From assembly GCA_009103225.1 (NCBI GenBank), contig RHPI01000777.1:1-64000 (forward strand): a stretch of 64,000 nt of DNA, written 5' to 3'. The notes beneath the pieces were generated by a model that ran no database searches, had not been told where the DNA came from, and saw only the letters and a list, made by a program, of their open reading frames with translations. The translations under genes were made by a program, and so were the position numbers. Within the stretch, counting starts at the first letter, position 1; every line of letters starts with the position of its first letter. Source of the stretch: Chlorokybus atmophyticus. Its lineage: Eukaryota; Plantae; Mesostigma and Chlorokybus algae. This document shows positions 1-64,000 of this stretch, piece after piece.

Positions 1-1243
1 GAGCAAGAAGATAACGCCTTACCTCCTCTGAGTGACAGTGCCACGGAGAGCGCTTGCCAGGATGTGCAGGGTGACAAAAAAAAAAAGAAGAAGGTTGTTG
101 GAACAAAGGACGTTGACAGGACCAAAAGGAAAGGTGAGGCATCGTTACAACATTAGAAGAAGCGCAGTGCCTTGAAGCCTCACTGGGGCTGACTGTGTGT
201 CCTGAGTAGGCACAGGCGGGTTTACAGCGTCAAGTGGCTGCTCAGCATCGTCCAGAGAGACAGCCGGTGCGGCACGAGCTGCCTAAGCTCAAAGCACCGA
301 CGCGCAGACGCTTTGGGGGGCTGACTCGTAGTGCAAAGGAGTTGATCACCCTACAGTACGCCCAAGACGCGCTGCATCACCGCATGCGGCATGCCTCGAG
401 GTGGGTGACGAAAGTTTGCAATAAGTGGGAGCAAACGCGGAGAANTGGTCTAAACAGACCTGTGGGGATTGGCCGTGGTTGGAACCCACACACGATATGG
501 CCATCCGTAGTACGTTGTTGCCCCTCGCCGTCCTCGATATGATGGTGTTGTTGCTGCCGCAGCACCCCGGCAATGTGCAAGAGCTATCTGCGGAGCAGAA
601 CTTCGACCTGCTGCATCAGATGTACCTGTCGATGTCGACTAATGCGGGTCGAGATGTGTGCCACTACCTGAGCAAACATACTGGGTGGCAAGTAAAACCA
701 TTCGAGCTGTACTTGGCATGCTTTGGCTGGCAGTGGCTGTATGTCATACGGCACGTCGAGCTGATTCTGTGGAAGCTCGAAGAAAATGACGATGCGGGGG
801 AGTACACGAGTGACGACAGCCATGTCGAGGGCCTGGATGAACGCATGCTGGACGAGACCACCAAGACCAGCAGGTGGTGTATGGCGGCAGATGGGCGTCA
901 GGTGATCGAGCAGGCAGTGGAGCGTTATGCTGCGCCATTCAGATGGGAGTCGCTACGCCTGCGACGCGATAACAGAGTTTGGTGGCAGAGGCAGCTTGCA
1001 CACCCGCGTGCACCATGTGTGCTGATTTGTCGCATTGAAGAGCCACCCCCCCCAGCGGATGGGGAGACGCCCTGTTGCAAGAAAGCGATGTGCCATGTCT
1101 GCATCATAGCACATCAGAAGACTGTGGCAAATAAATCAAAGAATCTACAAGCGTGTCCATTCTGCAAGCAACCTCACCCGTTTTGGTCGCCACGCCTGAT
1201 GCAAGACGCCAACGTGTCGGCGGTGATTTGGCCCCCGCCTTGA
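1..1243 (+). CDS. Multi-exon gene (5' truncated) with C-terminal RING-like zinc finger
   Basis: ORF 425-1243 ends CVLIC-x13-TPCCKKAMCHVC-x17-CPFCK, a RING-like Cys pattern. An upstream exon at 1-133 is open in frame 1, has a KKKKKK NLS-like run and ends at donor AAAG|GTGAGG. An N at 445 makes the exon structure uncertain. Confidence 0.55.
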
Positions 1244-1567
1244 TGCCAATTGTGCATGTATTGTAGTTTTGTGTTGGCTTCCTGTGAACCATGTAGGTAC
1301 ATGTATAGTTGCAGCATGGTGCATGGTGCACCAGAGATCTGCTGTTGTTAGAAGCATTGGCTGTACATGTGTATGATGACTGCCCGGCGCATGAGTCAGT
1401 GCATGGCTTGCATACCTCGCTGGTTTAGAGCGTGGTTGACAGCAACAAACTCGGACAGCGCTCTGGGTTCCATGGCATGACAGCACAGTATTACTCTACG
1501 ATCGTGGTAGTATGCGAGTATCCTTGTACTGTAGTACCATTAACAGATGGAGTACCATTCATGTTGA

Positions 1568-1591
1568 TGCAGTACCATGCATGGTACTGCA
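1568..1591. promoter_or_regulatory. Perfect 24-bp palindrome TGCAGTACCATGCATGGTACTGCA within a GTACCAT cluster
   Basis: Read directly. Lies ~130 bp upstream of the inferred methyltransferase ATG (1724), with further GTACCAT copies at ~1535-1560. Regulatory role is inference. Confidence 0.45.
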
Positions 1592-1723
1592 ATAGCGTAT
1601 AAGGTACAGTCGTGCTTCACTTGAAGTTTGACCCATTTAGGGTTCGTAAGCTGGCAACCCTAAATTGATGCCCATACCCTAAAGTCTCGCTCAGTTTGTG
1701 GGCCGTGCCGATTCCTATTTTGC

Positions 1724-3452
1724 ATGATGTCGGCGGCAGCAGTTGAATCACCCTCACTTAGGAGACCATGCTTGGTGTGCCCACAATGCAATGCGTACGT
1801 ATGTGCCAATGGCCGTAGGCAGCAAATGCGAGCACACTTGACCGAATGCCAGCGAGTGCAGACAGTGTGCCACGGTTTTAGTGCTGCTTGCTAGCATCAC
1901 ACCACACACAATGTCGACGTGTTTGGCTGCCGCCTCGGCCAAGTGCTGTGCAAGGAACCCGAGTTTTTCCATTGCGTGCAGTGCGTGTGCGAATCGTGCT
2001 CGCGCTCATGCTTCGAGTGGCGAGGGGAACCCATGCGCTTCTTCACATGGACAACACCGGGACATGTGGTTAGTGGACAGGTGGTGGATGCTGTGGAGGT
2101 AATCCACAAGAGTGGACCGCGACGTATCACTGCATGTTATGTTGGGCGTATGCTTATTTCATGCATGTTGAAGCTGTTGTCGCATTCAGAGCAGTCTTGC
2201 ACGGTGTGGGCGTGGGCAGTTCCATCCCCTGGCCGCTGTAGAGGAGGCAGACCATCGACCGTTGAACAGCGCACTGCATCGGCTGCGGAACGCAGTTAAG
2301 TTGGGATGCGAGCAGCTGATCGGTGTGAGTGTCATGGTGCATTGGCCGCTGGATGGGGAATGGTATGCGGGCGTTGTGGAATCATTCAAGCAAGCGTCAG
2401 GTCAGCATCGCTTCGTGGCGTGCGAGATTGAGGACGCATCATATATGCATGGTGCAATGGAAAATGTCTTTGCAGGGCAGCACCGTATAGTATTCGATGA
2501 CGGTGATCGACCACAAACCATCAACTTCAAAGGGCACAACGTATTCGCGTACACATCAGTTGACGGGGCACGCCATGTTCTGCGCGCCGGAGGGGAGAAC
2601 GTCAGTCGCAAAGTAAGCCCGGACGGCATCATTGTTAGTCCCTGGCCAGCACCACGGCCAGCCTTGACCACATACACGCCATTTGACAACAAGCTGGGAC
2701 GCACACGCAGACCAAGGGCACTCGACCTATTCTGCGGCGGTGGCGGTGCCAGTGTCGGTCTATACCACGCAGGCTTTGACGTGACCGGGATGGACATAAG
2801 TCCCTCCTCTGAGTACCCGCTGCCCTTCATACACCGCGATGTATGCACCCTGAGTGCAGGAGAGCTGAGCGAGTACGAGCTCATCTGGGCCAGTCCACCA
2901 TGCCAGGCCTATTCAGGTGCTATCCCGGCACCTCAACGGGCGGCACATGGCACATCCTGGAGACACCAGGATATGATACCGCTCGTCCGACGTCTGCTGC
3001 TTGCAAGCCAGGTCAAGTTTGTGATTGAGAATGTGCCAGGAGCAGCTTCCTCATTCAGACCCAATCTGTCCCTTTGTGGCACGATGTTTGGCCTATCAAC
3101 TTTCCGACACCGTCTGTTTGAGACACAGCCAGTGGTAGCTACCCCACCAGCACGCTGCTCGCACGCGGGCAAGGCAGTTGGACTGCTATCGCCGCACCTG
3201 TCCGCTAGCGCGAAGAAGACAATCGTGACATCAAACGCGCCACAGCAGATGTACCCGGTCTATGGCCTTCCAAGCACCAGGGGCGGCATTGCTGCGTGGC
3301 AAACAGCGCTGGGAGTGCCATGGATGACCTCGGCCGTTTCCATAGCGAATGCAGTTCCTCCCGCAATGGCGGAGTGCATAGGGCGTCTCATGCTTGAAAC
3401 AATGGATATGCGCTGTGACTACCCTCCTGTGTCATGGAACTATGAGGCTTGA
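1724..3452 (+). CDS. C5 cytosine DNA methyltransferase with N-terminal Cys/His zinc fingers and a Tudor/Agenet-like domain (spliced)
   Basis: ORF 2262-3452 has motif I LDLFCGGGG, IV WASPPCQAYS, VI IENVPG, VIII-like LCGTMFGLSTFRHRLFET and X NAVPPAMAECIG. A Tudor-like segment VMVHWPLDGEWYAGVVESFKQASG|QHRIVFDDGD appears after removing intron 2401-2475 (GTCAGC...TTTGCAG). Upstream frame from ATG 1724 reads CPQCNAYV...MRAHLTEC and LCKEPEFFHCVQCVCESC, with an in-frame TAG at 1892-1894. Confidence 0.85.
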
Positions 3453-3655
3453 GTGTGGTGCACTGTATTGATGCTTAATGCCACACGGCGGACTGATTGT
3501 TGAATGTTGCATGGATCATTCGATTGTGGTGACAGTTGTGCAGTGACAGCTGCCCGGTATTGTACACGTCCACATGCAAAAGTCTTAGCATACGATTAGC
3601 AATGCCTAACTGACTGATATGCTCCAAACTCAGAGTAGTGAGACAAGTACATGTG

Positions 3656-6600
3656 TCACGTGGAAGTGCAGTGAACGTTCACCCAATACTTGCCCTCTTG
3701 TACACGGGCGCTGTCCTTGTCAAACATGGGGAGCAGCTGGACAATGCCTTTTACTTGCTCCAGAGTCACGACATCGAGATGTGGACCGCCTCGACGCTTT
3801 TCCCATTCCAGAGCGATGCACTTTGTGTCGCTCGTCACATCCAGCTTCGTGTACCAGCGGACAAACACGACCTCCTTCCACACGCGCTCGCCGCTACCAC
3901 CCCACACCACCACGCGCAGAAAAAGGAGTGCCTGAGCCCACCACGTCACGTTCACACCGTCCTCATCACCTTCCAACTCAAGTGTAGAGAACCAAGGCCG
4001 CCCATGGAACATCCCAGTTGCGCGCGCCATGCTGACTCCTGATGTCATGTACACCGCTGCGCCTCCGTTCACCACGCGAACAGCACGCCACCCGTCGGCC
4101 AACTCCAGTTGTTCCCTCCTCAACCAGCTGTCCAGGGTGGCAGGCAGCTTGTCGGCAAATGGAGTCTTCAAGGCGACTTGGCGGCTACGCGCAGATCCGC
4201 TCCAGTACGGGCTGGACTCCCTCCTTGTCAGCACATCCATCCGTAGCAACTTGTCCGTCTTCTCCATGACATTACAGCACTGCTGCCGCGCCTGCGCCAT
4301 GACCGAGCGCATCTCGGGATCCACGACCATGCCATCCTCTCTCACATATTCCGCACAGCTCCATGCCTTCAGGATACGTGCCTGGTAGTCCCGGTTGTTG
4401 CCACCACGCGCCCACCGTTTGATATTTTGGGCGTGCGTCTGCTCCATGCGGTTGGCGCTGAACCAATCTGGGTGTCCACTGCTGACAATTGCCGGCCCAA
4501 AATGAGTGAGCTGATGCATCTTCTCGATCTTCCAACCTGACTTCTGTGCAGAATATGACGACAGTAGCGGATGCAACACTGCAGCTTTGAAGGCAGCCAG
4601 CTCGTTGTCGGCTGTGGTCAGGGTCTCTCTTGTGTGTTCATGCGCCTTCAGCAACTTCTTGTTCCACTGGGCAAGCGATGCGGCAGCAATGGTGAAGAAA
4701 TCGTTGCCCTCACTGTCGAGCAGCAAACCGTCTGCGAGGACCGGCAGCAGCTGCAGCACCGCCACTTTCTCCACCACCTGAAAGGAGTGGTCGGACAGGA
4801 AGAAATCTACTGTGCTTGTGGGTGCCTTGAAGTGCGAAACCCGCAGAGTCGCCTTGCATGCATTCAGCCTGTGCACATCTGCTCGTGAGCACGTGTTGTT
4901 GGCTTTTGTGTTCAACACAAAAGCAACACCAAAGACGTGCCTGGCCTGCAGAATCTGTCTCGTGGATGGACGCATTCGTTCCTTCGCGGCGTCGTACACA
5001 GCAGCAAGCAGGTGGTCAATGATGCCTCCCAGCACATGCATTGCGTCAGGGGCAAGACGAGAGTAGCAGTCAGCTCCCGGCACCCGCGACTGTCGCCAAC
5101 CCCACAGTGCATTCTGTTGCCAAACCACATTGCCTGGTTTCACGGAAAGCCATTCATCCTCACGAATGCCGGTAATTTGACCATTACCTCCTCGACATGC
5201 ATGGAGTGCTGCTCTTTGAAAGCCTTGGCTGTCTGGCGTGCATTCCTAACACCGCTATGCAGGTCCGCCCGCAGCTGACGTATTGCTGGTGTGTAGAAGG
5301 CCTCGGTTCTCAATTCCCGGTCCTCATCCATCTCCAACAGATCTGATTTGGTGACGAGACAAACATCGCAAGGATGTCGTGTTTGGTTGCCCGACACAGT
5401 GCGTGCGAGTGTGGCAGTCTCCTACAACACGACAAACTCAGATGTTCTACTGACAACATCCTCCATGCACTGTTTGCTGGCAGGCTGCATCCGGTTACAA
5501 CCATTCATGCCCACTACCTGCAAATCGCTGATGTAGTTGGCAAGCGCGGGAAACACACGACGCTCGATGCCATTCGGGTCGATGAGCTGCAGACCTTCCC
5601 AACTCGCCCGCTTCACATCCCCTAACACTACATTCAAAGCGTCATGAAAAATCTCACGTTTCCGAATGGAGAACGATTCCTTGCCCTGCGCCCAGGTGGG
5701 ATGCCCGGCCACTGCGTGAACCACCGGCAGAAGCGCTATCATAACAACCCCCATGTTGCTAGCATACATGTCCCAACTGTAGTTGGCAAGCGATGCCATC
5801 AGAGGGTAGCCAGAGCGCTTGCCCGCGCTGTCCAGCGTGGTCTTGTCACTGTACAGAATGGCATGCGCCAAGTAGGACGCTTCCCCCACCTCTCTCCTCA
5901 AATCCACCTCCACATCCTTCCACCAATCGCCCGTGGAAGGATGGCCAAAGCTGTGCTCGTCATCAGTGTACTGGAGATTGAAGCCATTGGCGGCATGTGG
6001 ATTGCCATACAACCGCGCGAGCCATACCTGCTCCGACCAAGAGCATTACTTACTATGCTGGCCTCAGAAAAGATACTGCATCGATACTGCATTAGGTACT
6101 GCATTTCACAGACCTTGGCCGGCATATATGTGACGCAGATGTCCTGATCCTCAGGGTCTCCAGGCTTGCGCAGGTTAGCCGTCACGTAGTTCTGATACGG
6201 CAGCACACTCGCATGTGCATATATGACATGGCTCTGATGGTTGAAGCACATGCACCGCACACCGTGAACACACCTCAGACTGAGAGAAAGCAATCGTGGT
6301 TTGTGGGTAGCTGGCCGCATGCACACCGGTCTCCCACTGGAGGTCTTCCGTCAGGAAGTGTGCATTTCGGATGCACTTGATGATCCGCCCCATGTCGGAG
6401 GCCGACAGGCCTTGGCCGTTGTTGCACTGCACGAATGCCACTGCAAGAGCATGCTCAGAGCCATACCACCTGGATTCCGACGCGTGCAAAGGGACGCCTC
6501 CACTTCCATGTTGGCGTGCCACAGGTTTCTCAGGCACACGCACACATTGAAAGCCCTCGTTCACTTCCTCCTCCTCCTGTTGCTGCTGTGCGTGTGTCTC

Positions 6601-6798
6601 CTGAAGGAATCTTTCAGCATCAAGCATGTGAGCATCCTGGATCGAACTCCCCGGTTCAACATGACCCGCATCGTACTGTAATGGACGCTGGCCGACATAC
6701 AGCTTGATCTGCTTGCACACCCTGCTGCTAATAATGTGCATGTAGACCGAGCTGCGTGTGGCGAAGCGCATGTGGCAATACGGACAAAGGACTCCCAT
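3656..6798 (-). CDS. Plavaka-type transposase with N-terminal C2H2 zinc finger (spliced across ORFs 6175-6798, 5422-6012, 5140-5397, 3656-5143)
   Basis: CPYCHMRFATRSSVYMHIISSRVC (C2H2); FGHPSTGDWW; AILYSDKTTLD..G..SGYPLMASLAN; HPCDVCLV; KMHQLTHF..AIVSSG.PDWFSANRMEQTH..NIK; C-terminal RATGMFHGRPWFS...VFVRWY...LDVVTLEQVKGIVQLLP...YWVN. These match my recollection of Plavaka-family motifs. GT-AG introns join the ORFs, e.g. VHVEE|NALWGW. Confidence 0.78.
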
Positions 6799-6861
6799 AT
6801 CTCACTACTAACGTCGACACAGGTGTCGCCAATGTAACCTGCATCATATCCAGCAACACGC

Positions 6862-7132
6862 ACAGCCGCCGCCGCCGCCGCCGCCGCCACCGCCACCGCC
6901 ACCGCTACCGCTACCCTTGCATGCCAGAGGCGGGAAACTTGGCCGCCAGTCACTGGCTCCGTCGTACCATTATAATGGTACGAACGAGCCATTGCACGTC
7001 CAGGGTGAGTCTCTGGATATATATATATACATATATATTCTGATTGAACCGTTTCAATGGTACGAAGATGCCTTTGCCAAAAGGTATAGGCATTGTACAA
7101 AGGTACCATTGAAATGGTACCTTTGTACAATG
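6862..7132. promoter_or_regulatory. Candidate bidirectional promoter: (GCC/ACC)n tract, 22-bp palindrome and 20-bp-stem hairpin
   Basis: (GCC)n(ACC)n at 6865-6915. TCGTACCATTATAATGGTACGA at 6962-6983. CATTGTACAAAGGTACCATT-GA-AATGGTACCTTTGTACAATG at 7091-7132. Lies between the divergent starts of the transposase (6798, -) and the coiled-coil gene (7314, +). Confidence 0.5.
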
Positions 7133-7313
7133 GCAATGGCAGTTCGTACCATTGACAACTCTGGCAATGTCAGTCCCCCTGCGCATGAAAACACCATTGA
7201 TAGCTCCGCCAAGCTATGCCCTTACAGGGGCGTGATGCCGAGGGTATGTGGCGTTTGGAAGATCGTTGGCGGCGCTGCCAGGGGCGTAGTGGGCATTGTG
7301 GTCGAGGTCCGGG

Positions 7314-8169
7314 ATGAATTCCATGTTCGCACAGGGCGGGCAGGGTGCCGGAGGGGTGTCCTCGGTGTCAAACCCCACCAAGACTACCAAGGGCACATCC
7401 AATGACAACAGTGACTCGGGCGATATCTTACAGGGCTCCCCCTCCGAGTGGGCAAAGGCACACCACAATACTGCCTCTAAGAAAATCCGACCCACCAGCA
7501 GCTGCGACCACGGCGACATGATTGAAGGCACCAAACAAGACTGGCATAACCAAGGTGGGTTACGATGCACTGTCAATGCCACATGCTAGGGTTCTTTTAT
7601 CTTGCACATGCACAGCGTCAAGTATCTTGCACTTGACATACATTGTCAATACGACATGCACACCCTCATGCACAACCTCCAGTGTCATGCACATGAACAG
7701 CATGACCAATCTCGCAAATGCACAGCCTATTTCTACTTGCGGGAGCTCACAAGTCGCAAAAGAGAAGCTGCGGAGTCAAACGAACGGGTAATCTATGACC
7801 TAGTTTAATGTTTCCAGCGGTAATTAAGCAGTATGCTTGCAGATTGCCATGTTGGTCAGAGTGAACCAAGAGCAGCGCGGCAGGCTGACTGTCTGCCTGG
7901 CGGAGTGCAACAAAGCGGAAGACGAGGTAAGCGTGTGTATGCTGATGGGCTAGTCCTCTGGCAGCACGCCACTCTTACAGCATTACCAAATGCAGGTGGT
8001 CACTCTCAAAGCGACCATCAAGCGCATGCGCGTGCACGGCGAGGCGCTGACATTCAAGCTGAAGGACGAAGTAGCCGCTGTACTGTCAGCGAGCGAGGCA
8101 GCGGATGAAGATGACTCCGGCGTTGAAGCAGAAGACTCGTCGGAGGAGGAACAGGAGGAGGGGGTTTGA
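7314..8169 (+). CDS. Four-exon hypothetical protein with coiled-coil middle and acidic C-terminal tail, divergent from the transposase
   Basis: Canonical splice sites join in phase: ...WHNQ(G|CC)AYFYLRELTSRKREAAESNER|IAMLVRVNQEQRGRLTVCLAECNKAEDE|VVTLKATIKRMRVHGEALTFKLKDEVAAVLSASEAADEDDSGVEAEDSSEEEQEEGV*. No recognisable family; start codon uncertain. Confidence 0.55.
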
Positions 8170-8649
8170 GGAGGAGTTCTTAGGCATGCACCACGGGTTG
8201 ACAAGCTGCGCATGAGTCCGACAGCTAGACTCAATGTTATAGGATAGTTTCATGCGCAAGTCGGCTGCTCAGTTGTGAGTGGACATACTCTCACCACTGC
8301 CCGTACATTGTATATATTGTGGGCTTTTAGGTGCAAGACCAAACAATCAGTCCAAGGTTTGTACAAGCTGCATGGCATGTTAGTGTTGGCTTACGGCAAG
8401 AATTGCCAACTTTTGTCAAATGGCAAGGGTCACATATTAACAGCAGTGTAACGGCAAAGAAACTGCCGGCTATGGCTGTCAGCTGTCCGTAACTACCGGT
8501 TAACGGCCGTCTGTGCACATCGACCAAAGGGTAACTGGTTGACAACTCTCGGCCGGTTAGTGCCACTGACAACCACTTTCGGCCCGCGGCCGTCTGCGTC
8601 AGTCCACTTAAGCCAACGGCAAACCCAACAGTCCAAAAGTAATATATCA

Positions 8650-11600
8650 GGCAGCAACAGGCAGGCTCAGGCAGGCTCAGGCTCCAGTCAGTCCCTCAGT
8701 CCTTAGTCAGTCACCGTGTAAAATTTGCGACGACACTAGCTGAGCGCGCCTGTCTTGAGCAAGCGCAGTGAGGCTGCGCGTGTGTGATTGCCAGCCTTAG
8801 CAGTGTTGCTCTCGTCGCCTAGGAGAGAATTAAACTTGGTTGCTCGCTGTTTTAAAAAGGTGTCCAGTCAGCGATAGTGATAGCAGCTGGCGCAGCGTGT
8901 CACAGCCCACTCGACCACAAAAGACTTGGTGCTTTTATGGTCGATTTGTGGTAATTTAATGTACCTTCCCGTTACATTCCCCCCCCACTTAAGAACGCTG
9001 ACGTCCTCGGCAGCTGCCCGGTCAGCTGGGGAATTACCCAAGGGGTTTGTTAGGGTCGGTCACCGGCCCCACAGCCAAGGACCGGCTAATTTAGGCCCAT
9101 ACCGGTCAACGCGCGCATATCGCGCCGCTGCCGGCCCCACAGGTCGCGTCGCCGCGATAGGCAGGTCGCGCCCTGCCGCGCCGACTGAACTGGTCAGTTT
9201 GGCGCGACTGCCATTAGGCAAGTCGCGACCCATCGATGATGGCACTTATAAAGTGACCATTTACGATTATTTAGTTTGGCGCGACTGCCATTAGGCAAGT
9301 CGCGACCCATCGATGATGGCAGTTATAAAGTGACCATTTACGATTATTGGATCGAGAAACAACGACCGCGGAATTCGTGTGCAAGGCAGGAATCGAACCC
9401 GGGTCTCAAGCTCCGATACCAATGTCACAGCCCACTCGACCACAAAAGACTTGGTGCTTTTATGGTCGATTTGTGGTAATTTAATGTACCTTCCCGTTAC
9501 ACAGCGTGTCAATAGACTGGCAGCGCCTTGCTGCCTTGCGGCTGCCAGGGTCGGGCATAAATGCTACAGCGCTCTTTCGGGCTGCGGGCATTCCTCTTCT
9601 CTCGGACAATGCCCCAATGGACATGTCTGCGTCCTTGATTTTAAAGACGGACGCTTCTTGCTGCACAGCAGCAAATGGATGCCGCTCATCCAGCTTTGGC
9701 TGAGCGGCAAGCCTGGAAGTTGAGAGACGGCAATCACTCTCTCTCCTACGACCTCCGGTGCAACCATTACAGCGGCCCTTGCAGGGGTTTCCGCAGGAAA
9801 CTCTCATCACACAAATAAGTTGTTGGAGGAATTCTCATAATTCTCATCACGCTCAGGGGTGTTGCATTTCTTATTGACCACGCATGATCATCCGCACGTT
9901 GCTATAACACATGCTCAATTTGCGGATTGGACCCAGCAGCTGCGCACTCGTGCGTTAGTGTTGAGGTTCTCTTTTACCCAAGAACAGGCAGCAGTCACAG
10001 CTGTGCGCTTAACGTGGCTAGCTAGAGTCTGTTCAAACGAAGAAGCGGGGGAGCTTGGTCTCTTCCACATATCAGCTCATGGGAGAGGAATTTTCAGTGT
10101 GTTTTCTCCTCCAGCGCAGGAGCTTCTTGAGTCTATGCACAAGCCAAACAAGGACGACTTCTTCTGTGCGGTGGGCTTCCAGTGCGTGTCCTTCGATGAG
10201 AGTCACCTTCCACTACTCGCTTTTAGGTTTCCTTTGTGGGAGCAAAGCCCGAGTTGCTTCCTTTTCTGCTCAACCGCTGCAGTAGTATGGGCAGCTTGGA
10301 GAAGCCCTGTCTGCTGGCCGTGGCTCACTTAGTTCGCCACCTCCGCGACACGCTACCGCTTCTCTCAGCGCCAGGTTAGAAGCTGCCCTTGAAGATATCT
10401 TTTAAAATTCACGGTGTGGAAGGGTGTGTTACGACGCCGGTGGACATCCTCAACAGACTCTGCACTTGCTTTCTTTGCAGGAAGCAAGGCCACACTCGCA
10501 ATGCTGGACCGCAACGCACCCGTGGTAAGAACGCACCTCCTCTTGCTATCTCTGCAACGAACCTCCGGCTGAAGCGGGTTGGACCCTGTTAGGCAGATCA
10601 GCAGCAAGGCCCGGGGGCAGCGGTCGAGAGGTCAGTGCTTCACACCTCCTAGGCAACACCCCACTACCTCATGTTGTTGAAGCCCCTATCGCTGCAAGGT
10701 TGGCCACAATACCCCCTCAAGTCCGCTCGCCAGCCATGCGCGCGCAAGCGGGGCAGGCCTCGCGTGGGCCCACGCCTTCGAGCAAGCCCTCAACCTCTCC
10801 TGCTAAACGCACCGTCAGCTCGCCTACTCGTGCACCTGGGCAGGGTATTAAACTCGCGGGGGTGAAGCTAGGAGTACAACTCAAGTAGACCGTAATGCGC
10901 CCAGCAGCGCAGAGGACGGCATCCAATGAGTCCGGTCAAGCGCTTCCCAACAGCTGGCTGCACACAGGCGGGCAACATGAGCTAATGACGATGCAGCAGA
11001 CAGCGCACGCTGCTACAACGCCGTACCTATCAGTAGCATTGATGGGCCAGAGCTCGCCACCCCACTCAACACATACTGCCAAGCCTTTGCAACTGGGCGC
11101 ACCGACGTCGTTTGTCGCCAAAGGACCTGCTGCAGGCAACACACGTGCCGCACTATTGCCATCTTCAGCCCCAGCCTCATTGCCGCTATGAGGGAGCGTT
11201 GAGAGTGTCCCCCCACAATCGCATATGTCTCCCTCGCTCACAATCACTGACCCCCCNNNNNNNNNNNNNNNNNNNNNNNNNNNNNNNNNNNNNNNNNNNN
11301 NNNNNNNNNNNNNNNNNNNNNNNNNNNNNNNNNNNNNNNNNNNNNNNNNNNNNNNNNNNNNNNNNNNNNNNNNNNNNNNNNNNNNNNNNNNNNNNNNNNN
11401 NNNNNNNNNNNNNNNNNNNNNNNNNNNNNNNNNNNNNNNNNNNNNNNNNNNNNNNNNNNNNNNNNNNNNNNNNNNNNNNNNNCCCGCCGTGGTCTCCCCA
11501 ACAAAAAGTTGGTGCGACATTGTTGAGGAGGAGAAGGCTGGCGGTTCCACGCTGCATGAGCTTGCGCCGATGGAAGAGCTCTCTTCGCAAGGTCTTGCAG

Positions 11601-13205
11601 CAGCAGGCCCTCCCCTGGCGGACCTCTCCTCGGCTCTTTTTGAGCTGTGCCCGGAGCAGCCAGAGGTATGCGTGGCCCCAGTGTCCAAGCTGCACTTTGT
11701 CCCGGTTGTCACCCACAACTTCCTAGACGATGCGCAGCAGCCCAAGTTGCTGCTGACAGATGTAGGCCAAGCTTCTGGGCTGCAGGTGGCCCCACATGAT
11801 CGCACTCTTCTTCAACAATACTCGCCCGCAGCTGCACTGAGCCAGGCTCTTCGTCGCACGCATAATCAGCTTCATTATCCCCTCAACACCACCACTGAAA
11901 GGATTTGAGCTTGGATTTGCAGTTAACAACGTGGTGGCGGTGCGAGGGAACGGCCCCTGCGCCAGCAATGTTTACATACTGTGCATGCTCTCTGCGCAAA
12001 AAGGCCAGTGCTCCCCACGAGTGAGGCTGCAAAATGGAGCAAGCTAGATGAATGGGGTGAGCACATCTCCTCGCAGCGCAGTGCACCAGGATCATTGGTA
12101 CCGCAGCTGTGGCATTCCTTACTTGAGTGGCGAGCACGGCTTAAGGACGACGATCTACCATCCTCTCCTTTGCCCATGTTGCCTGCTAATACACTCTCCC
12201 CCGTTGCGCACGGGTCCACACTTGTCCAGCGCAGTTCGGTGGTTGGTGGTTAAACGGATGTTCAAGACTTCAACGTCACCGTAGTCCGGGCCTTCGCAAG
12301 CCTCCCCTCAGCCTTCTCCAGGCGTGGGCTCTCGGCCTCGTATACAATCACCATCCCAGATTTCTACTAGAGTATAGCACGGGCGCCAGCGCTTGTTCTC
12401 CGTTGCGCTGCAGGGAGTTGGTGGATGGGTGTACACGGGCCAAGCACTATTGCGGGGTCTCATTGCGGGAAACTCCTCCTGGAGAGCTCCCTTCTCCCTT
12501 CCGTGCATAGCCCCATTGCCTGTGCCGGTGCCGGAGGAGCACATCTGCAGCATGCTCGCTTAGCAGCTGAGCGTCCCCTCTCCAGCACACTGGTCGTTGT
12601 GGGAGGAGGCAAGCAGCCTCATCGCCTCTGCACTGGGCACGCAGCATCCACTCGGGGTTTGGGTCTTGTTCAATTCTTGAAAGTGCGGCCTCGGGTGCGC
12701 TGAACAGCGGGATACAGGCGGACGTGTTGTGGATGGACCTCGCCATGCTCGCCGGTTTGATTGGTGGCTTAGATAGCCTGCTCGATGCGCAGTCTCTGCA
12801 GGTGTGGGCGACATCTCGCAGCCAACTGCACCACCTCGGGCACTTACTAGCCGGTGTGGACGCCTCCCTGCTTCAAGAATTGCAACATGATCACGCGGGG
12901 CGCACGCCGGTTCCCCTGCTCTCTCTCCTCGGTCTTTCTCAATAGGTTCATCCCACCCTATGCGTCCTTTTCAACTTGCTCCATGGAATGTTTGCAGGTC
13001 TGCATGGGCAGCGCCGCGCCTTTAACATGAGCAAGCGCAACCTCCTATTGTCCACGCTTCGGGCGTTAAGAGGCCGCCCTAACCAAGTGGTGCTACTGTA
13101 AGAGACAAAGTTAACCTTCTCTAGCGCGGATTGCTGGCTGCGAAAATTTATGGCGTTGGAAGTCGGTGTGGGCTCCGTTGAAAGTGTCGCAAATTTTGCA
13201 CGATG
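8650..13205 (+). mobile_element. Degenerate L1/Tx1-type LINE, 5' part (5'UTR, ORF1 with zinc knuckles, start of ORF2 APE endonuclease)
   Basis: CCHC knuckle remnants CFLCRKQGHTRN (~10465) and CYLCNEP (~10545). APE start LAPWNV (~12975) and VVLL*ETKL (TAA 13099-13101, canonical LQET). The frame ...SVANFAR| continues at 22540. 5' boundary approximate. Confidence 0.7.
8898..9501 (-). mobile_element. TRIM (terminal-repeat retrotransposon in miniature), 604 bp
   Basis: Two identical 79-bp LTRs (8898-8976, 9423-9501; TGTAAC...GTGACA on minus). 5-bp TSD CAGCG (8893-8897, 9502-9506). PBS TGGTATCGGAGC (9410-9421, tRNA-iMet type). PPT AAGTGGGGGGGGAA (8977-8990). Internal 76-bp tandem duplication (9196-9271, 9273-9348). 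No coding capacity. Confidence 0.93.
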
Positions 13206-13748
13206 ACTGACCAGGAACAGAGGGACTAACGGCTGCCTTACCTTACTGACCTTATTTGACCCTGAAAACTTAGGCCATAAAGGGACTGAGTGGACTGCCG
13301 GTGTATGTTGTGGAACATAATCAACCGCCGATGGCCTATCGTACATTATTGTGGACTGCTGCCTGCCTGTTATGATCTACTTGTAATTTATGTTGACGGC
13401 CGACCGCCGATTGTACCGCACCCGTGGCGGCGACCTACTTGTTTTGGCAATAAAGTCACCTCTCATTCCTAATGGCGACAAATGATGCCGAACATTCACG
13501 TGGTTAATACGGCCAACCGCCGATCATATAGCACTTACGACGGCGATGTATCATAAATTGCAAGCGAGTGACTTATCAGTCCCAACTTAGGGACGAGTGG
13601 TGGCGGTGAGTTGGGGCATCTACCAGTATATGATACGATGGTACGTTTGTCCATTGTTATGGTACAGCGGTAACATCATTATGGTACCATTGTATTGATA
13701 ATCGTACCATTATAATGGTACGTAAGTACCATTATAATGGTACGTAAG

Positions 13749-14274
13749 TGTAACGGGAGCAATGATAATAGGGGTATTATTGCTACCTAAATAACACATT
13801 TTGTATGAATAAGTATTTAAATATGCTTATTTATACCTCTTTTTTACGGTTCCTCGCTTACTAAAGGCTATGATGCTTTATCATAGCTTAAATAAGTCCC
13901 AATGGGTGTAGAACCGCTTATTCAAGCCTATTTAGTGTCACATTTGATATAATGTGATTACTATCTCGTTAGGTACCTTACGATAGGTATCTTTGGATAG
14001 GTACCTTATCGATAAGTACCTTATCTGAGCTGTGATTGGCTCACGCTAGATTTCCTAACTACCCTATCTGTAGGGTCGATGTCCAGTTGTGAGTTTATTA
14101 TCGAGAGGTATATAATTGATATACTCTTGATATAAAAGGTCACATCAATCTGATGTGGGGACTTTCAGTTCTCTGCTCAGTGGCGGCCACGCCGTTGAAA
14201 GGCTTGTCATAGGCGGTGTGGGTGTTGGGGTAGAGGATTGAAGGGGCATCACCGGCGACGGTGGTGCTGTTACA
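13749..14274 (+). repeat. 5' LTR (526 bp)
   Basis: Direct repeat of 20282-20807. I counted ~18 substitutions (~3.4%), mostly transitions. Confidence 0.97.
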
Positions 14275-15200
14275 TTAGTAACCAGGCGCTGGGGGGTGAC
14301 GTGGGTACTTATAGGGGGCGGCGACCTGCTTTCGGCCAATCAGAAGGCGTCGGCGGCGGCCTTTTATTCGTCCACGCAGCCCAAGCTTCAAGTTCGCTTC
14401 CCTGCGCTACCTCCACGTTGAAGCCACCTATTAAAGAGGCGGCCTCTCCACGTGTAAGATACCATCACACACGTCGGTGACTTGCCTGCTTGCCTGCTTG
14501 TCAGCTGCTTGCCAGGTGCTTGCCAGGTGCACGTGTGTACACACAGTAACTTGCCAGTGCACTGTCATTGCTTGCAGTAATTGCCTGTCATTGCATGCGG
14601 TGATTGCGGCTTGCTAGTGTGTCATCACTGTTTGTCACACTTAGTGCACTATCATTGCTTGCAGTGATTGCCTATCATTGCATGCGGTGATTGCTTGTCA
14701 TTGTGCTTGCCAGTGCATGTCACAATTAGTCATCGTACGGCTTGCCTGTTGCATGCCTGTGGCTTGCCTGTTGCATGCCTGTGACGTACCTGTGACCTGC
14801 CAGCGGCTTGGCCGTGTCGTTTGACCCAGGTCCGTAAGTTCCAAACCAAACTGTTCCCAAACCCTCCCCCTTTGGCTTCGGCCTGGAGATCAGGACTTGG
14901 TTAGGACAGTTGTGGGGAGGTTCTAGGACAATCTGTTCCCAAACCCTGTTAGTCTGAAACCCTCCCCCTCTGGCTTCGGCCTGGAGATTGGGACTTGGTT
15001 GAGGCTAACACAGGGTTAGGACATTCTGGTCCCACTCAGACTTGTTCTGTTTGGTGACACTCCAGATCCACCCTGCCTATTTTTGGACTGGTTTGGACTC
15101 TGTTTGGGACTTTAACAACTTGGGGTCATCTTGATCCTCTCGTTAAACCTGGTCCATTGGTGAGGTTCTCACCATCCCATTCTGCCTGTATTGCAGACAA

Positions 15201-16374
15201 ATGGAAGAAAACTCGGTGCCCACTCCAAAAGGGGAGAGCTCGGAAAAAGAGCAACCTTCCCGTGAGGAGGAATTTCCATCCATGGAAGATATTCCGAATC
15301 CGGATGATGCACCTGATGAGTCTCAAGCTGCCAAAGCTGCGGAAGCTTCAGTGGATGATAGATCACCTTCTATATTCCCTGAGTTTTCTATTCGCATGAC
15401 ACAGCAGGACTTGATGGAGCATTTTCTTTGCACCTATGATCAGGACCCTCGTGAGGCAATTGTCTCATTCGTGAACTTTCTCTTCCTTTTAGCAGAAAAA
15501 GTTTCAAAGCTCACCACCTTTATGGGGCGAGATTGGGAGGGGTAGATGGGTGAAGGCAAACGTGTTCTGAACATGATCGAGCGTCTTCAACATAACTAAC
15601 GGTGGTCCACCTGTTCAAGCACTTGCTCGTCCTGCCGAGTTTGTTCCCAACAAGCAAGCGGCCATCTTCGACTGGCTTGTGAAGTTGCGACACTATGTCA
15701 ACTCCCTTCACATTTCTGAGGAGGGGAAGTTGCGTGTAGCTGAGTTGCTTCCGAACGATGCCCTTGCAGAGTGGTATCGCCGTAAGCAACGTGATGTGAA
15801 CCTCGGGCGGGAAGTAAATCAGTTGTGCTCTTTCATGGAGCAGCGCTATGGTGGCGCAGATCCTGCCCAGGTTGCTCGCAACCAGCTGCACAACCTGTGT
15901 CAGAACGGGCGTCCGGTTCAGCAGTATATCCAGGATTTTCCGTCGTTTGTCAGCAAGATCAATGCTGGCAAACTACCTATCAGTGATGCTGATCAGCTGG
16001 ATATGTTCAGGCGTGGCTTGGACACAGATCTCGTGCAGCATGTGGCCGTCAACCCCGCGAGTTTGCAAGAGTGGGCCTCGACGGATTTACCAATGCTGAT
16101 GCAGATGGTTGCTGCTGTGGACAGTGTAAAGCGCTCTCACGCAAACATGCAAACCACGGCAAAAGAGGCAGCCCCGGTTTTAGCTGCAAAGCGCCCGGCC
16201 ACTGACAACAAACCTTTTGTGAAACAGGCGAAACCATCTCATCCTGCTAGCCCCTACAACGCGGCCAAATCCATCATCACTTGCAGTTTCTGCAAGAAGA
16301 CAGGTCATGGGGAGGCTAAGTGCTATGCAAAACAGAATGCACAGAAGGCCAAGCAGCAGAGAGACAAGAAATAG
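15201..16374 (+). pseudogene. gag: Chromovirus gag (frameshifted)
   Basis: ORFs 15201-15545 and 15679-16374: ARNQLHNLCQNGRPVQQY..F (retrotransposon gag), zinc knuckle CSFCKKTGHGEAKC. Confidence 0.85.
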
Positions 16375-16504
16375 GAATTGTCCGTGGTTGGTAGCTTAGT
16401 CGAGCAGAACGACTTTAAAAACTCTGTAATTCTTGATAAAGTTTCCCCTCTTTGTGATGTATCAGATGTATGGATTGATATGAGCACACCATTTGTGTTG
16501 AGAA

Positions 16505-19500
16505 ATGCAAATTGGTGTTTTAATCAATGTTCCATTCTCTGAATTAGTAACTGCTGTTAAGCACTTACACGAGTTGCAACTACAACATGCTGTCACTGCA
16601 TGTGTAGTTATCCCTCGATATCATGGCCCGTGGTCGCGATTGTTGAAAGGGGGAGAAGTAATCATGCAACTCTCACGCAAAGATACAGGAGCTTCACCAT
16701 TGCAAGTGATCTTTATCAAGTCTGCTACCAATCACGGCACTCCGACATTAGCTACATTTGATGGTCACTCAGTGCCACTCAAATGGAGATTTGAGAGTCA
16801 ACTTATGGGTACACCATGTACAGCATTGATTGATACTGGTGCAAACCATAACTTTGTTGAACATGCTTGGGTGAAACGTAATAACAATCCTTTTACACCA
16901 GTCACATCATATGTACGTGCTGCTGGTTCCACTCTCAATGCAATGGGAGAGGTAAAAGGGCGTTTTGTTATTAATGGCCATAAAACCCGACCAGCCTTCA
17001 TCGTGGTGGATATTGGTATCCCCGGGGTGGATGTTGTTTTAGGGGAACAATGGCACACTGAAGCAGGTTTACAATTGGACTCTCGAGCCAATACGTGCAC
17101 CTTTCGTAAAGGGAAACGTAGGATGACTTTAACAGCATCTGTACTCGCACGAATACCTCGCAATAATGTTCCGCTCCTCTCTGCTATGCAATTGAAACGT
17201 TGCATGCGTAAACGTGAGGAGGTATACTATACCTAGTACTATACCTAGTAGTACTTACTGCACTTACGACAGGTGGAAACACCTGCTGAACAGGCTATCA
17301 GTGACCATGTGGTGCAGTCACTTACGGAACAATACGCAGATGTATTCTAGGATGAACTCTCAGAGTTGCCTCCGATCGAAACATACATCATACCATTCCG
17401 TTAGAGGAGGGGGCAAAGCCACCTTGGCGGCCTATATACAGGCTAAGTCCCTTAGAACACGCGGAGATGGAAAAACAGCTCAAAGAATTATTGGACAAAG
17501 GTTTAATAACAAAGAGCATATCTCCTTTTGGTGCACCAATTTTGTTTGTGCCCAAAACAAAATGGCAAGCTACGCATGTGTATTGATTACCGTGCGTTGA
17601 ACAAGGTCACTGTGAAAAACAGATACCCTTTGCCTCGGATTGATGATTTGTTTGATAAGCTGTCAGGTGCAACAGTGTTCAGCACGCTGGATTTGACCAG
17701 TGGTTATCATTAAATCAAAATCCACCCGTCGGATATACAAAAAACTGCATTTCGCACCCCACTAGGACACTTTGAGTATAAAGTGTTACCATTTGGGTTA
17801 ACAAATGCACCGGCTACATTTCAGACAGCAATGAACGCGGTATTTGCTTATGAATTGTACAAGGTTGTACTGGTATATCTAGACGACATTATTGTGTTCA
17901 GCAAAACCCGGGAGGACCACTACAAACATGTGGAATTGGTTCTAGCTAAATTACGCGAACACAAATTCTATGCCAACCTGTCCAAATGCAACTTTGCAAA
18001 GGATGAACTACCCTTTTAGGGCATGTGATTGGCAAAGAAGGATTGAAACCAGATCCTCAAAAGGTGTGTGCGGTAAAGGATTGGCCACCACCTAAAGATG
18101 TACATCAGTTACGTGCTTTCTTGGGGCTAGCCAATTATTTCCGCAAGTTCATGCGAGCATACTCTGGCATGGCAAATCCTTTAACATCTTTACTAAGAAA
18201 AGATGTTAAATTCGTGTGGACGGAGGCACACAAGGTTGCTTTTACACGCATTAAAGATGCATTAACGCAAGCCCCTGTGTTAGCCTTTCCCGACCACACC
18301 AAGCCTTTTGTGGTGATCAGTGATGCTTCCACCATTGGGTGTGGGGCAGTCCTTCTACAGGATGACAGAGCATGTGCATATGAAAGCAGAAAGTTCATTC
18401 CTGCTGAACGTAATTACACAACCATTGAGCAGGAATTGCTCGGGGTGGTGCACGCGCTGCGCACATGGCGTTGCTACTTGGAAGGGGTGGAGTTTTCAGT
18501 GATTACTAGTAGTACTGATCACAACCCGCTCACATTCTTTCATACGCAACAAAATCTGTCGAGGCGGCAAGCTAGGTGGAATGAATTCATTTCTCGTTTC
18601 ACTTTCACTTAGCAATACCGTCCGGGTCGCACCAATGTGGCGGATCCACTAAGTCGCAAGCCTGCTCTTTTGGCACTTACGCGCTCTCAAAGTACGCGTA
18701 ATGTACAACAGCCTGAAGATCCTTTCTTAAAGGAAGTGTCCGCAGGTTATAACTCAGATGATTGGTTTAGCAGTCAAACCAATGTGCAACAGCTTACTGC
18801 TGTTAGCAATCTGTGGTATAAAGGGGAGCAGTTGGCAATTCCCAACTCGGGCGACTTGCGTAAGCAATGCTTACATTCAGTGCATGACCCGCCGTATGCT
18901 GGGCATTTGGGGAAACACAAAACCCTCAAATCTGCGCAACAGTTATACTGGTGGCCGTCAATGTCAGCTGACGTGGATCAATATGTTCGCACATGTGACG
19001 TGTATCGACGTAATAAGCCACTACGACAAAAACAAGCGGGATTGCTTAAACCATTGGCAATTCCAGAACAAAAGTGGGATAGTGTCAGTATGGATTTAAT
19101 TACTGACCTACCTAAAACAGCAGCTAAATACACTGCTATTGTGGTTTTTGTCGACCGTTTGACTAAAATGGTGCATTTTGCCCCGTGTTGCACAACTGTA
19201 AGTGCACGGGACTTGGCACACTTATTTGTGTCCACGGTCTTTCGCGTTCACGGTGTACCGCGTGAACTTGTCACAGATCGTGATCCTCGGTTTGTCTCCA
19301 AGTTTTGGTGAGAAGTCTATGAATTGTTGGGGGTAAAACAAAGCATGTCGACTGCTTTCCACCCGCAAATGGACGGTCAAACTGAGCGAGCAAATCAAGT
19401 ACTGGAAGAAATGCTTCGCCACTATGTGGCTCCTAATCATGCTGATTGGGACAGGTACTTGCCAATGGCAGAGTTCGCTGTGAACAACGCGTGGCAGGAA

Positions 19501-20134
19501 AGTGTAAAGGAAACCCCATTTTTCTTGAAATATGGGATTCGCCCGAACACACCAGCGTCATTGCGTGTACCTCGCAATGCCCTGACTGTGCCAGCAGCAA
19601 AGGAATTTGCCACTAATATGCAAGAAAATTTGGCTCGAGCCAAGCTGTGTCTGTCATAAGCACAGGCAAAAAGCTTATGTTGATACACATCGAAAAATGG
19701 CCATTTTCGATGTCGGCGATAAAGTTTTGCTTAATGCAAAAAACATAACCATCAAAGGTACGGGTGCTCGCAAGTTGCTGCCCCGATGGTTAGGTCCTTT
19801 CTCTATCACTGATAGAGTTGGTACGCACGCTTATCGACTGCAATTGCCCCCAAGTGTGCGTATACACAACGTGTTTCATGTAAACTTGTTGAAACCTTAC
19901 CGCTCAGACGGTAGAACACAGCCTCCACCACCGCCAGTTGAGGTGGACAGCGAGCTCGAATATGAGGTAGAAGCTATATTGAACCATAAGCTAAATAGTC
20001 GAGGACGCGCAACTCGCCATTTGGTGAAATGGAAAGGGTATGGCCCGGAACATAACAGTTGGGAGCCCGACAGGCATCTTACGCACTGCCGCGAGTTGCT
20101 TCGAGCTTATTGGGATTCATGTCCTGTCCCATAA
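16505..20134 (+). pseudogene. pol: Chromovirus pol (protease, RT, RNase H, integrase, chromodomain), disrupted
   Basis: ALIDTGANHNF; [22 protein letters not shown]; LPFGLTNAPATF; YLDDII; DASTIGCGAVL; TDHNPL; HDPPYAGHLG; WDSVSMDLITDLP; STAFHPQMDGQTER; EYEVEAILNHK...LVKWKGYGPEHNSWEP. Stops at 17711, 18017, 18610, 19309, 19657. Confidence 0.95.
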
Positions 20135-20281
20135 ACTGTGGGCTTGGTTTTATGACAGACTGGCAGTGCAGTTTTATTACCACCCTGTCATTTCCTGCTA
20201 TCTCATTGGTTACAATTACTCGAAATCAAGTCCGATCACCTTGAGTTCAACGAGGACGTTGAAAACCTAAGTGGGGGGGAA

Positions 20282-20807
20282 TGTAACGGGAGCAATAATA
20301 ATAGGGGTATTATTGCTACCTAAATAACACATTTTGTATGAATAAGTATTTAAATGTGCTTATTTATACCTCTTTTCTACGGTTCCTCGCTTATTAAAGG
20401 CTATGATGCTTTATCATAGCTTAAATAAGTCCCAATGGGTGTAGAACCGCTTATTCAAGCCTATTTGGTGTAACATTTGATATGATGTGATTACTATCTC
20501 GTTAGGTACCTTACGATAGGTATCTTTGAATAGGTACCTTATCGATAAGTACCTTATCTGAGCTGTGATTGGCTCACGCTAGATTTCCTAACTACCCTAT
20601 CTGTAGGGTTGATGTCTAGTTGTGAGTTAATTATCGAGAGGTATATAGTTAATATACTCTTGATATAAAAGGTCACATACATCTGATGTGGGGACTTTCA
20701 GTTCTCTGCTCAATGGCGGCCACGCCGTTGAAAGGCTTGTCATAGGCGGTGTAGGTGTTGGGGTAGAGGATTGAAGGGGCATCACCGGGGACGGTGGTGC
20801 TGTTACA
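20282..20807 (+). repeat. 3' LTR (526 bp)
   Basis: Direct repeat of 13749-14274, preceded by polypurine tract. Confidence 0.97.
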
Positions 20808-21143
20808 GTAAGTACCATTATAATGATACGATTGTGTTATTGGCAACTCATAAGGGAAGAAATTTTTCAAACTCAATGGCCCCCTTGTGAATTCAAACGC
20901 TAAGCCGCAACACAACGCTCAACTGTGCAAGTTGGCTTGCACAAATGAGCGTTGTGCTGCGGCGGCGGCGGCGGCGGTGGCGGTGGCGGTGGCGGCGGCA
21001 TGTATGTGCTTGTGTGCTTGTGTATATCTTGTCAAGTAGTGCACAGCAGCGCAGCCTGACCACCTTTCGACCCTTCGTGATGCAGGGCGGCCACCAGACT
21101 AGGCAAGGCCAGGCGGCGGCGGCGGCGGTGGTGGCTAACAGCA

Positions 21144-21820
21144 TGTGACGGTGCTCGTGCCTTGTCACCTGTAAGTTGGTGCAATCAACAACCCTCTCAC
21201 CAAGACACGGTATTCACACGGAAACCTTGCCCCCTCTGCCAAGCACACACGCGCGCCCCGCCACTCGCGTACGCACGCGCATGCGCTCGAAGCTACACAC
21301 CGACTCGTGTAGCGCTTTGGATTGTCACATAAGCAAGCACACACCGGTGGACACACGCTAGCAACCCCTGCTAGCCACCACCAAGCTTGCACACCAGAAA
21401 CTAGGGAGCTAAAGGTTGTATTGCAAATTGCAGAATGTCACTTTGATACCTACCAATCTGCACATGCTACTGTCTAGACGATTCTAGCGCTAGACAGAAC
21501 TAGAAGCTAAGATATTCTTGTAGAAGCTTCTAGTACACTTCACTTCCAGACCTTTCCAACGCACCAAAGATCTCCTAATTTGCTGCTCATATGGTCAAGT
21601 TATACTACTTGGCGCCAGGCCCTTCCAGAAATCTGGTCGAGCCCTTCTCGACTGGCCCTCCGTTTTCTGGCACCTTCCGGACTGGTCTTGGGGCCCCGGT
21701 CGATATCCGCGGCAGACTCATAACTCGCCGATATCCGCCACAAATCATAAAAAACATGCACCTTACAAATAAGGCCTAAAATGGCCATGAAAATCACAAA
21801 ATTTGGCCTTGACTGTTACA
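21144..21820. mobile_element. Solo LTR (677 bp)
   Basis: TGTGAC...GTTACA termini with 5-bp TSD CAGCA (21139-21143, 21821-21825). Removal gives GGCTAACAGCAGGTGCGCT, matching GGCTAACAGTAGGTGAGCT in the uninterrupted copy near 40120-40140. Confidence 0.85.
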
Positions 21821-22533
21821 CAGCAGGTGCGCTGTTGTTGTTGATGTGGTGGTGGTGGTGTGTATATAATGTGTTGCGCCGCCCTAGCTCACCGCCCCTC
21901 TTTCCTCAGGCCGGTCAGGCCACGAGGGCGGAGGCAGCAGGCAAGCGGCAGCACAAGACTCAGCGGCGGCGGCAGAGTGTAGTGTGGTAGGTACTGCTAC
22001 TACCGTAGTAGTGTAATATACCGTAGTGTGGTAATAGTAGGGCTAGTACTATGTAGGTCACATGTATATGACTGTGTGATGTAATCAAAATGTGATACAT
22101 GATATATAATTGCCGTCTTGCACAGTAGATGTTACACGAGCGTATTTAATGTATCCAATTATTATTGATGGTACCTAAGATTCCGTCAATCAACATTAAG
22201 TATCTGGCAGTTAGGGACAGTAATTACAAAGTTGCCGGTACCCAACCAATAAGTACCGGTCAGATACCTGTTAATTGGGCTAAGTCACCTTTGCTTGACT
22301 GATAGGTATCTTACAGGTACCGGTTAGTTGAACTAAGTCTCTTTTGCTTGACTGATAATTACCTGGCCGGTACCTGTCCGGTTAGGTCAGTCCTTTTATG
22401 TAGACGGCCGGGGACGGCCGTTGCACTAAGTCGCTTGTATCGAGATTGCCGGTAGACTAAACAACGACAAAATAAGTATCTTCAAACTCACTTTCGCCCT
22501 ATACATTTAGTCGACCGTTAAGTGTAACATTTA

Positions 22534-25500
22534 ACGATGGGGGAGCAGCGGAGGCGCTGCGCTTCCTTACCCTAACTCATGGGCTTAGCACGTGAACTGA
22601 ACTTGGGGTGGGCGATTGCAGCCAGGTGCTGCTGGCTTCGTTTGAGGTGGGAGGAAGGCACTCTCCTCCTCGCGAGCGTATACGCACCAGACACTTCGGT
22701 AGAAAGGGAGCAGTTCTTCACTCCGCTCGAGCTCTCCCTTTCTGCAGCGGACTGGTGCGTGGCGGGAGGGGATTGGAAACTTGTTGAGGACGAACACTTT
22801 GACCGCACACACCTTTCGGCGCCACCATCGTTGGCAGAGCAAGCAGCCTTTGAACAGTTCACCTCACGCTGTGACCTGGAGGACTCCTATCGTATGTGCA
22901 ACCCTACCAGCAGAGTCTATTCGTGGGTCAACATGCAGGCAGGGGACAGCAGGCGAGCGGCGCTTTTTGATCGGTTGTACTGTTCACACAGCCTTCACAC
23001 ATCATTGCACGCTGTGGAGGTTCGCACAGATGAAGTGATGTCAGACCACAGGCCCGTCACAGCTTTGCTACACATGCTACACGCCAGCTTGCGGGAGGAG
23101 AAAACCCTTCGCACGCTCTTGCAACACACAGAGTCCGCTCTTGCACAGGCTCCTGGCAGCGTGCAGCTGCCAGGCAACTCAGTTGCACACCATGGAGCAG
23201 CTGAAAGGGTTGGAAGGGCGACGTATGGAAGGAGCTTTCATACGCAACAGCATGAGATGGAGACTGGAAGGGAGCGCATGACCAAGTTCTTCCTTGCATC
23301 CGGGAAGCAAGCTCGCATGTCTTCTGTTCTGTACTCTGTCTTGCACTCTGCTTCTGCACACTCTGCACCTCTTCTCAAACCCAAGGCCATTGTGGATGCT
23401 GTGGCTGAATATTACAAGTGGCTCCTCTCCTCTACGTAGGTCGAACCCAATGCCAAGCACGCTGCGTTTATGAAGTGTGTTCAAGCTACAGCCAGGGTGA
23501 TCTACGCTAATATGGCTGAAAATGCGGAACGTCCTCTCACACAAGAAGAGCTTCACGGAGCCCTTCGTGCCATGGATCCACACAAAGCCCCTGGGGAGGA
23601 CGGCATAACAGTCTTCTTTTCGCAACGAATGTGGCATGTCCTTGAGGATGGCTATGCGGAGTACTCTGAGCAAGTTCTGCTGCGTGGCGAGATGGGCACC
23701 TCGCAACGCAAAGGGGTGATTGTCATTTTGCACAAGAAAGGGGAGATTTTCGATCTTCGCAATTAGAGGCCTATCACCTTGCTTCCTACTCACTTCAAGA
23801 TCCTTGCAAGAGCACTTGCTTTGCGCATGGCACCTCTTTCCCCTGTGGTGCTCTTTAAAGAACAAATAGGGTTTGTGCAACACCGCTACATTTCGGGCAA
23901 CATGCTCACTGCGTTGGATTTTAATTCCCCATGCACGCGCCACAAAGCAGCATGCTGCTTTTCTCCTTCTTGACTTCAAGAAGGCGTTTGATCGCTTATA
24001 CTGAGGTTTTTTGGATGCCATCATGCACACTCAAGGCTCTGGGGATTGTTTTCGAGGCGGGATCAGCGGCGGGGGAGTTAGCGCGATGCTTATTAATGGC
24101 CACATCACTGAGCCCTTCCGCCTCGAACGCAGCATTTACCAGGGATGCCCGATGCCCCCCGCCCTCTTTGTTCTTGCTAGCAAAGCCTTAGGAGCTCTCC
24201 TCCATACCAACCCCCGCGTGCGAGGTCTGCACCTACCAGAACGAAGTAGCGACACAACAGCACGCCAGGATGTGAAGTACTTTGCCTTCGTGGACGACAC
24301 CTCCATTATTCTCCAACTCACGTAGGACTGCTACGTGGCTTTCACGGAGGTCATCTCTACTTATTGCCTGGCATCGGACTCGGTGCTCAATTCACACAGA
24401 GCGTCGGCATGCTCATGGGAGACACCCTTTCTCACCCTCACTCTCATTGGGGAGTTTGTTAGCTTACAGCCACGAATTCGGCAACACTTCTTGGCATTCC
24501 TATGGGCGCCACGATGCACCAGCAAGTGCTGTTCAGCGGGGTGATGGAAAGGATACAAGGCCGCTTGCACATGTGGTCCCGGTAGTATCTTTTCTTACCA
24601 GGATGGGCGCTGATCAACAACCAAGCAGTGCTGGCTTGTCTATGGTATATAGCGGCTGTAGCAGTTCCATCTGTCAGGACCTTCGACAGCTGCGCACGGC
24701 GTGCACTGCGATGCTGTGGCGCTCCTTGCGCGAGGGTGCACCAGCTGCCACGAGGGGGCGCGTTCGATGGGAAGTGGCATGTCTCCCTCGCATCGAGGGT
24801 GGCCTTGGTATAAAAGATCCGGTCACGCAAACCAAAGCTTTGCTTGCCAAGTGGGCGTCACGATTGTGTGATCCCTTATGTGCGCCCTGGAAGGCTTTGT
24901 GTTTTTGGCTGCTTCGCAAGTGGGCAACAGATCCGCGTCATCCAGCAATTCAATGGCTCCCCGCCTCCTCTACTCTTCATGCGGAAGGTTTGCCGTTGCG
25001 TAAGGGCGTGCCACCGCACTGGAGGTTCATACTGCGCAGCTCGTTGGAGGTACGGCCGTCGGTTCTTCGGCAGCCCACTCACTATGACGAAGTGATGCGC
25101 CAGCCCATTTCTAATAATGGGCTGATGAAGGGAACATCTGGCAAGGTGGTTGGCAGTGGCACCTTGTACAACCCGTACTTGCAGTGGGTTGCAAAAGGTT
25201 TTCACAGAATCTGTAACATTCGGGACGAACTGCTTCGCCGGCCTTACGTTGCTAAAGGACACAACAGCTGGGTCCCCACGCGCACAATATCCCGCCTCGC
25301 AGGCATTTAGGCTGCAATCTCGGGACATTGACTAGCCATACTTCAAGCAGGACCAGGCCGGCCGGTACCAGAGGAATAGTGGGCCCCGATTTCTCATGCA
25401 GGCATCGTTACAGCACTTGGCATAGTCTCTTCTATAGCGCAGTCCTCCTACGCATGTACTCTTGTTTACCTGCGTGGCCGAGGAGGTTATGCTTGACGCA

Positions 25501-26573
25501 GTTGAGGAATAGCGCCGTCTTCCTCTATATTCTTTGGTTCGTGTACGGGTGCTGCCTCCGCAAGCACGCTGGCAGCACAAACCCGTGCCTTACTCGGCCG
25601 CGTGGCGGGATCCGCCAGATATAGCCAAATATTGTGGGTGGATTGCTGTGGGAAGGGCGCCGCTATCCGCCCTCCACCAAAATCCTATCGCTGCACATGG
25701 GGGTGACGATGCAGCCACGTCCGCAACGTCCTGCTTTATGTGGGACTACTTGACTATGTTGGGATACCACCTTCTCGACATTTTTATTTAAAAGTGGCTG
25801 CTCCAGCCCCGCTGGCATTGGCTCTGCCCGGTCCTTCCGTGGCATCAGGTTTAGAAAACTCTTCATACACTTCGAGCTCTTGGCAAATAGCATTCGCTGC
25901 TGTGTTATAAAGCCCTCTACACTAGCGACAAGCTGCAACACATTGAAGGCGAGCCGGCCTGTCTCACCTGCAACTCTTGTGATTTAAAAACGGCTCTGCA
26001 CTTGTTCATAGGGTGTCCGGTTGCCGAGGAGGTTTAATCGATGGTTTCTTCCTTCTTTGCTAACATGCATGTCATGTTGGACTTTAACCCGACTTCCTTG
26101 CTGTTGATGGTGGGCGCCACCCCGGAACCTGTTGCTATGTCTCCGGTTTGGGCCGTAGTTCGCCTGCTTGTGCTATGGACTTTGTGGTGCCACCGATGTT
26201 CTGTTCGCTACAGCGATCAGCGTCCTCCTACTCCTGTTGCACCACGCACACTTGCTACAGGGATCCTGCATGATGGCAAGCGGCTTGCTGCACTTCACTG
26301 CTTCTCAAGCAGTTGGGCTGCGAGGGCGTCCTATGCACCGTTAACACCTCTTATCTGCTTCACCTTAGCATTGTATGGCACCCGCTACCTTGGTAGCCCC
26401 CCTTACCTACGGAGTAGAGTGGATGTTTTTCATTTTTCATCAATCACTCCCTCTTTCCATGCTCCTTTATTTGTTAGGTAGCTCATGCTCCTGCAGCTAA
26501 AAATTCATAGATAGCTGTAAACTCTGCTTGTGTTCTTAATATATTCCGTGTTTTGCTTAAAAATAAAAATAAA
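22534..26573 (+). mobile_element. Degenerate L1/Tx1-type LINE, 3' part (APE remainder, RT, zf-RVT-like C-terminus, A-rich tail)
   Basis: SVYAP, VAGGDW, LFDRLY, SDHRPV (APE); KAPGEDG, LRN*RPITLL, DFKKAFD, QGCPMPPALF, FAFVDDT (RT); CLTCNSC...LHLFIGCP; tail AAAAATAAAAATAAA at 26559-26573. Many stops and frameshifts. Confidence 0.9.
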
Positions 26574-26869
26574 TCAGCTTTATGATGATTTACCTGTATA
26601 GCCCAGNNNNNNNNNNNNNNNCCCCCCCCCCCCCCCTCCCCGATTACAAGACTCCTTGCAGAAAAAGGGTGGGGCTTGTGTAAGTTATGCTATCATGTGT
26701 GAGACTTGCGCAACTCAAGTGTTGGGTTACACTTGACGCGCACAATTGACATGGGTGACCACGTAAATCGCGCCAAATGGAGGCCCCCCTGGTGCAATAC
26801 ACGCCCCCTCTTACTGCAACTTGTGATATACAAGGCCCCTTCAGAAACAAGGGTGGGGGGCTTACGTAT

Positions 26870-26932
26870 ATATATAGATATATAGGTCGATCTATCTATC
26901 TATCTATCTATGTATCTATCTATCTATCTATA

Positions 26933-26963
<31 letters not shown>

Positions 26964-26998
26964 ATATCTATATATATCTATATATATATATATATATA
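26870..26998. repeat. (TATC)n/(TA)n microsatellite running into an assembly gap
   Basis: Read directly. Confidence 0.95.
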
Positions 26999-27675
26999 NN
27001 NNNNNNNNNNNNNNNNNNNNNNNNNNNNNNNNNNNNNNNNNNNNNNNNNNNNNNNNNNNNNNNNNNNNNNNNNNNNNNNNNNNNNNNNNNNNNNNNNNNN
27101 NNNNNNNNNNNNNNNNNNNNNNNNNNNNNNNNNNNNNNNNNNNNNNNNNNNNNNNNNNNNNNNNNNNNNNNNNNNNNNNNNNNNNNNNNNNNNNNNNNNN
27201 NNNNNNNNNNNNNNNNNNNNNNNNNNNNNNNNNNNNNNNNNNNNNNNNNNNNNNNNNNNNNNNNNNNNNNNNNNNNNNNNNNNNNNNNNNNNNNNNNNNN
27301 NNNNNNNNNNNNNNNNNNNNNNNNNNNNNNNNNNNNNNNNNNNNNNNNNNNNNNNNNNNNNNNNNNNNNNNNNNNNNNNNNNNNNNNNNNNNNNNNNNNN
27401 NNNNNNNNNNNNNNNNNNNNNNNNNNNNNNNNNNNNNNNNNNNNNNNNNNNNNNNNNNNNNNNNNNNNNNNNNNNNNNNNNNNNNNNNNNNNNNNNNNNN
27501 NNNNNNNNNNNNNNNNNNNNNNNNNNNNNNNNNNNNNNNNNNNNNNNNNNNNNNNNNNNNNNNNNNNNNNNNNNNNNNNNNNNNNNNNNNNNNNNNNNNN
27601 NNNNNNNNNNNNNNNNNNNNNNNNNNNNNNNNNNNNNNNNNNNNNNNNNNNNNNNNNNNNNNNNNNNNNNNNNNN

Positions 27676-27741
27676 CTTATGCGCGCGCGAAGCGACTACT
27701 CAACCGCTGGGGGTAATGTGAGCAGTAATCATGCAAATTAG
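27676..27741 (+). repeat. Exact 66-bp copy of DUF1990 exon/intron junction 33867-33932, at the edge of a gap
   Basis: CTTATGCGCGCGCGAAGCGACTACTCAACCGCTGGGGGTAATGTGAGCAGTAATCATGCAAATTAG identical at both sites. Confidence 0.9.
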
Positions 27742-29475
27742 GGGGGGCTTTTATACGGGTAAATACGATAAATAGAGATTGCCATATAGGAGTGCGGCTG
27801 ATTGGGCGAGGCGGTTGGGCCGGCCAGCATTATGGCACACAAACACATCACACGCGCATTACACAGAGGCCATCATATACGGCACCCGCGATTGCCGGGC
27901 TACGCGATATGCTCGGCCCGCCTGCCTCTCATTGGCGGCGACTATCAGCTGTTGGCCGTTCGACCTGTCATAATCAGATCGCAACCGTCCATTATTGCAC
28001 AAACCCACGTCATGCAACTGCTCAAAATAAATGCATGACTCTTATACATAATGTTATATATGAATTATGTCATTACCATATTTACCCCGTTAGAGTCCCC
28101 CTTTTTAAATGGTCCCCCCCTCGACTTTTTCGGGGGAGACGCTATTTGGTGGAGGACTTCAATACTGCCGGGGGACTGTATTGCAGCAGTGTAGCAGGGT
28201 CGCCGACTTTGTCACATTTAAAGTGATGAATCACGCTTGATACTGTAGCCCGTCACGCTTAAAAGAATTGTCAACGCTTCAACGATCAACCATACATATA
28301 ATACGGGCAAGTTGTATAACAAAAAGAATGCAAGGATTGTAGCATGCATGAAGTGTGTATCGCACCGACAAAGCAGAAAAGGTACAAACGTTCTTGCCAC
28401 GTTACGTACTAAATGTTTCAATGAATTATGCAAGGGTTACAATCATAAAAATAATGCTAACCAAAATTGCCTTAACCTTCAAACAATTCAACTGAACGAA
28501 AAAGGTTGCATGGTTAGGCTCGCATTTGGTTAAACGTCCGCATGATTAAATGGCATCACAACAATGAGAACAGCCATTGCCTAAAAAGGCACTGGAGATG
28601 CCAATTATTGTAAATATGGTCAAATATATGTCAGAGGCATCACGGCGGCAACGACATGCCAACGACGGGTCGGAGCCGGTGGGATTTGCAGTGCCAACTT
28701 GATCACAGTTAGCGGTTATGGCGCGTGCGTATTTGAAGGTACGAGGTCGGGGCGGGGGCCATACCCCAAACACATGCTGCCATTAGTAAACGGCACCTTA
28801 ATAGATTCACTCTCTAATACTTAACACAAATTGATTGTACGCTACAGATGTGCGCCATCAGACATGGTCTTCAGCGGAATCAGCTGCGCCTATGCAATAT
28901 GCGCATCTGTCATATGAAATTGCAAGTATCCGACAACGCGCACATTCACGATAAGTACGCATGTGTTGGCTGCATCTATGTTTGTGTACATATGCATGCA
29001 CTCCACCGCATTGTACCATATTTTAGGGGGTCACAAGTTGACCTCAAGGTGATAAGAACCATGAGAAAAGAGTATCCTTTCCTTAACACTATGGTAATGC
29101 ATCAATATCAGGCTCTTTGGCGCGTTCACGGCATGAATCCCACACATGGCATAGCATTATGTGCACTACTTTATGACTATATGTGACAACATAAAGATTT
29201 GACCTCGAACAACACTTCTGATTCGCACAGCAAATGCACCGGTGTGCACCAACCTTGAGGTCACCTTTGACCCAGTCACTAGCGGTCAATCTGCAAGCCA
29301 TTCTCGACATCATAATTATGCTGCACCATGACGTCAGCAATGCTTCACGAACCCACAGTTAGCCTGTCAGTCCGTGGTCATATCCATGCTTACAATGAGT
29401 GCAACAAAGCCACACAGTAACGCCATTCACTGTGCAAGCAAGACCACACCCATTGACCCCGAAATTGTGCAGCAA

Positions 29476-32107
29476 TCACTGCACAATGCAACGCTTGCCA
29501 TGCTCTGAGTCTGCTGCCTCCGACGCTGTGACTGAGACAGTGTCCACGCTGTCAGGGGCGGCAACGGCTTGCATGGTCTGTGCAACCAACTCTGGAGGAG
29601 TGCCTTGGAGTATGGCCCTTCCCTGTTGGTACAAGAAGATTTGTCCAGGGAATCCTGAAGCTCTCAGTGCCTCCATGGCTCCAGCCGCCTTTGAGGGATC
29701 CTGCCCAGGAAGGAGAGGTGTGACAACATGCAGTTTCTCATGCACACAGGTACAAGGCCACATATCGTCCTCAACAAAGCATCATGCTCGCATCGTGCTG
29801 CCATCTCACCTGGAGAACAACAAATGCCGTGCGCCGATTCTCATCAAGCCATTTGACAAGCACGCCGCCAAGACCGGCCTCAGAGAAGAGGGCCACAATA
29901 TCAGCCTGCTGCGGGAGATCGGACACATAAAGAACCCGCGAGCGATCCGGCTGGGGGTCTTGACCTTGCAGATTGAGGTAGGGAATGTCGCTGTCGTGAA
30001 CATTCACTCGGTTAATGAACGCTGCCACTGCAGACAGCCTGGATTGGCTGGCTGCTCCAGTTGAAGCCTGCTGCTTGCTGAACAACAAACGCGCCAGCTC
30101 CGCAAACACACAACCGGTGATGTAGGCGTCATATCTGGGAATGATACGCATCAAGCTCTAACTCAAACACCATGCGTGGTCAGTCAGCGCAAAACAGAAA
30201 CTGTACACAAAAGCCTGCATACCCTGCTTCATGCTCGTATGCAGCATCACCAGCGTATCGGTTGAAACCTTGCGCATGCTGCACCAACGGCACAACCTGC
30301 TTGACAGCCTCAGGTTCGATGGAGTCCCCGCTGCTGGGGGACGGTTGGTAAAACTGCCTGTAGATAACACCAAGGCCTGTGCCATTCTGGAAGAAGTCAT
30401 CCGGCAGTTGCGACGCGAGGTACTTTGTGTCGAAGACGCCACCACGAAACGTCCATGCAACCTGGCAAGGTGGTGTCACTCTCCCTGCACTGACCAATCT
30501 TCCAGCATTGCGTGGAAGCTCCTTGCGAGCTAGACCTTACCTGCTGTTTGAAGTCTTCATATGACTGCGGCAAAGGTCGCAGAAACTGGTGCAGAGTGTA
30601 CGACAGATCTAGCAGCATGTTGTGTCCAACTACAGGCTTCTTTGATGATGCCAACTGTGCAAAGCCGTGTCAGTGTACGTGCAGGAGAATGAAAATTTTT
30701 GAATCAAGGAAGACTGCAACAAGGCAGATTTAACTATGTGCTGTAGTGCACAATCATGTCATGCATCCAGAGGCATGGAACCTGTGCCTTGCCTTCAGCA
30801 CCCCCAACAACACAGCCAGTGCTTACCATGCGAATGACACGTGTGAATCCTTCAGCCTCATGCAAATCTTGCTTCTTCTGCTGCAACTTGTTGATCTGTA
30901 GAAGTTGGGTCGGCTGCTGCAGATGCAAACATGCAAAATGGCAATCTAGGCCCACCTCGTAAGCTTCAATCTCAGCTGGCGTTGCGCGTATCAGCTTCAT
31001 TTGTACATCGCGCGAGTGTCCTTCCAACTGTTGACAGGCATAGCATACTGTCAATTGGAAGGTACTCAATGGTCTGTCGTCTGTGCCACACGCATGTGAA
31101 GCTGGTACTCAGCTTGCACAGACACTCACCTTCTCCACAATAAATTTGGTGCTGTTGAATGCAGATTCCAGTTCCTGGTATACAAGCAGCCTCTGAAAGC
31201 CATTGTATGGGCCAAGCGTTAGCTCCTGCTGCTCTGGCGACTGCAACCAAGCAGTCACAGTCTGTAGAACCCCTTCAACAAACTCCTTGTCCCTGTCCTT
31301 GATGACAACAGCTTGCCGCTGGCGAGGCTCTAGAAGGGATCTGACTACACGGTCCTTGTATTCAATTGGGAGGAAGGAAACACCTGTTAAACGGAGCCCC
31401 AATGTTAATCCTTCAGCCTGCAATTGTGTAAGGACAATGGTAATGAAGTTGACACAGTACATTCACGTTGCAAGCACAGCAGGCTTACCGTCACGAACCC
31501 ACTTGTTGAAGTCAAAACCTTGTGACATCAAGAAGTTAAGCGATGAAGCCTAGGCAAGATAAGCTATCAGCAATTCCCAAGCAATTGATCACCAGAATAC
31601 ACGCCATGATTATACACTGAGAGAACTCATACCCGGCAGGTTGCATGCCATTGACAACAATGAAACAACGCAGATGCTATCACTCACTTGGCTGGTAAAG
31701 CAGAGGTCAAATCCATAGGCAGGACGGGGGAAGGTGTAGAAGTTCCACGTCCTCGCGATGTAACGATTTAAGGTGGAATCCCAAGTGAAAGCGGATAGCC
31801 CGAATTGGATGATCAAGAAATTGCGCGCAGACTCAGCTATCCTCAGGTAGCGATCTTCTAAAGCATCAGTTAGGGCATCCACCCTGTGCCACACACAGTC
31901 GTCAGAAAGTTTAGCACTTCTGTTAGCATCCAGGTCACAGTGCAACTGACCACAGTTCTTCATCTTGCAAGTCATACAGACATACTTGCGCGAGGGCGAT
32001 AGGCCAAGGCCAGTAAATTCAGTGTCGATTGCAACAAACTCGCAGGCGTTTACTGCTTCGCGCACGGCTGGAAACACCTCTTCAAAATTCTCACGGGTGA
32101 CGTCCAT
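29476..32107 (-). CDS. PARN: Poly(A)-specific ribonuclease (CAF1/DEDD family), multi-exon
   Basis: MDVTRENFEEVFPAVREAVNACEFVAIDTEFTGL; IIQFGLSAF; FDFNKWVRDG; R3H-like GPYNGFQRLLVYQEL; KKPVVGHNMLLDL; FDTKYLA; HEAG|YDAYITG; RRM-like DRSRVLYVSDLP...KWLDE..AFVVL; ends KRCIVQ*. Confidence 0.93.
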
Positions 32108-33412
32108 AGCAATGGTGCCTCGGCCAATCGCCGCATGCACTGCCGAACTCAGCGTTCTATTTGCTCTGCGCTGGGTGAACAAACGAGCTCGAGCGGCACT
32201 CTGTAAAGTTCAATTCACAAGCACGCAAACCAATTGCAGTAAGTAGCAGTTAATGACAAACACACAACTGATGACTAATACCCCACTGTATAAGTGCACT
32301 GTTCCGCTGGCAACACGTTATCGTGTGGCAGTGTACACGCCACTGTGCAAACCAGCAGTTGCAGCAATTAGTCTGCAAAGTCTACATGCATGCAAACATG
32401 CAGTCTACATGCATGCAAAGTCTACAATACCTGTTCACCAGACTTCCAGGAAGCAGCGTGCAAGCTGTGGGCAGGAGCAAGCCTTGTCGACAGTTGCAGT
32501 GGATGCGCCTGTGGCGCAGGTGCGTAGCTAAGCCAGTACCGCTGCGACGAACAAGCTGAGTGTCCTTGAGATCTGCATAAGCAGCGCACAACGGTCAATG
32601 CAGAGCAGTCAAGGGAGCTTGTATGAGTGAGTGATTGCGGTAAATGCGATGCGAGATGGAAAATTCACATTAGCACTAGAAAGGCCTTTTGGAATGTGGC
32701 AACCCTGCCTGGCATCCGTCGTTGCTTATGCACGCAAGACGACCATTTGGTTGTGACAATGTAACCTGTCAAGATTGATATCTATGACATTGTATTAGCA
32801 CAAAACTATGTACTACTAGCTGGAAACCAAGCATGAAGACACCAGACTGAGCAGCTATCTGACTGTAAGACGGTGAGAGTCACAAATATCATATGTTAAG
32901 GGATTGTCGAGCAAGATGCCATGCAGTTGCATGACGACCACACCGCACTCAAGACAGAGAACACGGCCTACCAGCCGTGCACAGACCCTTTCTAGAAAGA
33001 ACTATAGCACTTCAGCAATGACAACCTTCATCTCAATAACACAGTAAGCTTGCAGCCGCTTTGCGCAGCTTGGTGATCAGTAATCTCGGCAACATCCGCG
33101 TGCTGGCTTCCAACATGGCAAGACAACTCACCGCCCAGCGCAGCGCTGCAGAGCCACTCGAAGCAGCACCGCCGCGCTCGCCGCCGCCGCCACCATGCGC
33201 ACCACCACGTCCGGCGGCAACACCACTAACACCACTGCTCCCCGCCCTAACACACAGTGTCGCACGCTGCGCCAGGCCCGCCGTTCCCACACTCGGGCAT
33301 CACATTTCAAACATAAGCAAGCATGCATGCTTTGCTGGTTGCATGCTTGCTTGTGCAAGCTCTTTACTGTGGCCGTTGCACAGCATAGCAGCTTAGCATA
33401 GCTGCCGGAGTG

Positions 33413-34521
33413 ATGGTCATCTTGGCGGCGGTGCGCCCCACTGGTGACAGCGTGCGGCGGCACCTGACGAAGCATGCGTGAGTGTATTTTATCAATTGCG
33501 CAGCACGTGTTCTCAGTCTCAATAAGCATTGAATCCTTAGCTGGCATGGCATGGCATGGCATGGCATGGCTTGCTTGTGTTAACTACTGAGTCTACGAAG
33601 AGCCAGTCTTATGTGTGGTCAGACTCAATGCCACTCTGTTGTGTATGCATGCAGCCCGGACTTCAACTACCCGGCGCAGCATGTTGGGGCTTCGCACTTC
33701 GGGGAGGGTGTTCCGCCGGCTCCGTTGAACGGTCAGGTTTCGTACTTGCTTGGTTGCGGACAGTTCCTCCGCGTTAACGGCTGTTTCTCACAACTTGGAG
33801 ACTGTATGGCAGGTGGCAAGTACGCCATCAATAGGACCCAAGTGCAGATTGGGACAGGCAAGGACACTTATGCGCGCGCGAAGCGACTACTCAACCGCTG
33901 GGGGTAATGTGAGCAGTAATCATGCAAATTAGCACTGAACGCCATCCATGTTGACATGCACTGGGCAGTCTGCTACTGTTGCGTGCACCCAACGGAGACA
34001 ACCTCTGTCAGACACTTCCAGCTTGGGTGGACGTTTGTACCTGCTAGTACACCCATAGAGAAGGGCGAACGGCTTTGCGTTTGCTTCAACGCTGTGCTAC
34101 TGTGGGCACTGTTGCCATTGCGAATTGTGTATGTGGACGACTCAACCATGCCGACGCGCACTCACAAAGCGCAGTTTGCTTTCGCTCATGGGACGACCAA
34201 GGGCCACATGCTGGTGAGTGTTGTGGTTGGCAACAGTCGCCTACTGTCTAACAACAGAAGGAATTCTCTGCTGACGCATATGCGCATGTGTTGAGCTGCT
34301 GGATGCACGCACAGGCTGGTGAGGAGCGCGTTGCGCTGGAACACAGAGCTGATGATACTGTCTGGTATGACATATCGTCGTTTTCGCGACCGGGCGGCCC
34401 TCTGGCTGTTGTCACGTACCCAGTGATCAGGTTCTTGCAGAGGAAGTTTGCTTTGGACTCCGTAAAAAGCGTGGTGGAAGAATTGAAAGGAGCACCTGAA
34501 GTGCTTGAGGTTCATTCCTGA
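33413..34521 (+). CDS. DUF1990 (UPF0548) family protein, 5 exons
   Basis: MVILAAVRPT...|PDFNYP...|YAINRTQVQIGTGKDTYARAKRLLNRW|HFQLGW...LLPLRIVYVD...FAHGTTKGHML|AGEERVAL...VWYDISSFSRP...YPVIRFLQRKF. Exons join at GT-AG sites in phase. Confidence 0.88.
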
Positions 34522-35544
34522 ACAGCTTCTTGCCTGTGCTTAGCTCAGTGTCATGTATGACATGGCAATGTGTTATCATGACGTGCAAGTTGGCTGGTTT
34601 TACTGGTTGTGCACTACAATCTCGGTCTGCAGTGTAACACAATGTACGTTGTGTTTATATATGTACGTTCATACACAAGAATATCACTTCAGCTTTGATC
34701 GTGACCACTTCGCCACACAGAAAACATACTGCAGGTGATGCGGAGGAAAAGCAGAGATGGTCTTGCCCCAACACGCCCCAGACCACACGGTAAGCACCAG
34801 CTCTGTGATTGTAGTTATGTATGGATGTGCAGGTGGTCGTGGCAGGTATTGGTCACCGCGACGCTTGCCTTATGTTGTGTTGTAGTCAGCCATTGAGTTG
34901 AAAACAACCATGTGTACAAGAAAACTGTGATTGACAAAACAGATGCTTGCACAAGCGTCCCTTTGCAGGTGGTTATTGTTGTATGGTCCTTGTTGTCCTC
35001 AGTTACAGTTGGTAGTAAATAGCATGTAAACTAGTTGAGGGCGCTCGATGAGCACTGCTCGTTTATTCAACTGTTACTTGTGATTGCAATTGTGACTTTA
35101 GTTGTTTTGCTGCGTGGCTGCATGAGTGCGTGCATGCTAACGAATGACTTTCCATATACTATGCATGCACATTCACGGAGAACGATACTTATGCACAATT
35201 GCAGTGACGAGCAAGCAGCTGGACAACTTCACCTGTACACCATAGGTGAGTTGTCCAGCTTTCAATCACGTGGAGCTGTGCAAGTTGGTAGAGGCTGGCA
35301 TTGCCAGTACTCTCCAGTGGTGTCGACGCATGGGTCAAAATGTCCAACACATGCTCTCTCTGCTTATATCATATCAAACGGTCACAAGGGCCATGTGTTA
35401 AAGCCATAATAGTCACCAAGCAACACAAGCTCAGAGCAATAGCAGTGCAAACACACATGACAGCAAGTCAATAATGCTAGCATGCATCAGCTAGATAAAC
35501 CTCATGCCAAGAGCACCACCAATCCTGATGGGTAGCCCTGGAGC

Positions 35545-35841
35545 AGGTTGTGGTAGTGGCCAACTGGGAGCTGGCACACTACTGTAGATATTCTCTCCAC
35601 ATGCTTGTGGCTTTCTAGGTGTAGTGAGGTACTTGCGTTTACACGGTCGGCTGAGCGTCACATGCTGATGTGCGTGAGAGTTGTAGGTTGTGGTAGTGGC
35701 CAACTGGGTAGTGGCCAACTGGGAGCTGGCACGCGGCTGTAGACATTCTCTCCACATGCTTGTGGCTTTCTAGGTGTAGTAAGGTACTTACATTTGCAGT
35801 GTCGCCTGAGCATCACATGCTGATGTGCGTGAAAGTTGTAG
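35545..35841. repeat. Two-copy ~140-bp tandem duplication with internal 14-bp duplication
   Basis: AGGTTGTGGTAGTGGCCAACTGGG...CACATGCTGATGTGCGTGA(G/A)AGTTGTAG starts at 35545 and 35685. Confidence 0.85.
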
Positions 35842-36436
35842 CGTAATCAGCGTCGCCATGCTTGCGGCTTGCGCAGCTATGCCCGATGGCGGAATGAAGC
35901 TCAACAGACCTATCTACCCACCACAGCTGAAGCATACTTATCACACAGTCACAATCACCACGTTCTTGTGGAAGGCATGCACGTCTGTTTGTGTAAACAG
36001 TGCACACGTCTGCATTGCTACATAGACACATTCAACTACGCTAAATTACATGAACAGTACACCGGGCTCAATAATTCCATGTTAATGCAGCACTCCAGAA
36101 AAACCCCATATGTCTCAAACCTTATTTCCATAACTTTGCCATTACAGTACTCATTACAGAACTACTGTCCAGGGCCACCACTCCCTACATCTCCCTCTGC
36201 ATCGACCTCACCAACATACCATCCAGCCGTTGTTGCCACAACCTAGCCCACCACCCCACCAACCAGCCCCGCCACTATCACTAACCTGGGTCCCCCATTA
36301 TTGAACGGACTTCAACAAGTGAGAAATGTCCAGAAAAAATGGTGGACAACCTCAACGTACCTACCAGGCTACCTACCTAACAAGACAGATTACAGCTACA
36401 TAGATAGCTACACGTCGTGCAGCCTTCATCTTCTGG

Positions 36437-37392
36437 TCAGACACAAGACTGCTGGAGGCTGTCCATGATCTCCTGGTCAGACACCAGTCTTGTGGCAGCT
36501 GTCCATAATGAAGCCGTAGACGAACCGTACAACACCCATACAGCTGCAGGTCCCACCTCAGGTCCTGAGCCCCACCACTCCGCCACCACCCAGCCGCATA
36601 CTACCTCACCAACTTTATGTACATTATGTAGTAGACATAACGCCAGCAGGATTGCTGGTAAAGAGCTATGCAACCTGCAACAAGCTCCTGACTGCTGACG
36701 ATGCAGCCTCCCTTTGTTCGAAGCGCCTGGCAGCTGGTGGCGAGCCCATGATAAAAGAGGGCAACGGCACAGCAGAAGGCGGTGGCGAGGTGTATGATGC
36801 AGACGCCCAGCGGGTTTGGGTAGGTGTTGGGGTTTGAAGGGATCTCGGGGTTTTTGACTGGCCAGGGGTCACAGATGGTGTTGACTGGGCACTTTCCTCA
36901 GACACACCAGACTTGCGATGCTGTACAAGGGAAGTAATGAGGCCTTGCGTAATCGATGTGATACACAGGGCATAGCATGCCCTACGCAGCGTTTCGACAC
37001 CATGTATAATGACGCCAGTCACAGGCATTTGGTAACGGCTGACGACTGGCATGCTCAACGGAGCCGGCAGACCGTCCGACAACACGAATAGAGATCTGCT
37101 AGGACTTGCACACCAATGTCTGCTGTACCTTGCGCTTAGAGTTTGGGGAATTGCTTTGCTTGCTGCCGGTTCGGGCAACGCGTGCTTCTGAGGCAGGGAA
37201 GGGAGCAGGGGTGGTGGGGAAGTAAGGCACCAACTCACGGCCGTAGCCGGGGAGGCGGGTCTTAAGCTTGTGCTCCTGGCTCGCCGCAATCATCCTGTCC
37301 AGCAGGAGCTCGTCGTCTCCGGCAAAAACGGCGGTGCGGGCCGTCAACATGTGGGGCGGCACTGGCGCCGGCACAACGCGGACAGACGACAT
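36437..37392 (-). CDS. Possible multi-exon gene of unknown function
   Basis: GGC-rich leader plus UTR-like intron, then ATG at 37392 (MSSVRVVPAP...) and overlapping ORFs 37099-37392, 36666-37289, 36437-36673 with splice-like sites. I could not build a fully consistent splice model or recognise a domain. Confidence 0.35.
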
Positions 37393-38639
37393 CTTGATGT
37401 TTGACTCCTCCAGGCCTGTACGGGCCGCAACGGCAAGTCACCTCAGAACGTCCAGACCGCTTTGGACGGCCACCACCACGTCCAACACCACCGCCGCCAC
37501 CGCCGTCACGCTGTAAGGCATAGCATACTGCGGACGTGGAGCTCGGCTGCAAGCATGTGCTTACCAAACAGCGGTCAACGGTTTGTGCCAATACGGGACT
37601 AACCAGCAGAACCGTTTTGGTTGCCGACATCTAATGTATCTCTGGTAGAAGAGTGCGCGTTTCAGATGATTGTGTCTTGATATCCGTAAACATATGGTTA
37701 GGTGTGGCGGCTTAACCGAGATCGCGCTATTGTCTCTTCAATCGTGCCGCAAACTTGATGGGTGTCCGTTCGGCCCGTTGCGCGCCGGCCTTGAGCAGCG
37801 GTGCCGCGCGGCGCAGGCGCATGATGATCGCCGCGGCCGGGCAGCAGCCGGAGTGAAAAATCTTCTCGATGGCGTCTTAGCCTATATGGCGTCTTGGCCT
37901 AAACCAGTGTAACTTGCCGGCCACGGACGCTTCCTGTCTCTGTGGTCAGCCGGCCACGCACGCTTCTTCTCACGCCTGAAGCGTGCGCGAGTCTCACCGA
38001 GAAAGCGAAGCAAAATAACCCCTGGTCGACCAGCACTGTATGTCGCTCCGTCGGCCGATACTCCGGACGATTCGCGTACTGGAGGTTGTATCTGATCAAC
38101 CCATTGACCGCAGCAACACTGGTACCGGTACAGTCTACCCCCGCTATATGAATACCATCTATCACCAAGGTTTTAGTCTTATGCTTGCATAGTCTTACGA
38201 CGCATACAGACAGATTCAAGAATATGTTCAAGGAAATGAGCGAGAAATACATATCTACATGATTTGAACATTACATATAATAACATATAACAGACATTAA
38301 AGCTGCGCAAGGCATATTGTTGCAGAATTTGTGTTTGCATGTGAGGCAAGCAATAGTGCACACAACAAGGCAAGTAATTAAGGTGGGGGCCCATAGAGTT
38401 GACAACGCGGACAAGCATACACTAGACTTAAACTACCACCTAGCACATGAGACCCGCAAGTAGCATGCATGGTAGAGGCAAGCAGGGGTGGCAGCAATTG
38501 CGAACAAGCACCACGCAGCGTAACGCAGCGGAGAAAGAGAGGCAGAACTTTGCTCGAGAGTCTGCCACGTCACCAAGCATGATGACGACGACGCACAAAT
38601 ATTGCTTGGCCCCCGCTGACTCCATGCCTCCGCCATCTT

Positions 38640-39200
38640 TAGTATGCTGCACCGATCATATATCGTTGCTGCAGTATTTGCTGGCTAACTTGTTTGTTAG
38701 CACAACGGGTGTCCAGCTGCACAGGCAATCAATTGGTATCCCGATGGGAATAATGCAGGCGTGTACGTTGCAAACTTATACTTGGGATTCAAAATATCAA
38801 CATTTGTAACCGCGCTCAAAGCTCAGAGTTTGAGTGCAGTTACAAATTCAAATGATCAGCTACAGAGGTGGGCTACTTCGGTTCTGAGGTATGTTGATGA
38901 GCTGTTGGTCATTGACATGCGTAACCTTGATAAAAATATGTGTGATGCATCTTGGGTTGGGGCATCTACCCTCAGCATACCCTAACAGTGACAGAATCAG
39001 GGTTGAGTGACAAGCAGTTTCAAGGCATTCCGCGTAGAAGAGCACCCTATCCAAGCACGGACATTGCCAAACAAGCGAAACTGGGGGTGGTATCACAATG
39101 CATATACTTCTGCGCCTTAGCACTCACCGCTCACACTTTGTGCAAAGCATGGCAGAGTTGCTGTGGGCAATGCAAGGTGAGGGTTATGCTAAGAATGGGT
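38640..39200 (+). pseudogene. Penelope-like (Naiad/Chlamys-type) reverse transcriptase fragment
   Basis: LLQYLLANLFV...HRQSIGIPMG / (frameshift) NAGVYVANLYL...RYVDELLV...GIYPQ..LTVTE. The GIPMG-x-N-A...ANLYL, RY(V/I)D and GIYP motifs fit this PLE clade as I recall it. Confidence 0.7.
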
Positions 39201-39488
39201 TGGTGGCAAAGCTACGCAGGTGGAGGCACAGGCAGCGGGGCATGGTTTATTAACAGCACCTATCCACACCTGTTCCAACTACTGTTCAACAGGCTAACAA
39301 CCCCGACACCGTCCAACAGGTAAGTGAGGTGTGAATGGGGAGCAGACTACTTCTGCCCGCATGTACGTCAAGTGTTATATCATGCTTGGTACTTTCCAAC
39401 TATGTTACCGTAATAAACTTGTGACAATGCCATGCCAAGTATTGGATTGAAGTGCGGCGTACTCAATGCTGCTTCCTGACTCATGTTG

Positions 39489-40866
39489 AGTAAGTTACAA
39501 ATAAGTACAATGGACGGCGGCCTGCCTGTGACGGCAACACCGCACTTTAAAGTGACGGCCCATTGTCGGTCGTCCCATTTGCGCGATGGCGATCTATCTG
39601 TATAGCAGGTAAGTCATATTTTGGTCACATACAGTGACGGTCAATTGTCGGTCGTACCCTGACTGTTGACAAGTATGCGCGACGGCCTGCCTATTTTGGC
39701 AAGCCAGTTACCGTTAGTCCCTACCAGGTGACCTTACAGCATTTATTAAGTGACGACCGATCTCCGGTCGTGCACTTAACGCGGCAACCTATTTATTGTG
39801 TGTCAAGTATGATAAGCAAGTGACCGCCGGTCCCTAAAGGTCGGCAAGTCGGGACGGTGGTACTGGCCGGCAAGTCGAGACGCTGGTACAATGCAGCCGC
39901 CGTACTATGTCAATGGTACGAACATATCGTGCCATATTAATGGTACGATAGTGCCATTGCGACAATGGTACTTTCGTACCATTATAATATTACGATAATG
40001 CCGTTGCGAGTCACGTTTCGACAATGCGTTTGAATAACTTGGGCTGCCCAAGTTATTCAAACGCTCAACGGCTTCAAGTTGAACAGAGCGTTGTGGGCGG
40101 CGGCGGCGGCGGCGGCAACGGCTAACAGTAGGTGAGCTTAGTTGCTGACTGACGTTGTACTACGCGCAACACCGCATGCCATCTAACCACCCTCCTTGCC
40201 TTAGGGCGGCCAGGCCAGGCCAGGCTAGGCAAGACCAGGCCAGGCGGCGGCAGCGGCGGCGGAGAAGGAACGGCGGCGGCGGAGCTGGAGCGGGCGGTGC
40301 AGGAGCCGGTGCTCAGTACAAGGGTAGTACTAGCAGTAGTACCTAAGGTAGTAGTAGCAGTAGTGGTAGTGGTAGCAGTAGTGGTAGTCTAGTTGTACTA
40401 GCAGTATTAGTAGTAGCTCAGTAAATTATACTGTAATTTATTTGCTTTTTATTATTTATCATGCAGTCTTGCACAGCTGATGACGACAATCACGTGTGAC
40501 ACCTAATCATGACTGAGCGGTATCAGCAGGTACCTTTGAAGGTGTACATTATTAACGGTAAGTACCTTAATGTACCTGACAATTTCGCTCCATTAGCGTA
40601 CAGTTGCCGGTACCTAACTGATAAGTACCGGTTAGTTACCTGTTAGTTAGGTCAAGTCCCCTTTGCTTAACTGTTGAGTACCTAACAGGTACCTATTAAT
40701 CAGGGTCACTCCCTTTATGCAAATGGCCGCCAACTAATGGTGACGGCCGTTATGCTCAGGTCCCCGTATCGAGATCGTTGATAGACTGAAAGTCGACGGT
40801 CCAAATAAGTATCCTCAGGTGCACGGCCGTCGCCAATGTTCAGTCGGCCGGCAGGGGAAACATTTT
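39489..40866 (+). mobile_element. Unclassified TIR-less element, copy 2 (left boundary approximate)
   Basis: Same module order as 13206-22533: GACGGC-rich left arm, degenerate GTACCATTATAAT palindromes (~39928-39994), hairpins (40026-40064 and AACGCTC...GAGCGTT), (GGC)n, GGCTAACAG-AGGTG, GTA-rich tract, GTTGCCGGTACC..ATAAGTACCGG, GTATCGAGAT..TAGACT..AAATAAGTATC. The last 53 nt align without gaps. Confidence 0.65.
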
Positions 40867-43552
40867 GCGTTGTGCCCTCACTGCTCTCTGCAGGTGGTTG
40901 ACTCTTGCCATGCTACCCTATTCTTCCAATTCCCACTACTTCAGGGTCTAAGGTTTTTTCTTAATGGTCGCCTTAGTTGTGTAAGGCTCTGCCTTAGCCT
41001 CCGCCTAATTGTATCACTGTTCGCTTGTGTTTGCGCTCTGTGATTGTGCATGGATTGTGCATAGTGTGCAACATAGCATCTATGGCCCCTCTCCGCTTGA
41101 GACTGCTATCTAGCAACTCTATTACAGGTTTTATATAACTATATAAAAAGTATATGTGCTTGATTTCTTATATAGTACAATATCATAGGGTTAAATACAT
41201 ATAACGTCGTTGTCTCCTCATGATGTGAGCATAATAAAGCAAAAATCGACATATGTTTCAACATTTACTCACGGCCAAGACTATTCTTGTGCACAAAGAT
41301 GTTTAACAGAGCAGACGTCGGTGCCCTAAGAATTTTGTTTTATGACGGAGTAACCATTAGCGAATATTATAATAGCGGGGGTAGACTGTAATCATCATAT
41401 CGCCGGCGGAACAATATCGAAGTACCGGTGCTGCTGTCACACTATTATCGATTAACTCGTGGTATTAGCGAAACAATACATTTATTGCTAAAGTTAATGA
41501 CATGCAAAGTGAACTGTAAACGTTGTTAGCGTGTTTTTTTTTGTGTCACAGGAAGGTAGCTTGTATGACTCATACATGCTATAAGCATGCAACTTAAGCA
41601 ACCATCCGTATTGGCAGTAATTTCATGTTGTTTGCTATAATTTTACGTTGTTTATCGTGTATTTGCATCACAATCATCTTTGAATTCTAACATAAGATGG
41701 TGTGAATACAATTGATACGTAGTAGCGTATTGTTATGACATAAAAGCGTGTACACAACTTGCATGTGCATGCATTGTGGTTTTGCAATTGGTTTTGCAAT
41801 ACATGTGCAAGATTCAAGCACATGTGTACATGCGCAAAAGCGCACTCTTATCGACGTGTACATAGGATGCAACATAGTTCTTGCACATGCAAGTCACACC
41901 GCATTCACATGACACACACAACCTCATAACATGCTTCACTGTGCCTGCAATCCCAAAACGCCACCGCTCGCTTGTAAGTTGCATGTAAGCTTAATTGTGT
42001 AACAATTTGTATTATTGTTGTCTTGCTTTGTTTGTGGCCGTTCATACAATATGTTGCTCATGGCTAGTGGCCCTATTACTACAGCATATGTAACATAGTG
42101 TACAATACATATACCCACAATAAACAAAGATTATGCGAGATGGTCATAATTACTACAAACATTACAAATAATAATAAGGCACAGTGCCAAGGGCTGGCCA
42201 AAGCCCCTAACAGCTTAATGTTCAACTAGACGGGCAAGTGACAAACATCATGTAGCAGGCAGCGGAGGCAAGCAGCAATGAGGAGAGCAGTCATAGCTCG
42301 CACAGCAGCCCACTTGAAATGGCAGCGCCACCGTTAGCAATTTCCAAGAGCAGGCAGTGCCGATAGTAGCGGCGCCGAAGTTTAAAATCAAATTGCCTGT
42401 ACACGTGCTCGCGCAAGCGTCCGTGTGTACAGAAAAATGAAGACGTTATTGTGTGTGCTTCCGCTCGCACGCAAGGTAGTGCAAAATACATATGTTTTGT
42501 ATACATTGTTGTCATGGATGCTTAAGCATTATGCGTGTGTGCACACGCACATACAACCATTGCCATTGATATCATAATTTAAAGGTGCATGTAGCCCAGC
42601 GTGAACACTATGTGCGCAAGTATTATATGAGCAATTCTGTAGGTTCTTGCGTCCGGCATGTTGGGAGTCTCGTTACTTGGCATGATGAAGAAACAGGCTG
42701 CACAGCTATGTGGCGTATTCTACGAGCACCTAGTCTACCCGCCCGCGGGGGGGGCCNNNNNNNNNNNNNNNNNNNNNNNNNNNNNNNNNNNNNNNNNNNN
42801 NNNNNNNNNNNNNNNNNNNNNNNNNNNNNNNNNNNNNNNNNNNNNNNNNNNNNNNNNNNNNNNNNNNNNNNNNNNNNNNNNNNNNNNNNNNNNNNNNNNN
42901 NNNNNNNNNNNNNNNNNNNNNNNNNNNNNNNNNNNNNNNNNNNNNNNNNNNNNNNNNNNNNNNNNNNNNNNNNNNNNNNNNNNNNNNNNNNNNNNNNNNN
43001 NNNNNNNNNNNNNNNNNNNNNNNNNNNNNNNNNNNNNNNNNNNNNNNNNNNNNNNNNNNNNNNNNNNNNNNNNNNNNNNNNNNNNNNNNNNNNNNNNNNN
43101 NNNNNNNNNNNNNNNNNNNNNNNNNNNNNNNNNNNNNNNNNNNNNNNNNNNNNNNNNNNNNNNNNNNNNNNNNNNNNNNNNNNNNNNNNNNNNNNNNNNN
43201 NNNNNNNNNNNNNNNNNNNNNNNNNNNNNNNNNNNNNNNNNNNNNNNNNNNNNNNNNNNNNNNNNNNNNNNNNNNNNNNNNNNNNNNNNNNNNNNNNNNN
43301 NNNNNNNNNNNNNNNNNNNNNNNNNNNNNNNNNNNNNNNNNNNNNNNNNNNNNNNNNNNNNNNNNNNNNNNNNNNNNNNNNNNNNNNNNNNNNNNNNNNN
43401 NNNNNNNNNNNNGGACCTCTCCCCCCCCCTCCTCTCCCAACACGCATTCAATGCCAGCAAAGCACATCAGTCAATGCATTCATGGCAAAGTATACAAGAT
43501 GCAATGCACTATTGCATGCGAGCATGTGCGGTTATCGCTAGTTACATTGGAC

Positions 43553-44402
43553 TCAATTGTCTCGCTTGTTGATCAGCCATGCTACAAACATGCACGGTGG
43601 TGCAACTATAAAGAATAGAGCGACTGAGAGGTTGGGTGAGGTCTGCAGAGCCGGCACCAGCAGACTCCCGTACTTAACAGCTGCAGCGCCTCCGAAAGAA
43701 ATCAGAGCAAGTTTAAAAAGGAACTCTCTGTCCTGCAAGGCAGTGCACAGCGTGTTAGCTGATCAGCTCTTAGTTGGTGGGATCAACCACAACCATGCAG
43801 CTAGCTGTTACTCATCTGCAACCATTGCTACGGTGACCGGAGATGAGCATGAAGTGAACAAAGCAGAAGCAGTCAACTGGTAAGCCAAGATCTGAGAGCA
43901 ACACCATGGCAAGCGACGAGCACATAACACAAGCTTGACATTGTCCAACGCTGTCTTGTCTCCCTTACTCATGCGCAAGTACGTGAAGTGAGACAACTTC
44001 AAGCGCAATTCTGAGATTGTGCGCAGCTTGCAAGGTTGCTATTGGTTCACAAACGCAAGCACACTGCCGAAGTACTTTGTTTCAACCATGAATACCACTA
44101 TGCATATAGCCGGTAGTCTTGCGATAGAGACTTACTGAGGTGAACCCTATCGCCTCATCCAACTCCTTGTCCGTCTTTGGCTGTGACTTGGCAGTGCTTG
44201 GCGCCTGCTTCACCTCAGCCTGCTGATCTCTGGCCTGGGCTCTGGCCACAAGCTTCGAAGAACCGTGCGGTAGTCTCACTGACGGCCTGCATGTCTTCGT
44301 CAAGCGTTTAGCACCAATGCGACAACAGCTTTCACTGAACGACGACGGCCTGCATGTCCTCGGCAGCACCGCCGCCGCCCCTGGCGACGCGCAGGCCAAC
44401 AT
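43553..44402 (-). CDS. Small plastid-targeted membrane protein (cyanobacterial-type two-helix domain)
   Basis: Exon 1 (44402-44136) is a Ser/Arg/Ala-rich transit-peptide-like leader ending AIGFTS|. The last exon reads DREFLFKLALISFGGAAAVKYGSLLVP...PNLSVALFFIVAPP..FVAWL, resembling a conserved plant/cyanobacterial FxxKxxxxS..xIKYG membrane protein. Confidence 0.65.
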
Positions 44403-44604
44403 CGTCACCGATATTCGCGGCTTCTAGTGCCTATCTCAAGTGTTGCAAGCTAAAGTCTGCAGGATATCTGCAATTGTTTTGGATATCGCCTGCTTGCTAA
44501 AACCATCATTGTCGCCTAGTCAGGGCGGCGCTGGCGTCAGCGGCGGCGGAGGCGAGCAAGCGTGCGTCGTTGCCGCCGTGCCACCATCAGCGTCGTCAGT
44601 AAGC

Positions 44605-46584
44605 ATGATGCCTTCCACCTCCTCCTTGCTGCGCACTGCGAGCGTGGCCAGTCCTTTGGACCTTTCTGATGGGGACCGGCGGCGAGGCCAGCAGCGGCAC
44701 ACTGAGCTGTGGTGAGGCCTTTCTCCATCACATGCCTTGCTACAATATTTTGTTTTCATTCTAAGAGCTGCATCAGTTGCCAGCAGTACATGTCACTGCT
44801 CATACATGTGCTTCTCTCAAGGCAGCTGATCCGGATGTCAAGAGTTATGCCAACCGTTATGGCATGGCTCTCTTGACGACCAGTTGCATGCACATGGACA
44901 TCATCTCACACTGCACTAGGCGTTGGGGTATGCTGCTGTGAGTTGCCCTCTCTATTTGAAAAATCAGTAAGCTGACCGGCATGTTGTCAATCGCAATGTG
45001 GTCAATGTCACTCACTGTGCGATCTGATTGCTTCACGTAGGTCTTGTGCTGCTGTTTTGCCAACATGCGTGGACTATACACAGGCAACCGTCAACGTGCC
45101 TGACGCAACGGCTCAAACCAGCTGTCGCGCTAGATACAGTCGTGAGAGCATCAGATCTGCCCCCCAAGCTGGTGAGCAAAGTTCATCACCAGCCCATGTC
45201 TTCAATTGTTGCATGCACCGCACTGTGGGGTCAATGAGTTGATATTAGCGCTTTGACATCCAGTCGTAATGCATGTTACTGAAGGGTCCAAGCTGAGAGC
45301 AATGTCTGAACTTTACCTGACTGCACAGTTATTGTGGCTAACTTCATGTCGTGCAGCACCCAAAAAGGTTTCAAGTTACTAAGCGAAGAGCCTCTTCAGT
45401 TGATGCACAGGCAATACCGTTGGCAAAGTCGGATGCTCAAGAAGGCGACGTTGAGCCGTCCTTCCCGGCAGAGGCTAGCACGCACGGCAGTGAGGTGGGC
45501 ATGTGGATACGGTTGCTGAATGTTGCAATGATGTTGGCTGCGAGCATGGCATGCTCGTCATCTGGTGATGACTTCAGTATGCTACGGCGCATGACCTTTC
45601 GAGTACAGATCTTGAAGCGGCCGCCATCCCTGTATCAGAAAGTGTCGCCAGTTTCTCCTTCAGCCATAAGGCCAACCCCGAGGCCAACCGGCACCTTCGT
45701 GAAGCGCTCTTTGGCCACGTCCAGAGCGCCTAGAAGCATGCCACCAGTCACTGATGCGACCAGTAATGGCAATGGCAGTTACAGTAGCGCCCACCCACCA
45801 CCTGCAAAGGCAGCGTTGCGTGTTCAAGACACAAAGGCTGAGGCAGCTGAACTCAATGTTGCCGTTGGTGAGCGAGCTGGAGCAGATGTTGTTGCACAGC
45901 CCAGTCACGACGACAAGGTAGCTTGATAAGCCTGCCAACGCTAGCCAACTTGCAAAGAAGCTGAGCGCATGCTGCGTGTATGCATTATGTGCCACTTCAC
46001 ATACAATAATTTTGCAGAATCAACAAGATGACATCGTTGTGAATCAGGGAGCTGTTTCTGCAGTGGAGGACTTGGAAGATAGCAGAATAATGCACAAGGC
46101 AGGTGGCCAGAGTGATCAAGTAGTGCGGTTGCAGCTGCAAGGCACAAGCGAGGAGTTGTTGAGGTACCAGCTGTTATTCATACGGCTGCAGCAGTGCGCG
46201 CTGGAGACGGAGTTGGAAGAAGAGCGCCAGCTGACCGACTTAAAGCTGCAAGTCAAGGATGCCAGCGTGCGCGGCAGCTTGCTTGCATCTCTTGGCGCGT
46301 TTGATGAAGGTTCCTCGCGATCCCGCTTTGCACAGCAAGAGGCGCAGAAGGCTGTGCAAGAGAAGGATGAGCTCGAGGGTGCGCTGGAGCTTGAAATGAG
46401 AAGGATTGAGGTCCTGAGGTCGCGAAGGAGGGAGGCTTTGGTTGAAGTGGTGCTCAGCGTGTCGAACGGCGTGCTGCCAAGTGCTGCTTTGCTGGAGCGC
46501 ATTGGTGTCAAGTCCCCAGAGGTTGCTGCCACCTTGCTTCAGGCTTCGAGGCAGAACGAGCAGAGCAGTTTGTACATATTTTAG
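44605..46584 (+). CDS. Multi-exon hypothetical protein with C-terminal coiled coil
   Basis: In-phase exons at 44605-44711, ~45041-45171, ~45329-45917 and ~46018-46584 (LQQCALETELEEERQLTDLKLQ...EKDELEGALELEMRRIE). No family recognised. Confidence 0.55.
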
Positions 46585-48627
46585 GCAAGCCAGCTGAGCA
46601 TTGGTTCGGGTTGGTGTGTGTTGCTTTGGGCATTACCAAGAGCTTGTGTGTGAGATGCCAGCAGCGGCGTTTCAGCATGCATTGAGACATGTCCTTGGCG
46701 TGGGTGATGGCGGATGAATGGCGGGTCACGCGCATGCAAGCAACACCGCACTCTTGACAAACATGCACTCAGCACACCATTGCCACCATGCTCTCACATA
46801 CAACACCACCGGGCTACGCACCAACCTGCTGCTACTATGCTACTCATTAAGCACAATGCTAACCAATCACCTACCCCAATAGACATGCATGCGTGACATT
46901 GTAAACGGTTGTTACTTGCACGCATGTGCGTTATCAGAGTGTGCGGTGTGCATATGCATATGATGCAATATGGACAACTTGTACAATGTGACATTGGTGC
47001 ATTGGTATATGTGAGAGTGTTTACAACTGCATTTGGCTTTTGAATGCACCGAGTGTTATTTCAATCGATTTGCCTCGAGCATGTACCAAGTGCATGTGGA
47101 GGCATTCTCAATCTTAGCAGGCACGGGTTTGCATAGGTGAAAACAATGCGCAGACCGTGCAATGCATGTCTACGCGCAACTCGTGTTGCCTTCATTAAAA
47201 GCAAGTGAAGCCGTATGCGAGGTGCTGTTGTGTGACTTGCTTTTCAGCGTGTGCAGCCTGCACTCAGTAAATAGGAGTCTATGAGCCTCAAAAGTCGACC
47301 ATCGAAGAGCATATTGATGGCACACACTGACGATAAAAGTAAAAGTAAAAGTCTCAAGTGAATAACGCATGATACGAACTGCGCAGTATTTCCACTGTAT
47401 TGCGAGCTCACATGTTTTAACACATGTCAACTTTTGCTTGTTGCGGCATGCTACCACCTATATTATGGTTGGTAAAGCTAATCAGTACTCGAGTGCTTTT
47501 CACAATGAGCACAAACAAGCATGTGCTTAGCTAGTGCTCAACAATTAATGATATTCCCATTACTCGCCAATGGTTTTGTTGTTGTTATCAGCGATTTATC
47601 CAAATTGCACCAGAGACCCATTCCAGTAATTGGCAATTCTAGCAAGTTCAGCAATCTCGAATGTAAGCGGGAACTAAGAAGTCGAGTATCTGACGATATT
47701 GAGGTATGGACAGGAGATTATAAAAATTGTGTCACAATTTAAGAAGACGTAGGCTGTCAATATAAAGCTGATGACATGGAAATTTTATGGTGTATAGATA
47801 GTTTGGAAACAACATAGACGCAAAATGACATTAAGTTACGCTGTTTGTGTATATCACTCATGCTATATGTACTTACGCATCATACAAGCCCCCGAGGCCG
47901 CGCCTTGAAGGGAGCACAAGTTTTAGGAAGACCTACAATCAAATCTAGTATTAAAACTACTGATAGTTCTCCACTTTACCCATCATAAACCTAGCTTGGG
48001 CACTACAGCATGTATTGCTTAAACTACATGTGCAAACTGGATTCAGCATACACAAGCATTTACAAACACAACTCGATAAGATTGAGCTATATAGTTAGCC
48101 TCGTTGGTTACATGGACCTTTAGCGAAGGTTTTCGCCAGCAGTCGCCAGATGCACCAGCATGCACAACTCAAAACGTTGCACCGCTATCATCGCGACCGA
48201 GTAAACGTGCATGCATGCGTAAGGGCGGTCGCATTAGCGGCAGCCACGCCAACCGGAGCTATTTACAGTTCCGCTCGACTAGCTACACGGCCCAGCGATG
48301 TCAGCAACCCTGCTAACATTGCTGCTAACGCCGCCAGCAGCAGCGCACTGCGCCTTCGGCCGGCTGCTTGAGCTTGCGCAACCCAAACCACCCACCCAGA
48401 CACTCCGCCGCCTGTGATCTACTATTGTTGCAGCTTGTCGTGTTTGCTGCCGACGGCAGTGGCGCAAACACAGCTGTTGGTCACAGCAGGCTCTGTTTGT
48501 TGCTGTGTAAGGAGTCGTAGCTGCACAGCGTCGCAGCCTGCTGCTGCTGGAAGAGGGGGCATGCCAACAAGCTCGCTTACCTGGCAGCGTGCCTAGCCTG
48601 GCCGCCTCGGTCGCTTCAGGAACAAGG

Positions 48628-51573
48628 ATGGCGGCGGAGATGATGATGCTCGAGCACAGCCAGCCTGATTGCCCTGAAACGGTATGGCTATGTTTTAAGT
48701 TGGTATAGACTTGGTAATCGTTGCTCTCAGCCCCCNNNNNNNNNNNNNNNNNNNNNNNNNNNNNNNNNNNNNNNNNNNNNNNNNNNNNNNNNNNNNNNNN
48801 NNNNNNNNNNNNNNNNNNNNNNNNNNNNNNNNNNNNNNNNNNNNNNNNNNNNNNNNNNNNNNNNNNNNNNNNNNNNNNNNNNNNNNNNNNNNNNNNNNNN
48901 NNNNNNNNNNNNNNNNNNNNNNNNNNNNNNNNNNNNNNNNNNNNNNNNNNNNNNNNNNNNNNNNNNNNNNNNNNNNNNNNNNNNNNNNNNNNNNNNNNNN
49001 NNNNNNNNNNNNNNNNNNNNNNNNNNNNNNNNNNNNNNNNNNNNNNNNNNNNNNNNNNNNNNNNNNNNNNNNNNNNNNNNNNNNNNNNNNNNNNNNNNNN
49101 NNNNNNNNNNNNNNNNNNNNNNNNNNNNNNNNNNNNNNNNNNNNNNNNNNNNNNNNNNNNNNNNNNNNNNNNNNNNNNNNNNNNNNNNNNNNNNNNNNNN
49201 NNNNNNNNNNNNNNNNNNNNNNNNNCCCCCCCCCCCCCCCCCCCCCCCCCCCCTCGCCGAGAGCTGGCCTGTTAGATTGGTGGTGCGGCAGACAGAATGT
49301 CACGCAAACCATCTTCCACAAAACCCTTCTGTTGAGCACACGCAGTTACTGCCGGCGTCCGCTTCATGCAGCACCTAGCTCCATGCTGTATAGTTTCTTG
49401 GTGTTGTAACGTGTGTCTGAGCTCCCAGTTGATCATACCTTAGTGATCGTGTTTGTGGTATTGTGCAGCTTGCAGTCCATACGCGAGCTGCTGTGTTGTA
49501 TGCTCTTTGATAAGTTTTCAAGAACCCACAATACCAGCATTGTGGTCGTGGTATGCCTGGCAACAATGACAACAAAGTGCATACACGATGTCATACCCCG
49601 TCCATCTGAACAAAGCAGAGATTTTGTTAGCCTCAAATCGAACATGCTTTCACAATATATGTAGCTGCAAGCCACAAGTCTCGTGGTTATGCAATCGACA
49701 CGCCTTGTGCCGGAAACAATACAAGGCATTGTAGCAATCGCTGCACCAGTCCAGCTCATAAGAATTCAGCAATTTGATGTCAAGGACAACAACCCATGCA
49801 TACTTTGCTTGTTGGTCTCCAAGACATACTTGCGGCCCGTTGTTGAAGAGCTTTCTTACGGTCACTGAACCTGCCAGCAGGCTTTGGCAATGCAAATGCA
49901 AACAGCTGCCCTTGAGCCTTTTGTCCAATGCACAGGTGGCATGCAACGCTGACCAAACACCTGACTGGACCATATTGCCAGTGGATTGCTTGCAGCATAT
50001 TTTCACACAAGTTGGACCGCAAACCGCTGCCAAGGCGGCTGCGGTATGCCGGTACGTAATGCATTGTCGTGTGACAAATGCTGATGTAGTGCATGTGTGC
50101 GTGCGCCTGCCTGCGTGCATGCATGCAGCAGTCTGCGTGCGTACATCTGCATGCGCGCACATGTGCATCTGCATGTGTGTGCGTGGGCATACATGCGCGC
50201 TGTAGTTGCACTCAACCGCTGATACTATGTTGTAACTCACAGCAACTGGAAGACTTGCCGCGCAATTCGACTCTATATGGCAAAAGTTGTATCAGCTGGA
50301 CTTTCCAAGGAGCTGCGGCATGGCACGCTCGCATTGCAACAGCAACGCTGTTGGACGCAGCTGGCGCAGGCGCTTCATTGATCTACACAGGCGCGTGGCG
50401 AATTGGCCGTTATCCGGGCGCGTGGCACAGCGCCAACATGACTTGCACCCACGTTGTTTCCTGTCATCCGAGTTACCCTCCAGCCTGAACAACGCGGAAG
50501 CGGAAGTGGTGCTTTGCGACACAGTTGTAGCCACCCTCTACTGCTACGACACGGATGATGTGCTGAGCACTTATGTGCTGCATTTCAGGGACCTGACCGC
50601 TGATCAGTGCCAGAGCTTTCGCCTCCTCGAGACTGAGGATGTTTATTGTCGTGCCGCAATGGTATGGGACAAGCACCTCCTCACAGTGTACTTGGTCTCC
50701 GGGCACTTCTGGCATTGAGATGTTGATCGGCGCACCTGCGTCATGTGCGGCATTGTGCCCGATTGCTGTCGCAATGAGGAGAATTTGAAGGTTATGCCTC
50801 TCTACTTCGACAGCAGGCGTGTGGTTGTTCTAAGTGAAGACGATCATCTGAGTGAAGACCATCATGATGTGGTCGATCCGTATGAAGATCATCCATGCAC
50901 CGTGAGTGTTCAGTCACTGCCCGACTTTGCAATGTTAGGGGTTCATACAGTGGAAGAAGGCTTTGAGTTGGGCAACAGGTCGTGGACGACGTTGGATGGC
51001 GGGCTGGAGACAAATCTGCTGCTTCATGTGAGAAAGAAAATCCATGATCATCGTTTCCACGAGCAATTGCTATTTTCGGTAACCCCCCGCAATGGTGACA
51101 TAACCACATTGCCACGTGACCTTCATGCCGCGACGAGCAGAGTGTTGTGCGAGGACGCAATTGTGCAAGGAACACGAATTACGGTTGGGGTGGGGGACAT
51201 GCCTACATGTGTCGTGTTGATGTTCGAGCCCTGGTTGGTGTGCTGTGGCAAGACCGGTAGCGCGACGCAGCTTGCTGCACCAGAGGGGTACAGTTTCTAT
51301 GCTAGCACCACCAGCTGCGACTGATTTATGGGGCAAGTTGCTGATGCAGGTGATTACGGCTACACTTGGTTGCTGCTGAATACAATCACCTTCAAAGATC
51401 GTTGGCTATGCATATCCGAAAGCGCTTACGAGTTGCTTGACCGGAGCCTTGTTGCCTGCTGCAACGGCGATTACAGTTCTAGCCCCCTTGTTGGCTTCAC
51501 CATGCACGGACGACATGTAGTTCTTGCCAGCGTCCACACAATCACTGCGTTAGACACTTGTTTAACCTCTTGA
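48628..51573 (+). pseudogene. F-box protein pseudogene
   Basis: F-box DWTILPVDCLQHIFTQVGPQTAAKAAAVCR|NW..AAQFDSIWQKLYQLDFP needs a 1-nt frameshift at ~50250. ORFs 50287-50718, 50743-51324 and 51328-51573 share one frame separated by single TGA codons. 5' end uncertain because of the gap. Confidence 0.7.
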
Positions 51574-51958
51574 ATCCAGAGGAGGGCGTACATTGAAAAT
51601 AACATACACAGATAGAGAATACATGCGTTGTTGTGATGACATGAAGGTAGTGTTGGCTTGAGATACCCAAGTGTCAGGCACTCACTACGCATTGTATTGT
51701 ACCCTAAGCATTCTCGTGCATACGCTCACTGGCCAAAGTGAAACAGGTACGACACAAGGCACTTCAGGTAATCCACAAACATATGCATGCTGCAATCCCT
51801 GCATCCCATATGTTGTATACCAGGAGTAGGTTGTGCCTCTATCGTCTGGAATGCAAGAGAACTAAACAACACAATCACAGTTAAAACCACAGCCGCCTGA
51901 TCTACCCTAGGACCTGGTCAGGAGCTATGCCAGTGCAGACACGGGCTCGGGGCACAAG

Positions 51959-52217
<259 letters not shown>

Positions 52218-52542
52218 GACTATGGTGGAAGGGGTTCTTACCAGATGCGGGTGGACAATAATGTTGGCCACCTGCCTCCACTCTCCCCGTGCTCTTCATG
52301 CATTAATCGCGGCTGATAGACTCTTCTAGCCACGCACCTCGTCTCAGTTGAGATCAGTGCTTGCTGCGTGCCCGAGTGGTTGCAATGTGGGGGGGACAGC
52401 TAACACAGTGATGTCCTTTCACAACACAACAGAATGGCTACTTCGCGACATTTAGTATAAGCGCAGTACCACGCAACGTGCGTGTTGTAGGCACAAGTAG
52501 GCAATGTAACCACCACCACCACCACCAACAACAAAAACAGCA

Positions 52543-54535
52543 TCACGCCGGTGCCCCAAGCACAATCCTCAGCAGGTTGGGCCGATCGGTTGGGTCCCTT
52601 GTGCCTGCGCCGTACGAGCACCTTAGCAGCCGCATGCTTGGCCACCGCGTGCACGATCCCAATGTCGACACTGCCGCGGCAACCAGACATGCGCCCGTGG
52701 GGGTCACGAGCTCCATATCGCAACCCGCATCGAACGTGACCACGCCCGTGCCACAGAGAACGCTGACCTGAGGGAGGGTGGGGAGGAGAGACAATAGTGT
52801 GTGCGTGCGTGCGTGCGTGCATATCGTCGGCGATACTTTTTCATGCGCGCTTGTCCCCATGCGTGACAACATGCGACAGCACACTCACTGTGGCAGGCGG
52901 GGGGTTTGGCAGTGGGCCGTGCGCTGCGCCGCGTATGATGCCGCGTCCAACGGGGAGCGGGGACACCGCCACTTCTCCCGCCCCCAGGTAGTCCAGCGCC
53001 ACGGACGCCGCCACCACATCCACGATGCTGTCCACCGCACCCACCTGACAGGCATCAACTGGTCAACTTGACGGGTTCCTGGTTCCTGCACACTGCATAA
53101 ACTGACTCTTGGCCTTGTACGCCTTCACAATGTCAGCTACTGTGACTTGCAATGGATGTATCCTCACGCACAAACCAGTGCTCGTGCGTGTGCGCATGTG
53201 TGCGTGTGTATACAGTTGCACATGCAAACACCCTTGACAGCTTCACTTGCTTCGTGAAAGTGCACGTCGTCGATGTATTCAACGCCATGCACGCTAGCTT
53301 CAGCCACAGCGAGCCGTTGGAACGCATCCAACGCCAGCCTCGCCGCCCCTTCCGTCAGACCGTTGTCCTTCGCAGCTGCCGCCGATATCAGCCGCCTGAT
53401 CTCAGCGTAGTCGCGGGGAGGCTGGGCCTTGGTCTCCCTCACAACGAACCTGCGGGCAGGGGAGTTATGGACATCATGTGTGTGTGCGTGTCGCATCATG
53501 TGCACCATGTGCACCTCTACACGTGCGCTTCAGTGCCTGCGTGCATGCGTGAGCACGTTGGAGAGTAAGTCTGCGTGTGTATTTGTGTGCGCACGTGTGC
53601 ATGCGTGCGTGATCGTGCACGGTCGTGCGTGCGCACGTGATCACGTGCACGTGGGTGTCTGTCTGCGCGCGCACGCACGTGCACAGGTGGCGGCTTGCAT
53701 GCATGCTTGCGGGTGTATCGTCATGTGTTGCTGCATACACACATACACACATACCTGTGTTCATATTCATATGCACGCATGTAGGGCGTTCCCTTATGAC
53801 TTGCCTCGGTGCATAGATGGCCGAGCGCGTAACCCCCTGAAACTCGCACTCGTATCCTTCCAACCCCAATTTGGACAGCCCCTCCATTACAACCTGCCCT
53901 CGCACTTGCACGTCTCAACACCCCCACCCACCCACCCACCCACCCACACCCACCCACTCACCTCCACAGGCACTCCCAGATCCACCATCGCAGCGACAAC
54001 CATGTCCCCCGCGAGTCCCGATGCGTGCGCGTCCAGGAAGAGCAGCAGGCCCGCGCCCGCCCCGCGAGTCAGAGGGGGATTGCGACGGTGCGGGGTGTAA
54101 GCAGAAGAGTGGGAGTGGGAGTGGGAGTGGGTGTGATTGTGTGTGGGGGTGTGGGGGTGGGGGTGGGAGTGGGAGTCAACATGGGAGTGAGTAGTAGTCG
54201 GGGTCTGAACGAGGACCTCAAAAACGATTGTTCAGCTCAGTGTTGGAGTTGGTGCTAGTGTAGATGTCACGTCGTCAACACACAAGTCTGATACATGAGT
54301 CTGTGCAAGCTGGGCGTACCTTGCTGTGGCCATTGTCGACCTCGTGCTCGTGCTCCTCGGCAAGGGTATGCGTGTGCGTGTGTGTGTGCTCCTTGTGCTC
54401 GTGGTCGTGGTCGTGGTGCTTGTGGGCGCGCACCAAGCCTTGTGTACTTGCTGTGTGGTGTTTCCTTGCACGCGGTGGTTGTTGTTGTCGTTGTGGTCGC
54501 CGATGCTGCTGTGGGAGACCACACGAGGCAGGCAT
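52543..54535 (-). CDS. larC: Nickel-pincer cofactor nickel insertase LarC (DUF111), N-terminal (LarC1) domain only, with His-rich N-terminal extension; 6 coding exons
   Basis: Spliced product contains LLFLDAHASGLAGDMVVAAMVDLGVP, FQRLAVAEASVHG, VHFHE|VGAVDSIVDVV, VSPLPVGRG, AHGPLPNPPPAT, ELVTPTGACLV and YGAGTRDPTDRPNLLRIVLG, all LarC motifs in correct order. Start ATG 54535 is inferred. Confidence 0.88.
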
Positions 54536-55404
54536 TTGCAAAAGGAGTCAGTCTCCAAGTGATAGTGTTGCATTGCGAGGGATAAGGGCTTTACTCATGT
54601 GCAGGTGGCTGTTTGGACTGCACGGTGAGCAATGTGTGTTGCGTGCGGGTGGGTGTACACATGCGCGTGCTGCGTACTCGTGCGTCTGTACGAGCACGTG
54701 GGTGCACGTGTGTGCAAGTGTGTTTGTTCAATTGTGTCCATATGTGTGTGCCAAGTGTACATGTGTATCTCCTTGAGTTACCTGCCATTGAAGCGGCCGA
54801 CTGAAAAACCAGATACGAGCTGTTGCAGCTGCGGCCGTCATTACCATCATTGCATCTGGCACACAGACACACACACTTTGCACCATGTTGTTTCACAACC
54901 AAGTCAGGCTCCAGACAAATTGTGCTGAACAATGCAGGCTTAATCACAGGTAAACGCATGGAAGGTTTAGAGCACGTGTAAGTCTTAGAAGCAAGAAAGA
55001 TGCACAGTGTGGTTTGCATGCGTGGCACAGTTGACGGGATGTATGACGCCTGCAGAACTGCACGGTACGTGACTCGCATGCACAGAGGAATGAAGGTCTT
55101 ACAGCTGCGGATCTCTCTCAGCAGCACAGCTGTGTTGCTCCTCTCTCTCTCCTCCTCCTCCTCCTCCTCCACCGCCGTCGCCGCCGCCGCCTCCTCGGCA
55201 GCGTGTCCCGCGGCTTAGTTAAGACGATGCCCTCTAAAGGACTGACCAGGATCGACTCACTCCAACTCTCCGATCCACGTCGAACAATACGGATCACATC
55301 ACGTGAGTCACGCGTCACTGTGTTACGGCTGTAACAACCGCCACGTGGTGGCCTGACGGCGGCGGCGGCGGCGGCGGCGGCGGAGGAGGAGGCGGAGGTT
55401 GACG

Positions 55405-58400
55405 ATGGATAGGCGGTCGCCGTCTTCCGTGGCTTCAGGTCAGTGCGGCGTGATTGCCTCGTCGCAGGAAGAGAGAAACAGCAGCAAGGTGTGATTACCA
55501 GTGGCCCAACAGCAATGAAACAGGAGTGTGCAAGTTGACTAGTTATCACGTTGTCGTACTTGATAGACATCAGTAGTTCCAACAACTTTACGCTAATACA
55601 TTACTTACTTGTGTGGAACATTCCTTCTGGAAACATTGCATAGCGTTCTGGACATGATGTTCTGTGTGTATGTGAGAGCAGCACTTCTTGCACAGGTGTT
55701 GTACATCTGTGGCTTAGATGCGCAATCGATGTAACAAGAGTTCCTGTAGCTTGGTCAGCTTGATTGCATGCGACACAGAACATATTTTTCCGGTAATCTG
55801 ACTCTTTACTTCCCCTTTTCCCCCCATGTGCTTTGTGACTTGCGGTCTTCTCCGCTGCCTTCAGCCACCGGAATGCAGGTACGCTTGGACATTGAAACCC
55901 ACTTGCACTGAACATAAGGATGATGGAATGGTGCACCCCTTTCACGCCTGGTTTGGTTTGTGAGAGATTGTCATTGCGTGCATGTCGTTGGCTTTGTTTG
56001 TGTGCTTGTGTCATGCGCGCAAGAGCCAACATGGTAGACTAGAATACCAACATAGTCCTTCTGGCAACAAAGGCTCCAGGACGGCCCGGGACGCCATCGC
56101 GCGGGTCCACACCGACGCAAGGGTACAGGTCAGCCTCAAGCGCTTTTGGGTTCTGGTCTTGTGCTTGTCCATTTGTCCAGTTCAGTGGAGCGGTCATCGG
56201 ACGTGTTGCACAGACCGTGTATCTTTTTGTGTGTGACAGACCTCCCACGCCTACCTATGGCCAGGCTCCAAACACAGGATATCAGACGCCCAGCACAGGT
56301 TATCAGCCTCCAAACGCAGGATATCAGCCTCCAGGCACCGGGTATCAGCCTCCGAACACAGGTTATCAGCCTCCAGGCACCGGATATCAACCTCCGGGCA
56401 CCGGATATCAACCTCCGGGCACAGGTTATCAGCCTGCAGGCACTGGATATCAGCCTCCCAATGCTGGGTATCAGCCCCCTGGCACGGGGTACCGGAGGCC
56501 CGGGAGCGCTGCATGGCAGAGGCCAGGCACACCAGGTGAGTGTACAACCAACACTTGCTACATCATCCATGCAGTACAGATACACTCATGCAGTGACTCT
56601 ATCGCTGACACACACATGCTCGTGCATCTACAAGCTCGTTCTCTTACCCAGTTGTTATCGGTTTCATTCACGCACTCTTCAACCGCCATCATGCATGCCA
56701 TCATACTCAGTCGCTTGCTCACATCCCTCCTCTCAGGCGCTGGTGCGGGCGTGCCTGTGTACGCGGACGTGCAGGTGGCGGACCGTCCCGTGACGCAGCA
56801 GGGCGTCGCAGGCATGCGCACCGCAGCCCCACCAGGCACAGGTATGTACGCCACTCAGCTGCTGCCTCGCAGTGAAACGTGCATGCCCTCCATTACGCCA
56901 ACTGTGCGCTGAAGTTGTGATGTCGCTTAGTGAGTGATACGGTGATGGGTGGATCGGTCGGTTGCCGCCTGTATGTGCTCGTGTGCGTTCTGCATGTGCA
57001 TGTGCGTGTACGTACCTGCCTGCCTGCACGCGCACACGCCTGCGCCTGCGTATGTATGGATGCGCACGCGCATGCGCATGTGCGTGCGATACAACTGACA
57101 CACAACATATGCACACGCACCCACCCACCCACCCACCCACCACTCCCTCGCAGCCCTCTCCCGCCGCGCCATCCACGACCGTTCCTTCTTCCTCTCCCTC
57201 CTCCGTTCCCGTCGCCTCGACCTCTCCTCCGAGTCCTCCCGCTTACTATCCGAAGCGGAGCGCGCGCGCGGAGGCAGCCAGGCCGCGATCCATCTCATGA
57301 GAAGGTGCGAGGAGACGGAACGGGTGGTGAAAGGGCTGAGGGGACAACTGGCGGACCACAACGTGATGCTGGAGAAGGTGAGAGTAGAAGAGTGTGCAGA
57401 GTTGGACTGCCTGTGCTTGCGTGCGTGCGTGTGCGTGTCGTTTGCATCAGGAGCAAGGGTTTCAGCAAGTCGGTGAGTGAGTGGGTTGGAGAGTAAGCTA
57501 GCGTCTGGTTGGGTTAAGGAGTGAGCGAAACCAAGGGGGGGAGGGGGGGGGGNNNNNNNNNNNNNNGGGGGGGAGAATTGCATTTGAGACGCACTGAGCG
57601 TGTGGTGAGTCAGCCAGTAGCCCACTCAGTCATACAGTCACGCTCATGCACTGTGCGTGTGATGATTTGTGCCTGAGTGGCTCATAAGCACGTGCAAAAA
57701 TACAACTGTTCAGCAGGGTGAGAACAACGATGCAGATCTCTTGTGCCTGTTAGTGCACGCGTGCACCCCCGAGCATCATATTGGTGTATATGGGCATGCA
57801 CGACAACAACACGCTTTTACACATGCAGGTGAGCGCAGACGTGTCGCTGGACAGCCTGGCGGGCGAACACCGCACGCTGAAGGAGCGCAATGACAAGGAG
57901 CGTAAGCGCGTCGACGCCCTCTTCACCGAACGCGCCAAGTGAGTAGCCACTAAGGAACACACACACAACACACGCGCGCGCACACAACATCACCCAACAT
58001 GCCCACAACTTGAGACCGACATCTAACCCGCAGACTGATATCTGCAGGCGGGAGCAGCAGACGAAAGAGCTCGAGGCTCAGATGCAGCAGCTGCAGCGCG
58101 ACATCGAGCACCGTATCACCGAGCTGGTGCGTGTCGGCGGTGTTGTTGATATCAGGACCACCGGACACGTGTCGGTGGGTGCTGGTGTTGTTCATGTGGA
58201 CTTGTGTGCTCAGGCGCCGGACAAGAGGACCAGATGGGCGGAACTCCAGGCGGAGTCACGGCAACTCACGGGAGAGAGCACACGCCTGGAGAGCCAACTC
58301 ACGCAGCTGACGCAGACGGTCTCCACCCTCGAACAGGTCAGCGTGTGTGCGTGTGCGCACGCGTGTTATGTAGTTGTCTGTCGTGGGTGGGGCCAGTGTT

Positions 58401-60458
58401 GGTGTAGAGACGGGTTATGAGGTGTATGTTTGGTATCGTTGTTGGTTACTGAAGTAAAACTGTGCTGTCTCCTTGACAGGCGCTGGCGAGCAACACCGTC
58501 AAGCAGCGAGCCCTTGTCCTCCACGAACAGGTGAGTCAACTGTATTCATCAAGCATGCAATCACCATCACCACCACCACCAACAACAACAACGTGTCACA
58601 GGTGAGGGCTGCTAGACAGCGGCGCGCTGAGCTTGAGGCCGAGGAGACGAAGATGCAGTTGAGTCCCGAGGAGGCCCGCGAGCAGCTCATCCAGAGGGTA
58701 TGTGTGAATCTAGATAGCAGTTGTCCACATCATCTGTCTAGTCCATCATGACTCACTCGCTGTGCGCAGATGAGGCGGGACAACGCCGAGGCAGCGCGAG
58801 CGGAAGAGCAGGCCCGGGAGTTGGAAGAGAGCGTGCGGCGCGCACAGGAACAGCTGCGGGTCCTCAAGGAGAAAGACCCCTCCTCAAACGGTAGGAGCGT
58901 ACACACGCAAATTACACGGGAGAGACCAACATGAACATCCAAGCAACCAATCCTACTTACGGTCATGCAACACAGGCACGCACGTGGGCACGCACACGCA
59001 CGCACGCACGCACACACAGCACCAAGCATACGTGGGCCGATACACACATAGACGATACAGCTTGTGAAGAGTGATCTAATAGTAGCAGCTGAGTAAACCA
59101 CTACTCAGCTACTGAGTGACATGTGCTCTACAATTCACTCAGCTACAGTTCAACTGGACTGTGACTATTGTTGGACCAAGTCACACTCGCATGTAGGGTC
59201 TCGTGCTGGCGGCCTGGACTCCGAGGATGCCCGCATGCAAGAGGAGGCGGAGATGCGCCAGCTGGTGGACTCGTTCCCCGCGCTCAAGACGCAGCAGGCG
59301 CGACAGAACGCCGCCACGCAGGAGCGCGTCGCGGCGATGGAGACGATCGTCGCAAGGGTGAGCGTGTGTTGGTGGGTGAGTGAGTGAGTGAGTGAGGGGG
59401 CAATGACACAGGGACATGGATGCACATGCATGTGAAAGCAAAGGCGAGATGTTGTGTCAGGCAATTGAAGCGGAGAAGAGCGGTGCTGTGAAGAGGAGAA
59501 AATCTGTGATCAAAACCAACAAGGGGGATGGTGGTGATCTCCCGCCAGAGGAACTCAAGCGCATGCAGCAAGGTGATACGGGTTGTTGTTGTTGGTTCTC
59601 TAGTATGGTTTGCTGATACTTGCGCGTGTTTCAGAGGTTGACTCGAAGAAGGCGGAGCTGGATAAAATGGACACGCTGGAGGAGAAGATCCGCGTGGAGC
59701 TCGCGCAGCTCACCGACCGCATGCGCGCTATGCAGGTGCACATACACGTGCACGCACATGCATGCACGCACCTGGCAACTATGCAGATCAGTTGGCAGTG
59801 CCGTATGTGTCGAGATGTTGAGGTGACTTACCTCCTGTGCTGTGTGTGTCAGGAGGAGATGGCAGCGTTCAAGTCCATTGACGAGTTGAAGTCCAACAAT
59901 GCCACGCTGCAACATGTGCGCATGCCATATCTTTATTGCTGTTTGCTGTATCCCACTCCAACCCAACACCTGCTTTTTTGTTGTTGTGTCTTTTCTTCTC
60001 AGCAACTCGAGGAAGAGAAGACGAGGCTGACTCGCCAGCGTGAAGCTTTGCGCATCGCAATACAGGTACAAATGGTGCATGTGTGGGCTTACAAGACAAA
60101 CCGTTGTTGGTGTGAGTAACACCATTTGTGACAGGAGTCGGCGTCTGCACTCGATGCAAAGAGAGCCACCCTAAACAAAAATGACCTGCACATTGCTCTG
60201 GAAAAGCTGGAGAACAGGCTGCGGGCGGCTGAGGCCTCAGTCTTCCAGATGCAAGAGTGTAAGCGTGAACACACACTCATGCACACGTACACGCATTGTG
60301 CAAATCAGTGACATGTGTTGTGTTGCACAGTTATTGATGCCAAGGCGCGCGAGACGGACTACCAGCCGGTGCTGCAGGACGTGACAGCCATGATGAAGGA
60401 GCTGGAGCCGCTCATCCAGAAGGCGGCACTGCCTTCAGGACCGGCAATGTATGCATGA
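55405..60458 (+). CDS. IFT74: Intraflagellar transport protein 74, multi-exon
   Basis: Starts MDRRSPSS; VQVADRPVTQQGVAGMRT; IHDRSFFLSLLR; LRGQLADHNVMLEK; LKERNDKERKRVDALFTER; VKQRALVLHEQ; SPEEAREQLIQRMRRDN; LDKMDTLEEKIRVEL; LEKLENRL; FIDAKARETDYQ...*. Order and content match IFT74. Confidence 0.92.
56274..56504 (+). repeat. Coding 21-bp tandem repeat, 11 units of (T/A)GYQPP(G/N)
   Basis: Within IFT74 exon 3; third-codon positions vary between units while the peptide is conserved. Confidence 0.92.
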
Positions 60459-62255
60459 TGTATTGCACATGTATGCGCGCGTGATATGAGTTTGTTTCAC
60501 TCAACTTGGCAGAACGCACATGTGTGCTGCTGTACACAAGCTGTGGCAAACGATGGTGCACTGCATGTACGTACTTGAAAGCTCGAGTCTTGCACTGCTT
60601 TCATGTTGAACTGCAGCCAATGCGATTCAATTTGCTATTGTGCTACTTGCTTGCTTCGCATGCACATGCATCAAACTCGCAGTCAAGAAACATTAGCTGA
60701 GTCAGACACAACAGTTTGCTGGTCACTTTTGCTGATCTGTCATTCAGGAGCGACACAACCTGATGTAGACTAGCAGCTACTGCTGCGTTGCAGCTTGTTG
60801 ACAACTGGTGGCACTGCCATATAGCATATGACTACTATGCACTGGGCAGACTTGCGTGCTGAGTTTTGTTCATTAACCTGAATGCGTACAGTGCATGTGG
60901 CTACAGCACAAGAATGCTTAGGGTGTAGTATTGCATTGTAAAGGACCCAAAGCATGCATCACCTGAAAGCACAAGCGGACAAGCAATTTGTTGTTGGTAG
61001 TACCAGTCGGNNNNNNNNNNNNNNNNNNNNNNNNNNNNNNNNNNNNNNNNNNNNNNNNNNNNNNNNNNNNNNNNNNNNNNNNNNNNNNNNNNNNNNNNNN
61101 NNNNNNNNNNNNNNNNNNNNNNNNNNNNNNNNNNNNNNNNNNNNNNNNNNNNNNNNNNNNNNNNNNNNNNNNNNNNNNNNNNNNNNNNNNNNNNNNNNNN
61201 NNNNNNNNNNNNNNNNNNNNNNNNNNNNNNNNNNNNNNGAGGGGGGCGGGAGGGGAGAGAGATAGAGGTGATCTGCATTGCAAGTGCAAGACAAGACAAG
61301 ACAAGACATGCAGTAGCACAACAGCAGCTGGCCTCACAGACCTTTACTAGCGAAGGCAATGACTAGCTATGTGCCGCAGCTAAGTGCATGCAAGCAGCTG
61401 TACACGCTAGGGCTAGTGTTAAGGTTGTGGTTGACTATGTGCTACATGCAGATTCAGGTGGGTTCAAGGATACGCTTGCACAGGTGTCAGGACGACAACT
61501 CTTCGTCCGTGTCGGGGTTCAACCAACTGGTTGAACGAGCCGCTCACAAGAAGTGCACCCGCGGTCTGCGCAAGAACGAGACACGGCTACGCTTCTTAGC
61601 GACTCGGCTGTCACGCCTCCGCCTGACAGCTGAGTCGTTTCAACCACGTCATGCTCTGTCTTACGCAAGTCAGGCTCCCAACTATGGGGTGGCACCAACT
61701 TACTAGTAACCAGTTGCCAACTGCTCCCTCATCACTCAAGCGTTCAGTTGAACACCTGCCTAAAGCCATCCTCCCTCCCGTCAGCTCAGCCGACGCCACT
61801 GCCGGCGCCATGGCGCACATGCACATGCACATGCACATGCAAGCAGTGAGTGCGGTCGATATCTGCTGAAGTTGACTTAAAGTCTCTCATTCAACCAATA
61901 TCGAGGTAATATTCGGAACCCGATCTGACAAAACGGGCTTGTCTAAATGAAACGAATCACGATGTGGTCGATCCGGCTTGGAAGGCGAGCTAACGTTCGC
62001 GGCCAACCACCTTGCCGCCCTGTGGCTGGCGGCAGGAGCGGCGGTCTCCTTGGCGGCAGAGGCGGCGGGGATTGTTGGTGTTTCTAGGGGCTTGCTTGAG
62101 AGTCGTAGAGACGATAGGGAGGCGGCGTCATCTGCTGAGACTGCTTGCTCGGTGGGTGCGCGTGCAGGCTGCCGGCGCAGGTGGAGGATTAGGGTTTGCT
62201 GCTTGTGCAGGTTGTTGGTTGGGAGGGGAGCAGCAGGGTTAGGCTGCACGCCGCC

Positions 62256-64000
62256 ATGGCGGCGACAAGTGAAAGAGACGTGTTTGCCGATGACGCCGGG
62301 GAATCCGCGGACGCTGTGGGTGCGGAGATTGCCGCTATGTCCGCAGACGATCTGGCTCGCCGCACCCGCCTGCTCGATACGGAGATCCGCGTGCTGAAGG
62401 TCAGCTGTCGGTGTATTGTTCATTGTGCTTGGATTGCAGCGCGAGGGGGTGCAGTCCAGTTACACTTCAGCTGTAGCCGTTGAAGGCTAGCATGTTGAAT
62501 TGTTGTGGCTTGGTAGTTGTCAGTTTTTGTCACCTCTTTTGTTTGTTTTGGTTGTGTTGCCGCTACTGTTGTGTGATGCGTACTTCTCCCCATGAACAGT
62601 TTACATGCGCGCATGCGCTTAGCTCACACAGTCCGCCACCATCGTAGATCTAGCCTACATGCAGTCATGCAGCAGAAGTTCTGAACAGATCCTGCCACCG
62701 CTGTATAGCAGACTGTGTTCAGTATACATGTCTATTCTGCATGCATGTTCTCTCTGTAACTGGCATGCTCATACACTGAGGTGCAGATGCAGCACCCCAT
62801 TTGACTAAGTGCAGTATCTGTTACATTCTGTTGTACGAGAACCGGCCCTACGTGTTGAGTTGCGACTGGCTGAGTGCGAAACGTTCTATGCCGCTACAGG
62901 ATGAGAGCCAGAGGTTGCAGCTGGATCTTAGCGGCACCAAGGAGAAAATAAAGGACAACCAAGAGAAAATCAAGCTAAATAAGCAGCTGCCTTATCTAGT
63001 GGGCAACGTTGTTGAGGTATATCAAGCAATATGTGTGTCATGCACCGGAAGCATGTGGTTAGGTGGAGTCAGTTGGGCTCTCTGCATGTTGCACAATGCA
63101 CGACAAATGCATTACTGGATTGCAGATTTTGGATGTGAACCCTGAGGATGAAGAGGACGGAGCAAACATTGACTTGGATTCCCTTCGCAAAGGGAAGTGT
63201 GTTGTGCTGAAGACTTCAACTCGACAGGTGAGGACGCTTGTAAAGCATACCAAAGCAACTTACACAGGGTATCAAGTTAGCTGGTTGACAGTTTTGTTGA
63301 AGTTGCAGCAAGGATGACCCTTTGTTGACTACCTTGTTTGCAGACGATTTTCTTGCCTGTTGTTGGGCTTGTCGATCCTGCAGTGTTGAAGCCTGGCGAC
63401 CTGGTGGGCGTGAATAAGGACAGCTACCTCATACTTGACACACTGCCTGCTGAGTATGACTCGCGTGTGAAAGCCATGGAGGTTGATGAGAAACCAACAG
63501 AAGACTATTCTGACATTGGTGGTTTAGACAAGCAGGTACCAATAGTTTGTGCTTTGTTTTTTTTGTCACTCATATATTGTGTGAATGATGGGGTTTGCTT
63601 GCTAGGGGTGCAGTTGAGGAGCACCGCTGACATTATGCATTCATCGATGTAGATTCAAGAGCTAGTGGAGGCAATCGTGCTGCCTATGACGCATAAAGAG
63701 CGGTTTGACGCCATTGGCATCCGGCCACCCAAGGGCATTTTGCTATACGGGCCACCGGGCACAGGCAAAACGCTGATGGCCAGGGCTTGCGCAGCACAAA
63801 CAAACGCCACTTACTTGAAACTTGCTGGACCACAACTGGTGCAGGTATGTACACCACTGGTTGCAGTTGTGCGTGTGTTCACCGTCAGCCTTCACTTGTC
63901 ATTGCTTGCGTTGTGCTTGTGTATCTGCTGGCATGCGTGTGCTAAGACAACCGCATTACTAACTGCCATGGTCTGTGACAGATGTTCATCGGTGATGGCG
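62256..64000 (+). CDS. RPT5: 26S proteasome AAA-ATPase regulatory subunit 6A (3' truncated by window end)
   Basis: [26 protein letters not shown]; [12 protein letters not shown]|[11 protein letters not shown]; [40 protein letters not shown]; [37 protein letters not shown]|MFIGDG. Confidence 0.97.

What the first reader, a model, noticed from the sequence alone, without database searches (positions are those of the whole stretch)
52543..54535. Intron-containing eukaryotic larC: nickel-pincer cofactor machinery in an alga
Seen: all hallmark LarC N-domain motifs over spliceosomal exons, embedded between host genes, so not contamination. Established: LarC inserts Ni into the NPN cofactor of lactate racemase-family enzymes (with LarB and LarE) and is overwhelmingly prokaryotic. 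Inference: a domesticated horizontal acquisition, implying either an NPN pathway or a repurposed nickel-handling role in this eukaryote.
Basis: partly seen in the sequence, partly recalled or inferred. Interest (0 to 1): 0.75.

Follow-up and report, generated by a model that had tools for sequence, protein, structure and literature searches.

The report
Expressed algal gene for half a nickel insertase
This is a real, spliced and transcribed green-algal gene for only the nickel-binding front half (LarC1) of the bacterial enzyme LarC, and it belongs to an old, so far unstudied family shared by many green algae rather than being a recent one-off acquisition.

Summary
A minus-strand gene at 52310-55151 carries the LarC N-domain motifs on spliceosomal exons. 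Spliced transcript contigs from two studies match it.

The start is most likely 54850.
- There are 7 introns, two of them GC-AG. The protein has 389 aa.
- The mRNA runs through the stop at 52543 into a 3'UTR, so the product is LarC1 only. No LarC2 (CTP-binding half) is found anywhere in the window.

All seven acidic-pocket residues and the essential histidines of solved LarC are kept. Four other histidines, two of them facing the neighbouring subunit/LarC2 cleft, are replaced.

Relatives with the same truncated build occur in Mantoniella, Mesostigma, Closterium, Mesotaenium and marine picoeukaryote contigs. They form one clade (100/99) nested among Myxococcota-like bacterial LarCs and away from cyanobacteria. 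The transfer is therefore old and shared, not specific to this alga.

I found no paper on this family. Whether it serves nickel-pincer cofactor synthesis remains open.

The scan had already noted other larC-like copies in this genome, and, unchecked, a separate LarC2 gene and a LarB gene.

The parts
55103..55151 (-). 5'UTR exon. The 5' end is not defined; this is the end of the transcript contig.
   Evidence: The 49 loose letters of X1 record 1 beyond 54855 match window 55103-55132 onward. The intron 55102-54856 is GTAAGA..CCAG, 247 nt. No in-frame ATG lies upstream in this exon.
54782..54855 (-). Exon with the most likely start codon (ATG 54850-54848). It begins a basic presequence free of acidic residues. 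A 2-codon uORF, ATGCAATGA, overlaps the start.
   Evidence: RNA joints at 54508/54782 and at 54855. ORF of the spliced mRNA. The first 55 aa hold 8 R, 2 K, 0 D and 0 E.
54320..54508 (-). Exon holding the rest of the presequence and the first part of the His-rich tract (HKHHDHDHEHKEHTHTHTH...).
   Evidence: RNA joint that skips 273 nt, seen in X1 and X2.
53962..54204 (-). Exon with a His-Ser repeat tract built from a hexanucleotide array, then the RNPPLTRGAGAG...LFLDAHASGLAGDM start of the LarC1 core (D153 = D15 of M. thermoacetica LarC).
   Evidence: PF01969 profile positions 1-26. TRF period-6 array at 54107-54176. Alignment to P0205. RNA joint 54204/54320.
53805..53893 (-). Exon 'VVMEGLSKLGLEGYECEFQGVTRSAIYAPR'. 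It is followed by a GC-AG intron (53804-53450, donor GCAAGT, 355 nt).
   Evidence: RNA joint 53448/53804. GCAAGT..AG is the only standard splice-site pair (GT-AG or GC-AG) among the permitted cut positions.
53251..53449 (-). Exon with R209, E247, H251, H260, H262 and E263 (= R71, E104, H108, H116, H118, E119). It is followed by a second GC-AG intron (53250-53045, donor GCAAGT, 206 nt).
   Evidence: PF01969 positions 43-121, E = 1.8e-10. Alignment to PDB 12bi. RNA joint.
52889..53044 (-). Exon 'VGAVDSIVD...AAHGPLPNPPPAT' with D268, D272 and H305 (= D124, D128, H160).
   Evidence: PF01969 positions 118-176, E = 4.4e-16. Alignment to 12bi. RNA joints.
52310..52767 (-). Last exon. It holds the end of LarC1 (ELVTPTG, YGAGTRD..DRPNLLR), the stop TGA at 52545-52543, and about 233 nt of 3'UTR.
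   Evidence: PF01969 positions 172-234. The X1 contig runs unbroken from 52765 to 52310 and X2 to 52358, so no downstream coding exon is spliced on.

Best explanation
This is a nuclear, expressed gene for a stand-alone LarC1 protein of 389 aa. From the N-terminus it has a basic presequence that looks like an organelle transit peptide, then a His-rich metal-binding tract (30 His in the first 150 aa), then a complete LarC1 domain that ends where LarC2 would begin. It is this genome's intact member of an old green-lineage family. The family descends from one bacterial LarC of a Myxococcota-like clade that already carried an N-terminal His tract.

Most likely mechanism (inferred, not shown): the His tract and the conserved His cluster collect nickel. 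The conserved acidic pocket binds the pyridinium-bis-thiocarboxylate nucleotide. The protein then carries out the nickel-insertion step of nickel-pincer nucleotide (NPN) synthesis in trans with a separately encoded LarC2, the half that activates the substrate with CTP. In short, it would be a permanently split LarC.
For: Shown:
- The gene is spliced and transcribed in two studies.
- The ORF is intact.
- Between the two strains the core shows 5 synonymous against 2 non-synonymous differences.
- The LarC1 domain is complete: PF01969 1-234 and TIGR00299 1-165/165.
- All seven pocket residues whose alanine variants cripple M. thermoacetica LarC are kept (D15, R71, E104, E119, D124, D128, E187). 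So are H108, H118 and H160, whose alanine variants drop below 10% activity, and H116 (PMC13510736). Keeping a substrate pocket is not expected of a mere metal chaperone.
- The build is conserved across Chlorophyta and streptophyte algae in one clade with 100/99 support.
- One bacterial homologue (P0324, matched through its LarC2 part) sits next to a PF00731 (LarB-type) gene.

Leads only, not checked by me: other readers' notes report a plastid-targeted LarC2-only gene and a LarB gene elsewhere in this genome.
Against: - LarC2, which bacterial LarC needs for CTP-dependent activation, is absent from the gene and from the window.
- In M. thermoacetica LarC the length and composition of the LarC1-LarC2 linker matter for activity (PMC13510736). 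An untethered pair is therefore not obviously competent.
- H53 and H226, which line the neighbouring-subunit/LarC2 cleft, are S and R here. H70 and H72 are P and D.
- I could not verify any LarC2, LarB, LarE or LarA in this genome or in any green alga.
- The targeting is read from composition only.
Confidence: 0.5

Rival explanations
1. It is a repurposed nickel (or other metal) store or chaperone. After LarC2 was lost, the LarC1 domain with its long His tract served only to bind and hand over metal, for example to urease or another nickel enzyme of the alga. NPN chemistry would play no part.
For: - There is no LarC2 in the gene or the window.
- The His tract is very large: 30 His here and 73 in the N-terminal part of the Mesostigma protein.
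- The tract moves between termini within the family, as expected of a loosely constrained metal sponge.
- The cleft histidines H53 and H226 are replaced.
- An unchecked scan note reports a urease-ureF-ureD cluster in this genome, and no note reports LarA.
Against: - All seven acidic-pocket residues assigned to binding the nucleotide intermediate are invariant, in this protein and in the 10-sequence algal alignment. Metal storage alone would not hold these.
- Unchecked notes of LarC2-only and LarB genes in the same genome point the other way.
Confidence: 0.25
2. It is a LarC1-type insertase working on a different substrate or cofactor, or without CTP activation. That would be a metal-insertion reaction in the organelle that is related to, but distinct from, the bacterial NPN pathway.
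For: - The pocket and His cluster are kept while LarC2 and the cleft histidines are not.
- New NPN-type cofactor users are still being found (PMC13524815).
- The family has been conserved over a very long time without a tethered LarC2.
Against: - There is no positive evidence for another substrate.
- The pocket residues are the same as in NPN-making LarC.
Confidence: 0.15
3. It is a non-functional remnant: a decaying duplicate, like the neighbouring copy that another agent judged broken, or a transcribed pseudogene.
For: - Several larC-like copies lie in this genome. One, 16.6 kb beyond the window, was judged decayed.
- The protein lacks half of the bacterial enzyme.
Against: - The ORF of 389 codons is intact across 7 correctly spliced introns in two strains.
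- The core shows 5 synonymous against 2 non-synonymous differences.
- All functional residues are kept.
- The truncated build is the ancestral state of the whole algal clade, not decay.
Confidence: 0.05

Closest known systems
Full-length bacterial LarC (pyridinium-3,5-bisthiocarboxylic acid mononucleotide nickel insertase), e.g. Moorella thermoacetica LarC, PDB 12bi (PMC13510736)
   Same: The LarC1 domain aligns end to end: for the orthologue P0205, E = 1.3e-42 over chain residues 20-254. D15, R71, E104, H108, H116, H118, E119, D124, D128, H160 and E187 are all conserved in the window protein.
   Different: - There is no linker and no LarC2/CTP-binding domain.
- H53, H70, H72 and H226 are replaced.
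- A eukaryotic presequence and a long terminal His tract are added.
- The gene has 7 spliceosomal introns.
Lactiplantibacillus plantarum larC1/larC2 (two ORFs joined by programmed frameshift) and the bacterial LarC1-only / LarC2-only clusters of the ESM Atlas
   Same: LarC1 and LarC2 are coded as separate reading frames. Proteins of about 290-310 aa with LarC1 only, and of about 140-155 aa with LarC2 only, exist in Bacillota.
   Different: - In L. plantarum the active product is the fused protein made by frameshifting. Here the mRNA ends in a 3'UTR, so no fusion is possible.
- The algal clade is not related to the Bacillota forms but to Myxococcota-like full-length LarCs.
Auto-annotated green-algal 'LarC family nickel insertion protein' entries: Mantoniella antarctica (P0200), Mesostigma viride Mv09141 (P0205), Closterium NIES-65/68 (P0217, P0430), Mesotaenium ME000095S10271 (P0006)
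   Same: - They share the LarC1-only build that ends at DRPNLLR.VLG.
- They share the RNPPL.RG.G.GK lead-in and a presequence plus His tract.
- They fall in the same clade, with 55-65% identity.
   Different: - This is another species' member, 64.5% identical to the closest named one.
- The length and position of the His tract differ.
- None of these entries has been studied experimentally, as far as the held library shows.
Eukaryotic NPN biology already reported: Phytophthora nicotianae LarAH15 (gluconate 2-epimerase) and the statement that NPN-biosynthetic genes occur in some unicellular eukaryotes (PMC11770544)
   Same: Genes of the NPN system occur outside prokaryotes.
   Different: - That work concerns the cofactor user LarA in an oomycete.
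- It says nothing on green algae, on LarC architecture or on a split LarC.

Membership tests
LarC (NPN nickel insertase; Pfam PF01969, NCBIfam TIGR00299) | LarC1 (N-terminal, nickel-binding) domain detectable by the family profiles | tested here: met
   Exons cover PF01969 positions 1-234/375 with E values down to 4e-16. TIGR00299 nickel_LarC1 is covered 1-165/165, and the exon scores of 39 + 60 + 50 bits compare with a cut-off of 90 for the whole protein (a rough sum).
LarC (NPN nickel insertase; Pfam PF01969, NCBIfam TIGR00299) | LarC2 (C-terminal, CTP-binding, hexamer core) domain in the same polypeptide | tested here: not met
   The mRNA contig runs through the stop at 52543 into the 3'UTR. 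tblastn with three full-length LarCs finds nothing for their LarC2 parts anywhere in the 64 kb at E <= 1. The algal orthologues scanned with Pfam stop at profile position about 234-242, and the algal rows have only short tails after the LarC1 match.
LarC (NPN nickel insertase; Pfam PF01969, NCBIfam TIGR00299) | Histidine cluster needed for activity in M. thermoacetica LarC (H108, H118, H160 essential; H116, H53, H226 contributory) | tested here: met
   H251, H262, H305 and H260 are present. The contributory H53 and H226 are S191 and R377, and H70 and H72 are P208 and D210. The essential set is therefore met and the peripheral set is not.
LarC (NPN nickel insertase; Pfam PF01969, NCBIfam TIGR00299) | Conserved acidic substrate pocket (D15, R71, E104, E119, D124, D128, E187) | tested here: met
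   D153, R209, E247, E263, D268, D272 and E334 are all present. D15 is placed through the Pfam match and the P0205 alignment. All are invariant in the algal alignment A1.
LarC (NPN nickel insertase; Pfam PF01969, NCBIfam TIGR00299) | Co-occurrence with LarB and LarE (and a cofactor user such as LarA) in the same genome | not testable with these tools
   Only this window can be read. Unchecked scan notes name a LarC2-only gene and a LarB gene elsewhere in the genome, and none names LarE or LarA. My search for algal LarC2-only proteins returned only bacterial fragments.
LarC (NPN nickel insertase; Pfam PF01969, NCBIfam TIGR00299) | CTP-dependent nickel insertion into P2TMN | not testable with these tools
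Green-lineage stand-alone LarC1 clade (defined here) | Falls inside the clade of LarC1-only proteins that holds Mantoniella, Mesostigma, Closterium and Mesotaenium | tested here: met
   Careful ML tree: 23 rows form one clade with support 100/99. A second tree with named bacterial genomes gives 99. Only 5 of the rows carry a species name (a sixth, P0415, is unnamed). The others are assigned by their build, and for the two contigs inspected (P0168, P0201) by eukaryotic neighbours.

The most novel reading that the evidence does not exclude
Green algae of both Chlorophyta and Streptophyta make a nickel-pincer nucleotide cofactor inside an organelle, using a LarC that was split for good into separate LarC1 and LarC2 proteins soon after an ancient transfer from a Myxococcota-like bacterium. 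If so, the covalent tether found important in bacterial LarC is dispensable in nature, and an unknown NPN-dependent enzyme works in the green lineage.
Probability: 0.35. Interest if true: 0.7.

Novelty: new variant of a known kind. Interest (0 to 1): 0.45.

Why it matters
Nickel-pincer nucleotide chemistry is regarded as essentially prokaryotic. The only eukaryotic enzyme shown to use it so far comes from an oomycete.

A conserved, expressed and apparently organelle-targeted LarC1 across green algae would make two questions testable:
- Does the green lineage make and use this organometallic cofactor?
- Can the two halves of LarC work untethered? Recent structural work on the bacterial enzyme makes this doubtful.

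If instead the domain was repurposed, it would be a new nickel-handling protein of algae, with relevance to nickel use by marine picoplankton.

On its own, this locus is one more member of a family already present, without study, in public proteomes.

Tried and rejected
1. It lies in an intron that both RNA contigs remove.
2. A downstream LarC2 exon is rejected. The last exon runs unspliced 233 nt past the stop, and no LarC2 similarity is found in the window.
3. A GT-AG reading of introns 53450-53804 and 53045-53250 is rejected. Among the cut positions the RNA allows, GCAAGT..AG is the only standard splice-site pair.
4. Plastid (cyanobacterial) ancestry is rejected. Nodosilinea and Leptolyngbya LarCs fall far outside the group that holds the algal clade.
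5. An algal 'relocation' of the His tract to the N-terminus is rejected. Most of the closest bacterial LarCs already carry an N-terminal His-rich extension before the core (3-27 His; a few have none). Distant LarCs do not.
6. The search for algal LarC2-only proteins gave nothing usable. The word search with a LarC2 query returned only bacterial fragments or late-start gene calls, and the two largest contigs had bacterial neighbours. The ESM Atlas gave only bacterial clusters. The scan index by sequence was blank, which means nothing.
7. The literature held nothing on the subject. No paper combines the nickel-pincer cofactor with algae apart from a toxicology review, and the DUF111 hits were DUF111x false matches.
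8. Steps not done because the spliced protein has no reference and I did not type it: a whole-protein Pfam or PDB search, a structure prediction and a targeting prediction for the window protein. Exon references and the orthologue P0205 were used instead.
9. The organism was not identified. Run names are coded, and the window's own protein did not appear in the protein collections.

Full report
**Observation.** On the minus strand between 52.3 and 55.2 kb lie stop-free stretches that match the LarC family. Pfam PF01969 matches with E = 1e-3, 1.8e-10, 4.4e-16 and 7.1e-13, covering profile positions 1-26, 43-121, 118-176 and 172-234 of 375. NCBIfam TIGR00299 'nickel_LarC1' is covered from 1 to 165 of 165. 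The hallmark motifs read directly from the sequence are LFLDAHASGLAGDM, AVAEASVHG, VHFHEVGAVDSIVD, AAHGPLPNPPPAT, ELVTPTG and DRPNLLR.

**Gene model from RNA.** One run of 2013 (X1, contig 100% identical to the window) and one of 2021 from another study (X2, a few differences) hold contigs that lie on the window in pieces joined exactly at my predicted introns. Both runs are only guessed to be RNA by the tool. Contigs that lack all the introns are most simply mRNA.

- Two further 5' exons exist, at 54855-54782 and from 55103 upward.

The spliced mRNA has one long ORF from ATG 54850 to TGA 52545-52543, 389 codons. No in-frame ATG lies further upstream in the known 5' exon. There are seven introns. 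Five are GT-AG and two (53804-53450 and 53250-53045) are GC-AG with the same GCAAGT donor. Among the cut positions the RNA allows, this is the only standard splice-site pair.

**A half enzyme by design.** Both RNA contigs run unbroken from the last splice site (52767) through the stop codon, X1 to 52310 and X2 to 52358. Nothing is therefore spliced on downstream. tblastn of three full-length bacterial LarCs against the whole window hits only with their LarC1 parts. Their LarC2 parts (about 155 aa, the CTP-binding hexamer core) find nothing at E <= 1. The product is LarC1 only.

**Functional residues.** The cryo-EM and mutagenesis study of Moorella thermoacetica LarC (PMC13510736) names two sets of residues.
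- A histidine cluster: the H108A, H118A and H160A variants retain under 10% activity, and H53, H116 and H226 retain about 60%.
- An acidic pocket next to it, proposed to hold the nucleotide intermediate: D15, R71, E104, E119, D124, D128 and E187.

The PDB chain 12bi is numbered +18 relative to the paper, and this offset places all of these residues correctly. Direct exon-to-chain alignments, together with the orthologue alignment, show that the window protein keeps D153, R209, E247, H251, H260, H262, E263, D268, D272, H305 and E334. These are all seven pocket residues and all essential histidines (positions). Four residues are replaced: H53 to S191, H70 to P208, H72 to D210 and H226 to R377. 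According to the paper, H53 and H226 come from the neighbouring subunit and line the LarC1-LarC2 cleft.

**Relatives.** An exhaustive search with the last exon found 563 relatives. Many of the best ended exactly where the query ends. Word searches with two of these gave named proteins: Mantoniella antarctica (UniRef 'LarC family nickel insertion protein'), Mesostigma viride, Closterium NIES-65 and NIES-68, and Mesotaenium endlicherianum. They also gave many unnamed proteins from Tara, ENA and Logan contigs. Two such contigs have eukaryotic neighbours: FtsH, a papain-type peptidase and an L-type lectin on one, and cytochrome haem lyase, Aquarius and actin in pieces on the other.

Against the window core, proteins fall into two sharp classes. 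One has tails that are mostly under about 50 aa and no LarC2. The other has a tail of about 155-170 aa that contains LarC2. Pfam stops at profile position 234-242 in every algal protein tested. The best match is Mesostigma, at 64.5% over 262 aa. The best full-length bacterial protein reaches 61%.

**Phylogeny.** A careful ML tree of 75 LarC1 cores puts all 23 LarC1-only rows, the window included, in one clade with support 100/99. The clade has a Mamiellophyceae-type subclade (100/100) and a looser group holding Mesostigma, Closterium, Mesotaenium and the window. Only five rows are named to species, so the 'eukaryotic' label of the rest rests on their build and, for the two contigs inspected, on their neighbours.

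A scan of one genome per bacterial species gave the closest named genomes. These were a Thermoanaerobaculia MAG (55%), then Myxococcales and Polyangiaceae MAGs (47-53%), with cyanobacteria at 44%. In the tree with these rows, the algal clade (99) sits in a 95-supported group with the Thermoanaerobaculia MAG and with metagenomic proteins labelled Deltaproteobacteria, Polyangiales and Acidiferrobacterales. That group sits in a 97-supported group with Myxococcota. The two cyanobacterial LarCs lie well outside it.

The simplest history is one old transfer from a bacterium of this group into an ancestor of Chlorophyta plus Streptophyta, followed by loss or separation of LarC2. The immediate donor is unresolved.

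**The His tract.** The first 150 residues hold 30 histidines. Part of the tract is coded by a period-6 array giving His-Ser repeats. Most bacterial LarCs of the sister group also have 3-27 histidines in a 40-110 aa extension before the core and few in the internal loop. Distant LarCs start the core at about residue 10. The N-terminal tract is therefore inherited and then expanded, not relocated in the alga. Some family members carry it at the C-terminus instead.

**Constraint.** Of the differences between X2 and the window that the tool lists, the LarC1 core shows 5 synonymous and 2 non-synonymous. The presequence and His region show 3 synonymous and 3 non-synonymous, one codon with two changes being counted as non-synonymous. 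The numbers are small but in the direction of purifying selection on the core.

**Presequence.** The first 55 residues have 8 Arg, 2 Lys and no Asp or Glu. Orthologues have comparable extensions. I read this as an organelle transit peptide. That is an inference from composition only.

**Rest of the genome.** The scan had noted this stretch before (s1-194500). It had also noted further larC-like copies 11.5 and 16.6 kb beyond the window and on other pieces, one of them judged a decayed copy by another agent. Other first-stage notes, unchecked, report a plastid-targeted LarC2-only gene, a LarB gene and a urease cluster. None reports LarA or LarE. I could not test these. My own attempts to find LarC2-only proteins of algae returned only bacterial fragments.

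**What it most likely does.** Three steps are shown.
- It is an expressed, constrained, complete LarC1 domain.
- The nickel cluster and the nucleotide pocket are intact.
- There is no LarC2.

The rest is inferred. I think it inserts nickel in NPN synthesis in trans with a separate LarC2, inside an organelle (confidence 0.5). The main argument is that the pocket residues, which serve the nucleotide and not the metal, are invariant across the clade. The main arguments against are the missing LarC2, the reported importance of the tether and the replaced cleft histidines.

The rivals are:
- a pure metal store or chaperone (0.25);
- an insertase for another substrate (0.15);
- a dead gene (0.05).

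**Novelty.** PMC11770544 states that NPN genes occur in some unicellular eukaryotes and characterises an oomycete LarA homologue. Related algal proteins carry automatic LarC names. No paper in the held library treats LarC in algae or a stand-alone eukaryotic LarC1. This is a variant of a known kind, and it is of moderate interest as a single locus.

**Limits.**
- The spliced protein has no reference, so whole-protein searches and a fold of the window protein were not run.
- The organism is not identified.
- Both RNA runs are assembled contigs, so they show presence and splicing but not expression level.

Noticed in passing
window 53045-53250 and 53450-53804 (minus strand): Two of the seven introns of one gene are GC-AG, and both have the donor GCAAGT. 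RNA joints confirm this. It may reflect a raised share of GC-AG introns in this genome.
   Followed up: partly
window 51962-52215: A perfect (AG)127 microsatellite lies about 95 nt beyond the 3' end of the transcript contig.
   Followed up: no
window 54107-54176 and 54395-54417 (minus strand coding): The His-rich tract is coded by hexanucleotide arrays (CCACTC = His-Ser, GACCAC = Asp-His). Its length can therefore change by repeat slippage. Between the two strains one change, L72H, adds a histidine.
   Followed up: partly
window 54847-54855 (minus strand): A two-codon upstream ORF, ATG CAA TGA, overlaps the most likely start codon (ATGCAATGATGG).
   Followed up: no
window 63329-64000 (+): These are exons of a proteasomal AAA-ATPase (Rpt-type): OB C-terminal domain and AAA P-loop. 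This is the only clearly identified host gene near the locus. It runs off the window end.
   Followed up: partly
window 11257-11482, 26999-27675, 42757-43412, 48736-49225, 61011-61238: Assembly gaps (runs of N). Two of them lie within 10 kb of the gene, so the local gene order is not fully known.
   Followed up: no
runs X6 and X3 on window 52980-53271 and 54369-54511: Short contigs 90-95% identical to the gene, one with the same intron-4 junction. They point to an expressed paralogue or a diverged strain of the same organism label.
   Followed up: no
protein P0007 (ENA contig of 2746 bp): A metagenomic protein joins a histone-deacetylase-type domain (PF00850) to a LarC1-only domain of the algal clade. 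It may be a true fusion or two genes merged by the gene caller.
   Followed up: no
proteins P0204, P0208, P0211, P0182: In these members of the algal clade the His-rich tract sits after the LarC1 domain instead of before it.
   Followed up: partly
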